The notes under the pieces were generated by a model that did no database searches, was not told the DNA's origin, and worked only from the letters and a program-made list of their open reading frames with translations. Positions 1 through 40,965 of a stretch of 40,965 nucleotides of DNA are shown here, one piece after another. A program made the translations under genes and the position numbers. The DNA is from Gemmatimonadota bacterium (GTDB lineage: Bacteria > Gemmatimonadota > Gemmatimonadetes > Gemmatimonadales > GWC2-71-9): the NCBI GenBank assembly GCA_003221045.1, contig QHUC01000113.1:1-40965 (forward strand), written 5' to 3'. Numbering within the stretch: the first letter of the stretch is position 1; every line of letters begins with the position of its first letter.

Positions 1-764
1 AAGCCCGAGCTGGTGCACATCGCTTTGGTCACGAGGGCATTCACGACGGGGGTCATGAGCGCGATGACCACGCCATTTGTGTCGAGGTCGGTCACCGCCC
101 CGAACGCCGTCGAATCGAGGGGATAGAGACGTGTGTCGAACACCTGTTTGAGCGTATCGATGTCGGCCGAGTCGAGGCCGTTCGCGGGTGCCAGGGTGTC
201 GACATAGATGGCGACGTGGGCGCCCACCGCCCGCGCGCGCGCGCCGACGGTCTTGAACTGGCTGCAATTACTGAGCGTGGCGCATACGGTGAACGTCCGC
301 AGGCTTCCCAGGCTGGGCGGGCTGGCCAGCGGCGTCACCGCCGCGGCTCGCCCGGTCGTGGCCGCACCGAACGCGCGGGTGCGACCCAGGGCCCGCAGCA
401 TCCCGTCAAACCGGATCGCGGCGGCGCGCGGTGACGGCCCCTCCACGATCCGTTGGGCCAGCGGCATCGCAGCCGCCGTCACGGTCGCGGCCCGAAGCTG
501 AAAGGAGGAAGACCTACCGAAGGTACCCACCGCGGATTGCGGCACCAGCAGATACTCGGCCGAGTCCGCGGACCCATTCGCGGCGAGCGTGACGCATCCC
601 CCATCGGACGCAGGGTCGATCGACGCGTACGCGCCGATCGCCAGGGTGATCTGCGTCGCCTGGCCAGCGCGGCACGCCACACTCGGTGCGGCAGTTTCGC
701 TGCTGCACGCTGCCATTCCCATCAGCAACCACACCAGAAGGGAACCTTCTGCCGCTCGTCGCAT
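1..764 (-). CDS. Putative secreted lipoprotein; C-terminus lies beyond the left edge of the window (function unknown, possibly peptidase-like)
   Basis: My own minus-strand translation. ATG at 764..762 is preceded by GGAGGAG. N-terminus is MRRAAEGSLLVWLLMGMAACSSE (signal peptide plus lipobox-like MAAC). The frame stays open to position 1, which is why it is absent from the ORF track. It starts 17 nt downstream of the TonB-dependent receptor stop. Confidence 0.55.
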   Translation of the reverse strand, partial: MRRAAEGSLLVWLLMGMAACSSETAAPSVACRAGQATQITLAIGAYASIDPASDGGCVTLAANGSADSAEYLLVPQSAVGTFGRSSSFQLRAATVTAAAMPLAQRIVEGPSPRAAAIRFDGMLRALGRTRAFGAATTGRAAAVTPLASPPSLGSLRTFTVCATLSNCSQFKTVGARARAVGAHVAIYVDTLAPANGLDSADIDTLKQVFDTRLYPLDSTAFGAVTDLDTNGVVIALMTPVVNALVTKAMCTSSG

Positions 765-781
765 GTCCGCTTTCTCCTCCC

Positions 782-3127
782 TCAGGCTCCGAGGTTCACC
801 CGCAGCTGCACGCTGCGCGGTCGGCCCACGGACGCGCCGCTGAAGAACGCGCCCTTGAGCAGGTACTGCTTGTCGAAGACGTTCTCGACGTAGATCTGGG
901 GTCGAACGACCACGCCACCGAACGCGAAGGCGTACCTGGCGCTGCCGTTCAGGATAAAGCTCGGCGCCACCTTGATCGACTTGTTGAAGTCGAACAACCC
1001 CGTCCCGTAGGTCGAGTCGGGATCGGCGCCGTTCGTCAGGCCGCTCCCGTAGATGCCGGTCGCAGAGAGGTAGAAGCCGCGGGCCGAGTACACGACGCTC
1101 GCGGCGCCCGACAGCCGCTGGTCGTGATCGAGATCGAAGGTCCCCGAAGGTGGCTGGGCGGGAAAGAACCCGCCCGTGATCGCCCCGTATCCGTACGCGT
1201 GGTTCAGCGCAACGTTCATGTACCCCGACACAGGACCCTTGGGACGGATCTCGGCGACCGCCTCGATCCCGGTGATCCGCACCTGTTCGATGTTCACGGA
1301 TGTAACGATCGCCGATCCCGGCACGGTGTTGTCGTCGATGCCCGGGGAGCTCACCTTGTGGTAGGCCGAGAGCTTGGTGACGACTCCGAACGGGAAGCGA
1401 TGTACGAACCCCACCTCGTAGAAGTCGTCGCGCTCGGGAAGGGTCGGGGCCGCCGCAACCCCGCCCTGCGCATCGCTCGTGATGGCTCGCAGGTCCTCCA
1501 CGTTGGTCGGGAGAAAGAGCCGGCCGTAGTAGACCCAGAACGTGTTCGCCGGATCCGGGAAGAAGCTGAGTTTCACCCGTGGGCTTACCTGATTCTGGTT
1601 TCCCGCAAACGGGGCGTTGTGGTTGTCGAATCGCACGCCGGTGCGGAGCTCCCACTTGTCCGAGGGCGCGATCGCCGTGTGGGCGTAGACTCCCACGTCG
1701 CTCCCCTTCAGGTCGGAGTTCGAGGCGGGCCCGGGGCTCCCCCCGTTGGTGACCGTGGAGAAATCTTCGTGCCCGCCGGTGTACGACGCGAGCACGCCGG
1801 TCTTGAACTCGAGCCCGTGGTGGGGCTGGAGCGTGTAGTCAAGCTTCAGGCCGGCCGTATGGAAGTTCCGGTCTTCGCTCAGGATGTAGTGCGCCGTATC
1901 GGGGGAGAACACGAACGTCGCCGAGTCGGAGAGACCCGGCGTATAGTTCAGGCTGCCGTCGCGGAAGAATGCTCCGAGGAACAACTCGGACGACCGGCTT
2001 TCGGATCCGGTCTCCGAGTCGAAGCGGTGGCGCCAGCCGAGGTTGACGAATCCGTTCACGTCCTGCTGGTGGTCGTCGATGATCCCTTCGACCGAGTCGA
2101 ACGGGACGGCGAAATGCGTGCGCGAGCGATTCACATCGAGGTTCACCACGTCACGGTCGGACGGGATGTACTGCACCTTGGCGAACCCGAAGAGATCTGT
2201 ACCGTCGTTGTGAAAGTTCTCGACCGTCTGGGTCACGGTGTCGAATACCACTGGCTCCCGCCGCATGTCCGTCCCTTGCCGCGCTCCAGAAAAGAAGAAC
2301 CCGAACTTGCCGGCGTTCGTGCTCACGTTCAGCGCCTGCCCATTCGACGAAAACGAGCCGCCGTAGCCGGACGCGTCGAGGTGCAATCCACCCGACGGGA
2401 TGCGCGTAGTGACGTTGACGATGGCGGCGTTCTTGTTGCCGTACTCCGCGTCCCAGCCGCCCGTTTGGAAGTCGATCTGATTCACGACCTGCGGGTCGAA
2501 CAACTCGTTCAGGCTTCCGGAAATCCCCGCGGGGACCGGCACACCGTCTACGTAGTAGGTGTACTCGGCGTGCTGGCCGCGGATATGGACTTCTCCTGTC
2601 GGCGCCCGCGCCGCGCCCACGATCGATTGCTGCAGGATCTGGGACGTGGTGTTGGTGGGCGCTCCGTGATAGTCGTTCTGCTTGAAGACCTGGTCGCCCG
2701 TGCGCGTGTCCACGGCGAGCGGCACGGTCGACGTGACCTCGACCGCAGACAGGTTGATCGGCAGAGGGACGAGGCGAAAGTTCGTCAGGCTGAGACCCTC
2801 GTCGGCTGCGACGGAAACGTCGCGCGTTTCGGCGCGGTACCCCAGGTACCGAACCTCCACGCTGTACGCTCCGGCGGGCAGATTGTGGATCACAAAGCGG
2901 CCGAACGCGTCGGTGGTCGCGGTGGCGATCGTGTTGCCGTCGCGTACGATCCGCACCTGGCCGCCGGGCAACGGCGTGCCGGTCGCGCTGTCAGCCACCG
3001 AACCGCCCACGTCGCCATCGTCTCGCAAACCAGCGCCGACTGTGGTGGCTGAGACCGGGCGCGCGGCGAGGCCGCTGCCCGCGAGCCATACGACGACCGC
3101 TGCGTGATAGAATCTCTTCGAGCTCAT
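782..3127 (-). CDS. TonB-dependent outer-membrane receptor with N-terminal carboxypeptidase-regulatory-like domain
   Basis: 781-aa ORF. Signal peptide is MSSKRFYHAAVVVWLAGSGLAARPVSA. A CarboxypepD_reg-like stretch (GSVADSATGTPLPGGQVRIV...GRFVIHNLPAGAYSVEVRYLGY) is followed by plug-like and long beta-barrel sequence (YGRLFLPTNVEDL, ENVFDKQYLL). ATG at 3127. Confidence 0.9.
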   Translation of the reverse strand: MSSKRFYHAAVVVWLAGSGLAARPVSATTVGAGLRDDGDVGGSVADSATGTPLPGGQVRIVRDGNTIATATTDAFGRFVIHNLPAGAYSVEVRYLGYRAETRDVSVAADEGLSLTNFRLVPLPINLSAVEVTSTVPLAVDTRTGDQVFKQNDYHGAPTNTTSQILQQSIVGAARAPTGEVHIRGQHAEYTYYVDGVPVPAGISGSLNELFDPQVVNQIDFQTGGWDAEYGNKNAAIVNVTTRIPSGGLHLDASGYGGSFSSNGQALNVSTNAGKFGFFFSGARQGTDMRREPVVFDTVTQTVENFHNDGTDLFGFAKVQYIPSDRDVVNLDVNRSRTHFAVPFDSVEGIIDDHQQDVNGFVNLGWRHRFDSETGSESRSSELFLGAFFRDGSLNYTPGLSDSATFVFSPDTAHYILSEDRNFHTAGLKLDYTLQPHHGLEFKTGVLASYTGGHEDFSTVTNGGSPGPASNSDLKGSDVGVYAHTAIAPSDKWELRTGVRFDNHNAPFAGNQNQVSPRVKLSFFPDPANTFWVYYGRLFLPTNVEDLRAITSDAQGGVAAAPTLPERDDFYEVGFVHRFPFGVVTKLSAYHKVSSPGIDDNTVPGSAIVTSVNIEQVRITGIEAVAEIRPKGPVSGYMNVALNHAYGYGAITGGFFPAQPPSGTFDLDHDQRLSGAASVVYSARGFYLSATGIYGSGLTNGADPDSTYGTGLFDFNKSIKVAPSFILNGSARYAFAFGGVVVRPQIYVENVFDKQYLLKGAFFSGASVGRPRSVQLRVNLGA

Positions 3128-3212
3128 GCGCTCTCCCTGGACGTGCGTGAGTAGCAGTGACTCGGCGCGTCCCCGAGATGTCGGACGACGAGGCGAGTCG
3201 GTTCACGTGCGG

Positions 3213-3238
3213 GCGACGCGCGCGGTGCGCGGCGTCGC
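3213..3238 (-). other. GC-rich stem-loop abutting the stop codon of small protein A (no U-tract)
   Basis: Plus strand reads gcgacgcgcgcggtgcgcggcgtcgc. The arms GCGACGC(C)GCGC and GCGCGCGTCGC pair (about 11 bp, one bulge, 3-nt loop). No T/U run follows on the minus strand. Confidence 0.45.
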
Positions 3239-3591
3239 TAGGAGAGCGCGGGAGGTGCGCGGGGCTGCGGGTGAGGTCGGGATAGCCGGTAGGGCAGTCC
3301 TGCGAGAGCTATACGGCCCGGCAGCCGGTGGTCCGCGCCCGCCACGGGAAGCGTGACCGCCCGACCCACGGCGACGGGTGCGGTGAGGAAGTGGCAGAGG
3401 GCGCAGTCGGGAGCGTGAATGCGCACACAGCTGTTGGTCGTGTGGGACTCGATGTGCGCCACCGCGTGGGATTCCGCGGTGTCGAGACGGGCGTCCGCCC
3501 AGGCCGCGGCCCCCGGCAGCGTGAGCTGCAGGAGGGCCGTCGCGAGCCAGAGCGCCCGCAGCGCTGGGGGACGCTGGCCCATGCTCCTCAT
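3238..3591 (-). CDS. Small exported His/Cys-motif protein, paralog A (117 aa; putative periplasmic metal-binding protein)
   Basis: This is the internal ATG (M49) of track ORF 3238..3735. The ATG at 3591..3589 overlaps the TGA of the upstream permease gene (ATGA). Signal peptide is MRSMGQRPPALRALWLATALLQLTLPGAAAWA. The motif AHIESHTTNSCVRIHAPDCALCHF is shared with the ORF at 6807..7160. Confidence 0.6.
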   Translation of the reverse strand: MRSMGQRPPALRALWLATALLQLTLPGAAAWADARLDTAESHAVAHIESHTTNSCVRIHAPDCALCHFLTAPVAVGRAVTLPVAGADHRLPGRIALAGLPYRLSRPHPQPRAPPALS

Positions 3592-4421
3592 GCCGGCGCG
3601 CGCATCAGCTTTCGCAGGGCGACGGCGCCGACTAAGACGATTCCGTACATGCATACGATCAGCGGGCCGGTCGGAAGGTCCCCGGCGAGTGAGAGCCAGA
3701 GGCCAAGCACGGAGGCGAGCGCTCCCGAGCCCCACGAGATGTACGCCAGTCGCTTCATGTCACGCGTGAACATGAAGGCAATGACGGCCGGCACGACCAG
3801 GAAGCTGAATACCATGAGGACGCCCGCGACCGGCACGGCCAACGTGATCACGACGCCGAACGACAGATAGAACAGGAAGTCCCACCACTTGATCTTCCAA
3901 CCCAGGCGCTCGGCTTCCTCTGGATGAAAGGAGATGGTGAGGAAGCGATGGCGAAAGAAATAGTGGAACAACCCGAGCGCCACATAGGCCGCCGCGAGCT
4001 TCACGATGGTGGGCTTGAACGTGACCCACAAGATGCTTCCGGTGAGGGTTTTCTCGATCGCCTCCCCGCCGCCCGGCACCTTGTTGGCGACCAGCACGGC
4101 GCCCGCCGACGCGACCACGTAGACGATGCCGATGAAGGCTTCCTGGGGCACGCGCCGCCCCTCCTTGGGGGAGGTGCGCGTGAGCGCGAATAACAGGGCG
4201 CCGACCGCCGTGGCGAAGAGCGCGAAGATATACGCCCAGGTCGAGTCGGCCTCCACGTGAATCAGCAGCGCCGACAGGCCACCCAGCGCGGCCATCTGCG
4301 CCAGCGAGAGATCGACGAAGATCACCTCGCGGGCAATCACGTGCAGGCCGAGGTAGGACAGCATGGCCACGAGCACCATGCAGGCCACGAACGGTGGGAT
4401 CATCAACTGGAGACCGCTCAT
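3588..4421 (-). CDS. Metal (Zn/Mn-type) ABC transporter permease, ABC-3/ZnuB family
   Basis: 277-aa polytopic membrane protein. It is typical of ABC-3 family permeases (LSLAQMAALG, multiple TM helices). RBS AAGGAAAAGGTGAA lies before the ATG at 4421. Confidence 0.88.
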   Translation of the reverse strand: MSGLQLMIPPFVACMVLVAMLSYLGLHVIAREVIFVDLSLAQMAALGGLSALLIHVEADSTWAYIFALFATAVGALLFALTRTSPKEGRRVPQEAFIGIVYVVASAGAVLVANKVPGGGEAIEKTLTGSILWVTFKPTIVKLAAAYVALGLFHYFFRHRFLTISFHPEEAERLGWKIKWWDFLFYLSFGVVITLAVPVAGVLMVFSFLVVPAVIAFMFTRDMKRLAYISWGSGALASVLGLWLSLAGDLPTGPLIVCMYGIVLVGAVALRKLMRAPA

Positions 4422-4434
4422 TTCACCTTTTCCT

Positions 4435-5445
4435 TTAGTTGGCAGCGGTGCCGGCTGCCCGGAACGCCCGGTCGAGCTCTGTAATCCAGAGGTTCATGAG
4501 ATCGAAGTAGGTGTTGACGCCGGGTGCGCCGCCCGTGTTCGAAGGCACGATCACGGCCTTCGCAGCGGTCTTCTGCGCGACCTCGAGGACCTGATTGTGG
4601 TCGTAGTAGTTCGTCGACAGCAGCACCTGGATGTGCTGCTCGCGCATTTCGTTGATCACCTCAAGCACGTGTCCGGGAGTCGGAGGAATGCCGGGCTTGG
4701 GCTCGATATAGTCCACGCACGGTAGCCCGTACTCCCGCGAGAAGTAGTCCCATTCCTTGTGGTAGCACGCCACCGCCTTGCCGCGGAACGGCATCGCTTC
4801 CTTGAGCCAGCCGCCCAACCGGTCTATCAGGGGCGCGCCCTGGTACTGCTTGCTTTTCAAGAAATCGAACAGCTTGCCCTGGCGGTCCAGGTCGGCGAGC
4901 GTGGCCCCACCCAGGAGCTTCACGAGGCCGGCCCCGAACAGCGCCTGGTACATGCGGTCCTCGAAATCCTTTTCGCGCTCCGTGAAGTAGTCGCCGTTCT
5001 CAGGAGCAACGCGCTTCAGGCCCGTAAGAATGTTCCGGGCGATCTGCACCGCATTGAGCGGATCGGTCCAGATGTGCGGATTGCCGTACACGTGGATGTC
5101 ACCCTGGGCGCGCGAGAAGCTGGTCGGGACGTCGAGCAAATCGATGCCCGCATACGCGGCCACGTAACCGGGGCCGCCCTCGGTCACCTTCGGGTTGTTC
5201 GCTTTGTCGAGCAGGGCGGGGACCCATAGCTCGAGGTCGAGGCCCGTCGTGACGAAGACGTCCGCCTCGGACAGCATCGGGATGAAGCTCGGCTTGGGTT
5301 GCACGTAGTGCGGATTCTCGTCGCCGGTCGCGATCGAGGCATAGCTCGTGAGTGAGGTGACGACCTTCACCTTGTCCACCGCCCGGGTGGGGCGGACCGG
5401 TGCGGGCGTGTGAAGCGCGACGAGCAAAGCGATGGCTGGCAGCAT
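4435..5445 (-). CDS. Metal ABC transporter periplasmic substrate-binding protein (ZnuA/TroA family)
   Basis: 336 aa. N-terminal signal, then KVKVVTSLTSYASIATGDENPHYVQPKPS and later IHVYGNPHIWTDP, which are the characteristic His-containing motifs of ZnuA/TroA-type binding proteins. It starts 1 nt after the stop of the upstream porin-like gene. Confidence 0.85.
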   Translation of the reverse strand: MLPAIALLVALHTPAPVRPTRAVDKVKVVTSLTSYASIATGDENPHYVQPKPSFIPMLSEADVFVTTGLDLELWVPALLDKANNPKVTEGGPGYVAAYAGIDLLDVPTSFSRAQGDIHVYGNPHIWTDPLNAVQIARNILTGLKRVAPENGDYFTEREKDFEDRMYQALFGAGLVKLLGGATLADLDRQGKLFDFLKSKQYQGAPLIDRLGGWLKEAMPFRGKAVACYHKEWDYFSREYGLPCVDYIEPKPGIPPTPGHVLEVINEMREQHIQVLLSTNYYDHNQVLEVAQKTAAKAVIVPSNTGGAPGVNTYFDLMNLWITELDRAFRAAGTAAN

Positions 5446-5446
5446 G

Positions 5447-6709
5447 TCAATAGGTCTCGTGTTTGTGTGGTCCGATGGCCCAGACGGCCTGGAGGGCGAA
5501 GTCGCCGGTCGACGAGCGACCAGTGATCTTCGCCCACGTGTATTGCGCTCGAAGCTCGACCCACTCGCTTTCCCACAGGGTCAGCGACGGAATCACCTGC
5601 CGAATGATCAAAGCGGAATCGGGCCGCTCCACGTAGTCGTAGCGCAGGCCGGCGATCCAGCGTTGCCCGAGCTTGTAGGTGGTGCCGACGTAGTACCCGA
5701 GGTGAGTCCCGCCGGCCCCCGCGAATTCCTTTCGGAGCGCATACAGCTCACCTCGCAGCGTCCATTCGCGGTACAGCGCTTGCGCGGGCGGTCGCCAGGT
5801 GAGTCTGAAGTCGACACCTCCCACCTTGGTCCGGAGGCTCGAGTCGGGGTTCGTCCCGTACAGCGCCGTACCTCCGAGCTGCATGTACGTCGAGCGCGTC
5901 AGCTGCCAGAAGTTGAGCAGGTGCACCAGGTACGTCGGCCGCCCGCTGCTCCCGAACAACTCGGCGTCGCTTTCGCTACGGGTCACCTGCGCCGTCAACT
6001 CGTGCGTGCCGAGGCCGCCGAACGCGCGGTACAGCGAGATGCCCGTGCCGGCGAGCCCGTCGTCCCCCAGGTAGGTGCGCAAGGCGAGTGGGTACTCAGT
6101 TTCGGGGAGCGCGTGCAGATGCCAGCGATTCAGCTCACCGAACTGCTGGCGAAACTTCCCGATGTCGAACCGGATGTGCCCGGGCAGCCCGGTCCAGTAC
6201 GCATAACCTTCCTCGATGCTCACGTTTCCGTTCTCGAGGCTGACGAAGATCTTCGTACTGGAGTACGGATCGAGTGGTGATTGAAAGCCAACCTCGAACT
6301 CGCGAGGGTCGAAGTTGTCGTGTTGGACACCCGGGATGTGGGCGCCCGCCCGTACGTCACCCGTGGCGCTGATCTCGGGGTTGAGCTGAGGCTGGCTGCG
6401 CTCACGGCCGACGAACTTTGTGCGGCTGCTGGTATCGGCCTTCACACGCGTCGTGTCCGTGCCCGCGGCCGCGGCCGCCGCGGCGCGGAGCGCGGCGAGC
6501 GATGTGTCGGCCGCCGCCTCGGCGACGGGCGCGGGACGGCGAGCGATCTGCGCGCGCAGACTGTCGAGCCGCGCCTTCAGCGCGCGAACCTCCGCGGCGA
6601 GGGAATCTACCCTTCGCTGCTCCGCCGGCTGCTGCGCGAACGCACGGGCGGGCAGCACGAGCACGGCCGCGAAGGCAGCCGCGACGGCATACTGACGATG
6701 TCGATTCAT
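5447..6709 (-). CDS. Putative outer-membrane beta-barrel porin with N-terminal coiled coil
   Basis: Start taken at the internal ATG 6709 (MNRHRQYAVAAAFAAVLVLPARAFAQQ is a signal peptide). The upstream 89 codons of the track ORF are Arg/Pro-rich and overlap the gene at 6807..7160. A heptad-like segment LAAEVRALKARLDSLRAQIA is followed by alternating beta-strand-like sequence ending in an aromatic residue (..HKHETY). Confidence 0.6.
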   Translation of the reverse strand: MNRHRQYAVAAAFAAVLVLPARAFAQQPAEQRRVDSLAAEVRALKARLDSLRAQIARRPAPVAEAAADTSLAALRAAAAAAAGTDTTRVKADTSSRTKFVGRERSQPQLNPEISATGDVRAGAHIPGVQHDNFDPREFEVGFQSPLDPYSSTKIFVSLENGNVSIEEGYAYWTGLPGHIRFDIGKFRQQFGELNRWHLHALPETEYPLALRTYLGDDGLAGTGISLYRAFGGLGTHELTAQVTRSESDAELFGSSGRPTYLVHLLNFWQLTRSTYMQLGGTALYGTNPDSSLRTKVGGVDFRLTWRPPAQALYREWTLRGELYALRKEFAGAGGTHLGYYVGTTYKLGQRWIAGLRYDYVERPDSALIIRQVIPSLTLWESEWVELRAQYTWAKITGRSSTGDFALQAVWAIGPHKHETY

Positions 6710-6781
6710 CCTCGAGTGATCTCCCGTTCCCTTGTTGCGAGCGTGCGCCGCCGCAACTCGGAGGCGCGCGATTCCATCTCG

Positions 6782-6801
6782 GCGGCCGGCATGCCGGCCG
6801 C
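6782..6801. other. Perfect 20-bp palindrome (stem-loop) 5 nt downstream of the stop of small protein B
   Basis: gcggccggcatgccggccgc equals its own reverse complement (8-bp GC stem, CATG loop). No U-tract follows on the minus strand. Confidence 0.55.
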
Positions 6802-6806
6802 GTGAG

Positions 6807-7160
6807 CTAGAGAAGGGGCGGGGGTGGGGCTCGAGGGGGGGCGCAGCGGGCGTCGGGGCGGCGCGCCGGAATGGCATCGGGGTCCGCGCTCCGCCCTTCG
6901 ACGGAGGCCTGGCGCAGCGGTCCCATCTGCGTCGGGCGCGGCGCCGCCTGGGCGCCGGCCCACTGACACAGCGCACAGCGGAGCTCGTCGTGCAATGCCA
7001 GGCACGCCGACCCGTGCTGCGCTTCGATGTGCGACGGGGCGGTCACCCGCTCGGACGCGTGCGCCAGCGACACCGCCCCGCCCGCGAGCCCCTGGAGCAC
7101 CAGGAGCAGCATGGCGAGGTACCGGGTCCAACGGTTGCGCGTCGTCGTGAGTGCGATCAC
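6807..7160 (-). CDS. Small exported His/Cys-motif protein, paralog B (117 aa)
   Basis: The GTG at 7160..7158 overlaps the TGA of nfo (GTGA). Signal peptide is MIALTTTRNRWTRYLAMLLLVLQGLAGGAVSLAHA. The motif SHIEAQHGSACLALHDELRCALCQW is shared with 3238..3591. Both proteins are 117 codons and both end in a Pro-rich tail containing PRAPP. Confidence 0.6.
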   Translation of the reverse strand: MIALTTTRNRWTRYLAMLLLVLQGLAGGAVSLAHASERVTAPSHIEAQHGSACLALHDELRCALCQWAGAQAAPRPTQMGPLRQASVEGRSADPDAIPARRPDARCAPPRAPPPPLL

Positions 7161-7915
7161 GCCCTGCCTACGGTTTGGGCCGGACGACCGTTGTGCCGGC
7201 CGCGCGGCCTGGTGCCCCGCGCGTACGCGCGCAGTCGTCTGAGCATCCGCCGGTCGTGGCGGATCGGATCGTCGCCCTTCGGCGTCTCGATAATCTTAAT
7301 CACCGGCGTGAATCTCGGGTCACGCATGATGTCCCGGAACGGTCCGGGGCCGAGCGTGCCCTCGCCGATCCATTGGTGACGGTCCAGCCGGGACCCGGGG
7401 GCGCCCTTCGAGTCGTTGAGATGCAAGCACTTGAGGAGTGCGAGCCCCACCTCCTGGTCGAAGCGCTCCCACACCGCCTCCAGTCCGGCGACTACATCGT
7501 ACCCCACGGCGTGGAGATGAGCCGTGTCGAGGCAGAACGCCACCCGCTCCCGAAGGGGGGCAGGGAGGGCATCGCGTAGCGCCGCCAGCTCCTCGAAGGT
7601 GCTTCCCAACGCCGTTCCAGCACCCGCCGTGCCCTCGATGAGGAGTCCCACATTGCCGGGCACGGCGGCCAGACACTCCGCGTACCCGCGGGCGTTCCAC
7701 GCGAGCCCGGCGGCCCGGTCGTCGATGTAATTGCCGGGATGCGTCACGACCCAGGGGATCCCCAGTGCCCGGCAGCGCTCCAGCTCGCGGGTGAACGCTC
7801 GCGTACTCTTGTCGCGGAGCTCGGCGTCGGGAGACGCCAGGTTGTTCAGGTAGCTCTCATGTGACACCACGGCGCGGATACCGCTCGCCGCCAGCGCCGC
7901 TCGAAAGGCCGTCAC
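7157..7915 (-). CDS. nfo: Endonuclease IV (AP endonuclease family 2), apparently lacking about 45-50 N-terminal residues
   Basis: Motifs VSHESYLNNLASP, VTHPGN, LIEGTAG, CLDTAHLH, LHLNDSK...GSRLDRHQWIGEG and IIETP match the Nfo metal-ligand motifs. The only start is GTG 7915, which aligns near residue 50 of E. coli Nfo (sequence recalled from memory). Confidence 0.8.
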   Translation of the reverse strand: MTAFRAALAASGIRAVVSHESYLNNLASPDAELRDKSTRAFTRELERCRALGIPWVVTHPGNYIDDRAAGLAWNARGYAECLAAVPGNVGLLIEGTAGAGTALGSTFEELAALRDALPAPLRERVAFCLDTAHLHAVGYDVVAGLEAVWERFDQEVGLALLKCLHLNDSKGAPGSRLDRHQWIGEGTLGPGPFRDIMRDPRFTPVIKIIETPKGDDPIRHDRRMLRRLRAYARGTRPRGRHNGRPAQTVGRA

Positions 7916-7949
7916 CTCGTCGTCGCCGACGATCGGCTCGCCTCGCCCG

Positions 7950-8618
7950 TCACAGCCAGGGCTCCTCGCTGAAGCCGAGCCGGGAGATGAGTGGCACGAA
8001 ACGGACGCCTCCGGCCCGCCGCTCGGTCAGGCCACTGGCGCCCCGCTCGATGATGAACAGCTCCTGGGTGACGAGATCGCCGATCGGGATCACGAGGCGG
8101 CCGCCCGGCATGAGCTGCTCCGTGAGTGGGGGCGGCACGCCCGGCGCCGCGGCGGTCACGATGATACCTCGGAATGGCGCCCGCTCGGGCCAGCCGCTCG
8201 CGCCGTCCCCCAGTCGGGTCTCGATGGTCCGGAGCCCGAGCCGCCGGAACCGCTCTTCGGCTTCGACCAGGAGGTCCGGAAGTCGCTCTACGGTGAACAC
8301 CCGGGCGCCAAGGTGAGCGAGAATGGCGGTCTGATACCCCGAGCCGGTGCCGACCTCGAGGACCCGGTCGCCGCGCCGGGGGGTGAGGGCTTGCGTCATC
8401 AGCGCGACGATCAGCGGCTGCGAGATCGTCTGCCCGCTGCCGATCGGCAACGGGCCGTCCTCGTACGCTTCGGCGGCGAGGTGCGGGGGCAGAAACCACT
8501 CGCGCGGCACCCAGGCCATGGCGGCGAGCACACGTCGGTCGTGAACACCGCGATTCGCGAGCTGGCTCGCGACCATGCGGCGCCGCTGGCGGCGGGTCTC
8601 AGGTGCCGGAGCGCGCAC
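7950..8618 (-). CDS. pcm: Protein-L-isoaspartate O-methyltransferase
   Basis: 222 aa. Contains GQTISQPLIVALMTQAL, VLEVGTGSGYQTAILA (SAM-binding motif), GGRLVIPIG and VRFVPL. Confidence 0.9.
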   Translation of the reverse strand: MRAPAPETRRQRRRMVASQLANRGVHDRRVLAAMAWVPREWFLPPHLAAEAYEDGPLPIGSGQTISQPLIVALMTQALTPRRGDRVLEVGTGSGYQTAILAHLGARVFTVERLPDLLVEAEERFRRLGLRTIETRLGDGASGWPERAPFRGIIVTAAAPGVPPPLTEQLMPGGRLVIPIGDLVTQELFIIERGASGLTERRAGGVRFVPLISRLGFSEEPWL

Positions 8619-8649
8619 TCGCCACCCGTCCCGGTTGCCGTCCCATAGG

Positions 8650-9989
8650 GTGAACTATAGCTTGACACCCTCCACCGCGCGGCCAGGCCTGTTGCCGGAA
8701 CACCCCCAGCATCGCATCCTCCTCGTCGGCGATCCCGCCGCCCGCCCGGACGGGTTGGAGCGGTTCCTGGTGCGCGGCGGTTTCCAGGTCACGGAGGCCG
8801 CGAACCCGCCGTCCGGCCCGGAGCGAGCCGAGCCCCATCCCCCCGATCTCGTGGTGGTTTCGATCGGGGCGAAGGAGGCGGGCTTCGTGGAGGCGATCCG
8901 TGAGCTCGCCACGGCGGGCCGGTTTGCCGGGGCACCGGTGATCGCGTTGCTCGCGGACGGTGGTGCCGCCGCGGTGGCGGAGGCGCTCGAGGCCGGCGCC
9001 AGCGATGCGATCGTGACCCCGGTCCACTTCGGCGAGCTGCGGGCGCGCATCGAGGCCGATCTCCGCCGGCGCGCCGACCAGCAAGAGGCGCGGGACGCGC
9101 TGCGCACCCGCGACCTCCTGTTCGACATCTTCCAGGAGGTGTCGGCGGCTCTGCGGGCGGACGAGATCTTCCAGACGCTCGTGCGTCGCGTGGGGCACGC
9201 GTTCGGACTGACCCACTGCTCCTTCGTGCTCACGGCCCCCGGCGAGGACAAGGGGCGCGTGGTCGCTGGCGCCAGCAGCGGATCGAAGTCAACGTTCAGG
9301 CCGCCGTCGCCCTGCCGGTGTTCGTCCAGGGCCGCGCCGCCGGGGTCTTCTTCCTCCGGACGGTGCAGGGCGACCCGGAGCTCCGCTCGCAGGACGTCGC
9401 CTTCGCGAACACCATCGCCCAGGCCGCGGCCCGCGTGCTCGAGAACGAGGAGCGCAGGGCGGCGATCTACCGGCGCCAGATCAACGCGGGCGTGACCGAC
9501 GTCCTCACCGGCTGCGCCAGCCTCGACGCCCTCGACCGGCGCCTGCGCGACGAGTTTGAGCGCGCCCGGCGGTACTCGCTGCGGTTCGCCCTCGTGGTGA
9601 TCGACATTGACCAGCTGCGGGATGTGAACGAACGACTCGGCCAGCCGGCCGGTGACCGCGTGCTGGCGGAGATCGGCGCCCTGATGCAGCGCGAGATTCG
9701 CGCTCCCGACTTCGTGGCGCGGTACGGAGGCGATGAGTTCGCGCTGGTGCTGCCGGAGACGGACGCGCAGGGAGCGCGGCGGTTTGTGGAACGCCTCCGC
9801 CAGCTCGTGGCGCGCCACACATTTCCCGACCTCGGTCGCAGCCAGGCGCCGAGTTTGTCCGCTGGCGTGGTGGCGTTCCCCCACGCCGAGGTGCTTCGAC
9901 CCGAAGACCTCTTTACACAGGTGGAGGCGGCGCTCGAGCGAGCCAAGAAGGGCGAGCCGACCCGGATCGGCGTCGCGGAGGGGTCCTAG
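8650..9989 (+). pseudogene. Pseudo-receiver / GAF / GGDEF diguanylate cyclase, interrupted by a frameshift (and probably a deletion) inside the GAF domain
   Basis: Track ORF 8575..9495 carries a REC-like domain (ILLVGD, DLVVVSIG, IVTPV) and the first half of a GAF domain. Track ORF 9318..9989, in another frame, carries the GAF end plus GGDEF (RAPDFVARYGGDEF, with an RxxD I-site). The frame change falls near 9265-9300. The start is uncertain: GTG 8650 or TTG 8662. Confidence 0.8.
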
Positions 9990-11095
9990 TCCAGCGTCTT
10001 TCGAAACCTGCGCACCGACGCCACGATCAGGACCACCGCGAACGCCGCGAGGATCAGCACCTCCTGCCACAGCGCTTCCAGCCCGACCCCCTTCAGCAGA
10101 ATGCCACGCACGACTTTCAGGAAGTAGGTCAGAGGCATCAGCAGTCCCAACCACTGCGCGATCTCCGGCATCGCCTGGCGAGGGAACATGAAGCCCGACA
10201 GGAGGATGTTGGGCAGCATGAAGCCGAAGCTAGCCTGTATGGCTTGTTGTTGGGTGCGCACCAGCGTCGAGACGAGGAGGCCGAACGCCAGGCTGGCAAT
10301 GATAAAGATAAGGCTCACGCCGTAGAGGAGCAGGATGTTCCCGGTGATCGGGACGTCGAACACGAACCGGCCGAGGATTAGGACGGCGGTCATCTGGAGC
10401 AGGCCCACGCCGACATAGGGTGTGATCTTCCCCAGCATCAGCTCGGTCTTGGTGATCGGTGTGACGATGAGCTGCTCGAGCGTGCCACGTTCCCGTTCCC
10501 GAACGATGGCCATGGCCGTGATGAGGACCAAGGTCATCGTGAGGATGACCCCGACGAGTCCGGGGACGATGTAGTTGGGGCTTCGGAGCCCCGGGTTGTA
10601 GCGGGGCCGGACGCGCGCCTCGATCGGGATGCTGCGGTCCGCGGCCCGGGACAGGATCGAGAGATTGCGCGCCTGGGCGACGCCGGCGGCGGCGTTCAGC
10701 GCCGCCTGCGAGGAGAGCGGGTCCGCGGCGTCCACGATGACCTGGACGGTGGCCGTCGTGCCACGAGCCAGGTCTCGCGGGTAGTCGTAGGGGACGATGA
10801 TGCCGGCCTGCGCGTCGCCCCGCGCGATGGCGGCATCCAGCTCCGGCCGCCCGTCGACGTGCGCGATCACGCGAAAGTTGCCCGTGTTTTGGAACGCGGC
10901 GATCAGGTCGCGGCTGGTGGGCGTTCGGGACTGGTCGAGCACCACCGTCGGCAGGTTGCGGACGTCGGTCTGGATCGCATAGCCGAAGACGAGCAGCTGG
11001 ATCACCGGGATGCCGACCATCATCGCGAACGTCAGGCGATCCCGGCGCATCTGGATGAACTCTTTGCGAAACATCGGCCAAAAACGCGACATCAT
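9986..11095 (-). CDS. ABC-2 type transporter permease (YbhS/YbhR-like)
   Basis: 369 aa. N-terminal TM, a large periplasmic loop, then 5 TM helices, as in ABC-2 family permeases. ATGA overlap with the upstream ATPase gene. Confidence 0.85.
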   Translation of the reverse strand: MMSRFWPMFRKEFIQMRRDRLTFAMMVGIPVIQLLVFGYAIQTDVRNLPTVVLDQSRTPTSRDLIAAFQNTGNFRVIAHVDGRPELDAAIARGDAQAGIIVPYDYPRDLARGTTATVQVIVDAADPLSSQAALNAAAGVAQARNLSILSRAADRSIPIEARVRPRYNPGLRSPNYIVPGLVGVILTMTLVLITAMAIVRERERGTLEQLIVTPITKTELMLGKITPYVGVGLLQMTAVLILGRFVFDVPITGNILLLYGVSLIFIIASLAFGLLVSTLVRTQQQAIQASFGFMLPNILLSGFMFPRQAMPEIAQWLGLLMPLTYFLKVVRGILLKGVGLEALWQEVLILAAFAVVLIVASVRRFRKTLD

Positions 11096-11826
11096 TGTTC
11101 GTCACGCTGCTGCAATACCACGAATGCGTCCTCCAGCGTGCGCCCGCCGACCTGAGCCGCGACCTCGTCGGGCGTTCCCAGCGCGATGAGATGTCCGCGG
11201 CTCATCATTCCCAGCCGGCCGCACTGTGCCGCTTCGTCCATATAGTGTGTCGTCACCAGCACTGTGGTCCCCGATGCGGCGAGATCGTGGATCGTGTGCC
11301 AAAACCGGCGCCGCGCGGCCGGGTCCACACCCGCGGTCGGCTCGTCGAGGAAGAGCAGGCCCGGCCGATGAACCAGCGCGCACGCCAGCCCGAGCCGTTG
11401 TTTCCAGCCACCGGAGAGTTGCGCCGCGAGCTGGCCGAGCCTGTCTCCCAGGCTGAGAAACGCGACCACCTCGCCGACGCGCGTCCGCATCATGTCCCCG
11501 CGGAGACCGTAAATTCCGGCGTAGAACGTGAGATTCTCCGCCACGGTCAGATCCTCGTACGCGCCCACCCGCTGCGCCATGTAACCGATACGCTGCTTGA
11601 CCTGCTCGGGCGCGACCGTGACGTCGATGCCAGTGACCAGGGCCGACCCGCTGGATGGCTCGAGGAGCCCGCACAACATGCGGATCGTGGTGGTCTTGCC
11701 CGAGCCGTTCGGGCCGAGCAGGCCGAATACCTCCCCCCGCTCGATGCGCAGCGTCAGCGCATCCACGGCCGTGAGGGCGCCGAACCGGCGCGTCAGCTCA
11801 CGGGTTTCGACGGCCGCGTCCATCAC
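11092..11826 (-). CDS. ABC transporter ATP-binding protein
   Basis: Walker A GPNGSGKTT, signature LSGGWKQRL, Walker B LLFLDEPTAGVD, H-loop TTHYMDEA. Confidence 0.92.
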   Translation of the reverse strand: MMDAAVETRELTRRFGALTAVDALTLRIERGEVFGLLGPNGSGKTTTIRMLCGLLEPSSGSALVTGIDVTVAPEQVKQRIGYMAQRVGAYEDLTVAENLTFYAGIYGLRGDMMRTRVGEVVAFLSLGDRLGQLAAQLSGGWKQRLGLACALVHRPGLLFLDEPTAGVDPAARRRFWHTIHDLAASGTTVLVTTHYMDEAAQCGRLGMMSRGHLIALGTPDEVAAQVGGRTLEDAFVVLQQRDEQ

Positions 11827-12689
11827 CGGGGCAGGGGGATCTCGACGGTCGCCGGCATCCCCGCCTTGACGCGGCCGCCCGCGTCACCGTCGTCGAGCTC
11901 CACCTTGATGCCGAACACGAGGTCGGCCCGTTCCCGCTCGGTGAGCGCCGCGCGCGGCGTGAATTCGGCGCGTGGGGAGATCTCCACAATCCGTCCCGCG
12001 AACGCGTCTTGGACGCCATCCAGGCGCACGGTCGCCGCTCCGCCGACCTTGACGTGCGCCACGTCGCGGTCGCCGACGTACGCGCGGATCCACGGGCGCC
12101 GCACGAGGCCCAGCGCCACGACCGGCGTGCCGGCCGCGAGCGCCTCCCCCGGATCCGCGTAGCGCGTCAGGACGATTCCGTCTTCCGGCGCGAGAACCGT
12201 GAGCTGATCGCGAATGGCGACGGCCGCCGCGAACGCCGCGTTGGCCGCGGCCGATTCGCTGGGGGCGGCCCGCATGGAGGCCAGCCGGGCGGCGGCCGCC
12301 GCGGCGGACGCCCGCAGCCCGTCGAATTGCTGCTCGGACACAATGCCCCGCGACCGGAGAGGCTCGGCGCGGGCGAGGTCGTTCGCCGCCCGCGCGCTGT
12401 CCGCCTCCGACGCCTTCACGTCATTGACACGCAGTGCTGCGGCGCGTGCCTGCGCGCGCCGCTCGGCTATCAGCGCGCCCACTCCCGGTTGCTCCAGCAC
12501 GGCAATCGTATCCCCGCGGTGCACGGTGTCTCCCTCGTCCTTAAGCAGCCTCGCGAGCCGCCCGGCGGCCAGCGGAGCGAGCTCGAGCTCCCGGATCTCC
12601 ACGGTGCCGCTGACCTGCAGTCGATCGTTCGTTCCACCGCAGGCGGCGAGCAGCGCGGTGAGGACGAGTGCGCGGGCGGGATGCGTCAC
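11823..12689 (-). CDS. HlyD-family periplasmic adaptor (membrane fusion) lipoprotein
   Basis: Start taken at GTG 12689, which overlaps the TetR stop (GTGA). N-terminus VTHPARALVLTALLAACGG has a lipobox. An Ala-rich coiled-coil hairpin is followed by a C-terminal beta domain (ATVRLDG...GRIVEISPRAEFTP), typical of YbhG/HlyD_D23 proteins. Confidence 0.8.
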   Translation of the reverse strand: MTHPARALVLTALLAACGGTNDRLQVSGTVEIRELELAPLAAGRLARLLKDEGDTVHRGDTIAVLEQPGVGALIAERRAQARAAALRVNDVKASEADSARAANDLARAEPLRSRGIVSEQQFDGLRASAAAAAARLASMRAAPSESAAANAAFAAAVAIRDQLTVLAPEDGIVLTRYADPGEALAAGTPVVALGLVRRPWIRAYVGDRDVAHVKVGGAATVRLDGVQDAFAGRIVEISPRAEFTPRAALTERERADLVFGIKVELDDGDAGGRVKAGMPATVEIPLPR

Positions 12690-13300
12690 GGGGCCCTTCC
12701 CCGCGGCGCCAGAGCACGCTGCACGACGTCGGTGATGTGGCGCTCGACCGCAGCCGCTTGCTCCGGGCGATCCAGTGGAACCCCACTGACCGTCGCGATC
12801 ATTCTGCGCGCGACCGCAAACCACACCGTCTGCGAGATCAACGTGAAAGCGGCGAGCAGCGGCTCGACGGCGCGTAATTCGCCACGCGCCTGGCCGTCGC
12901 GCACGGTGCTCCGGATAGCGTCGACTACGGGTCGGAAGTGCTCTATGACGACGGGCGACGGCGGCTCCCCGGCCGCGAGGCGATGAACGATGAGACGGGG
13001 GGCCTCGGGATGGTCGGCGAAGAACGCGAAAAAGGCGCGGATAATGGCGGCGAGCCGGTCGCCGGCCGCGGCGGGGGCGGCGACCGCCGCGGCGACGCGC
13101 TCGCGCAGCTCGCGGAACAGCTGCTCGAGCACGGTAGTGTAGAGGGCCTCTTTGGATCCGAAGTGATAGGTGATGGCGCCGAGATTCGCGCGCGCCCGCC
13201 GGGTGATGGCCCGAACGGAGGCACCGTCGAAGCCCTTGTCGGCGAACAGCCGGCGCGCGGCCTCGAGCAGGCGCTCTTTGGTGCCGTCCAGTCGATTCAT
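12686..13300 (-). CDS. TetR/AcrR family transcriptional regulator
   Basis: HTH region is TKERLLEAARRLFADKGFDGASVRAITRRARANLGAITYHFGSKEALY. I prefer ATG 13300 over the track start TTG 13336, because a promoter and a palindrome occupy 13297..13336. Confidence 0.88.
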   Translation of the reverse strand: MNRLDGTKERLLEAARRLFADKGFDGASVRAITRRARANLGAITYHFGSKEALYTTVLEQLFRELRERVAAAVAAPAAAGDRLAAIIRAFFAFFADHPEAPRLIVHRLAAGEPPSPVVIEHFRPVVDAIRSTVRDGQARGELRAVEPLLAAFTLISQTVWFAVARRMIATVSGVPLDRPEQAAAVERHITDVVQRALAPRGRAP

Positions 13301-13336
13301 ACGTTTGTATGATACCGATGGCCGGCTCCGCGTCAA
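13297..13336 (-). promoter_or_regulatory. Sigma70-like promoter plus 16-bp palindromic operator candidate overlapping the tetR start codon
   Basis: Minus strand reads TTGACG (13336..13331), 16 nt, TATCAT (13314..13309), 8 nt, ATG (13300). The palindrome TCATAC-n4-GTATGA at 13297..13312 spans the ATG. The geometry implies a leaderless or near-leaderless mRNA. Confidence 0.5.
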
Positions 13337-13349
13337 GGCGGGAGGCCGC

Positions 13350-14573
13350 TCAGCGCCGCGTCTTCAGCCAGTTGATGGGATCGAGCGCGATGCCGCCCTG
13401 ACCGCGGATCTCGAAATGCAGGTGTGACCCCTGTTCGCTCGAGCCCCCGCCCACGTGCCCGAGGACCTGTCCCTTGACTACCCGCTCACCCGGCGTGACG
13501 ACCGCATCGCTCAAGTAGCCGTAGAAGCTGTAGTAGCCGCCCCCGTGATCAATCAGCACCGACGTGAGGTAGGTGCGCATGGGCCCCGCGAGACTCACGG
13601 TGCCGCTCGCGATCGCGCGGACCGGGGTGCCCGTCGGCGCCCCGATCCCGATGCCGTGCCATGGGATGCGGGTGTTGTTCGGGCCGGTGGCCGTGCCGAA
13701 CTGATACAAGATCCGACCCTCGACCGGCCAGTCGAGCTGGCCCAGATCGGCGGTGGTGATGGCGGCGGCGGGCGTCGCCGCCCCGCGGGCCAATGCCTCG
13801 CGACGGGCGCGCTCGAGCGTTGCGATGCGGTCGTTCAGGCTCTTTTCGTCGCGCTCGAGCTCGGACAGGCGTTGCTGCGCCTCGCGCGCGCTGCGCCGCG
13901 TCTCACGCAACGACGCCTGCCGCTCCCGCTCGAGTGCCAGGTAGCGGTCGAGCTCCTGGGTCCGCTCGTTCTTGCGGCGGCCGAGCGCGTCGCGGGCGTC
14001 CACGAGCGTCTGCCGCTCCCGCGCGATGCGCCGCTGCAATTTCGACATGTCGTTCGCCAGCAGGCGGTCCTGCCGGCTCACGAGGTAGAGGTACTTGTAG
14101 CGCGACAGCAGGTCGCCAAAGCTCTCGGCGGCGAGCAGTACCTGATAGACGTACAGCGCCCCGCGCTTGTAGATGTCGACGAGGCGACGCTCGAGCACGG
14201 CGCGCTTCTCCGCGAGCGCGTTCTGGGCGAGCAGCAGGTCCACGGTGGTCTTGTCAAGCTGATCGGAGAGGCCGTTGATCTGCCGGTCGAGCTCGTTCAC
14301 GATGCGGTTGGTGGTTTCCTTCTGTCGCTCGATGTTCGCAAGCTCGTCGGAGAGGGAATGGACCTGGGTGCGGAGACGCTCGAGCTCCTGCTCCACGTCG
14401 GACCGCTCGCGGCGGATGCTTTCGAGGCGTTGCTGGTTGTCGCGTAGCTGTTGATCAAACGGCGCGGGCTTTTGCGAAGCTAAAGAGATCGGGACGAAAA
14501 CCGTAAACCAAGAAACGTAGAAACGAAACGTGGAGGAACGACGTGGAGGAAAGACGTATGGTTTTCCCTTCAC
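13350..14573 (-). CDS. Murein hydrolase activator / M23 peptidase family protein (EnvC-like)
   Basis: A long coiled coil (QQRLESIRRERSDVEQELERLRTQV...) is followed by a C-terminal LytM/M23 domain (GIGIGAPTGTPVRAIASG...IDHGGGYYSFYGYL...GSHLHFEIR). I prefer the start GTG 14573, which has GGAGAAAG 6 nt upstream and a signal-like N-terminus ...FYVSWFTVFVPISLASQ. The track start GTG 14624 would overlap ftsX. Confidence 0.8.
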   Translation of the reverse strand: MKGKPYVFPPRRSSTFRFYVSWFTVFVPISLASQKPAPFDQQLRDNQQRLESIRRERSDVEQELERLRTQVHSLSDELANIERQKETTNRIVNELDRQINGLSDQLDKTTVDLLLAQNALAEKRAVLERRLVDIYKRGALYVYQVLLAAESFGDLLSRYKYLYLVSRQDRLLANDMSKLQRRIARERQTLVDARDALGRRKNERTQELDRYLALERERQASLRETRRSAREAQQRLSELERDEKSLNDRIATLERARREALARGAATPAAAITTADLGQLDWPVEGRILYQFGTATGPNNTRIPWHGIGIGAPTGTPVRAIASGTVSLAGPMRTYLTSVLIDHGGGYYSFYGYLSDAVVTPGERVVKGQVLGHVGGGSSEQGSHLHFEIRGQGGIALDPINWLKTRR

Positions 14574-14626
14574 GTTCTTTCTCCACGCCGTTTCTCTACG
14601 TCTATTCTCCACGTCGTTATACACGT
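14502..14626. repeat. AT-rich array of about nine 13-bp-phased ACGT-anchored units forming a long imperfect palindrome
   Basis: ACGT occurs at 14515, 14528, 14541 and 14554, then at 14572, 14585 (ACGC), 14598, 14611 and 14623. Left-arm units are ACGTGGAGGAA(C/A)G. Right-arm units are their complements (TTCTCCACGT). The dyad centre is near 14564. The 13-bp period is not a multiple of 3. Confidence 0.8.
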
Positions 14627-15474
14627 CTTAAGTGTCTGCCAACGGATGCCGCACTGCCAAAGAGTCCAATGAGCGTTCCGAAACCGACGATGGCGACCGC
14701 CTGCTCTTTCGAGAAGAAAGCCGCCTGAATCAGCCAACGATTGATCAGGGTGTAAGCACCGTACGAGAGTCCGATCGCGACCAATCCGCCGAGCATGCCC
14801 TTGATCGCCCCCTGCAGCAGGAACGGCCGCCTGATAAAGCCGTTCGTGGCGCCGACCAGTCGCATGATCGCGATCTCGCGGCTGCGCTGCAGCACCGCCA
14901 TCCGGATGGTCGTGCCGATGATGATGATCGCCACGACCGCGAACGCAGCCCCGACCACGAGCCCCACCGCTGCGGCGATCCCGCGCAACCGGTCGAGCTT
15001 TTCCACCCAATCCCGTCCGAACCGCACGTCGTCCACGAAACCGAACCCGCGCAGGCGGTCGGCGACCTCGTTCACGTGGTCGACGTCGCGGAACCGCGGC
15101 TTGAGCTTGACCTCGATCGAGGCGGGAAGGGGATTGCGCTCCAGCTCCTGCAGCACGTCCCGGAACTCGACCAGCTCGGCGTGCGCGCGCGCCAGGGCCG
15201 AGTCCTCGCTGACGTACGCGGCCGACTGGACCTCGGGGAATGCCTCGATGTCCTTTTCGGCGAGTGTGATGGACTCGATCGGCGTCCCCGGCAGGAGGTA
15301 GGCGACGATTTCGACGCGCTCGGCGACGTCTTGCAGCGCGTGCTGCAGGTTCACCGCCACGAGGCCGAACAGTCCCACCACGAAGAGCGAGAACGCGATG
15401 GTCGTTACGGACAGCGCCGAGAGGAGCGGCGCCCGGCGAAACGCGATCAAGGATTCGCGGACCGTCAGGTTCAC
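14617..15474 (-). CDS. ftsX: Cell division ABC transporter permease FtsX
   Basis: 285 aa. Topology is N-terminal TM, periplasmic domain, then three C-terminal TMs. It directly follows ftsE with a GTGA overlap. Confidence 0.9.
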   Translation of the reverse strand: MNLTVRESLIAFRRAPLLSALSVTTIAFSLFVVGLFGLVAVNLQHALQDVAERVEIVAYLLPGTPIESITLAEKDIEAFPEVQSAAYVSEDSALARAHAELVEFRDVLQELERNPLPASIEVKLKPRFRDVDHVNEVADRLRGFGFVDDVRFGRDWVEKLDRLRGIAAAVGLVVGAAFAVVAIIIIGTTIRMAVLQRSREIAIMRLVGATNGFIRRPFLLQGAIKGMLGGLVAIGLSYGAYTLINRWLIQAAFFSKEQAVAIVGFGTLIGLFGSAASVGRHLRRV

Positions 15475-16163
15475 GGCGACGCCGCCTCACGGGGCTCATC
15501 CACGGCGGAGTCGTACACCAGCGCGCCCTCCTGCAGCTCGATCACGCGGTAGGGTGCCTGGCGCACCAGGTCGAGATCGTGCGTGGCCATCACGACGGCG
15601 GTGCCGCTCGCGTTGATGTCGCGCAGGAGCTGGAAGACGCCGCGCGTCGCGCGCTCGTCCAGATTGCCGGTGGGCTCGTCGGCGAGCAGCACGGTGGGCT
15701 CGTTCACCAGCGCGCGCGCGATCGCGACCCGCTGTTGCTCACCGCCCGAGAGCTCGCGGGGGTAGGCCTGTGCCTTGGCGGCGAGCCCCACCTGCGTGAG
15801 CACCCGCATGACGCGCGCCGGGATCGACGACCGTCGCGCGCCGGTGACCTCGAGCGCGAAGGCGACGTTCTCGTCGGCGGTCCGATCCTCGAGCAGCCGG
15901 AAATCCTGGAACACGATGCCGAGGCGGCGGCGCAGCATCGGGACGTCGCGCGGGCGCAGCTCGGCGGCGTTGAAGCCCGAGACGCGCACTTCGCCGCTCG
16001 TCACCGGCTCTTCGGCGTAGATCAGCTTGAGGACGGTGGATTTGCCGGCACCGGAATGGCCGGTGAGGAACACGAACTCGCCCTTCGCGATGTGGAACGA
16101 CACGTCCTTCAGGGCGAGCCCCCCCTTGGGGAAGGCCTTGAAGACATTCGTGAACTTGATCAC
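15471..16163 (-). CDS. ftsE: Cell division ATP-binding protein FtsE
   Basis: [11 protein letters not shown], Walker [10 protein letters not shown], signature [15 protein letters not shown], Walker [12 protein letters not shown]. Confidence 0.95.
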
Positions 16164-17219
16164 TTACAGCTGCGCCAGGGCCTGCGCGAAGTCCGCGATG
16201 AGATCGTCGGCATCCTCCAATCCGATGGAAAATCTCAGGAAGCCATCGGGAATGCCAGCCTGGGCCCTTTCCTCGGGGCTGAGCATGGCGTGCGACGTCA
16301 GCCGCGGCTCGGACACAAGCGTCTCGACGCCGCCGAGGCTGGGTGCGTGCGCCGCGATGGTGAGCGCGCGCAAGAACCGCTCCGACGCCCGCGTACCGCC
16401 CTTCAGCTCCACCCCCAGCATACCCCCGAAGCCGTTCAGGATCCGCTTCGCGACCTCGTGGTCCTTGTGTCCCGGCAGACCCGGGAAATGTACCGCCGCG
16501 AACTGCGGCTGCTGGCTGCACCACTGGGCCACCGCGAGCGCCGTCTGATTGTGCCGCTCGACCCGCACTACGAGGGTTTTCATCCCGCGCTCCACCAGCC
16601 AGGCCGCCATCGGGTCGATCGCCTGGCCCCAGATGCGCATGAGCTTCTTCACCTCCTCGATCACCGCCTCGGAGCCGACCACCGCTCCCGCGATCACGTC
16701 GGAGTGCCCGTTCAGGTACTTCGTCGCGCTGTGGATCACCACGTCGGCGCCGTGCTCGAGCGGGCGGAAGTTGACGGGCGTCGCGAACGTCGAATCCACC
16801 ACGAGGGCGAGCCCTTCGGTCTTGCAGAGGGCCGCGATCGGCTCCAGGTCGAGCACGCGCAGCAGCGGGTTGGTCGGGGTCTCGACGAAGATCGCGCGGG
16901 TGGTCTTTTTCAGGGCCCGCTTCCACTGTCGGGCTTCGAGCGGGTCAACGAACGACACGTCGATCCCCAGCCGGCCGAATTCGCCCTGGAAGAGCTTGTG
17001 GGTCGTCCCGTAGACCCACTCGCTCGAGATCAGGTGGTCCCCGGGCCGCAGGACCGCGAGGTGCGCGAGCGCGGTGGCGCCCATGCCGCTCGCGACGAAG
17101 ACCGCGGCTTCCGCCCCCTCGAGCAGCGCCAGGCGCTTGGCGATGGTGATCTGGTTGGGGTTGTTGCCGTAGCGGGTATAGAGGACTTCCTGCGTGGACC
17201 CGACCGGGTTGGTGAACGT
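16164..17219 (-). CDS. Cys/Met-metabolism PLP-dependent enzyme (cystathionine gamma-synthase/beta-lyase family); 5' end unresolved, no canonical start codon before ATG 17084
   Basis: Contains SATKYLNGHSD (PLP lysine), ETPTNPLLRV and SLGGVETL. Homology (YTRYGNNPN..LALLEGAEAAVFVASGM) continues upstream of the track start 17084, right up to the in-frame TGA at 17220..17222. Confidence 0.85.
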   Translation of the reverse strand, partial: TFTNPVGSTQEVLYTRYGNNPNQITIAKRLALLEGAEAAVFVASGMGATALAHLAVLRPGDHLISSEWVYGTTHKLFQGEFGRLGIDVSFVDPLEARQWKRALKKTTRAIFVETPTNPLLRVLDLEPIAALCKTEGLALVVDSTFATPVNFRPLEHGADVVIHSATKYLNGHSDVIAGAVVGSEAVIEEVKKLMRIWGQAIDPMAAWLVERGMKTLVVRVERHNQTALAVAQWCSQQPQFAAVHFPGLPGHKDHEVAKRILNGFGGMLGVELKGGTRASERFLRALTIAAHAPSLGGVETLVSEPRLTSHAMLSPEERAQAGIPDGFLRFSIGLEDADDLIADFAQALAQL

Positions 17220-17663
17220 TCACGCGAGCGTCAGCGCGAAGGTCCCTCCCGCCGTGGGCGCGGCAAGCCGCCGCATCACCAGCTCTTCGAGCAGCGAGGT
17301 GGCCGCCTCGGGGGCCCCCACCGCCTCGAGCGTGCCGTCGGCGCACTCGACGAGCGCCCCCAGTCGGTGGCCTGCGAGCACCGGCTCGATGGCCTCCCGG
17401 TGCCCGTCGGAGAGGCCCATGAGCACCAACAGGGCGGGCCGGTGGCGCAGCAGCTTCGCGACGATTTCGTCGGCGCAGGAGTAGTCGATGCAGCCGACGC
17501 CGGTGAAATCGATGCGCGCGATCGCCACGTCCCCTTCGGCGGTCGCCATCTCACGCTCGATGCGCTCGCGCACGACGCGCCCGGTGGGCCGCGTGACCAG
17601 GTCGGCATAGACGCCGGAAACCGATTCCTGGAGCACCGCGTGCACGTCGATGCGCTGTATCAC
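17220..17663 (-). CDS. STAS-like (DUF4325-like) small protein, putative partner of the upstream GHKL ATPase
   Basis: The GTG at 17663..17661 overlaps the TGA of the GHKL gene (GTGA). The stretch LVTRPTGRVVRERIEREMA...IARIDFTGVGCIDYSCADEIVAKLL resembles STAS-like/DUF4325 proteins. This assignment is by eye only. Confidence 0.55.
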   Translation of the reverse strand: MIQRIDVHAVLQESVSGVYADLVTRPTGRVVRERIEREMATAEGDVAIARIDFTGVGCIDYSCADEIVAKLLRHRPALLVLMGLSDGHREAIEPVLAGHRLGALVECADGTLEAVGAPEAATSLLEELVMRRLAAPTAGGTFALTLA

Positions 17664-18613
17664 CGCTTCGTGGACCCCTGCTCGGGTATGATGATGAGCA
17701 CCTGGGCACCCGGAAAAGCCGGGAGGCCTTCCTTCAAGGGCACGTCGTCGTCCCACTTCGGCACGATCGCGATCCGTGCGGTGCCGCTCCGGATCGCGAT
17801 CTTGCCGTCCCACCGTGTGAGGTAGCGCCGGATACCCGCCAGCCCCTGGCCGCGGCCGGGATCGCGAAACCGGCTCACCCCTTGGATCAGCGCGGCTTCG
17901 AGTGCCGCCGCGTCGCCCCAGCGCTCCCCAAAGCGCTTGCTCTGTGTGGGCTCGAGCGAGTGGCGGAACCCCACGCCTGCATCCGCGACGGCGATCACCA
18001 CCACCCGCTTCGCGAGCTTGCGCCGCCAGGTATACGCCTGCACCGCCACCCATCCGCCCGTGCCCGCGTGCTCTACAATATTCTGACACGCCTCCGAAAG
18101 CGCCATAGCAAAGCCCATCGTCGCCTTCGGGTCGAGTCCCAGCTCGGACGCCAGGATGGCGGATGCGCGCTGCTGAATGTTCGAAACCACGGCGTGCACG
18201 TCTTCGGCGGCACGCACCGGCGTCACGGGCAGCAACACGTCGCTGTCTTCTGCGGGCTTGACGCGGGGCAGCTTGCCGTGAATCTCGAACAGCTCCGCCG
18301 CCTCTCGGAAAAAACCGGCCCGCGTCCAATAGGTCAGCACCTCGCTCTGCGTCGGCGCTGTCAAGAGCGGACGCTCCGCGCCGGCCCCCCCGGCCCCCCC
18401 GGCCCGTCCGGCCACCGTGCCCCCCCCGCCCGCGCTGCGCGCCGCCTGGCCCGCCGCGAGCAAGCCGACCAGGCCATACGGCGACGCCCATTCGGCGGCA
18501 TGCGCATCGAACAGCAACCGTTCACCGTCCTTCGTCGCCTCGGCGAACGCGCCTGCGAATTGATCGAAGGAGCGGTCGTCGAACTGGGCGGGCACCTCGA
18601 CCAGTCGGGTCAT
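17660..18613 (-). CDS. GHKL-superfamily ATP-binding protein (RsbW/anti-sigma-kinase-like HATPase_c) with a ~165-aa N-terminal STAS-like extension
   Basis: The ATG at 18613..18611 overlaps the TGA of the PfkB gene (ATGA). N-box SEACQNIVEHA, G1 DAGVGF, G2 GRGQGLAGIRRY. The N-terminal part LLFDAHAAEWASPYGLVGLLAAG resembles a STAS core. Confidence 0.75.
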   Translation of the reverse strand: MTRLVEVPAQFDDRSFDQFAGAFAEATKDGERLLFDAHAAEWASPYGLVGLLAAGQAARSAGGGGTVAGRAGGAGGAGAERPLLTAPTQSEVLTYWTRAGFFREAAELFEIHGKLPRVKPAEDSDVLLPVTPVRAAEDVHAVVSNIQQRASAILASELGLDPKATMGFAMALSEACQNIVEHAGTGGWVAVQAYTWRRKLAKRVVVIAVADAGVGFRHSLEPTQSKRFGERWGDAAALEAALIQGVSRFRDPGRGQGLAGIRRYLTRWDGKIAIRSGTARIAIVPKWDDDVPLKEGLPAFPGAQVLIIIPEQGSTKR

Positions 18614-19396
18614 ACGGTGGACAGCTTGCCGAGCAGGTGGTCGCGCAATCCAGTGGCGCCGCGGTGCGACACGTTGCGCGCGCCCATGCGCGTGCCCAGC
18701 CGCAACGCTTCCTCGAGACGACCGCCGGCCACAAGCGACGCGACCACGGAGGCGCCGAAGACGTCGCCGCATCCGGTGGGGTCGCCGGCTTCGATCGTCA
18801 GACCTTCCGGCGGAATCCGCGCGGTCCGCACCGGGTTCCCCGTGAAGTACGCCGCGCCTCGCGATCCGAGCGTGACGACGAGCGTGGTGCAGCCGCGCGC
18901 GAGCGCCCCGGCCGCGGTCACGAGGGGGTCCGCGCCCAGCTGCTCGAGCTCCTCGTCGTTGAGCTGCACCATGTCGAAGCACCCGAACCAGGCGGGGGCA
19001 TCGGGCAGCGGGCGGGGGACACGAGAGTGCATCGAGGTCCCGCACGTGGGGGCCGAGCTCCGGCCACGTCCACGGCGGTACGCCGCCGGACATTTGCTCG
19101 CAGCGCCGCTCGAGCTGGTAGTAGCGGAGGGTGACGCGGTTGTTCGAAACCGGCACTTCAATGAACCGGGTGTCGGGCGCGAGGTGGCGGAGGGTCTTCA
19201 GGAAGGCACTCGCCCGGGTCGCGAGATCCTGGCCGACCTTGATCAACGGGACGATCTGCCAGTCGTCGCTCAGCGTCGCATCCAGGGCCGCGAGGGAATA
19301 CGAGATGCCGCCCCACTCCTCGATGGCCGGCTGGGCGGGATCGCGTCCGTGGATCGTATCCCACACCATGGAGCCGATCACGCCAAGCCGCTTCAG
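18610..19396 (-). pseudogene. PfkB-family carbohydrate kinase, split over two reading frames
   Basis: The N-terminal half (KRLGVIGSMVWDTIHG...IVPLIKVGQD...) lies in the frame of track ORF 17660..19837. The C-terminal half (FDMVQLNDEELEQLG...DPTGCGDVFGA...) lies in track ORF 18610..19161. The frame switch is near 19020-19050. The start is unclear: CTG 19396 overlapping the ROK stop, or GTG 19381. Confidence 0.72.
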
Positions 19397-20358
19397 ACCC
19401 GCCCCCAGGTGCGGCGCATGAACACGGCCGCGGCGCCGTACACACCCGCCGTACCGGTCAGCTCGCCCGGCACGATCCGACACACGTCCACCGCCGGCTT
19501 GAAGGCGCGCCGCTTTGCCTCGCTGCGCAGCGGCCCGAACAGCCGCTCGCCCGCCAGCGTCACACCGCCGCAGATCACCACGACCTGTGGATTGAAGATA
19601 TTGATGATGTTCGCGACGCCGACACCCAGGAACTTCGCGGTGTCCTTCACCACCTCGAGCGCGTAATCGTCGCCATCGTGGGCGGCCTCGTACACCAGTT
19701 GCGCGGTGATCTTCGAGAGGTCCCCGTTCACGTACTTCGGCAGCGACGTGTCGGTGCCGTCGGCGATGCCTTCCACCGCGCGAGCCGCGATCGCGGGGCC
19801 CGACGCGTACGCCTCGAGGCACCCGTAGTTGCCGCACTTACAGCGTCGCCCGTTCAGGTCGATCGTCATGTGACCGATCTCGCCCGCAATGTCCGAGGCG
19901 CCGCGGTACACCTCGCCATCCAGCACGATGCCGCCGCCGATGCCCGTCCCGATCGTGAGACCCACCACGTGCTGCGAGCCGCGCGCGGCTCCGCGCCACC
20001 ACTCGCCGAAGATCGCGCAATTCGCGTCGTTGTCGAGCGTAGCCGGCAGCCCGAGCGCTTCCGTGATCCGGTCGCGCAGGGGAAAATTGGTCCACCCGAG
20101 GTTCGGGGTCAGAAGGACCACTCCGGTCGTCGTATTGAGCGGGCCCGGGGAGCCGATGCCGACGCCCGCGACGTCGTGCCCGCGCGCCGCGGCCATCGAG
20201 GCGCGGGCCAGCTTCGTGATCCGCCCGACCACTGCGTTCGCGCCCTGCTCCGAGATGGTCGGCTCCGACACCAGGCCGAGCATCTCGGACCCGTCCTCGG
20301 CCACGGTTCCGACGACGATATTGGTGCCGCCGATGTCGATCCCGACTACGTAGCGCAT
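19393..20358 (-). CDS. ROK family glucokinase
   Basis: N-terminus is MRYVVGIDIGGTNIVVG. ROK Zn motif is CKCGNYGCLEAYASG. 321 aa. Confidence 0.9.
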   Translation of the reverse strand: MRYVVGIDIGGTNIVVGTVAEDGSEMLGLVSEPTISEQGANAVVGRITKLARASMAAARGHDVAGVGIGSPGPLNTTTGVVLLTPNLGWTNFPLRDRITEALGLPATLDNDANCAIFGEWWRGAARGSQHVVGLTIGTGIGGGIVLDGEVYRGASDIAGEIGHMTIDLNGRRCKCGNYGCLEAYASGPAIAARAVEGIADGTDTSLPKYVNGDLSKITAQLVYEAAHDGDDYALEVVKDTAKFLGVGVANIINIFNPQVVVICGGVTLAGERLFGPLRSEAKRRAFKPAVDVCRIVPGELTGTAGVYGAAAVFMRRTWGRV

Positions 20359-20371
20359 GAGCCTCCTCGTC

Positions 20372-21385
20372 TCACGTCGATTTCAGCGCGCCGGTCGCCG
20401 CGATCGCCGCCAACACGCGCTCGACGTCGATATCCCGCATGCAGCGGTGGTGACCCAACGGGCACACCGGCGGTCCGTGCGCCGAGCAAGGGCGACACGA
20501 CAGCCCCACGAGCTCGACGACCACGTCGCGCGGTCCGCGCGGGCCGAAGCCGAACGCCGGCACGGTGGAGCCGAAGATCGCGACGGTCGGCGTGTCGACG
20601 GCCTGCGCCAGGTGGAGCGGCGCGCTGTCGTTGGTCACGAGTACGGCGGCTCGCCGGATGAGCTCGGCGGACTGCCGGAGCGAGAGTCTCCCGCACGCGT
20701 TGGCGGCCCTCCACGCTGCTCCACCACCCTCCACCCCCTGCACCACCTGCTCGCCGAGCGCCGCGTCCTCCGGGCCGCCTACCGTCACGATCGCCACGTG
20801 CTGCGCGAGCCGCTGCGCCAGCTCCCGATAGTACGGCCACCGTTTCGAGCCCCAGATCGACCCCGGGGCGAGAGCGACGAACGGCTCCTGGACGCCGTGC
20901 GCCTGGAGGAATTGCTCCGTCGCCGCGCGGTCCGCCACCGTGAGGTGGAGCGAAGGACGCGCGTGATGAGGAGCGCTGCCGCCGCCGAGCGCGAGCAACC
21001 GATCGATCTCGTGACCCTGTCTCGCGCGACCGCGCCCCTCCGTGTAGAGCGAGCGCCATCCGTCTTGGAAGCCGACCCGCTGGGGGATGCCTGCCAGCCA
21101 CGCCAGCGCCGCGCTTCGGAGGGAGCGGTGGGGAAGATACGCCACATCGTAGCGCCCGGCTCGGAGCGTCCGGACCAGTCGGATGAGACCGGCGAGTCCG
21201 CGATCGGCGCCGCGCTTGTCGTACGGAATGACCCGCCGCACGGCGGGGTGCGTCTCGACGAGTGCCGCGGCGCCCGGCGTGGTCACGATGTCCACCGGTC
21301 CGTGCCGCGTGGCGAGCGCGTCGAGCAGTGGCGTCGTGAGCACGACGTCGCCGAGGAACGCCGTCTGTATGACCAGACTAGTCAA
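20372..21385 (-). CDS. Glycosyltransferase family 9 (LPS heptosyltransferase, WaaF/RfaF-like)
   Basis: Contains [53 protein letters not shown] and a C-terminal Cys cluster. I prefer TTG 21385 over ATG 21433, which would overlap lepA by 56 nt. Confidence 0.85.
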
Positions 21386-23177
21386 CCTGGAGCACCGCGA
21401 GAAACGCTTCCTGCGGGATCTCGACGGTCCCAACTTGCTTCATGCGTTTCTTCCCTTCCTTCTGCTTCTCGAGGAGTTTGCGCTTGCGCGTCACGTCGCC
21501 GCCGTAGCACTTGGCGGTCACGTTCTTGCGGAGCGGCCGGATCGTTTCCCGCGCGATCACCTTCGTGCCGATCGCCGCCTGGATCACCACCTCGAACAGC
21601 TGTCGCGGGATCAGCTCGCGCAGCTTCTCGGCGATCTTCCGGCCCCACTCGTAGGCCTTGTCCCGGTGAATGATCACCGAGAATGCGTCCACCGCCTCAC
21701 CGTTCAGCAGCATGTCGAGCTTCACGAGCTCCGACGGCCGGTATGCGAGGAACTCGTAATCGAGCGACGCGTAGCCCCGGGAGATCGTCTTCAGCTTGTC
21801 GTAAAAGTCGAGAATGATCTCCGCCAGCGGGAACTCCCAGCCGAACTCGACCCGGGTCGGATCCACGTAATGCATGCCCGCGTACACGCCGCGTCGCTCC
21901 TGCCCGAGCTTCATGATCGCACCGATGTACTCGGCCGGCGCCACGATGCGTGCCTTGACGTAGGGCTCCGCGATATGGTCGATCTCCGAGCCGTGCGGCA
22001 TCAGGCTCGGGTTCTCGACGAGCTCCACCGTGCCGTCCGTCTTGTGCACGTGGTACTCCACGTTCGGCACGGTGCTGATCAGATCGAGGTTGAATTCCCG
22101 CTCGAGCCGCTCCCGCACGATCTCCATGTGCAGCAGGCCGAGGAACCCGCACCGGAAGCCGAAGCCGAGCGCCACCGACGACTCGGGCTCGTAGTGCAGC
22201 GACGCATCATTGAGCTGGAGCTTGGCGAGCGCGTCGCGCAGCTCCTCGAACTGATTGGGCTCGGTGGGATACAGGCCGGCGAACACCATCGACTTGATGT
22301 CGCGGTAGCCAGGCAGGAGCGGCACGTCGCGGTGGTCCGCGTCGAGCACGGTGTCGCCGGGGCGGATCTCGCGGACGCCGCGGACGTTGGCGACCACGTA
22401 GCCGACCTCGCCGGCTTCCAGCTGCTCGGTGGGTTTGTGGCCCAGCTGGAGGTACCCGACCTCGTCGACGTCGTACAGATCTTCGGGGTGGGCCCCGAAC
22501 GCGATCTTCATGCCCGGGCGGATGGTGCCGTCCACGACCCGGATGCTCGGAACGGCGCCACGGTAGCGGTCGTAGTAGGAGTCGAAGATGAGGGCCCGGA
22601 GCGGTGCATCCGGGTTGCCGCGCGGCGGCGGGACGCGGCGCACCACCGACTCGAGCAGGGCCGGCACGTTCGTGCCCTCCTTGGCGGAGATCCGGATGAT
22701 CTCGTCGGGCTTGGCCCCGATCAGCTCGTGTATCTCCTGCGCCCGGCGCTCGGGCTCGGCGCCCGGCAAGTCGATCTTATTCAGGACCGGAATGATCTCG
22801 AGCCCGGCGTCCAGGGTGAGGAAGAGATTCGAGATCGTCTGCGCTTGAATCCCCTGGGAGGCATCGACCACGAGGATCGCGCCCTCACAGGCCTGGAGCG
22901 AGCGCGACACCTCGTAGGTAAAATCGACGTGCCCCGGCGTATCGATGAGGTTGAGCTCGTACAGGCCACCATCGCGAGCGTGGTAGTTCATGCGTACCGC
23001 GTTGAGCTTGATCGTGATTCCCCGCTCGCGCTCCAGGTCCATGGTGTCGAGCACCTGCTCGCGCATCAGGCGCTTGTCGAGCGTGCCCGTGAGCTCGATG
23101 AGGCGATCGGCCAAGGTCGATTTCCCGTGGTCGATGTGGGCCACGATGCAGAAGTTACGGATGTGATCCTGGCGCAT
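21378..23177 (-). CDS. lepA: Translation elongation factor 4 (LepA)
   Basis: 599 aa. Contains [34 protein letters not shown] and the LepA C-terminal domain ...[18 protein letters not shown]. Confidence 0.97.
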
Positions 23178-23296
23178 GTGCGGGAGAAATATAGGCGCTA
23201 TCTTTAGCGGACCGAGGCTCCTCTCTGTCCCCCACCACCGGCTGGTTCGACCCCACCTCCCACGGCGGCGCCCTGCGCCTCGCCGCGAACAGCTAC

Positions 23297-24295
23297 TTGC
23301 CCGCCAAAGGCGATGCCGGTGTGCGACTGCCGGGAGGCGGGCTGCGGCGCGGCGATCTCGTGACGCTCGAGAACAGCAAGGTGTTGACCGTCAACGGCGC
23401 GCCGCCCACGAACCTGGCCGACCGGCCCGAGTTCGCCAAGCTCGGTGCCGTGCATCCTTCGCGGCCGCTCCGGCTCGAGACCCCGCGGGCGTCGAGCCCG
23501 CGCACCGCGGAGACGCAACGGGTCGTGGACTTGATCTGCCCCCTCGGATTCGGCCAACGAGCGCTCATCGTGTCACCCCCGAAGGCCGGGAAAACCGTGA
23601 TGCTTCAGGCGATCGCCGAGGGGATCGCGCTCAATCACCCGGAGGCCATCCTCCTCATCCTGCTGGTGGACGAGCGGCCCGAGGAAGTGAGCGAGATGAT
23701 CGACTGGGGCCGTGGTGAGGTGATCGCCTCGAGCTTCGACCTGCCACACGAGCGGCATGTCGCCGTGGCGGACATGGTGTTCGAGCACGCCCGCCGCCAG
23801 GTCGAGCTCGGGAAGGACGTCGTGATCGTGCTGGACTCGCTCACGCGCCTCGCGCGCTCTCACAACACGACGGGCCGGGGGAGCGGGCGTACGATGACGG
23901 GCGGGCTGGATGCGAACGCCCTTGCGAAGCCGAAGGGACTGTTCGGCGCCGCGCGCGCGGTGCCCACCGGCGGGGCGCTCACGGTGATCGCGACCGCCCT
24001 CATCGAGACCGAGAGCCGGATGGACGACGTGATCTTCGAGGAGTTCAAGGGGACCGGCAACGCCGAGCTCCGGCTCGCGCGCGCCCTCGCGGACCGGCGG
24101 ATCTACCCTGCCGTGGACATCGCGGCGAGCGGTACGCGTCGGGAAGAGCTGCTCGCGGATCCTCCGACGGTGGCCGCCAAGCAGCAGCTCCGGCGCGGGC
24201 TGGTGGGCCTGCCGCCCGAAAAGGGGATGGAACTGTTGCTGGCGCAGCTCAAGCGTAACAAGACGAACGGCGAGCTCCTCGCCGCGGTCACCTAG
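23297..24295 (+). CDS. rho: Transcription termination factor Rho ATPase, lacking the N-terminal helix bundle and most of the primary RNA-binding OB fold
   Basis: Walker [73 protein letters not shown]. The only canonical start is TTG 23297. The protein is 332 aa, against about 419 for E. coli Rho (from memory). Confidence 0.85.
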
Positions 24296-24298
24296 CGC

Positions 24299-25828
24299 CT
24301 AGTTCTCTGCGCCGACAATCTGCTTGTAGCTCTTGGGGTTCCACTGCGGGCGCTGGGATGCATTCGCCACGGCCAGGCCCAGGTGGTATACCAGTCGCGC
24401 GAATCGGGCTTCCTTCTCCGCGTCGATCTTGTCGGCGGAATCCGACACCTTGTGATAATCCGGGTGCAGGCCCGTCGTGAAGAAGAGAATCGGGACGCCC
24501 TTCCTCGCGAAGTTGTAGTGGTCGGAGCGGAAGTACAGCCCTTCCTGCGGCCAGAGATCACCCACGGGCTTGATGTTCAGCTCACGGTGCGCCGCTGCCA
24601 CGCTGTCCAGCGTCGTGCCCAGGTTGGAGTGCTCCCGACCGATCACGGCCACCGTGTCCTTCGAGTTCCTTCCGACCATGTCACTATTCAAATCCGCGAC
24701 GACGTCCGCGAGCGGGACCGTGGGATGGTCCGCGAAATACGCGCTTCCCCACAGGCCCCGCTCCTCGCCACTCACCGTCATGAACACGAGCGAGCGTTTG
24801 GGACGCCCGCGGGCGGACGCGAACGCCTGCGCGAGCTCGATCACCGCGACGGTCCCGGAGCCGTCGTCGTCCGCCCCATTGCAGATCGAGTCCGCCCCGC
24901 TGGCGACGCATCCCTCGCCGGCGGCGGGCGTTCCAATGTGGTCCATGTGCGCGGTGAACAGGACGTATTCCTTCTTGAGCACCGGGTCGCTGCCCTCGAG
25001 AATCCCGATGGTGTTTGGGGCCGATGCGTGTTGCAGCAGCTGCTCGTGAACGTCGAGCCGTAGGGACACGCCGGCGAGGGGGTGCGCCGAGAGCGAGCGG
25101 TCGCCCCACGCTCGGAGCGAATCGGGATTCACGCCCCCTTGGGAGAACAATGCTCCGGCGGTGGCCGAGCGAACGACGAACACCGCCGGCGTCGTCACGC
25201 CGCCTCCCTCACTCGGGTTGCGGACGCGCTCACTCACCTTGTGGCCGGGAAGCGTCTGCCAGATGGAATCGGGAAAGCCGGCTACCAGGATCACCGCGAG
25301 CGGGCGGAGCGGCAGGACCTTGCTGGCGACGGCGTTGACCCCGGGCCCATACGCGAGGAAGACGACCTTACCCGTCACCGCGCTCGAATCGAGCGTATCG
25401 CTCGTTTGGGCGGAGCCGGTGACGACTACGGCCGAGGCTGTCACAGTGCCAGCCGGCGGTTGCCCATCCACGAGGAGCACGTCCTGACCGGACCGCCACG
25501 TGCCTGGGGCAGGCCCCGCGATCTGGATTGCGGCGCTCTCCGGGTCGAAGCGGAGGACTTCCAAGGGATAGTGCTGCAGGTATGTGCCGCTGTCGCCGCC
25601 CGGCTTGAGTCCGAAGCGGCGGAACTCACCGGCCACGTAGGCGGCCACCGCGTCGAGCTGAGGGCTCGGGGTCGCCCGACCGAGCATCGAATCGTCCGCG
25701 ATGATGTTGATGCGACGTCGCACGTCCGCGGTCGTGATGGAGGCCGCGCCGCTGGCGGAAGACTGCTGTCGCTGCGCCACAGCCAATCCAGGAAGGACCG
25801 CAAGGAGCAGTATCAAGTGCGACCGCAT
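24299..25828 (-). CDS. M28 family aminopeptidase with PA domain (secreted)
   Basis: Start at the internal ATG 25828 (MRSHLILLLAVLPGLAVAQ is a signal peptide). Contains FTAHMDHIG, NGADDDGSGTVAVIELA and SGEERGLWGS. Confidence 0.85.
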   Translation of the reverse strand: MRSHLILLLAVLPGLAVAQRQQSSASGAASITTADVRRRINIIADDSMLGRATPSPQLDAVAAYVAGEFRRFGLKPGGDSGTYLQHYPLEVLRFDPESAAIQIAGPAPGTWRSGQDVLLVDGQPPAGTVTASAVVVTGSAQTSDTLDSSAVTGKVVFLAYGPGVNAVASKVLPLRPLAVILVAGFPDSIWQTLPGHKVSERVRNPSEGGGVTTPAVFVVRSATAGALFSQGGVNPDSLRAWGDRSLSAHPLAGVSLRLDVHEQLLQHASAPNTIGILEGSDPVLKKEYVLFTAHMDHIGTPAAGEGCVASGADSICNGADDDGSGTVAVIELAQAFASARGRPKRSLVFMTVSGEERGLWGSAYFADHPTVPLADVVADLNSDMVGRNSKDTVAVIGREHSNLGTTLDSVAAAHRELNIKPVGDLWPQEGLYFRSDHYNFARKGVPILFFTTGLHPDYHKVSDSADKIDAEKEARFARLVYHLGLAVANASQRPQWNPKSYKQIVGAEN

Positions 25829-25862
25829 CGTTGTGGCCTCTGACGAAGGTGGAGCGAAAGCT

Positions 25863-25900
25863 AACGCGCCCGACCGGGAGCGACTACGGTCGGGCGCGTT
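25863..25900 (-). terminator. Stem-loop terminator candidate downstream of the DUF4384-like gene
   Basis: A perfect 14-bp stem, aacgcgcccgaccg (25863-25876) with cggtcgggcgcgtt (25887-25900), and a 10-nt loop. Only a weak U-tract (AGCUUUC) follows on the minus strand. TTTCC follows on the plus strand. Confidence 0.55.
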
Positions 25901-25915
25901 TCCTGACACGCTGCA

Positions 25916-27154
25916 TCAGGGCTTGCGTCGCTTGAGCTCGGGCTCGGCGCGCGGCTTTTCCTTGGGCGACTCACGCTTCGGCTCGGCTCGCGGCTCGCTC
26001 CGCGGCGACGGTGTTTCGCGCCGCGGCTCGGCGCGCCGTTCAGGCTCCGCCGGTCGCGCCGGCCGCTCCGGTTGGGCCGGTCGCTCGGGCCGCTCGGGAC
26101 GATCCGGGCGGTCGGGGCGATCGGGGCGATCGGGGCGATCGGGGCGATCGGGGCGATCGGGCCGCTCGGGGCGGTCGGGATTCTGGGGATTGTCTGGGCG
26201 ATCGCGCCGCTCGGGATGCTGCCGTCCCCGGCCGCGGCCGTCGTCATGCCCTTGATCTCCGGTGACGGGCCGCTCGTGGGGGCGCCGGATGTCCGGAGGA
26301 GGAATGACGCCGGTGCCGCCGAGATCTCGTCCCCGCACACCGACGTCGCGGCGGCGATCGTCGTTGACGGGCCGCTCACGAACGCGGGTAATGAAAGCGT
26401 CGGAGCCTTGCCGGTCCCTGAAGATGAACCGGGGCTCGGGTCGAGCCGGGCGCGTGAAGACCACCCGCGTGCCACCGTAATAGCGGTACGGGTAGTAGTA
26501 GGGATCGTCGTAGACGACGATCCGGAAGCGCACGCATGTGTAATCGTACGGGCTCCAGAACGGATAGCTCACGTAGCTGTGGCAGTCATAGCACAGGAAG
26601 CGGGGGTAGTCATAGTGCTGCTGCACGTAATACGGCACGATGTCATAGTCCCAATCGTCGTAGCCGTCCGGCACGATGCGCTGGGCGAGGTCCGTCAGCG
26701 CGACGTACGGGTCACCGCGCACTCGGCCATCCGCGATCGTGCGGTAGTCCCAGTGCTCGTTGCTCTCGAGCGGGTCGTAGACGAAGGGGTCGGCGGAGGC
26801 GACGGCAAAGACGTAGCCGACTCCTGGATAGTCGTCGACATAGAACGCATCTCGATCGGATCCGCCCTGCACCTCGTACTCGCGACCGCCGCGGGCGAAG
26901 TTGTCCTCCCATGGCTCGCGCGGGAACAGGGCGCGAACGCGTCCATCAGTGTCGACTCGCAGGATGGTGACATAGGCGTCCCGGTCGGCGCGGAAATGCA
27001 CGCGCGCACCCTGGCCGCTTTGATACGGGTCGTCGCCCCGATCGGTCCAGACTTCGACGCGGGGGCGATCGGAATCCGTGGCTGGCTGCCCCGCGGTGAG
27101 GGGAGCCGTGCCGGTCACGGACAACAGGCTGAGCAAGCCGAGCGCGGTCAACAT
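25916..27154 (-). CDS. Secreted DUF4384-like protein with a Tyr/Asp/Pro-rich middle region and a highly charged [PDR]n repeat tail
   Basis: Start at the internal ATG 27154, preceded by GGAGG (MLTALGLLSLLSVTGTAP). ARVHFRADRDAYVTILRVDTDGRVRALFP resembles DUF4384. The C-terminal tail reads PDRPERPDRPDRPDRPDRPDRPDRPDRPERPERP... Confidence 0.6.
   Translation of the reverse strand: MLTALGLLSLLSVTGTAPLTAGQPATDSDRPRVEVWTDRGDDPYQSGQGARVHFRADRDAYVTILRVDTDGRVRALFPREPWEDNFARGGREYEVQGGSDRDAFYVDDYPGVGYVFAVASADPFVYDPLESNEHWDYRTIADGRVRGDPYVALTDLAQRIVPDGYDDWDYDIVPYYVQQHYDYPRFLCYDCHSYVSYPFWSPYDYTCVRFRIVVYDDPYYYPYRYYGGTRVVFTRPARPEPRFIFRDRQGSDAFITRVRERPVNDDRRRDVGVRGRDLGGTGVIPPPDIRRPHERPVTGDQGHDDGRGRGRQHPERRDRPDNPQNPDRPERPDRPDRPDRPDRPDRPDRPDRPERPERPAQPERPARPAEPERRAEPRRETPSPRSEPRAEPKRESPKEKPRAEPELKRRKP
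26085..26180. repeat. 9-bp tandem repeat (tcggggcga), 5 perfect copies at 26112-26156 flanked by degenerate copies
   Basis: Read directly: gtcggggcgatcggggcgatcggggcgatcggggcgatcggggcgatcgggccgc. In frame on the minus strand it encodes (DRP)n. Confidence 0.85.
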
Positions 27155-27322
27155 ACGTGCCTCCGGCGGGCGCGAGGAGCAGGCACCATGCCAAGGGGCG
27201 GTCCGGGCGGCTGGCATCCAAGTGACTGTCGATATTGATGTTGCAAGAATCATCTGAGCGCCGCAAACGTCGACCTGTCCTCTACCCGGGACAATCGGCG
27301 GCTCATTAGCTTCCGCGAACCC

Positions 27323-28207
27323 ATGGTCGATACGCAGCGCTTCGATCTCCTCGATCCCGCCGAAGTGGCGCGCTTCGGTGGCATCGAGATCGTGGCTGCG
27401 GGCGTCGTCGAGGGCTTTCTTGCCGGGATCCACCGCTCACCGTTCCGCGGGTTCTCCGTCGAGTTCACGGAGCACCGCGCGTATCAGCCAGGTGACGAGC
27501 TCCGCTACCTCGACTGGAAGATCCTGGCTCGAGCGGACCGGCTGTTCGTCAAGCAGTTCGAGGAAGAGACCAACCTGCGGGCGATGATTCTGGTGGACGT
27601 CAGTCGCTCGATGGCGTGGCGTGGCGCGCCGGCCCGGCTCACCAAGCGGGCGTACGCCGACCGGATCGCCGCCGCCCTCGCCCTGATCCTGTTGCGGCAG
27701 CGGGACGCAACGGGACTGATCACGTTCGACGATGCGGTGCGGGAGGTCGTCCCCGCCCGGGTGAAGGCGGGTCAATGGGCCCGCGTCGTGCGAGGCCTGG
27801 TCCAGACCCCGGACGGGATGCGCACGGCGGCGCAGGCGGCGCTGGTGCACGTCACATCACTCCTGGCGCGCCGCGGCCTCGTGGTGCTGATCTCCGACCT
27901 CCTGTTCGATCGTGAGCTCGCGCTTACGGCGCTCCGCTATCTGCGCCATCGCGGTCATCACGTGATCGTGCTGCACCTGATGGACCCCGCGGAGGCGGAG
28001 CTGTCCGGCCCTCCGGAAGTGCGGTTCCGGGACCCCGAGTCGGCGGCGAGCGTGGTGGTTCGGCCGCGGGAGCTGGCGCGTGCGTACGGCGAGGCCGTCG
28101 GTCGGGAAATCGCCGCCTGGCGGGCGGCGTGCCGTCGACACGGCATCGCCTATCACCATGTGCTGACCGACATGCCGTTCGGCGTGGCGCTTCGGCTGCT
28201 CGCGTGA
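27323..28207 (+). CDS. DUF58 domain protein (vWA-like, MoxR/Bat operon type)
   Basis: Contains GIHRSPFRGFSVEFTEHRAYQPGDELRYLDWK and LVDVSRSM. 294 aa. Confidence 0.85.
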   Translation: MVDTQRFDLLDPAEVARFGGIEIVAAGVVEGFLAGIHRSPFRGFSVEFTEHRAYQPGDELRYLDWKILARADRLFVKQFEEETNLRAMILVDVSRSMAWRGAPARLTKRAYADRIAAALALILLRQRDATGLITFDDAVREVVPARVKAGQWARVVRGLVQTPDGMRTAAQAALVHVTSLLARRGLVVLISDLLFDRELALTALRYLRHRGHHVIVLHLMDPAEAELSGPPEVRFRDPESAASVVVRPRELARAYGEAVGREIAAWRAACRRHGIAYHHVLTDMPFGVALRLLA

Positions 28208-29910
28208 CGTTCCTGCACCCGCTGGTGCTCCTGGGGCTCGCCGCCGCGGCGATTCCCGCCTTGTTGCACTTGCTCGAGCGCCGGGTTCCGCCGGAGGCGG
28301 AGTTTCCTCCGCTGCGATACCTGAGCGAGGCGGAGCGCCAGAGCGCGCGGCGCCTGAAGCTGCGGCACCTGCTGCTCCTCATGCTGCGAACTGCGTTGAT
28401 CGTCCTGATCGTGTTGGCGGCCGCGCGACCACTGCTGCCTTCGCCGGGTAGTGGCGCTCGCCTGGTTCACGAGCCGACGGCCCTCGCGGTGATCCTCGAT
28501 AACTCGCCCTCCTCGGGCGCGGTGATCGATGGGCGTCCGATGCTCGACCGCCTGAAGGCCACGGCGCGCGCGTCGCTCACCCGGGCGAGCGCAGCCGACC
28601 GGCTCTGGCTGGTGCTGGCGGACGGCGGCGCGCGCGGTGGCACGCGCGAAGCGCTGCTCGCGACGGTGGACAGCGTCGGCGTCTCGCCCTTGCGCCTGGA
28701 CCTGACGGCCGCGGTCCGGGCGGCCGCGCGTCTGGTGGACGCGGAGCCGCTCGCGGCGCGCGAAGTCCATGTCGCGAGCGATCTCCAGCGAAGCGCGCTC
28801 GGGCCCGGCCGGGCCGCGGTACCGAGGGGCGTGCGAGTCCTGGCGCTTGCGCCGCTCGAGCGCGTGCCGGAAAACCGGGGCATCGGCGCCGTCCAGGTGA
28901 CGGACGACGCCGTGGCGGTGAGCGTTGTCGGGACTCCGGGTGCGGGAGCTGCCACGGTAACGGTTCGCGTTCAGGGCCGGGAGGTGGGGCGCGCGCTCAC
29001 CGCGCCAGGGTCCGCGGCCACGATTGCGTTGCCGGCGCTCGGGGCGGGCTGGTGGGTGGGCGAAGCGGCGCTCGATCCCGACGAACTCCGCGCCGATGAC
29101 CGCCGTCTGCTGGTCTGGCGCGTCGCGCCGCCGGCGCAAGTCGAGGCGCTGCCAGGTGCGGGCGCGTTCGTCGCAGCGGCGCTCGCGGTGCTCGAGGACG
29201 GACGCAGGGTTCGGCCGGGGACCGAGGTGATCATTGGCGACCGCCCGGCGGCAGGGTCGAAGGCGAGCGTCGTGGTGCCGCCGGCAGACCCGGCGCTCCT
29301 GGGCGAGGTGAACCGGGCGCTCGCGGAGCGCGGAGGTCGATGGCGGTTCGGGCCCGTCGGAACACCGGGACCGATCGCAGGTACGGTCGCGCCAGAGCGT
29401 ACACCGGTTGGACGTCGATATCGACTGGAAGAGATAGGCCAGGACGGGGCGAAGAGTCGAGACAGCACGGTCCTGGCGCGAGTGAACGGCGAGCCATGGC
29501 TTGTGCGGGACGGCTCTGTCTTGCTGATCGGCAGCCGCCTGGACACGGCCTGGACCGCTCTCCCCGCGACGCCGGGGTTCGTGCCCTTTCTGGATGCACT
29601 GGTGAATCGGCTGGCACGCAATGAAGCGCCCGTGATTGACGCGGAAGGCGTGCCGCGCGTCGAGTTCCGGATCCGCGGCGTTGATACCCTGGGCGCGACC
29701 GTGTTCGGACCGGACCCGCGTGAATCCGATCTCACACCCGCCGCACCAGGGCTCGCGCGCGATGTGCTGGGGGCAGAGGTGCTCGACGACGCCTCGTTCG
29801 CGGCGGCGCGCTTCGCCGGTACCGGACGGAGCGACGTGAGCGGTGTCCTGCTCACGGTGGCGCTGTTCCTCGCGCTCGCGGAGCTAGGTGTGGCCACGCT
29901 CACCCGCTGA
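28204..29910 (+). CDS. BatA-like membrane protein (aerotolerance-regulator N-terminal double-TM domain)
   Basis: The GTG at 28204 overlaps the DUF58 stop (GTGA). N-terminus is VTFLHPLVLLGLAAAAIPALLHLLERR. A DxSxS-like motif ILDNSPSSG is present. There is a C-terminal TM helix. Confidence 0.7.
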   Translation: MTFLHPLVLLGLAAAAIPALLHLLERRVPPEAEFPPLRYLSEAERQSARRLKLRHLLLLMLRTALIVLIVLAAARPLLPSPGSGARLVHEPTALAVILDNSPSSGAVIDGRPMLDRLKATARASLTRASAADRLWLVLADGGARGGTREALLATVDSVGVSPLRLDLTAAVRAAARLVDAEPLAAREVHVASDLQRSALGPGRAAVPRGVRVLALAPLERVPENRGIGAVQVTDDAVAVSVVGTPGAGAATVTVRVQGREVGRALTAPGSAATIALPALGAGWWVGEAALDPDELRADDRRLLVWRVAPPAQVEALPGAGAFVAAALAVLEDGRRVRPGTEVIIGDRPAAGSKASVVVPPADPALLGEVNRALAERGGRWRFGPVGTPGPIAGTVAPERTPVGRRYRLEEIGQDGAKSRDSTVLARVNGEPWLVRDGSVLLIGSRLDTAWTALPATPGFVPFLDALVNRLARNEAPVIDAEGVPRVEFRIRGVDTLGATVFGPDPRESDLTPAAPGLARDVLGAEVLDDASFAAARFAGTGRSDVSGVLLTVALFLALAELGVATLTR

Positions 29911-32900
29911 TGGCGCTCGACTTTCTGATCGATCGGATGGCGGAACTCCCCGCCACCGGGGCGTTGGCCGGCGCGCTCCCGGCGGCCGGGGCTGGCGTGA
30001 GCGTCGGCGGGCTGCCGGGCTCGAGTCCTGCGGTGTTGCTCGGCGCGCTGGCGCGTCGGGTCGCACAGCGCGTCTTCGTCGTCCTGACCGCCACACCCAC
30101 GGACGCCGAGCGCTGGCTCGCCGATTTGCAGGCGCTCATCGGCGTCGGCGCCGCCCTGTATCCGCAGCGCGAGGCGCTGGGCGCGGAGGAACCGCACTTC
30201 GAGATCGCGGGTGAGCGGATCGAGACGCTCGAAATGCTGCTCTCGGGTCAGGTCCGGATTCTGGTGACGACGGCGCGCGCGGCGGCCGAGCGCACCGCGG
30301 TGCCGGCCGCGCTGCGAGACATGCGGTTGGTCCTGGCGCGCGGGGAGCGGGGAGCGGGGAGCGGTACCCTCCGTGAAGTCATCCAGCGCCTCGAAGGCAT
30401 GGGTTACAATCGCGTGCCGACGGTGACCGAAGTCGCCGAGTTCAGCGTGCGCGGCGGGATCCTCGATGTGTACGGCTTCGGGATGGCGGCCCCGGCGCGC
30501 CTCGAGTGGTGGGGTGACGACCTCGCGTCGCTGCGGACGTTCGATCTGGACACGCAGCGGTCGGCCGAGGAGATCGAGCGGGTCACGATCCTTCCCGTGA
30601 AGACCGAAGGTTTGGCGACCGCTCAAGCGGCGGTGCAGCCTGCTGCGTCGCTACCAGGGTCACAAAGACAATCGCTCCTGGATCTCTTGCCCACCGACGC
30701 GCTCCTGATTCTCGAGCAGGAAACGGCACTCGGAGGGGAGGTGGATCGGGCGTGGGCCGACGCGGCGCACCACCTCACGATCGCCCGGCGACTCGGCGAG
30801 GAGCCCCCGGCCCGGGAGGCGCTCTTCGTCGAGCCGGACGCGTGGCGCGCGGCGCTCCGCCGGTTTGCGCGGCTCTCGCTCAACTCGGCCGACGCTGCGG
30901 TGCGGTTTCCTATCGCACCACCCGAGGCGGTGGACCGGGATATCAAGCGCCTTCGGCGGATCGTCGCGGGAGAGCCACCGACCGTGATCCTGTGCGACAA
31001 CGAAGGGCAGCTCGAACGGCTGGAGGAGCTGCTCGACGCGCAGCTTGGCACCCTCGTGGTCGGGGCGCTCGACGGCGGCTTCTTGCTGCCTGACCTACGG
31101 GTCCTGACCGATCACGAGATCTTCCGCCGGGCGCGTCGCTTGCGGCGGCCACGCCGCTACCGCGAGGCGCTGGCGACGGCGGCGCAGGCGCTCAAGGTGG
31201 GCGACTACGTGGTGCACCTGGAGCACGGGATCGGCATCTATCGCGGCATCCAGACGATCGCGGTGGGTGCCGACGGCGGCAGCCTCGAGGTGGCGGTCGT
31301 CGAGTACGAAGGGGGAGACCGGCTGAACGTACCGCTGTACCGTCTGGACCAGCTCGAGCCGTATCGGGCCGCCACGAACGGGGACGGCGGGGCGCCCCCC
31401 CAGCCCCCGCGGCTGCACAAGCTCGGCGCCACCACCTGGCAGCGCCAGCGCGACAAGACCCGCGCCGCCATCCGCCAGATGGCGGTGGAGCTGCTCGAGC
31501 TGTACGCGCGGCGCCAGCTCGCGTCCGGCTACGCGTTCCCACCCGATACCCCGTGGCAGCGGGAGCTCGAGTCGGCCTTCCTTTATGAAGACACGCCCGA
31601 CCAGCGGCGCGCCTCCGAAGAGGTGAAGCGCGACATGGAGCGCCCGCGGCCGATGGATCGCTTGCTCGTCGGGGATGTGGGCTACGGCAAGACGGAAGTC
31701 GCCCTCCGCGCGGCGTTCAAGGCGGTGCAGGCTGGGAAGCAAGTGGCGGTGCTCGTTCCCACCACCATTCTCGCCGAGCAGCACGGCCGCACGTTCCGCG
31801 AGCGGTTGGCCGACTATCCCGTGCGCGTGGACGTGCTGTCGCGGTTCCGCAGCCCGAAAGAGGCAAAAGATGCCACCCGCCGGCTCGAGAGCGGCGCCGT
31901 GGATATCGTGATCGGGACGCATCGCCTCCTGTCACGGGACGTGTCGTTTCACGATCTCGGTCTCCTGATCGTCGATGAGGAGCATCGGTTCGGTGTGCGG
32001 CACAAGGAACGGCTCAAGGCGCTGAAGCTCGCGGTCGACGTCCTGACGCTGACGGCGACGCCCATCCCCCGCACGCTCCATCTCTCGCTGGCGGGCCTGC
32101 GGGATCTGACCCTGCTCGAGACGCCGCCCAAGGACCGATCGCCGGTGCTGACGTTCGTCGAGCCGTGGGACGACGGTCTGCTCGAGGAGGGACTTGCGCG
32201 CGAGCTGGATCGGGCGGGGCAGGTGTACTTCGTGCACAACCGCATCGAGACGATCGACACGATCGCGGAGCGGGTGCGGTCGCTCGCCCCGCCGCGGGCT
32301 CGGGTGGCGGTGGCGCACGGCAAGCTGAAGGGCGCGGCGCTCGACGACGTCATGTCGCGGTTCGTGCGCGGCGAGGTGGACATTCTCGTGTCCACGATGA
32401 TCGTCGAATCCGGGCTCGACGTGCCGAACGCGAACACGATGTTCGTGAGCCGCGCGGATCAGTTCGGCCTGGCGCAGCTCTACCAGCTGCGTGGCCGCGT
32501 GGGCCGGAGCCATCGGCGCGCCTACTGCTACCTCCTCGTGCCCGACCAGGTGGACCCCGACGCGGACGAACGGCTGCACGTACTCGAGCATCACACGGAT
32601 CTCGGCTCGGGCTATCGCATCGCGCTGCGGGATCTCGAGCTGCGCGGCGCGGGCGATCTGCTCGGCGCAGCGCAGTCGGGCTTCGCGCAGGCGGTCGGGT
32701 TCGACACCTATCTCCGGTGGCTGCAGGAAACGGTCACCGCGCTCAAACAGGGGAAGCGGGGCGAGGGGAGCCGGACGTTCCCGGCGCCAGAGGTCGTCCT
32801 CGACCAAGCGGCGCACCTGTCGGACGCATATGTGCCCGACGAGGCGGTGAAGCTCGAGCTGTATCGGCGGCTGGCGCGCGCCGCGACCCCTAGCGAGATT

Positions 32901-33230
32901 GAGACCGTTCGCCAGGAGCTGCGCGATCGCTTCGGCCCGCTGCCGGAGGACGCACAGCGTCTGCTCCTCGTCTCCGAGCTTCGAGTGCTCGGCGCCCGCC
33001 TGGGATTGGAGACCGTGCTGGTGAAGGGCGACGAAGCACGGCTCACGTTCGCGCGGGATGCGAACCCCCGTCTCGCCGGGCTGACCGCGGCGCTCGACGC
33101 CGTACAGTTCGAGGCCGACGTTCGGCGCGCGGCGCCCCTTTCCCTGCGACTCCGGCGTGTGGGCGGCGAGGCGATCGGGCCCGGGCTCGTGCGGGCTCTC
33201 GCGGCGGCGGTCGCGGATACTCACCTCTAG
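29910..33230 (+). CDS. mfd: Transcription-repair coupling factor Mfd
   Basis: 1106 aa. CarD-like YVVHLEHGIGIY. Helicase motifs LVGDVGYGKTEVA, IVDEEHRFGV, TATPIPRT, QLRGRVGRS. ATG 29910 overlaps the upstream TGA. Confidence 0.95.
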   Translation: MALDFLIDRMAELPATGALAGALPAAGAGVSVGGLPGSSPAVLLGALARRVAQRVFVVLTATPTDAERWLADLQALIGVGAALYPQREALGAEEPHFEIAGERIETLEMLLSGQVRILVTTARAAAERTAVPAALRDMRLVLARGERGAGSGTLREVIQRLEGMGYNRVPTVTEVAEFSVRGGILDVYGFGMAAPARLEWWGDDLASLRTFDLDTQRSAEEIERVTILPVKTEGLATAQAAVQPAASLPGSQRQSLLDLLPTDALLILEQETALGGEVDRAWADAAHHLTIARRLGEEPPAREALFVEPDAWRAALRRFARLSLNSADAAVRFPIAPPEAVDRDIKRLRRIVAGEPPTVILCDNEGQLERLEELLDAQLGTLVVGALDGGFLLPDLRVLTDHEIFRRARRLRRPRRYREALATAAQALKVGDYVVHLEHGIGIYRGIQTIAVGADGGSLEVAVVEYEGGDRLNVPLYRLDQLEPYRAATNGDGGAPPQPPRLHKLGATTWQRQRDKTRAAIRQMAVELLELYARRQLASGYAFPPDTPWQRELESAFLYEDTPDQRRASEEVKRDMERPRPMDRLLVGDVGYGKTEVALRAAFKAVQAGKQVAVLVPTTILAEQHGRTFRERLADYPVRVDVLSRFRSPKEAKDATRRLESGAVDIVIGTHRLLSRDVSFHDLGLLIVDEEHRFGVRHKERLKALKLAVDVLTLTATPIPRTLHLSLAGLRDLTLLETPPKDRSPVLTFVEPWDDGLLEEGLARELDRAGQVYFVHNRIETIDTIAERVRSLAPPRARVAVAHGKLKGAALDDVMSRFVRGEVDILVSTMIVESGLDVPNANTMFVSRADQFGLAQLYQLRGRVGRSHRRAYCYLLVPDQVDPDADERLHVLEHHTDLGSGYRIALRDLELRGAGDLLGAAQSGFAQAVGFDTYLRWLQETVTALKQGKRGEGSRTFPAPEVVLDQAAHLSDAYVPDEAVKLELYRRLARAATPSEIETVRQELRDRFGPLPEDAQRLLLVSELRVLGARLGLETVLVKGDEARLTFARDANPRLAGLTAALDAVQFEADVRRAAPLSLRLRRVGGEAIGPGLVRALAAAVADTHL

Positions 33231-33240
33231 AGGAGAAGGC

Positions 33241-34701
33241 ATGCGACGGCTCGGTTCGATCTTGGCGGCACTCGTGCTGGCGGGGTGTGGGGGTGGGTTA
33301 CGAGATGCGTTTTCGGCGCACGCCGAGGTCGCCGGCACCGCCGCGGGTCAGACGCTCTCGGTCGAGCGGCTCGCCACGCTCGTGGGGAAGGCGCAGCGCA
33401 TCCCGCTCCGCCCGGACGTGCTGACCGGCGTCGCGAACGTATACCTGGACTACGCCGTGCTCGCGACGGCGCTCGGGCACGGACGCAACCTGCACGACTC
33501 CTCGCTCGTCCTCGCCGCGGAATGGCCGCTCGTCGCGCAGCTCAAATGGGAGCAGTATCACGCCCGCCTCCTCACCGCGCGGGGCAAGCTCACGCCGGCG
33601 CAGGCCGACTCCGCGTTCAACGAGGGGTCGGTGCGGCTGTTCCAGCACATCCTGGTCCGGGTCCCGCCGAGCGCGGCCCCGATCGTGGGGCAGCAGAAAC
33701 TGAAGGAGATCGCCGGAATCCTGCGTCAGGCTGCCACGCAGCGCGGGTTCAATTTCGGGCAGCTGGCCAAGCGCTATTCCGAAGACCCCGGCTCGAAGGT
33801 GCGGGGCGGCTACCTCCCGGCGACGCCACGCGGGCAGTTCGTGCCCGCCTTCGACAGCGCGGCCTGGACGCTGCCGCCCGGCGCGATGACCGGCATCGTC
33901 CGCACGCCGTTCGGGTTCCACATCATCCGCCGGCCGCCGCTCGCGGAGGTGCGGGACTCGTTCCGAGTGGACGTGGAGAACGCGCGCAGCGTGCGCTTCG
34001 ACTCGCTCTTTGTCGACAGCCTCGCGGTCCAGCGGAAGCTGCGGATCGAGTCCGGCGCTCCCGCCCTGGTGCGGCAGGCGGTGCCGCAGATCGTGTCGGC
34101 TCGGGAAGACAAGCGGCCGCTCGCGTCGTTCACCGGAGGCGCCTTCCGGGTGAAAGATCTCGCGCGCTGGCTCCTGGCGCTCGACCCCAACGACGTGCGG
34201 GGCGTGGCCACGGCGAGCGATGCCCAGCTGACGCAGTTCGTCAAGCTGCTGGCGCAGCGTGATATGCTGCTTGCCGAGGTCGACGCGGCGGGTGTGAAGC
34301 TCACCGACAAGGACTGGGGCCAGGTGCGCACCGAGCACGACTCGTCGGTCGCGCGCCTGCAGGGCCTGCTCGTCCTGACGCCGCAGTTGCTGAACGACTC
34401 GGCCGCCACGCCGGCGGCGCGGGTCCAGCTCGCCATGGCGCACGTGGACCGCTACCTCGATCAGGCGGTCACTCAGGGCACGGCGCCGTTCTACCCCGTG
34501 CCTCCGTTCCTCGCGAGCGCGCTGCGGGAGGGGACGTCGTGGTCGCTCAACCAGGCGGGGATTACCCGCGCCTACGAGGCCGCGCAGACCATGCGGGCGG
34601 CCGACTCGGCCGGCCGCCCCGCGCCGCCCACCGGTCTCAAGCGTGCTCCCGGGCCGCCGCCCATAGCGTCGCCCGGCGATTCGAAGCCGAGTCGCCCGTA
34701 G
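33241..34701 (+). CDS. PpiC-type peptidyl-prolyl cis-trans isomerase lipoprotein
   Basis: ATG 33241 follows GGAGAAGG. N-terminus MRRLGSILAALVLAGCGG has a lipobox. The parvulin domain is DPGSKVRGGYLPATPRGQFVPAFDSAAW...PFGFHIIRR. Confidence 0.75.
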   Translation: MRRLGSILAALVLAGCGGGLRDAFSAHAEVAGTAAGQTLSVERLATLVGKAQRIPLRPDVLTGVANVYLDYAVLATALGHGRNLHDSSLVLAAEWPLVAQLKWEQYHARLLTARGKLTPAQADSAFNEGSVRLFQHILVRVPPSAAPIVGQQKLKEIAGILRQAATQRGFNFGQLAKRYSEDPGSKVRGGYLPATPRGQFVPAFDSAAWTLPPGAMTGIVRTPFGFHIIRRPPLAEVRDSFRVDVENARSVRFDSLFVDSLAVQRKLRIESGAPALVRQAVPQIVSAREDKRPLASFTGGAFRVKDLARWLLALDPNDVRGVATASDAQLTQFVKLLAQRDMLLAEVDAAGVKLTDKDWGQVRTEHDSSVARLQGLLVLTPQLLNDSAATPAARVQLAMAHVDRYLDQAVTQGTAPFYPVPPFLASALREGTSWSLNQAGITRAYEAAQTMRAADSAGRPAPPTGLKRAPGPPPIASPGDSKPSRP

Positions 34702-36024
34702 ATGCGCGCCCTCGCGCTGCCGATCGTCTGGTCGGGGCTCGCCGCCCTCGTCGGACCCCTCGCGGCCGCACAGGGACGGGCCGCGATGGACCGCCCCGTG
34801 GACCGGATCGTGGCCGTCGTGGGTGCGAAGCCGATCCTCGCGTCGCAGGTCGAGGAGCAGCTGGTGCTGGCGCAGTCGCAGGGAGCAAAGATGCCGGAAG
34901 ACTCGGCCGGCCGTGACGCGGCGCGCCGGCAGATCCTTTCGCAGATGGTCGACGAGGAGCTAATCGTGCAGCAGGCGGAGCGCGACACGACCATCAAGGT
35001 GACCGAGCAGGAAGTGCAGGATGCGGTCGAGCAGACGGTGCAGAACGTCCGGAAGCAATTCACGTCGATCACGGAGTTCAAGGCTCAGCTGCGGGCGGCC
35101 GGCTTCGTGTCGGAGGAGGAGTGGCGCCGCTGGCTCGCGGACCAGCAGCGCCGCTCCATCCTGCAGCAGCGGTTGATCGAGGACTTGAAGCAGAAGGGGA
35201 AGCTGCGCCCGATCCCGCCCACCGACGCCGAGATGCGGCAGTTCTGGGAAGCGAATCGGGCGCAGCAGCCCAAGCGGCCGGCGGCGATTTCGTTCCGCCA
35301 GATCGTGATCGTGCCGAAGCCCGACTCGGCGGCGGACGTCCGCGCGCTGCAGCTCGCGGAGTCGTTGGTCGTCGTGTTGCGGCGGGGCGCGAGCTTCCGG
35401 GAGGTCGCCAAGAAATTCTCCGCCGACAGCGCCTCGCGAGAGCAAGGCGGCGAGCTCGGGTGGTTCCGTCGCGGTGTGATGGTGAAGCAGTTCGAAGACG
35501 TCGCGTTTCGGCTCAAGCCGGGAACCATCTCGGACGTGGTGCGGACCGAGTTCGGGTTCCACATCATTCAGGTGGAGCGCGCCCAGCCGGCGGAGATCCT
35601 CGCCCGCCATATTCTCATTCAGCCGACCATCTCACCCGCGCAGATCGCCATCGCGAAAACCAAGGCCGACTCGGTGCACGACGCCTTGACGCATGGCGCG
35701 GCGTTCGATTCCCTGGCGCGCCGCTACGCGGACCCCAACGAGCCGAAGCTGGCGGACGCGCTCCCCGTGTCCCAGCTGCCGCCCGATTATGTGAGTGCGA
35801 TCGGCAACGACAGCACGCCGGGGCTGAAGCCGGTGTTTGAAGTCGGGGCGGGGACGTCCCGGCCACGATTCGTGGTGTTCGAACTGACGAAGCGCCTCCC
35901 CGAAGGCGAGCTGTCGTTCGACGAGGTGAAAGACCGGATCAAGGACGCCCTGGGCCAGCAGCTCGCGATCAAGCATTACTTGGACTTGCTCCGCCGCATG
36001 ACCTACGTCGACGTTCGCTTCTAG
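34702..36024 (+). CDS. surA: SurA-like periplasmic chaperone / parvulin-type PPIase
   Basis: Signal peptide, then a SurA N-domain-like region (VDRIVAVVGAKPILASQV), then a parvulin domain GGELGWFRRGVMVKQFEDVAF...EFGFHIIQVER. It lies directly upstream of pdxA, as in the E. coli surA-pdxA arrangement. Confidence 0.78.
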   Translation: MRALALPIVWSGLAALVGPLAAAQGRAAMDRPVDRIVAVVGAKPILASQVEEQLVLAQSQGAKMPEDSAGRDAARRQILSQMVDEELIVQQAERDTTIKVTEQEVQDAVEQTVQNVRKQFTSITEFKAQLRAAGFVSEEEWRRWLADQQRRSILQQRLIEDLKQKGKLRPIPPTDAEMRQFWEANRAQQPKRPAAISFRQIVIVPKPDSAADVRALQLAESLVVVLRRGASFREVAKKFSADSASREQGGELGWFRRGVMVKQFEDVAFRLKPGTISDVVRTEFGFHIIQVERAQPAEILARHILIQPTISPAQIAIAKTKADSVHDALTHGAAFDSLARRYADPNEPKLADALPVSQLPPDYVSAIGNDSTPGLKPVFEVGAGTSRPRFVVFELTKRLPEGELSFDEVKDRIKDALGQQLAIKHYLDLLRRMTYVDVRF

Positions 36025-36028
36025 TCGT

Positions 36029-36752
36029 ATGGCGCGCCGGTCCCCTCCCCGGCTCGCGGTCACGCTGGGCGACCCGCGCGGAATCGGGCCGGAAGTGATC
36101 GGCGGGCGAGGTCGACGCCATCGTCACCGGACCGGTCGAGAAGCACGCGCTGCACCTCGCCGGCTTCCGTTATCCCGGGCTCACCGAGCTCCTGTCCCAT
36201 CTCGCCGGCGACGTAGAGGTCGCGATGATGCTCGCGACCGGGTCGCTGCGTGTGGTACTCGTCACCACGCACATCCCGCTCAAGGAGGTCCCCGCACAGG
36301 TCACGACGGAGCGGGTGGTGTGCTGCGGTCGGCTGGCCGAGCGCGCCCTGCGTGACTGGTGGGGAACGCCCTCGCCCCGGCTCGCCGTGTGCGCCCTGAA
36401 TCCGCATGCCGGCGAATCAGGCCTGTTCGGCGACGAGGACGAGCGCGTGCTGGCGCCCGCGGCCCGGACGCTTGGTGCCGTGGGTCCCGTGCCAGCGGAC
36501 ACGGTGTTCGTGCGCGCCTTGAGAGGCGAATTCGACGCCGTGATCACGCCGTACCACGACGTCGGCATGACGGCCGTGAAGGTGGCGGGGTTCGGCAAAG
36601 GCGTGAACGTGACGTTGGGATTGCCGTTCCCGCGGGTGGCCCCGGACCACGGAACGGCCTTCGATATCGCTGGCCGCGGCGTGGCCGACCCGAGCTCGAT
36701 GCGCGCGGCCCTCGAGCTCGCCGCCGACCTGGCCCGGCGCGTCCGCCGCTAG
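36029..36752 (+). pseudogene. pdxA: 4-hydroxythreonine-4-phosphate dehydrogenase (PdxA) with an internal deletion and a frameshift
   Basis: Frame 1 reads MARRSPPRLAVTLGDPRGIGPEVI (36029-36098). A second frame resumes at about 36099 with SAGEVDAIVTGPVEKHAL...NPHAGE...YHDVG...GLPFPRVAPDHGTAFDIAG. About 85-90 residues that lie between these two motifs in E. coli PdxA (from memory) are absent. Confidence 0.85.
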
Positions 36753-38089
36753 GCCTCGCTACCGGTCGCCGCGCGCCGGACGACCCGCACGGCACCCACC
36801 CGGCGCCCCTCCATCTCCACGATCTCGAATAGAGCGCCCTTCACGGCCACCTGATCGCCCGGCTTGGGCAGCCGGCCCAGGGCGCCGAACAAGAAGCCAC
36901 CGATGGTCGTGTAGTCTTGCTCGTCCAGCTCCAGCCCGAACGCGACGTTGACTTCCCGGATCGGGGTCGAGCCCGTGATGACCGGCGCCGTGCCCGCGGG
37001 CGGTGTGGGGCGCGAGTCGCCACTCGGCCGGTCGTACTCGTCGTAGATCTGGCCGACGATCTCCTCGAGCAGGTCCTCCATGGTCACGAGCCCGGCGGTG
37101 CCGCCGAACTCGTCGAGCACGATGGCGAGGTGAATCTTCTGCCGCTTCATGTCGGCGAGCACGTCCTCCACTTCGCGCGTGCCCGGAACGAACATGGCCG
37201 GGCGGAGCACCGCGCGCAGGCCGCCTCCCTTCAGCGAGCGCAGCCCGGCCAGGATGTCCTTCGCGTGCACGACGCCCAGGATGTCGTCCAGGGATTCCCC
37301 GTAGACGGGATAGCGCGAGCGGCCGGCGACCGCCACCTGATCGGCGGCCTCCTCGAGCGTCAGGTCCACCGGCAGCGCCACCATCTCGGTGCGCGGCGTC
37401 ATCACCTCGCGCGCCGACTTCTCGCTGAACTCGAACACCCCCTGGAGCAGGAGGGCGTCGTCCGCGTCGAGCTTACCCCGCTCCTGGCTCTGCTTGACCA
37501 GCATGCGGATTTCTTCCGGCGAGTGAATCCGCTCGAGCTCGGCGGTGGTGCCTCTCAGGCCGAGGAGGCGGACCACGCGATGGGCGCTCCAGTTGAGGAG
37601 GTCCGTGAACGGACGGGTGATCCGCGAGAAGAAGATGAGTGGCGCGGCGATCCAGCGGCTGGTGCGCTCGGGGTGAGTGATCGCCCAGGCCTTGGGCGCC
37701 TGCTCGCCGAACACCACGTGGAGGAACGAGACGACGGCCACCGCCACCGTCGACGCCACGCCGCCGCGGGTGAGAAACTGGAGCGCCGATGGCAGGGCGG
37801 CGAACCAGTCGCGGAACAGGTGCGCGACCGTGTCCTCCGCCACGTAGCCGAGCAGGATCGACGCGACCGTGATGCCGAGCTGCGCGGCGGAGAGCTGCCG
37901 ATAGAGATCCTGCAGCGCGGTCTGCACTGTACGCGCCCGCCGGTCGCCGCGCCGGACCATCGCCTCGATGCGGGTGCGGCGGGCGGCGACGAGCGCGAAC
38001 TCCGCGGCGACGAAGAACGCGTTCGCCAACACGAGCATCACGACGGCCAACAGGCGGAAACCCAGCGATTCCGAGGCGGGATCGGGCAT
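36749..38089 (-). CDS. CNNM/TlyC-family transporter (DUF21, CBS pair, CorC_HlyC)
   Basis: Start at the internal ATG 38089 (MPDPASESLGFRLLAVVMLVLANAFFVAAEFALV is the DUF21 start). CBS region is VMTPRTEMVALP. The CorC_HlyC end is ...FEIVEMEGRRVGAVRV. Confidence 0.9.
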   Translation of the reverse strand: MPDPASESLGFRLLAVVMLVLANAFFVAAEFALVAARRTRIEAMVRRGDRRARTVQTALQDLYRQLSAAQLGITVASILLGYVAEDTVAHLFRDWFAALPSALQFLTRGGVASTVAVAVVSFLHVVFGEQAPKAWAITHPERTSRWIAAPLIFFSRITRPFTDLLNWSAHRVVRLLGLRGTTAELERIHSPEEIRMLVKQSQERGKLDADDALLLQGVFEFSEKSAREVMTPRTEMVALPVDLTLEEAADQVAVAGRSRYPVYGESLDDILGVVHAKDILAGLRSLKGGGLRAVLRPAMFVPGTREVEDVLADMKRQKIHLAIVLDEFGGTAGLVTMEDLLEEIVGQIYDEYDRPSGDSRPTPPAGTAPVITGSTPIREVNVAFGLELDEQDYTTIGGFLFGALGRLPKPGDQVAVKGALFEIVEMEGRRVGAVRVVRRAATGSEA

Positions 38090-38165
38090 AGAGGCCGGAA
38101 CATAGGGCGTGTTGCCCGGTGGCGGAACGGGCACGTTATTATGTGAGGAGGAGGATGAGAAACCG

Positions 38166-39062
38166 GTGAGCGCCACGCTGCCAATCGACGTCCAGTGTAC
38201 GCATCGGGCACCGTTCCGTGCCGAGAGCCGGCGGCGGCTTCGGACGGTGCTCGCGATCACGGCAGGCGTCATGGTCGCTGAGGTGCTGGGCGGCTGGCTG
38301 GCGCACTCGCTGGCGCTCCTCGCCGACGCGGGTCACATGCTGGCGGACGTGGGGGCGCTCGGTCTCTCGCTGGTGGTCGCGTCGCTCGCGCAACGGCCCG
38401 TGACCGCGGAGCGGACCTTCGGGCTGATGCGCCTCGAAATCCTCGCGGCGCTCGTCAACGGCGCCGCGCTGATCGTCATCTCCCTCGGCGTGGCCGTCGA
38501 GGCGTTTCACCGGTTGCGCACGCCGGCGCCGGTAGACGGCGTGCTCTTGCTCACGATCGCGGGCGTGGGGCTCGTGGCCAATGCGGCGGGCGCCGCGATC
38601 CTGCACCGCGGGCACGACCACTCCCTCAACCAACGTAGCGCCTATCTCCACATCCTGAGCGATCTCCTGGGCTCGGTCGGCGCCGTGGCGGCGGGCGTGA
38701 TCATCCTCGCCACCGGGTGGGTCCGGGTGGATCCGCTTATTTCACTCCTGATCTCGCTCCTGATCCTCGGGAGCGCGTGGCGGCTGGTGAAGGAGAGCAC
38801 CGACGTGCTGCTCGAGGCGGCGCCCGCGCACATCGCCCTGTCGGACGTGCACGACTGCATCGCCTCCATCCCGGGCGTCGCGTCCGTCCACGACCTGCAC
38901 GTGTGGACCGTGACGAGCGGCGTGATCGCGATGAGCGGGCACCTCGTGGTGCAGAACCCGGCGGATAATCAGCGGGTGCTCGAGGCCGTGCAGGCCCGGC
39001 TCGGGACCCTGGGGATCGGACATGTGACGGTCCAGATGGAGCGGGATCCGACCTGCGAATAA
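38166..39062 (+). CDS. Cation diffusion facilitator family transporter (CzcD/ZitB-like)
   Basis: Contains HSLALLADAGHMLADV, RTFGLMRLEILAALVNG, HILSDLLGSVG and VHDLHVWT. I prefer GTG 38166 (GGAGGAGGA upstream) over track start 38109, which lies only 19 nt from the divergent gene's start. Confidence 0.88.
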   Translation: MSATLPIDVQCTHRAPFRAESRRRLRTVLAITAGVMVAEVLGGWLAHSLALLADAGHMLADVGALGLSLVVASLAQRPVTAERTFGLMRLEILAALVNGAALIVISLGVAVEAFHRLRTPAPVDGVLLLTIAGVGLVANAAGAAILHRGHDHSLNQRSAYLHILSDLLGSVGAVAAGVIILATGWVRVDPLISLLISLLILGSAWRLVKESTDVLLEAAPAHIALSDVHDCIASIPGVASVHDLHVWTVTSGVIAMSGHLVVQNPADNQRVLEAVQARLGTLGIGHVTVQMERDPTCE

Positions 39063-39063
39063 C

Positions 39064-39146
39064 GGGCGGCACAGGCCGCAATGGGCGGCAATGGTCGTGC
39101 CGCCCCTGCCGCCCTTGCTGCCGTTGCCGCTTGTTGCCGCCCTTTT
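39064..39146 (+). terminator. Structured terminator region: nested GC hairpins built from GGGCGGCA/TGCCGCCC repeats, the last followed by TTTT
   Basis: GGGCGGCA at 39064 and 39083. TGCCGCCC at 39098, 39107 and 39135. The pairs 39083-90 with 39098-105 and 39064-71 with 39107-14 can nest. The third TGCCGCCC is followed by TTTTGG (39143-). Confidence 0.5.
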
Positions 39147-39160
39147 GGTGATGGATTGCC

Positions 39161-39189
39161 TTGTCTTTTCCGAGCGTCCCTCCTATACT
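39161..39189 (+). promoter_or_regulatory. Sigma70-like promoter candidate for typA
   Basis: TTGTCT (39161-66), a 17-nt spacer, then TATACT (39184-89), about 52 nt upstream of the TTG start at 39242, in an unusually AT-rich stretch. Confidence 0.45.
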
Positions 39190-39241
39190 GCGCCCCTCAC
39201 AGATTGCACCGCTCATATAGCCACCGTTAGGACCTACCCCC

Positions 39242-40965
39242 TTGCAGATCCGCAACATCGCCATCATCGCCCACGTCGACCATGGGAAGACCACATTGGT
39301 TGACCAGATGCTCCGCCAGGCGGGGGTGTTTCGCGCCAACCAGCAGGTGGGCGAGCGCGTGATGGACTCGAACCCGCTCGAGCGCGAGCGGGGCATCACG
39401 ATCCTGTCGAAAAACACGGCGGTGCGCTGGGGCGATACCAAGGTCAACATCGTGGACACGCCGGGCCACGCCGACTTCGGTGGCGAGGTGGAGCGCATTC
39501 TCCGAATGGTGGACGGGTTCCTGCTGTTGGTAGACGCGGCCGAAGGGCCGATGCCGCAGACCAAGTTCGTGGCCGGCAAGGCGTTGGCGTTGGGACTGCG
39601 GCCGATCGTGCTGGTGAACAAGATCGACCGCCAGGACGCGGAGCCGCTGCGCGTGCACGACGAGGTGCTGGAGCTGTTCCTGGACCTCGAGGCGACGCCC
39701 GAGCAGTTCAACTGCCCTTTCCTCTATACATCGAGCCGGGCGGGCACGGCGACCTTCGATCTCAAGGTCCCCGGGACGGACCTCAAGCCCCTGTTCCAGA
39801 CCATCCTGGACACCATCCCGGCTCCGACGGCGGACCCAAGTGGGCCGTTCCAGATGCTGGTCTCGACGCTCGACTATTCCTCATATCTGGGGCGGATCGC
39901 GATCGGGCGGATCGAGCGGGGCCGGGTGCGGGTGGGGGAGACGGTGGCGTTACTTCCCCTGGGCGAGCCTGGTCCTGTGGGGGACGGCACGTACGAGCAG
40001 GCCCGGGTGGTGAAGCTGTTCTCGTTCGACGGGTTGGAGCGGGTGGAGGGGCAGGAGGCGCCCGCCGGGGACATCGTGGCCCTGGCCGGGCTCGCGGGGG
40101 TGGAGATCGGGAAGACGGTGACGGCGCCGGATTACCTAGAGCGGCTGGCCGGCATCGCGGTGGAAGAGCCCACGATCTCTGTGGACTTCAAGGTGAACGA
40201 CTCGCCGTTCGCGGGGCGCGAGGGCAAGTTCGTCACCGGCCGCCAGCTGCGCGAGCGGTTGTTTCGGGAACTCGAGAAGAACGTCGCCCTCCGGGTCGAG
40301 GAGACGGACGATCCTCAGACGTTCACGGTCTCGGGCCGGGGGGAGTTGCACCTGGGCATCCTGATGGAGACGATGCGGCGCGAGGGGTTTGAGTTTCAGG
40401 TGAGCCGGCCGCGGATCATCCCCCGGGAGGGGCCGAACGGGGAGCGCCTCGAGCCGTACGAGGAGCTGATGATCGACGCCCCGGAGGGGTACCTGGGCGT
40501 GGTGATGGAGAAGCTCGGCCCGCGCCGGGGCGAGCTCTTGGACATGCGGAACCCGGGGGTGGGCACGGTCCGCATGCGCTTCAAGATCCCCGCCCGGGGG
40601 CTGCTGGGGTACCGATCGGAGTTCTTGACGGATACCCGCGGAACGGGGATCATGCACCACCGGTTTTTCGACTACGGTCCGTGGGCGGGGCCGCTGTCGG
40701 GGCGGAGCCGGGGTGTGCTGGTGGCGGATCGGGAGGGCGTGGCGGTGGGCTACGCGCTCTTCAACCTGCAGGAGCGCGGGACGATGTTCGTGCGGCCGGG
40801 CGACCCGGTGTACGAGGGGATGATCGTGGGGGAGAACGCGCGGGTCGGGGACATCGACGTGAATCCTGCGAAGGAGAAGAAGCTCACCAACATGCGGACG
40901 ACCGCTTCGGACGAGATGATCATCCTGGAGCCGCCGCGGCAAGTGACGCTCGAGCTGGCGCTCGA
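39242..40965 (+). CDS. typA: Translational GTPase TypA/BipA, 3'-partial (runs off the right edge)
   Basis: My own translation from TTG 39242: (M)QIRNIAIIAHVDHGKTTLVDQML...DTPGHADFGGEVER...NKIDR. The frame is open to the end of the window, so it is absent from the ORF track. Confidence 0.95.
   Translation, partial: MQIRNIAIIAHVDHGKTTLVDQMLRQAGVFRANQQVGERVMDSNPLERERGITILSKNTAVRWGDTKVNIVDTPGHADFGGEVERILRMVDGFLLLVDAAEGPMPQTKFVAGKALALGLRPIVLVNKIDRQDAEPLRVHDEVLELFLDLEATPEQFNCPFLYTSSRAGTATFDLKVPGTDLKPLFQTILDTIPAPTADPSGPFQMLVSTLDYSSYLGRIAIGRIERGRVRVGETVALLPLGEPGPVGDGTYEQARVVKLFSFDGLERVEGQEAPAGDIVALAGLAGVEIGKTVTAPDYLERLAGIAVEEPTISVDFKVNDSPFAGREGKFVTGRQLRERLFRELEKNVALRVEETDDPQTFTVSGRGELHLGILMETMRREGFEFQVSRPRIIPREGPNGERLEPYEELMIDAPEGYLGVVMEKLGPRRGELLDMRNPGVGTVRMRFKIPARGLLGYRSEFLTDTRGTGIMHHRFFDYGPWAGPLSGRSRGVLVADREGVAVGYALFNLQERGTMFVRPGDPVYEGMIVGENARVGDIDVNPAKEKKLTNMRTTASDEMIILEPPRQVTLELAL

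Follow-up and report, generated by a model that had tools for sequence, protein, structure and literature searches.

Two ORFs of 117 codons each, referred to here as A and B, very probably encode RAPP-type metal-sensing leader peptides, and we consider it fairly probable that they are regulatory leaders of the CruR/CutF kind that control the downstream uptake genes in cis. They most likely represent a divergent, Znu-linked branch of the copper-sensing CruR/CutF (DUF2946) class. What appears to be new, judging from the literature searched, is the extended motif [H]xE…Cx3Hx3Cx2C in a ZnuA/ZnuB context, the arrest-peptide class itself being already known.

Genomic context of the two ORFs

The window, the whole stretch of 40,965 nucleotides analyzed from a Gemmatimonadota bacterium (GCA_003221045.1 QHUC01000113.1:1-40965), carries on its minus strand the gene order B, porin-like, ZnuA-like, ABC-3 permease, A, TonB-dependent receptor and lipoprotein; all features described here lie on that strand. 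ORF B (6807..7160; 117 codons plus stop) has a GTG start that overlaps by 4 nt (GTGA, 7160..7157) the stop of an endonuclease IV (nfo)-like gene (7157..7915; TIGR00587, 183.7 bits) directly 5' of it. ORF A (3238..3591; 117 codons plus stop) has an ATG start that overlaps by 4 nt (ATGA, 3591..3588) the stop of the permease gene. The initial annotation was thus correct as to the two ORFs, their overlaps with the preceding stops, and the order of the genes.

The gene following B (5447..6709) encodes a porin-like outer-membrane protein of 420 aa, assigned by its AF2 fold and Foldseek. The AF2 secondary structure (low pLDDT, 48.7) indicates a signal peptide, a coiled coil and approximately 16 beta-strands, and the top Foldseek matches of the model were all 16-strand porins, such as DcaP, OprP, OmpT and Omp32; no sequence match was found in Pfam or the PDB. 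Next comes a ZnuA-family (cluster A-I) substrate-binding protein (4435..5445; PF01297, E 8e-36), which contains a putative His/His/His metal triad and a 14-aa in-frame deletion relative to its orthologues, and then an ABC-3 (ZnuB/AztB-like) metal ABC permease (3588..4421; PF00950, E 7e-30). The ZnuA/permease block contains no ATPase gene. ORF A is followed by the TonB-dependent receptor (782..3127; PF00593, E 7e-20; Plug), the N-terminus of which is a CarboxypepD_reg domain (PF13620, E 7.5e-17). The lipoprotein gene (MRRAAEGSLLVWLLMGMAAC…, 1..764) lies 3' of the receptor and is cut by the left edge of the window.

This organization is conserved. A was always found 5' of a TonB-dependent receptor, although the receptor in locus L031 is a different one, and B and its more distant relatives were always found 5' of a porin-like gene, with ZnuA(-ZnuC)-ZnuB next in order. 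The nfo gene is immediately 5' of B in 17/17 loci in which the upstream region is present, and immediately 5' of A in L012 and L032. The conserved Znu and receptor synteny bears out the proposed link to metal uptake. With regard to operon position, both ORFs in the window overlap upstream stops and are followed by spacers of 110 nt (A) and 97 nt (B) and then by metal-uptake or receptor genes. A stands at the head of its own unit in L031, and in L038 the first same-strand gene ahead of the cluster is a distant relative; L035, which ends 102 nt 5' of the leader, is uninformative on this point.

A and B are conserved coding sequences with a shared architecture

Searches at E <= 0.01 identified 295 homologues of A and 239 of B in Gemmatimonadales MAGs, and the metal motif is conserved among them. 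Nucleotide diversity at codon position 3 is 0.47 in the A homologues compared with 0.29–0.32 at the other positions, and 0.45 compared with 0.32–0.33 in the B homologues. In both alignments, each invariant amino-acid column uses more than one codon. Because homologues number in the hundreds, with synonymous codons at invariant columns and an excess of third-position diversity, sequence analysis confirms that A and B are real genes under selection on the protein, as had been argued in the initial annotation.

The two proteins are related to each other, with 34% identity across 58 residues by BLASTP (E = 1e-4) and a profile–profile probability by hhalign of 96.4% (E = 1.4e-9, 105 columns), and the dense His/Cys motif they were said to share is present in both as quoted. 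At the N-terminus of each, a hydrophobic segment follows a basic stretch, with a predicted export signal at approximately residues 10–32 in A (…AAAWA, AWA = 30–32) and 13–35 in B (…LAHA, AHA = 33–35). The putative metal-binding motif follows. In A (3391..3456) it reads H46-I-E48-S-H50 … C55-x-R-x-H59 … D62-C63-A-L-C66-H67 and in B (6966..7031) H44-I-E46 … H49 … C53 … H57-D … C62-A-L-C65, so that the common element is a CxxC extended to the [H]xE…Cx3Hx3Cx2C form. Invariant residues are H46, E48, S49, H50, C55, R57, H59, D62, C63, C66 and H67 of A, with H107, P108, R111, A112, P113 and P114 near its C-terminus, and H44, E46, C53, H57, D58, R61, C62, C65, R110, P112 and P113 of B. Conservation extends across 123 cluster representatives, each less than 50% identical to the others: E48, C55, H59 and C63 are each kept in at least 118, C66 is kept in 115 and replaced by His in the other eight, and R111, P113 and P114 show little or no variation. 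The CxxC is invariant in A1, A2 and A3, and its second Cys is a His in seven A-type loci (L026–L031 and L034).

Both proteins end in PRAPP followed by three or four residues, in agreement with the initial description. The putative arrest motif of A, R111-A-P-P114 (3250..3261), is followed by three codons (ALS) and TAG (3240..3238), and that of B, R110-A-P-P113 (6822..6833), by four codons (PPLL) and TAG (6809..6807). The tail after RAPP is three residues in 35/35 A loci and three to four residues in 18/18 B loci. The spacing from CxxC to RAPP is 44 residues in 34/35 A loci (43 in the remaining one) and in 18/18 intact B loci, and ranges from 42 to 45 with a mode of 44 among the 84 cluster representatives that could be scored for it; in 74 of these 84, a hydrophobic 15-mer precedes the motif. 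The intervening segment is fixed in length and poorly conserved in sequence, and so fits a ruler rather than a fold.

Relation to DUF2946, CruR and other small exported proteins

PF11162 (DUF2946), with which the motif had been compared in the initial annotation, proved to be the nearest family and was the only recurrent Pfam match of the leader family. A itself falls below the gathering cut-off (10.2 vs 23.7 bits, E 1.3), its residues 41–114 aligning to positions 42–117 of the 117 in the profile, from the metal motif to the C-terminus, and B gave no match at E <= 5. Weak matches were obtained for 21/24 A homologues (best E 0.027) and 10/25 B homologues (best E 4.3e-4), and among the 123 representatives 34 matched at E <= 0.01 and six at E <= 8e-5. 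The leader family therefore straddles the Pfam DUF2946 boundary. The traits of DUF2946 found in A and B are a predicted export signal, the CxxC, a near-terminal RAPP, and fixed spacing.

The prototype of DUF2946 is CruR (Bp2923) of Bordetella pertussis, in which 45 residues (within 1–2) separate CxxC from RAPP and RAPP lies three residues from the end; an export signal, either a signal peptide or an N-in/C-out TM segment, occurs in >95% of the family (Roy et al., mBio 2022, PMC9426467). Arrest of CruR at RAPP has been demonstrated in vitro, and RAPP uORFs are widespread 5' of TonB-dependent receptors (PMC12992588); how RAPP causes arrest is understood at the structural level (PMC10951233). A CxxC-to-RAPP segment of variable sequence and fixed length is the signature of CruR-type leader peptides (PMC9426467; PMC12992588). 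A and B resemble CruR in this fixed spacing (44 residues compared with 45), in a long GC-rich spacer (97–110 nt compared with 162 nt), in a C-rich, G-poor second half of the ORF and, for A, in a TonB-dependent transporter downstream. They differ from it in scoring under the Pfam threshold and in their extended motif, CruR needing only CxxC. Their neighbors are ZnuA/ZnuB and a porin-like gene, whereas those of CruR are PepSY_TM/PCuAC/ScoI copper genes, and they are found in Gemmatimonadota, whereas CruR homologues are mostly from Proteobacteria. Two copies occur in one gene string here, each overlapping an upstream stop, and a conserved hairpin is present at the stop codon.

The second relevant system is CutF of Rhodobacter capsulatus, together with the proteins classed as CutF-like (Öztürk et al., mBio 2023, PMC9973294; bioRxiv 10.1101/2025.02.05.636593). 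A and B conform to the rules for such proteins: they are shorter than 150 aa, have a predicted signal peptide and PP within the last 15 residues, and are followed by a same-strand gene less than 1,000 nt away. Some CutF-like clusters have His-containing motifs and non-copper contexts; a ZnuA/ZnuB or porin neighborhood is not mentioned in the main text on these proteins (PMC9973294; bioRxiv 10.1101/2025.02.05.636593). The view that A and B have no characterized family thus requires revision in light of CruR and CutF, described in 2022 and 2023, and holds for the extended motif and ZnuA/ZnuB context, for which no description was found in the literature searched.

Other small proteins show partial similarity. 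ApdA, ApdP, ApcA and SecM share the C-terminal R-A-P-P module, an N-terminal localization signal and control in cis (PMC7897499, PMC10951233, PMC10987492, PMC12992588), but they monitor Sec/YidC activity, precede secretion genes and are without a metal-binding motif. A role for A and B as Sec/YidC monitoring substrates of the SecM, ApdA or ApdP type was rejected, the downstream genes encoding a porin-like protein, ZnuA/ZnuB and a TonB-dependent receptor, not secA, secDF or yidC. CzcI and CopL are likewise small exported Cys/His proteins encoded 5' of metal-homeostasis genes (NF045614; cited in PMC9973294), but those genes serve efflux or detoxification whereas A and B precede uptake genes. Against the CzcI profile (NF045614, cut-off 100 bits), A gave a weak local match (15.8 bits, E 0.017) and B none.

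Hairpins and intergenic spacers

A GC hairpin directly follows each ORF, that of A (3212..3238) starting at the last base of the stop (−19.6 kcal/mol, z −2.9 vs shuffles) and that of B (GCGGCCGGCAUGCCGGCCGC, 6782..6801) having a predicted energy of −20.5 kcal/mol (z −3.4 vs shuffles). These hairpins had been called strong; their position after both stops is real, and their stability is only moderately unusual at 68–70% GC, with median percentiles of 16% (A) and 5% (B) among 40-nt windows drawn at random from these loci. As evidence, the conserved position outweighs the energy: the offset of the A hairpin from the stop is 0 in 27/35 loci and at most 4 in all, and the B hairpin begins 0–6 nt past the stop in 18/18 loci. 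The hairpin sequences themselves are distinct (35 in 35 A loci and 17 in 18 B loci), and RNAalifold on a MAFFT alignment gave no consensus structure. No U-tract follows the hairpin of either A or B, and no further copies were found in the window, indicating that they are not repeated elements.

The spacer between A and the receptor (3128..3237, 110 nt) consists of hairpin 1, the conserved block CCCGCACGUGAAC (3213..3201), a variable hairpin 2, the conserved block UCACGCACGUCC (3150..3139) and the Shine-Dalgarno sequence GGGAGAG. The spacer between B and the porin-like gene (6710..6806, 97 nt) consists of hairpin 1, a variable hairpin 2 and a conserved GAACGGGAGA Shine-Dalgarno region. Across loci the spacers are 78–118 nt long. 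The last 70 nt of the leaders show a conserved bias of C over G, with a ratio of approximately 2.1–2.2 that is near the 99th percentile of random windows; cruR has a similar C>G bias in its rut (Rho-loading) region.

Alternative explanations

An alternative, which we judge unlikely, is that A and B follow the logic of CutF, with metal sensed in the periplasm during co-translational export prolonging the stall. The post-stop hairpin, as the effector, would form during the halt at RAPP and be melted only once the ribosome reaches the stop, thereby controlling read-through or translation of the downstream gene. In CutF, which itself belongs to the DUF2946 family, stalling is induced by Cu and takes effect through an mRNA stem-loop, and A and B resemble CutF both in the proposed sensing by a nascent exported chain and in having a stem-loop 3' of the ORF. 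At A the hairpin base lies at +19, counted from the first base of the P-site codon, which is just outside a RAPP-arrested ribosome and inside a terminating one; the main stem at B, however, begins 5–8 nt further 3', so the geometry is not strictly common to the two. Note that this logic would also yield repression of uptake genes by metal. In R. capsulatus, however, the presence of Cu activates the detoxification gene cutO, the ribosome-binding site of which is spanned by the stem-loop (PMC9973294), whereas A and B precede uptake genes and their hairpins, which have no U-tract, lie 70–100 nt 5' of the next ribosome-binding site. Masking of ribosome-covered nucleotides produced no consistent change in predicted Shine-Dalgarno accessibility in 14 A and 13 B spacers, the medians being approximately 0.4 throughout for B and 0.25–0.49 for A.

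It is considerably less probable that A and B encode stable metal-binding proteins, either exported or membrane-anchored, which serve as chaperones or accessory subunits in metal transfer between ZnuA and the receptor or porin of the outer membrane, with the RAPP tail being incidental or simply slowing translation. The AF2 model of the leader has a mean pLDDT of 80 and predicts a helix at residues 9–40; yet apart from this signal helix and one 7-residue helix it is devoid of secondary structure, and nothing in the PDB matches it structurally. The dense and invariant His/Cys/Glu motif, the proximity to transport genes, and an N-terminal hydrophobic segment that is unusually conserved and includes an invariant Gln would all suit a chaperone. 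The fixed number and poor conservation of the CxxC-to-RAPP residues would not, nor would an invariant RAPP, a proven arrest module, 3–4 residues from the end, nor the constant placement of each copy directly before a long structured spacer, beyond which the next gene has a ribosome-binding site of its own. CruR, moreover, was not detected or produced as a stable protein (PMC9426467). Of the roles in metal handling put forward in the initial annotation, the sensor therefore comes close, and a chaperone or metallophore is unlikely because the Pro-rich tail is the RAPP arrest motif and the variable segment of fixed length fits a ruler. The strong conservation of the export signal and mature N-terminus, together with the pLDDT of 80, leaves room for an added function of the finished protein.

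Finally, although GC-rich DNA gives many spurious ORFs on both strands and the hairpin energies are not extreme for the composition, the reading of A and B as chance or relic ORFs followed by ordinary terminators or repeats is refuted, within the reach of sequence analysis, by the homologues and codon usage described above, the conserved length and synteny, and the uniqueness in the window of hairpins that carry no U-tracts.

A proposed model for metal-responsive control of the uptake genes

In the preferred reading of A and B as metal-sensing arrest leaders, the ribosome making the leader would stall at RAPP, as is established for RAPP peptides and CruR. During the stall the [H]xE…Cx3Hx3Cx2C motif would be 44–47 residues behind the peptidyl-transferase center, placing it just beyond the exit tunnel or at the translocon, and the duration of the stall would be set by whether the motif binds metal. 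The stalled ribosome would cover the C-rich, G-poor stretch up to the stop codon, with the conserved hairpin directly 3'.

CruR regulates genes for metal uptake, as A and B would, and metal would be expected to act as a repressor. On the CruR pattern, a stall in the absence of metal would shield the Rho-loading region so that transcription proceeds into the uptake genes; binding of metal would release the ribosome, and Rho would then terminate transcription in the spacer of approximately 100 nt, turning the uptake genes off. This CruR-type direction of control, with Rho, is proposed tentatively, at somewhat less than an even chance. The hairpin may pause RNA polymerase, cap the 3' end of the terminated upstream transcript, or both. 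Two counterpoints should be noted: CutF, in the same superfamily, runs the opposite way, metal promoting the stall, and A and B overlap upstream stops whereas CruR genes head operons, in which a long noncoding gap separates them from genes of metal homeostasis, often that of a TonB-dependent transporter.

As to the ligand, the genomic context gives zinc roughly an even chance, and it is favored by the His3 binding protein of ZnuA type, by the Cys3His motif and by the Zn dependence of the upstream nfo product. A Cys3His site could also take Cu(I), Co or Ni.

According to this model, B would gate the porin-like protein and ZnuA/ZnuB, and A would gate the TonB-dependent receptor and lipoprotein. 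If A and B are indeed leaders of this kind, then two nascent-chain metal sensors would switch uptake genes within one gene string.

Two conserved ORFs, probably encoding leader peptides

The probable leader ORFs A (3238..3591, minus strand) and B (6807..7160, minus strand) each comprise 117 codons and begin on the stop codon of the preceding gene. The ATG of A overlaps the TGA of the upstream ABC-3 permease gene (ATGA), and the GTG of B overlaps that of an nfo-like gene (GTGA). Both products have a basic N-terminus and a hydrophobic segment ending in AWA (A) or AHA (B), followed by a dense His/Cys motif and a C-terminal tail of PRAPP plus 3 or 4 residues. As single sequences A and B resemble each other weakly (BLASTP, E = 1e-4); compared as profiles, the resemblance is clear (hhalign probability 96.4%, E = 1.4e-9). 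A search for further RAPP-ending ORFs in the window left A and B as the only credible ones.

Homologues at E <= 0.01 numbered 295 for A and 239 for B, all of them 'hypothetical' proteins of Gemmatimonadales or Gemmatimonadota metagenome bins and almost all 114-118 residues long. Comparison of the window with 34 species-representative genome loci placed the highest nucleotide diversity at the third codon position, both for A (0.47, against 0.29-0.32 at the other positions) and for B (0.45, against 0.32-0.33), and at each invariant amino-acid column two or more codons are in use. These data rule out chance ORFs. The initial annotation, which had described twin genes with these overlaps, motif and tail and a GC hairpin after each stop codon, is borne out on all of these points.

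Domain organization of the probable leader peptides

Alignments of the two families resolve three zones: the conserved hydrophobic N-terminal segment, the dense motif, and a variable stretch that ends in the Arg-Ala-Pro-Pro (RAPP) ribosome-arrest motif. The dense motif reads H46-x-E48-S-H50-x4-C55-x-R-x-H59-x2-D-C63-x2-C66-H67 in A and H44-x-E46-x2-H49-x3-C53-x3-H57-D-x2-R-C62-x2-C65 in B. Among 123 cluster representatives of less than 50% identity, E48, C55, H59 and C63 are each found in at least 118, position 66 is Cys in 115 and His in the remaining 8, and H46 is kept in 94. The motif is followed by about 40 residues with little sequence conservation and then by the invariant R-A-P-P. CxxC and RAPP are 44 residues apart in A and B of the window. 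The same spacing is seen in 34 of 35 A loci, the exception having 43, and in all 18 intact B loci; in the 84 scorable representatives it falls between 42 and 45, with a sharp mode at 44. The distance from RAPP to the stop codon is always 3 residues in A and 3-4 in B. Because its sequence varies while its length stays fixed, the segment between CxxC and RAPP behaves as a ruler rather than as a fold. An AF2 model of A (pLDDT 80) consists of little more than a signal helix and coil, and a Foldseek search of the PDB yielded no match to it.

The export-signal region (A residues 10-35, 3564..3487; B residues 13-37, 7124..7050) is conserved to a degree unusual for a signal peptide. A Gln within its hydrophobic core (Q22 of A, Q23 of B) is invariant in both families and nearly so in the 123 representatives. 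This conservation hints that the segment does more than targeting, perhaps contacting the translocon or a partner, or serving as an uncleaved anchor.

A natural variant occurs in the A-type leaders of seven related loci (L026-L031 and L034), in which DCAxHRF replaces DCAxCHF, such that the second Cys of the CxxC becomes His. This subgroup keeps the 44-residue register and RAPP; it differs in its stop codon (TGA) and in hairpin sequence. Its A unit lies apart from the ZnuA/ZnuB unit, and in L031 the receptor is a different one.

Relationship to DUF2946 and to known metal-sensing leaders

Pfam and NCBIfam searches with A and B gave nothing above threshold, the sub-threshold matches being DUF2946, PSCyt3 and CzcI only. 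When each homologue was scanned against Pfam, DUF2946 (PF11162) was the sole recurrent family, its alignment spanning the metal motif through the C-terminus, which upholds the kinship suggested initially. The PF11162 score is 10.2 bits for A against a gathering threshold of 23.7, B gives no match, and about 6 of the 123 representatives reach roughly the gathering level.

The architecture matches that of two known copper-sensing leader peptides of the DUF2946 kind, a family that has by now been characterised. In CruR, the CxxC detects copper and thereby lifts a translation arrest that depends on RAPP, after which Rho stops transcription short of the transporter gene (PMC9426467). RAPP arrest has been explained structurally (PMC10951233). 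[quoted passage not shown] CutF of Rhodobacter belongs to the same family but works in reverse: its stall is promoted by copper and melts a stem-loop covering the cutO ribosome-binding site (PMC9973294). A and B display every architectural feature of CruR and every rule-based feature of CutF-like proteins. They share the same hardware, namely an export signal, a metal motif, a length-fixed spacer and RAPP, but come from an uncultured soil phylum, carry a distinct Cys3His-type motif, and precede a Znu-type importer, porin and TonB-dependent receptor. Since the architecture agrees but the Pfam gathering score is not reached, we would file A and B, on present sequence evidence, as a divergent sister branch of DUF2946 rather than as members by the Pfam criterion.

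Gene neighbourhood

Synteny is strong across the 34 loci, the common order being nfo, B, porin-like gene, ZnuA, ZnuB, A and TonB-dependent receptor. Several loci depart from this order. In L026 and L031 the A-receptor unit lies on the strand opposite the unit from nfo through B, porin and ZnuA to ZnuB, and A of L031 stands between a malic-enzyme gene of divergent orientation and a different receptor. L029 and L030 also have A and the Znu genes on opposite strands; B went undetected there, and the contigs end inside the ZnuA or porin-like gene. L012 and L032 have nfo, A and receptor without B. L008 is a natural deletion variant (8741..9583) without the porin/ZnuA/ZnuB block; its B is truncated or frameshifted with loss of RAPP, and an intact A and receptor follow directly. 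In L035 and L038, leaders that are distant relatives precede a gene of 413-448 amino acids without a Pfam match, then ZnuA, an ABC ATPase and ABC-3. The synteny and its exceptions thus indicate that each leader travels with its adjoining downstream gene, as would a cis-regulator.

The porin-like protein (5447..6709, minus strand) has no Pfam or PDB sequence match, and PDB sequence searches with it and with the receptor were uninformative. In its AF2 model, of low confidence (pLDDT 48.7), a signal peptide and a coiled coil precede about 16 strands; every Foldseek match is a 16-strand porin, among them the coiled-coil porin DcaP. The label 'porin' is reasonable but softly supported. The protein belongs to a large family (2,063 matches) with neither a Pfam model nor a name, and the predicted N-terminal coiled coil and 16-strand barrel resemble DcaP-type porins.

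The ZnuA-like binding protein (4435..5445, minus strand) is a distant cluster A-I member in which, aligned to PsaA, the third ligand position is His and not Glu; judged by known ZnuA and PsaA sites, it would carry a His/His/His zinc-type triad. Fourteen residues (AIAREIVGDRGxVx) are missing between residues 36 and 37, and are present in orthologues from L006, L009 and L024 that are 85-90% identical outside the gap. The deletion is in frame and falls in the N-terminal lobe; it may compromise the protein or may be an artefact of assembly. The window clade has ZnuA and the ABC-3 permease (3588..5445, minus strand) with no ABC ATPase gene between or beside them, and the distant loci have the order ZnuA, ABC_tran, ABC-3 (L035, 2717..3490; L038, 7531..8310). 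The ATPase of the window's importer has to be supplied by a gene at another site or be shared.

The nfo (endonuclease IV) gene (7157..7915, minus strand) encodes only 252 amino acids and aligns to TIGR00587 from profile position 64. The product lacks about 50 N-terminal residues of canonical Nfo, and other loci show the same short form. It lies directly upstream of B in 17 of 17 loci covering that region, and of A in L012 and L032.

RNA features following the probable leaders

The intergenic spacer is 110 nt after A and 97 nt after B (78-118 nt in other loci). Every locus has a hairpin close behind the stop codon, at an offset of 0-4 nt for A and 0-6 nt for B. In the window its energy is -19.6 kcal/mol for A (z = -2.9) and -20.5 kcal/mol for B (z = -3.4); judged against random windows, such stability on its own exceeds the background at this GC content by only a modest margin. 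No two of the 35 A loci share a hairpin sequence, and the 18 B loci have 17 distinct ones. Run on the 35 post-stop regions as aligned by MAFFT, RNAalifold gave no consensus structure because loop indels misalign the hairpin arms; the hairpins are supported by per-sequence folding with random-window controls, which is weaker, and the covariation is descriptive, not statistical. As candidate repeat elements the hairpins were rejected, recurrence in the window being limited to one 3-mismatch match at chance level. A scan for intrinsic terminators found no hairpin plus U-tract at the A or B site, and Rfam gave no match in 1..12000 at E <= 1.

The last ~70 nt of both A and B are C-rich and G-poor, with a C/G ratio of 2.1-2.2; random windows have a median of 1.0 and reach about 2.0-2.1 at the 99th percentile. 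This end resembles the C>G 'bubble' of cruR that carries the rut site.

The spacer between A and the receptor contains two conserved motifs, CCCGCACGUGAAC (3213..3201, minus strand) just after the first hairpin and (C)UCAC(G/U)CACGUC (3150..3139, minus strand) just before the Shine-Dalgarno sequence. ACGUGA and UCACGU of this spacer can pair, enclosing a variable second hairpin, and the first motif is also compatible with the pause-like arrangement hairpin-plus-G(-10)…U(-1)G(+1). The motifs may act as RNA structure, in pausing or, given the CACGTG palindrome, as a DNA-binding site.

Proposed mechanism and alternatives

From this architecture we infer the function. A and B are very probably RAPP-type metal-sensing leader peptides, and the combination of that class assignment with cis-regulation of the downstream uptake genes is on balance probable. 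The ribosome would arrest at RAPP during synthesis and export of A or B, placing the metal motif 44-47 residues from the peptidyl-transferase centre, just outside the tunnel, and the metal occupancy of the motif would set the duration of arrest. Under a CruR scheme, a stall in the absence of metal would shield the C-rich Rho-loading region and transcription would read through; with metal present the ribosome would be released and Rho would bring about termination within the spacer. The part of the hairpin would be to make polymerase pause and/or to cap the upstream message at its 3' end once terminated, a role that would fit the mid-operon position downstream of nfo and znuB. Since the genes downstream of A and B serve uptake, repression by metal is expected, and the CruR scheme delivers this. 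We propose this direction of control, with Rho, tentatively, at somewhat less than even odds.

A CutF-type logic, with the hairpin as effector, is unlikely but the strongest competitor. In A, a ribosome holding the first Pro codon of RAPP in its P site would extend forward to about +15, as far as the stop codon, so that the hairpin base at +19 lies just outside a stalled ribosome and would be unwound by a terminating one. The main stem of B, however, lies a few nucleotides further from the ribosome than that of A, and when the ribosome-covered nucleotides were masked, the downstream Shine-Dalgarno sequence was predicted to be neither consistently more nor consistently less accessible. Because of this lack of response, unmasking of the ribosome-binding site of the SecM/CutF type is not favoured. 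The chaperone or accessory role entertained initially, that of a stable periplasmic protein, is improbable, given that the segment between CxxC and RAPP behaves as a ruler and not a fold; such a role would also be compatible with a regulatory one. That A and B are non-functional ORFs is scarcely conceivable in light of their 295 and 239 homologues, third-position excess and synonymous codons at invariant columns.

Zinc as the possible ligand

Whether zinc is the ligand of the CruR/CutF-like leaders A and B stands evenly balanced in our estimation. The Cys3His (+His/Glu) site would read zinc, and one leader would gate the porin and Znu ABC importer and the other the TonB-dependent receptor, independently, both downstream of a constitutively needed Zn enzyme gene (nfo). 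It is possible, although we hold this with reserve, that A and B are the first zinc-responsive nascent-chain sensors, a Gemmatimonadota-wide RAPP branch with two internal attenuators in one unit.

The suggestion of novelty made initially survives in part. Its strong form fails because an exported, metal-sensing RAPP arrest peptide controlling a TonB-dependent receptor is already a known kind of element, although a recent one (CruR 2022, PMC9426467; CutF 2023, PMC9973294). Experimental demonstration is so far known for copper and for Proteobacteria only, and the 'CutF-like' survey already notes clusters with His-containing motifs and non-copper contexts (PMC9973294). According to the CruR authors, switches of this kind have no described riboswitch counterpart (PMC9426467); A and B, if they respond to zinc, would be such a post-transcriptional switch for that metal. 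In the papers searched, no family of the CruR/CutF-like kind is described with a link to zinc or Znu. New relative to these papers are a Gemmatimonadota family missed by Pfam, a Cx3Hx3Cx2C plus HxE motif with a natural Cys-to-His variant, two paralogous leaders in one gene string, each overlapping its upstream gene, and a wiring to a Znu-type importer and porin that points to zinc rather than copper.

The paralogue pair is a natural experiment in which the arrest module and its spacing are shared and the sensor residues and target genes differ. If the ligand is zinc, metal sensing by arrest peptides would extend from copper to zinc, giving nascent-chain sensors a new specificity and providing a rare case of post-transcriptional zinc control. 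Hundreds of 'hypothetical proteins' in Gemmatimonadales MAGs, which the current Pfam DUF2946 model misses, could also receive a new annotation as regulatory leader peptides.

Follow-up and report, generated by a model that had tools for sequence, protein, structure and literature searches.

What is the array of 13-bp units that separates ftsX from envC in this Gemmatimonadota bacterium, and how would ribosomes pass from one gene to the other across it? An earlier note had offered three possible roles for the array, namely a translational-control hairpin that uncouples EnvC from FtsEX, a multi-site operator for an ACGT-recognising regulator, and a small repeat element. The last of these was the correct identity, and members of the same family were found at other loci. 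In our view, the array probably represents a clade-wide hairpin repeat in a gene-less copy that the envC reading frame has incorporated as an export signal.

Results

A stable hairpin of inverted 13-nt units lies between ftsX and envC

In the window, i.e., the whole stretch of DNA that was analysed (40,965 nt, hereafter 41 kb), the GC content per 100 nt fell below 0.50 only at 14429-14662, with a minimum of 0.45, which agreed with the aberrant composition described before. ACGT cores had been claimed on the plus strand at eight positions with 13-bp phasing; seven of them were found as described (14515/28/41/54 and 14572/98/611), whereas the core at 14585 reads ACGC. The pattern ACGT-N9-ACGT-N9-ACGT had 2 matches versus 0.00 in shuffles, and ACGTGGAGRAA with at most one mismatch had 9 matches versus 0.87 expected, five of the nine being within the array. 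The imperfect palindrome is also real: it is built from two inverted arms of 13-nt RCGT units (14515-14557 and 14572-14614), each 43 nt long and with a period of 13 by TRF, which are 74% complementary and spaced by 14 nt. The repeat units are degenerate (67-94% alike), and the purine fraction of the hairpin is 0.63 in its first half and 0.31 in its second half.

Folding of the minus-strand RNA 14630..14495, a check that had been proposed for the predicted structure, yielded -57.7 kcal/mol and 54 pairs with z = -5.5, and 0 of 200 shuffles folded as well; the plus strand of the array folded to -50.1 kcal/mol (z = -5.1). The two CCTCC motifs and the GGAG-N7-GTG at 14573 reported earlier are present, and in the predicted fold the hairpin does bury this internal GGAG/GTG by pairing it with the CCUCC-bearing 3′ arm. 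Scans of the array region detected no promoter, promoter-like site or terminator. No Rfam 15 family matched at or above its gathering score, and generic miRNA-precursor hairpins reached 18-25 bits against cut-offs of 60-107.

The features of the junction are listed in Table 1. The first full unit of the 5′ arm begins 3 nt past the ftsX stop, and every GGAG-type unit in this arm reads GGAG + 7 nt + GTG. In a 13-mer of this type, GGAG + 7 nt + GUG is available in all three frames. The 3′ arm encodes the EnvC leader residues VFPPRRSSTFRFYV, and the T-rich units that follow it, for which the 5′ arm offers no clean pairing partners, encode the hydrophobic core and a cleavage-type motif, SWFTVFVPISLA/SQ. 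The mature EnvC part, QKPAPFDQQL, aligns with relatives, and the envC-like product matched Pfam Peptidase_M23 (E 9e-25) and also CC_PcsB.

Table 1. Sequence features at the ftsX/envC junction, in positions of the window
Feature	Position	Strand	Basis or remark
ftsX	14617..15474	-	ORF, translation; Pfam FtsX_ECD and FtsX; stop TAA 14619-14617
Final ftsX codons AGA CGT GTA TAA		-	Array-unit-like (GACGTGTATAACG)
mRNA 5′ arm, purine-rich	14572..14614	-	Inverted and direct repeats, TRF period 13
13-nt units of the 5′ arm		-	ACGTGGAGAATAG / ACGTAGAGAAACGG / CGTGGAGAAAGA / ACGTG...
Apical loop region GAAGGGAAAACCAT	14558..14571	-	MFE structure, sequence comparison
mRNA 3′ arm, pyrimidine-rich	14515..14557	-	Repeats, fold, similarity to C41 right arm
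Units of the 3′ arm		-	ACGTCTTTCCTCC / ACGTCGTTCCTCC / ACGTTTCGTTTCT
Two to three extra degenerate T-rich units (ACGTTTCTTGGTTT / ACGGTTTTCGTCCCG ...)	14478..14514	-	Sequence, translation
Two in-frame GTG start candidates at the stem foot	14610..14624	-	Sequence, relatives
Internal GGAG (14584-14581) + 7 nt + GTG (14573-14571)	14571..14584	-	Buried in the inner stem
envC-like gene, longest open frame	13350..14624	-	Coiled coil and M23 peptidase domain

The same repeat family occurs elsewhere in the genome and encloses PF05635 genes

By the exact pattern of three ACGT cores the array appeared unique in the genome, but this was rejected, as the search for other 13-bp arrays, made with TRF and by inspection, found degenerate RCGT arrays at four further loci (C41, C170, C121 and C58). 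The C58 copy is of the CACG type, and the C170 copy begins within the last codons and the TGA of its upstream gene. Furthermore, a genome palindrome scan identified at least 45 purine-first palindromes with arms of tandem 7-16-nt units, which belong to several unit families; nearly all palindromes genome-wide are purine-first, and they sit at unrelated gene junctions of all kinds, convergent and divergent ones included.

At C41, the 13-mer arms enclose a gene of PF05635, annotated as "23S rRNA intervening-sequence protein" (E 7e-26). In register, the envC 5′ arm is identical to the C41 left arm at 38 of 48 positions; over its initial 30 nt, the envC 3′ arm has about 26/30 identity to C41, and the apical loop is akin to the inner edges of that element (CGTGAAAAGGATGCCA ... 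TTACGTCT). The variant units also occur in the same order in the envC hairpin and in the C41 arms, and therefore the envC hairpin stands to the C41 element as an ORF-less derivative stands to a gene-bearing copy. A tblastn search detected seven PF05635 genes in this genome, six of which are flanked on both sides by inverted tandem arrays, as are, judged by eye, about 26 of 30 in relatives.

Comparing unit types by windowed counts and by local alignments limited to gene flanks, we found nine genomes, representing approximately 3-4 independent transitions, in which the envC junction has the same unit type as the arms around a PF05635 gene at another locus of that genome. The match is of the GGAG type in three of them (G000/C41, G002/L145 and G041/L219), of the GTGAAAAAGA type in G042/L221 (87/107 identical), and of the CACG type, with the PF05635 gene "locus A", in G001, G004, G006, G009 and G014. 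In G018 and G003, which are without such an armed gene, the envC hairpin is degenerate or replaced. The GGGAGCG family is a misfit; gene-less copies of it occur in G003 and G000, and an armed gene was not found. K-mer sharing across whole 3-kb loci was too noisy and was dropped for this comparison. Gene conversion among dispersed repeats, without any role of the PF05635 protein, could account for the tracking.

Hairpin turnover at the junction across the order

Among 87 distinct Gemmatimonadales ftsX/envC junctions, 64 are long and 49 carry hairpins with z <= -3, and 21 are short, with no hairpin and a plain signal peptide. All of the junction hairpins (49/49) have the purine-first polarity. 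Their arrays start within a few nt of the ftsX stop and consist of units of 6-8, 13 or 14-15 nt, of which the 7-, 8- and 15-nt units are without ACGT. On the FtsX tree, 12 unit labels required 37 changes (minimum 11, shuffled mean 55), and the hairpin-less junctions are scattered over it with 17 changes, so that the hairpin at this junction has been gained, lost and swapped. Junction occupancy is about 75%, far above the genome-wide rate; such a high value would also be explained by a selected function.

In comparisons of the junction across relatives, which had been suggested for the detection of covariation, the arms stay complementary while the units change. No sense-strand wobble bias was observed. 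The difference of sense minus antisense fold energy averaged -1.0 +/- 6.7 kcal/mol, with the sense fold being stabler in 30 of the 49 hairpins. Because sense and antisense folds are equally good, these 49 hairpins carry no strand-specific sign of selection on RNA structure. Selection for T-rich hydrophobic codons confounds this comparison of sense and antisense folds.

EnvC is predicted to start near the ftsX stop and to be read through the hairpin

As stated earlier, the envC frame stays open through the array; it does so from GTG 14624 across both arms. GTG 14624-14622 overlaps the final ftsX codons, and GTG 14612-14610, about 7-8 nt past the ftsX stop, is conserved in L004, L031 and L056. 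The start that had been preferred, GTG 14573, did not hold up: its counterpart in the closest relative (G018, L031) is GTT, and the sole in-frame start of L031 is the +8 GTG equivalent to 14612. Moreover, the Shine-Dalgarno (SD) argument for GTG 14573 is weak because SD-like motifs stand upstream of merely 28% of the clear starts in this genome.

An in-frame start no more than 8 nt from the ftsX stop was found in 22 of 22 hairpins with 6-8-nt units. Most relatives keep an in-frame start codon at the ftsX stop or within 8 nt of it and their frame crosses the hairpin, which speaks against the suggested uncoupling of EnvC from FtsEX; given these near-stop in-frame starts and the read-through, the structure should enforce coupling, not break it. 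Read-through of the 5′ arm is not universal, however, because the first in-frame start ranges from -5 to +52 in the 13-mer genus, and in L012 a start is possible in the loop only.

In 22 CACG-type 3′ arms, the consensus GTGACG occurs at 22 of 81 positions where its TGA is out of frame, versus 0 of 30 where it is in frame; GCGACG occupies 16 of 30 in-frame positions versus 6 of 81 elsewhere. At the level of the reading frame, the analysis demonstrated that the 3′ arm of the hairpin is translated as the EnvC leader. The ftsX stop codon and GTGs 14624 and 14612 are all located at the stem foot, a geometry that fits structure-enforced coupling. Among metatranscriptome contigs, none spanned this locus. 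As predicted from this sequence geometry, EnvC translation is likely to depend on ribosomes that complete ftsX.

Discussion

The envC array is an inverted tandem-repeat (IVS-type) hairpin element in its gene-less form. It consists of inverted tandem arrays that are purine-first, it sits at the ftsX stop, it belongs to a family that includes a PF05635 copy and is related in register to that copy, and it turns over among relatives. The class to which it belongs may be described as a palindrome with tandem-unit arms, whose purine-rich array comes first on either strand and which is seated on a stop codon. In its present place, the 5′ arm would supply the basic N-terminal stretch of EnvC, and the signal peptide takes its RR motif and hydrophobic core from the 3′ arm together with the degenerate T-rich units. 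In the ftsEX-envC transcript, free 30S subunits would be kept from binding by the stem of about -58 kcal/mol, and only ribosomes terminating at the ftsX UAA, at the stem foot, would then make EnvC. These ribosomes may reinitiate at one of the two GUGs (14612 or 14624) and open the stem during elongation; an ancestral ATGA-type coupling would thereby be preserved. The element may now persist at the junction by "lock-in," because it has become the source of the export signal, and its units may be overwritten from the resident PF05635-bearing copy.

In MS2 coat/replicase and in ATGA overlaps, the downstream start is locked in structure and served by upstream-cistron ribosomes only. By analogy, the envC element on the mRNA most likely works like such structure-dependent translational coupling. 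It differs in that a dispersed repeat provides the structure, which reaches about 100 nt into the coding sequence of the downstream gene; at the junction of many relatives it is dispensable.

The gene-bearing copy has a close counterpart in the 23S rRNA intervening sequences (IVSs) of Coxiella burnetii and Leptospira. There, terminal inverted repeats flank a PF05635/S23p four-helix-bundle gene and pair into a long stem, and strains differ in how many tandem GACAGAT heptamers the stem region contains; the ORF-bearing IVS is considered a selfish element that may once have been mobile (Warrier et al. 2016, PMC4990558). The C41 element shares this layout, using the 13-mer units of the envC hairpin. 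In contrast, the envC element is ORF-less, translated and made of 13-nt units, and the RNA that contains it is not rRNA but the mRNA of the ftsEX-envC operon, where it is placed between protein genes and also inside them. A strict-sense 23S rRNA intervening sequence was rejected as its identity, given its location in this operon. Furthermore, IVSs are excised by RNase III, whereas RNase III was undetected in this clade: none of 15 Gemmatimonadales genomes had a match to PF14622 or TIGR02191, and a search of this genome in all six frames did not find the signature motif of RNase III.

Tandem units of 7 nt that are abundant genome-wide are known from the G-rich heptamer repeats of Xanthomonas (GGGAATC) and Nostoc, which are transcribed, may overlap stop codons and have the same "purine-first on both strands" polarity; the published description is of arrays that occur singly, not in inverted pairs, and have the potential to form G-quadruplexes, and it connects them neither to PF05635 nor to signal peptides (Rehm et al. 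2015, PMC4692102). Unlike these heptamers, the GGAG-type 13-mers at envC are without G-tracts. In Geobacter metallireducens, many copies of opposite-strand site pairs, each with 3-5 tandem units of 7-9 nt and at variable distance, were read as binding sites of a global regulator, coding use and a cargo gene being outside that analysis (Aklujkar et al. 2009, PMC2700814). With the family at envC, short-unit hairpins extend to 13-nt units, beyond 7-8. Literature searches on palindromic repeats of Gemmatimonadetes, and on inverted repeats in connection with PF05635, retrieved nothing specific. The Rickettsia palindromic elements described by Ogata and colleagues in 2000 are reportedly inserted in frame into protein genes and translated without destroying the protein. 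They are an unrelated sequence family without tandem-unit arms and are inserted in protein interiors, whereas the envC element lies at a stop/start junction; the Rickettsia elements are not known to have a gene-bearing partner.

In this genome, a gene-bearing "intervening-sequence" element and a copy without a gene can be aligned in register, and the unit types of both change together across species, which makes the role of PF05635/S23p and of the IVS stem testable; the question would be whether the PF05635 protein acts on its own units. Gene-less hairpins and PF05635 copies might even form one system, an idea that we hold only tentatively and consider rather doubtful. In each genome, a resident but unlinked PF05635 element would then set and renew the unit "dialect" of a gene-less hairpin, here that of the EnvC leader, with the four-helix-bundle pentamer perhaps being a unit-specific factor, the hairpins would settle at stop/start sites and could be exapted as signal peptides, and the apparent lack of RNase III would be permissive. 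If confirmed, the absence of RNase III would explain the tolerance of long stems in the mRNAs of these bacteria. For annotation, the leaders of exported proteins in this phylum can consist of repeat DNA, and SD rules alone are insufficient for choosing such start codons. For cell division, EnvC synthesis is predicted to be mechanically tied to FtsX translation in these bacteria.

Four other explanations were weighed against that of an absorbed gene-less repeat. A dedicated, selected envC riboregulator, which would set the FtsX:EnvC ratio or make EnvC conditional with its repeat make-up being incidental, would accord with the very stable stem that holds GGAG/GTG 14573 and both near-stop GTGs, and with an occupancy across the order that is high relative to the tens of hairpins in a 2.8-Mb genome. 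The arm complementarity that is kept despite changing units agrees with it too, but complementary arms are expected of any palindromic DNA element. The same architecture at dozens of unrelated junctions, convergent and divergent ones among them, and its turnover in relatives, where 21 of the 87 junctions do without a hairpin, argue against a device dedicated to envC; so do a unit type that follows the PF05635 element elsewhere and not envC, and the lack of a sense-strand wobble bias and of an Rfam family. We regard this riboregulator as unlikely. Far less credible still is the operator reading, by which a dimeric ACGT regulator bound to eight 13-bp-phased cores would control envC or ftsEX. ACGT is self-complementary, and conservation of the units across loci and the two unit types is highest in the RCGT cores; however, relatives carry ACGT-less units of 7, 8 and 15 nt at the same site, the same 13-mers occur at functionally unrelated loci, and the array lies inside an operon and a reading frame, with no promoter-like site in the scanned region. 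If the units are read by any protein, a transcription factor would be a poorer candidate than the PF05635 protein encoded in the cognate element.

In Neisseria opa, CTCTT repeats in the signal-peptide region give phase variation, and a contingency locus in which slippage of units in the leader switches EnvC on and off might be imagined here as well, as units of 7, 8 and 13 nt are not multiples of 3, the arrays are located in the 5′ coding region, and unit number differs between species. Slippage is disfavoured because the units are degenerate. In addition, a 494-nt stretch was recovered in contigs of four independent soil metagenomes with 0-2 substitutions and no indel, although contigs can hide rare variants, the leaders of L001 and L004 are equal in length, and all 87 assembled junctions (87/87) are in frame; phase variation at this locus is thus extremely improbable. 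That the hairpin is just a MITE or REPIN, mobilised by a transposase or a RAYT and unconnected to PF05635, is very unlikely in our judgement. The element does have inverted arms, many copies per genome and gene-end positions, and Y1_Tnp (PF01797) has four matches in the genome, but the copy with the envC units carries PF05635 and not a known transposase. An unsystematic look at the locus noticed no target-site duplication around the envC hairpin, and neither movement, target duplication nor an enzyme was seen for the element. Moreover, the RAYT/REPIN reading is rejected because the Y1_Tnp genes are flanked by other repeats, namely classical GC-rich REP-type palindromes and not tandem-unit or 13-mer arrays. 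One Y1_Tnp fragment is itself cargo within a AGACGCAC-type element.

A hairpin of 13-nt units at the ftsX/envC junction

G000, the genome to which the window belongs as contig C185, is a soil MAG of 2.8 Mb (GC 68%, completeness 85%), and every relative recovered with FtsX was a Gemmatimonadales MAG. The two arms of the envC hairpin are 74% complementary. The 13-bp ACGT phasing described in an earlier note was recovered in both arms, but one of its eight ACGT cores is in fact ACGC. The phased pattern occurred in none of the shuffles and TRF returned a period of 13, and the stretch is the compositional outlier it was taken for, with GC falling below 50% nowhere else in the window. The proposed stable mRNA-sense fold was also confirmed (54 pairs, -57.7 kcal/mol, z = -5.5); the opposite strand folds at -50.1 kcal/mol (z = -5.1). 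In this fold, the internal GTG 14573 is buried deep in the stem, at whose foot the ftsX stop and both near-stop GTGs are located. The array was accounted for neither by an Rfam family nor by any promoter-like or terminator-like site in the hairpin region.

Features of the ftsX/envC locus, related arrays in G000, and junctions of relatives in the same FtsX clade
Feature	Position	Strand	Description
ftsE	16163..15471	minus	
ftsX	15474..14617	minus	stop TAA
EnvC-like gene	longest frame from GTG 14624	minus	coiled coil and M23 domain
envC hairpin, 5′ arm	14572-14614	minus	13-nt RCGT units
envC hairpin, 3′ arm	14515-14557	minus	
C170 copy			array begins within last codons and TGA of upstream gene
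C121 copy			13-mer array between two co-directional genes
C58 copy			CACG variant of 13-mer
Palindrome centres in G000 (examples)	C156:859, C25:14335, C42:852, C143:855, C154:1482, C264:6278, C257:3738, C151:2940		
Palindrome unit families in G000			include TGCGGAR, GGGAGCG, AGACGCAC, GGTTGGTGGA, ATTGCGG, GGGCGGCAnn, GCGACGGA...
G018 junction			GGAG-type 13-mer, degenerate, z -1.8
G003 junction			GGGAGCG 7-mer hairpin in place of 13-mer
G002 junction			GGAG-type 13-mer

Related arrays and PF05635 genes

Scanning the entire assembly for palindromes revealed at least 45 further G000 loci of the same design, namely, 3-5 tandem short units, a spacer and a complementary array, the purine/G-rich array always being first. 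Their units are 7-16 nt long and fall into about eight families, and their gene neighbourhoods are co-directional, convergent or divergent; the array is therefore not an envC-specific feature. TRF and inspection placed the 13-mer RCGT family itself on contigs C41, C170, C121 and C58. On C41, two 13-mer arrays about 400 nt apart enclose a gene of PF05635, the "23S rRNA intervening-sequence protein" family (E 7e-26). The envC 5′ arm matched the C41 left arm in register at 38 of 48 positions, with variant units in the same order (AACGACGT.. / ..CGTAGAGAAA.. / ..GCGTGGAG.. / ..AACGTG), and the start of the 3′ arm shared approximately 26 of 30 identities with the right arm. Judged by this match, the envC hairpin is a gene-less copy of the arms of the C41 element. 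Six of the seven PF05635 genes found in G000 by tblastn lie between inverted tandem arrays, with a different unit in each. The family was present in 23 of 25 genomes (G000 and 24 relatives) at up to 13 copies each, and about 26 of 30 sampled genes were bracketed by inverted tandem arrays, as judged by eye.

Other G000 arrays were observed as well. Inverted CACG-type 13-mer arrays about 500 nt apart (C58:14500-14585 and 15095-15125) flank a small lipoprotein-like gene (MRVWSCCVVLAVVAC...) on the other strand, and loops of the GGGAGCG family are semi-conserved (GGTACCCTCC..GATGCA). At C47:31900-32700, CTAG-bounded arms of the AGACGCAC type surround GC-rich palindromes of REP-like character together with a fragment of Y1_Tnp (PF01797), indicating that the cargo of such arms is not always PF05635 and that nested insertions exist. 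A RAYT/REPIN origin was rejected, as the flanks of the four Y1_Tnp genes differ, being of the classical REP type.

The junction in relatives

We collected 105 ftsX/envC junctions, 87 of them distinct. Sixty-four were long (at least 110 nt from the ftsX stop to the mature N terminus of EnvC), and 49 of those 64 folded with z <= -3, all 49 with the purine-rich half first and with units of 6-8 nt (n = 22), 13 nt (n = 19) or 14-15 nt (n = 8). Another 21 junctions were short and had a plain leader, e.g., MKALLLLLIAAPVVAQ, after an ATGA overlap. In the FtsX tree, G000 grouped with G018, G003 and G002 in a well-supported clade; its sister lineages carry CACG-type 13-mers (GACGTCACGSAGA) at the junction, and L056 is a second, separate GGAG-type case. 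The 12 unit labels required 37 changes on this tree, where at least 11 are needed and shuffled labels averaged 55. The hairpin is thus inherited in part only, with frequent replacement and repeated absence. It is dispensable at this junction.

The L051 (G042) and L074 junctions hold arrays of more than 250 nt (GACGTGAAAAAGAG and GACGGCGTAAAGAGC units), through which frame finding could not trace the envC leader; envC may be intact there or may begin farther downstream. Six leaders (L058, L060, L061, L089, L094 and L097) contain three tandem GTGCGTG heptamers (VRGAWCVV) with no inverted partner, which may be lost-hairpin remnants or solo arrays. L060 (QHSI01000149.1) is labelled Candidatus Rokuibacteriota, yet its FtsX nests within the Gemmatimonadales clade; this contig is probably mis-binned.

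For each genome, the envC hairpin was then compared with the sequences flanking every PF05635 gene of that genome. GGAG-type hairpins (G000, G002 and G041) matched a PF05635 gene at an orthologous locus B, where the neighbour gene starts MLDPIRKLL and the PF05635 proteins of G000 and G002 are 74% identical. CACG-type hairpins (G001, G004, G009, G014 and, weakly, G006) matched another orthologous PF05635 gene, that at locus A, whose arms are CACG type. In G042, the GTGAAAAAGA dialect occurs both at envC and at a PF05635 gene (87/107 identical), cross-genome scores being far lower. Locus A proteins are 79-92% identical among the five relatives with intact CACG-type arms (L164, L172, L178, L190 and L183); the arms are decayed or lost in G000 (C263:7504-7812), G002 (L146) and G003 (L154), where the protein has evolved more rapidly and shares 63-70% identity with the remaining ones. 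G003 and G018, whose envC hairpins are replaced and degenerate, respectively, yielded no 13-mer-armed gene. The link between envC unit type and resident PF05635 element is suggestive and not proven, because the tracking comprises only 3-4 independent transitions and the GGGAGCG family is an exception to it. Gene conversion among dispersed copies is the simplest mechanism for such tracking, and the PF05635 protein may have a role.

Translation of the hairpin and the envC start

In 22 CACG-type junctions, the 3′-arm consensus GTGACG occupied 22 of 81 positions that put its TGA out of frame with envC and 0 of 30 that put it in frame, whereas the one-letter variant GCGACG occupied 16 of 30 in-frame positions and 6 of 81 elsewhere. 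This avoidance and replacement show that the 3′ arm is translated in these junctions and otherwise held near the unit consensus. In the G000 clade, a GTG 7-8 nt past the ftsX stop is conserved (L001, L004 and L031; +5 in L056), and in L031 it is the only possible envC start, GTG 14573, the start preferred earlier, being GTT there. Wherever the units are 6-8 nt long, the hairpin has an in-frame start that coincides with the ftsX stop or lies no more than 8 nt from it, and this is often the sole start before mature EnvC. The Shine-Dalgarno argument for GTG 14573 is weak, because GGAG + 7 nt + GTG is inherent in every GGAG-type unit (5′ arm; C41:2050-2120); SD-like motifs precede 28% of clear starts in G000, against a background of 14%. 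Since 13 is 1 mod 3, three consecutive GGAG-type units give a start in all reading frames, which may make their insertion at cistron junctions harmless. From start 14612, the leader reads VENRRRETAWRKNVKGKPYVFPPRRSSTFRFYVSWFTVFVPISLA followed by SQKP; the 3′ arm encodes VFPPRRSSTFRFYV, and the hydrophobic core extends into degenerate T-rich units (14514-14478) outside the palindrome.

Proposed mode of action and persistence

The stem would keep a free 30S subunit from binding the envC start region. A ribosome ending at the ftsX UAA would already hold the next ~10-12 nt open, and could restart at GUG 14612 or 14624 and melt the stem during elongation. Restart at the foot of the stem would preserve the ATGA-type coupling of hairpin-less relatives, the opposite of the uncoupling of EnvC from FtsEX that had been suggested. 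RNase III cuts comparable stems in 23S IVSs (Warrier et al. 2016, PMC4990558). PF14622 and TIGR02191 detected RNase III in 0 of 15 Gemmatimonadales genomes (G000, G001-G009 and G025-G029; 11 of them at least 90% complete), the same profiles matching 8-9 of 14 control genomes, and the signature xxLE[FYW][LVI]GDx was missing from all six frames of G000. The stem is thus probably not cleaved, and an absence of RNase III could be what allows long stems inside Gemmatimonadales mRNAs.

Why the junction is so often occupied is best explained by lock-in, in that an element supplying the signal peptide is not simply lost. High occupancy might also reflect a selected role of the hairpin in setting EnvC output; we consider this improbable, and a strand-specific wobble signal of selection on the RNA fold was not seen in the junction hairpins. 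An operator for an ACGT-recognising regulator, raised earlier from the ACGT cores, is contradicted by relatives without ACGT at the junction. Phase variation is improbable, as contigs of four independent metagenomes show no indel and the units are degenerate.

Relation to known systems

Among the nearest published relatives are 23S IVSs with an ORF, which have heptamer repeats in their stem (Warrier et al. 2016), the G-rich heptamer repeats adjoining stop codons in Xanthomonas and Nostoc (Rehm et al. 2015, PMC4692102), and the paired tandem-repeat sites of Geobacter metallireducens (Aklujkar et al. 2009, PMC2700814). The passages of these papers on the repeats describe neither a leader-encoding hairpin nor 13-nt units, nor a correspondence between a gene-less and a PF05635 copy, and our literature searches returned nothing on any of these features. 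What the envC case contributes is a 13-mer family with RCGT cores, arms that match those of a gene-bearing copy in register, a unit type tracked across species and the apparent absence of RNase III. The PF05635 gene at L113 and L117 (G015 and G003) has GGGGTCC-type arms and directly adjoins a tRNA gene.
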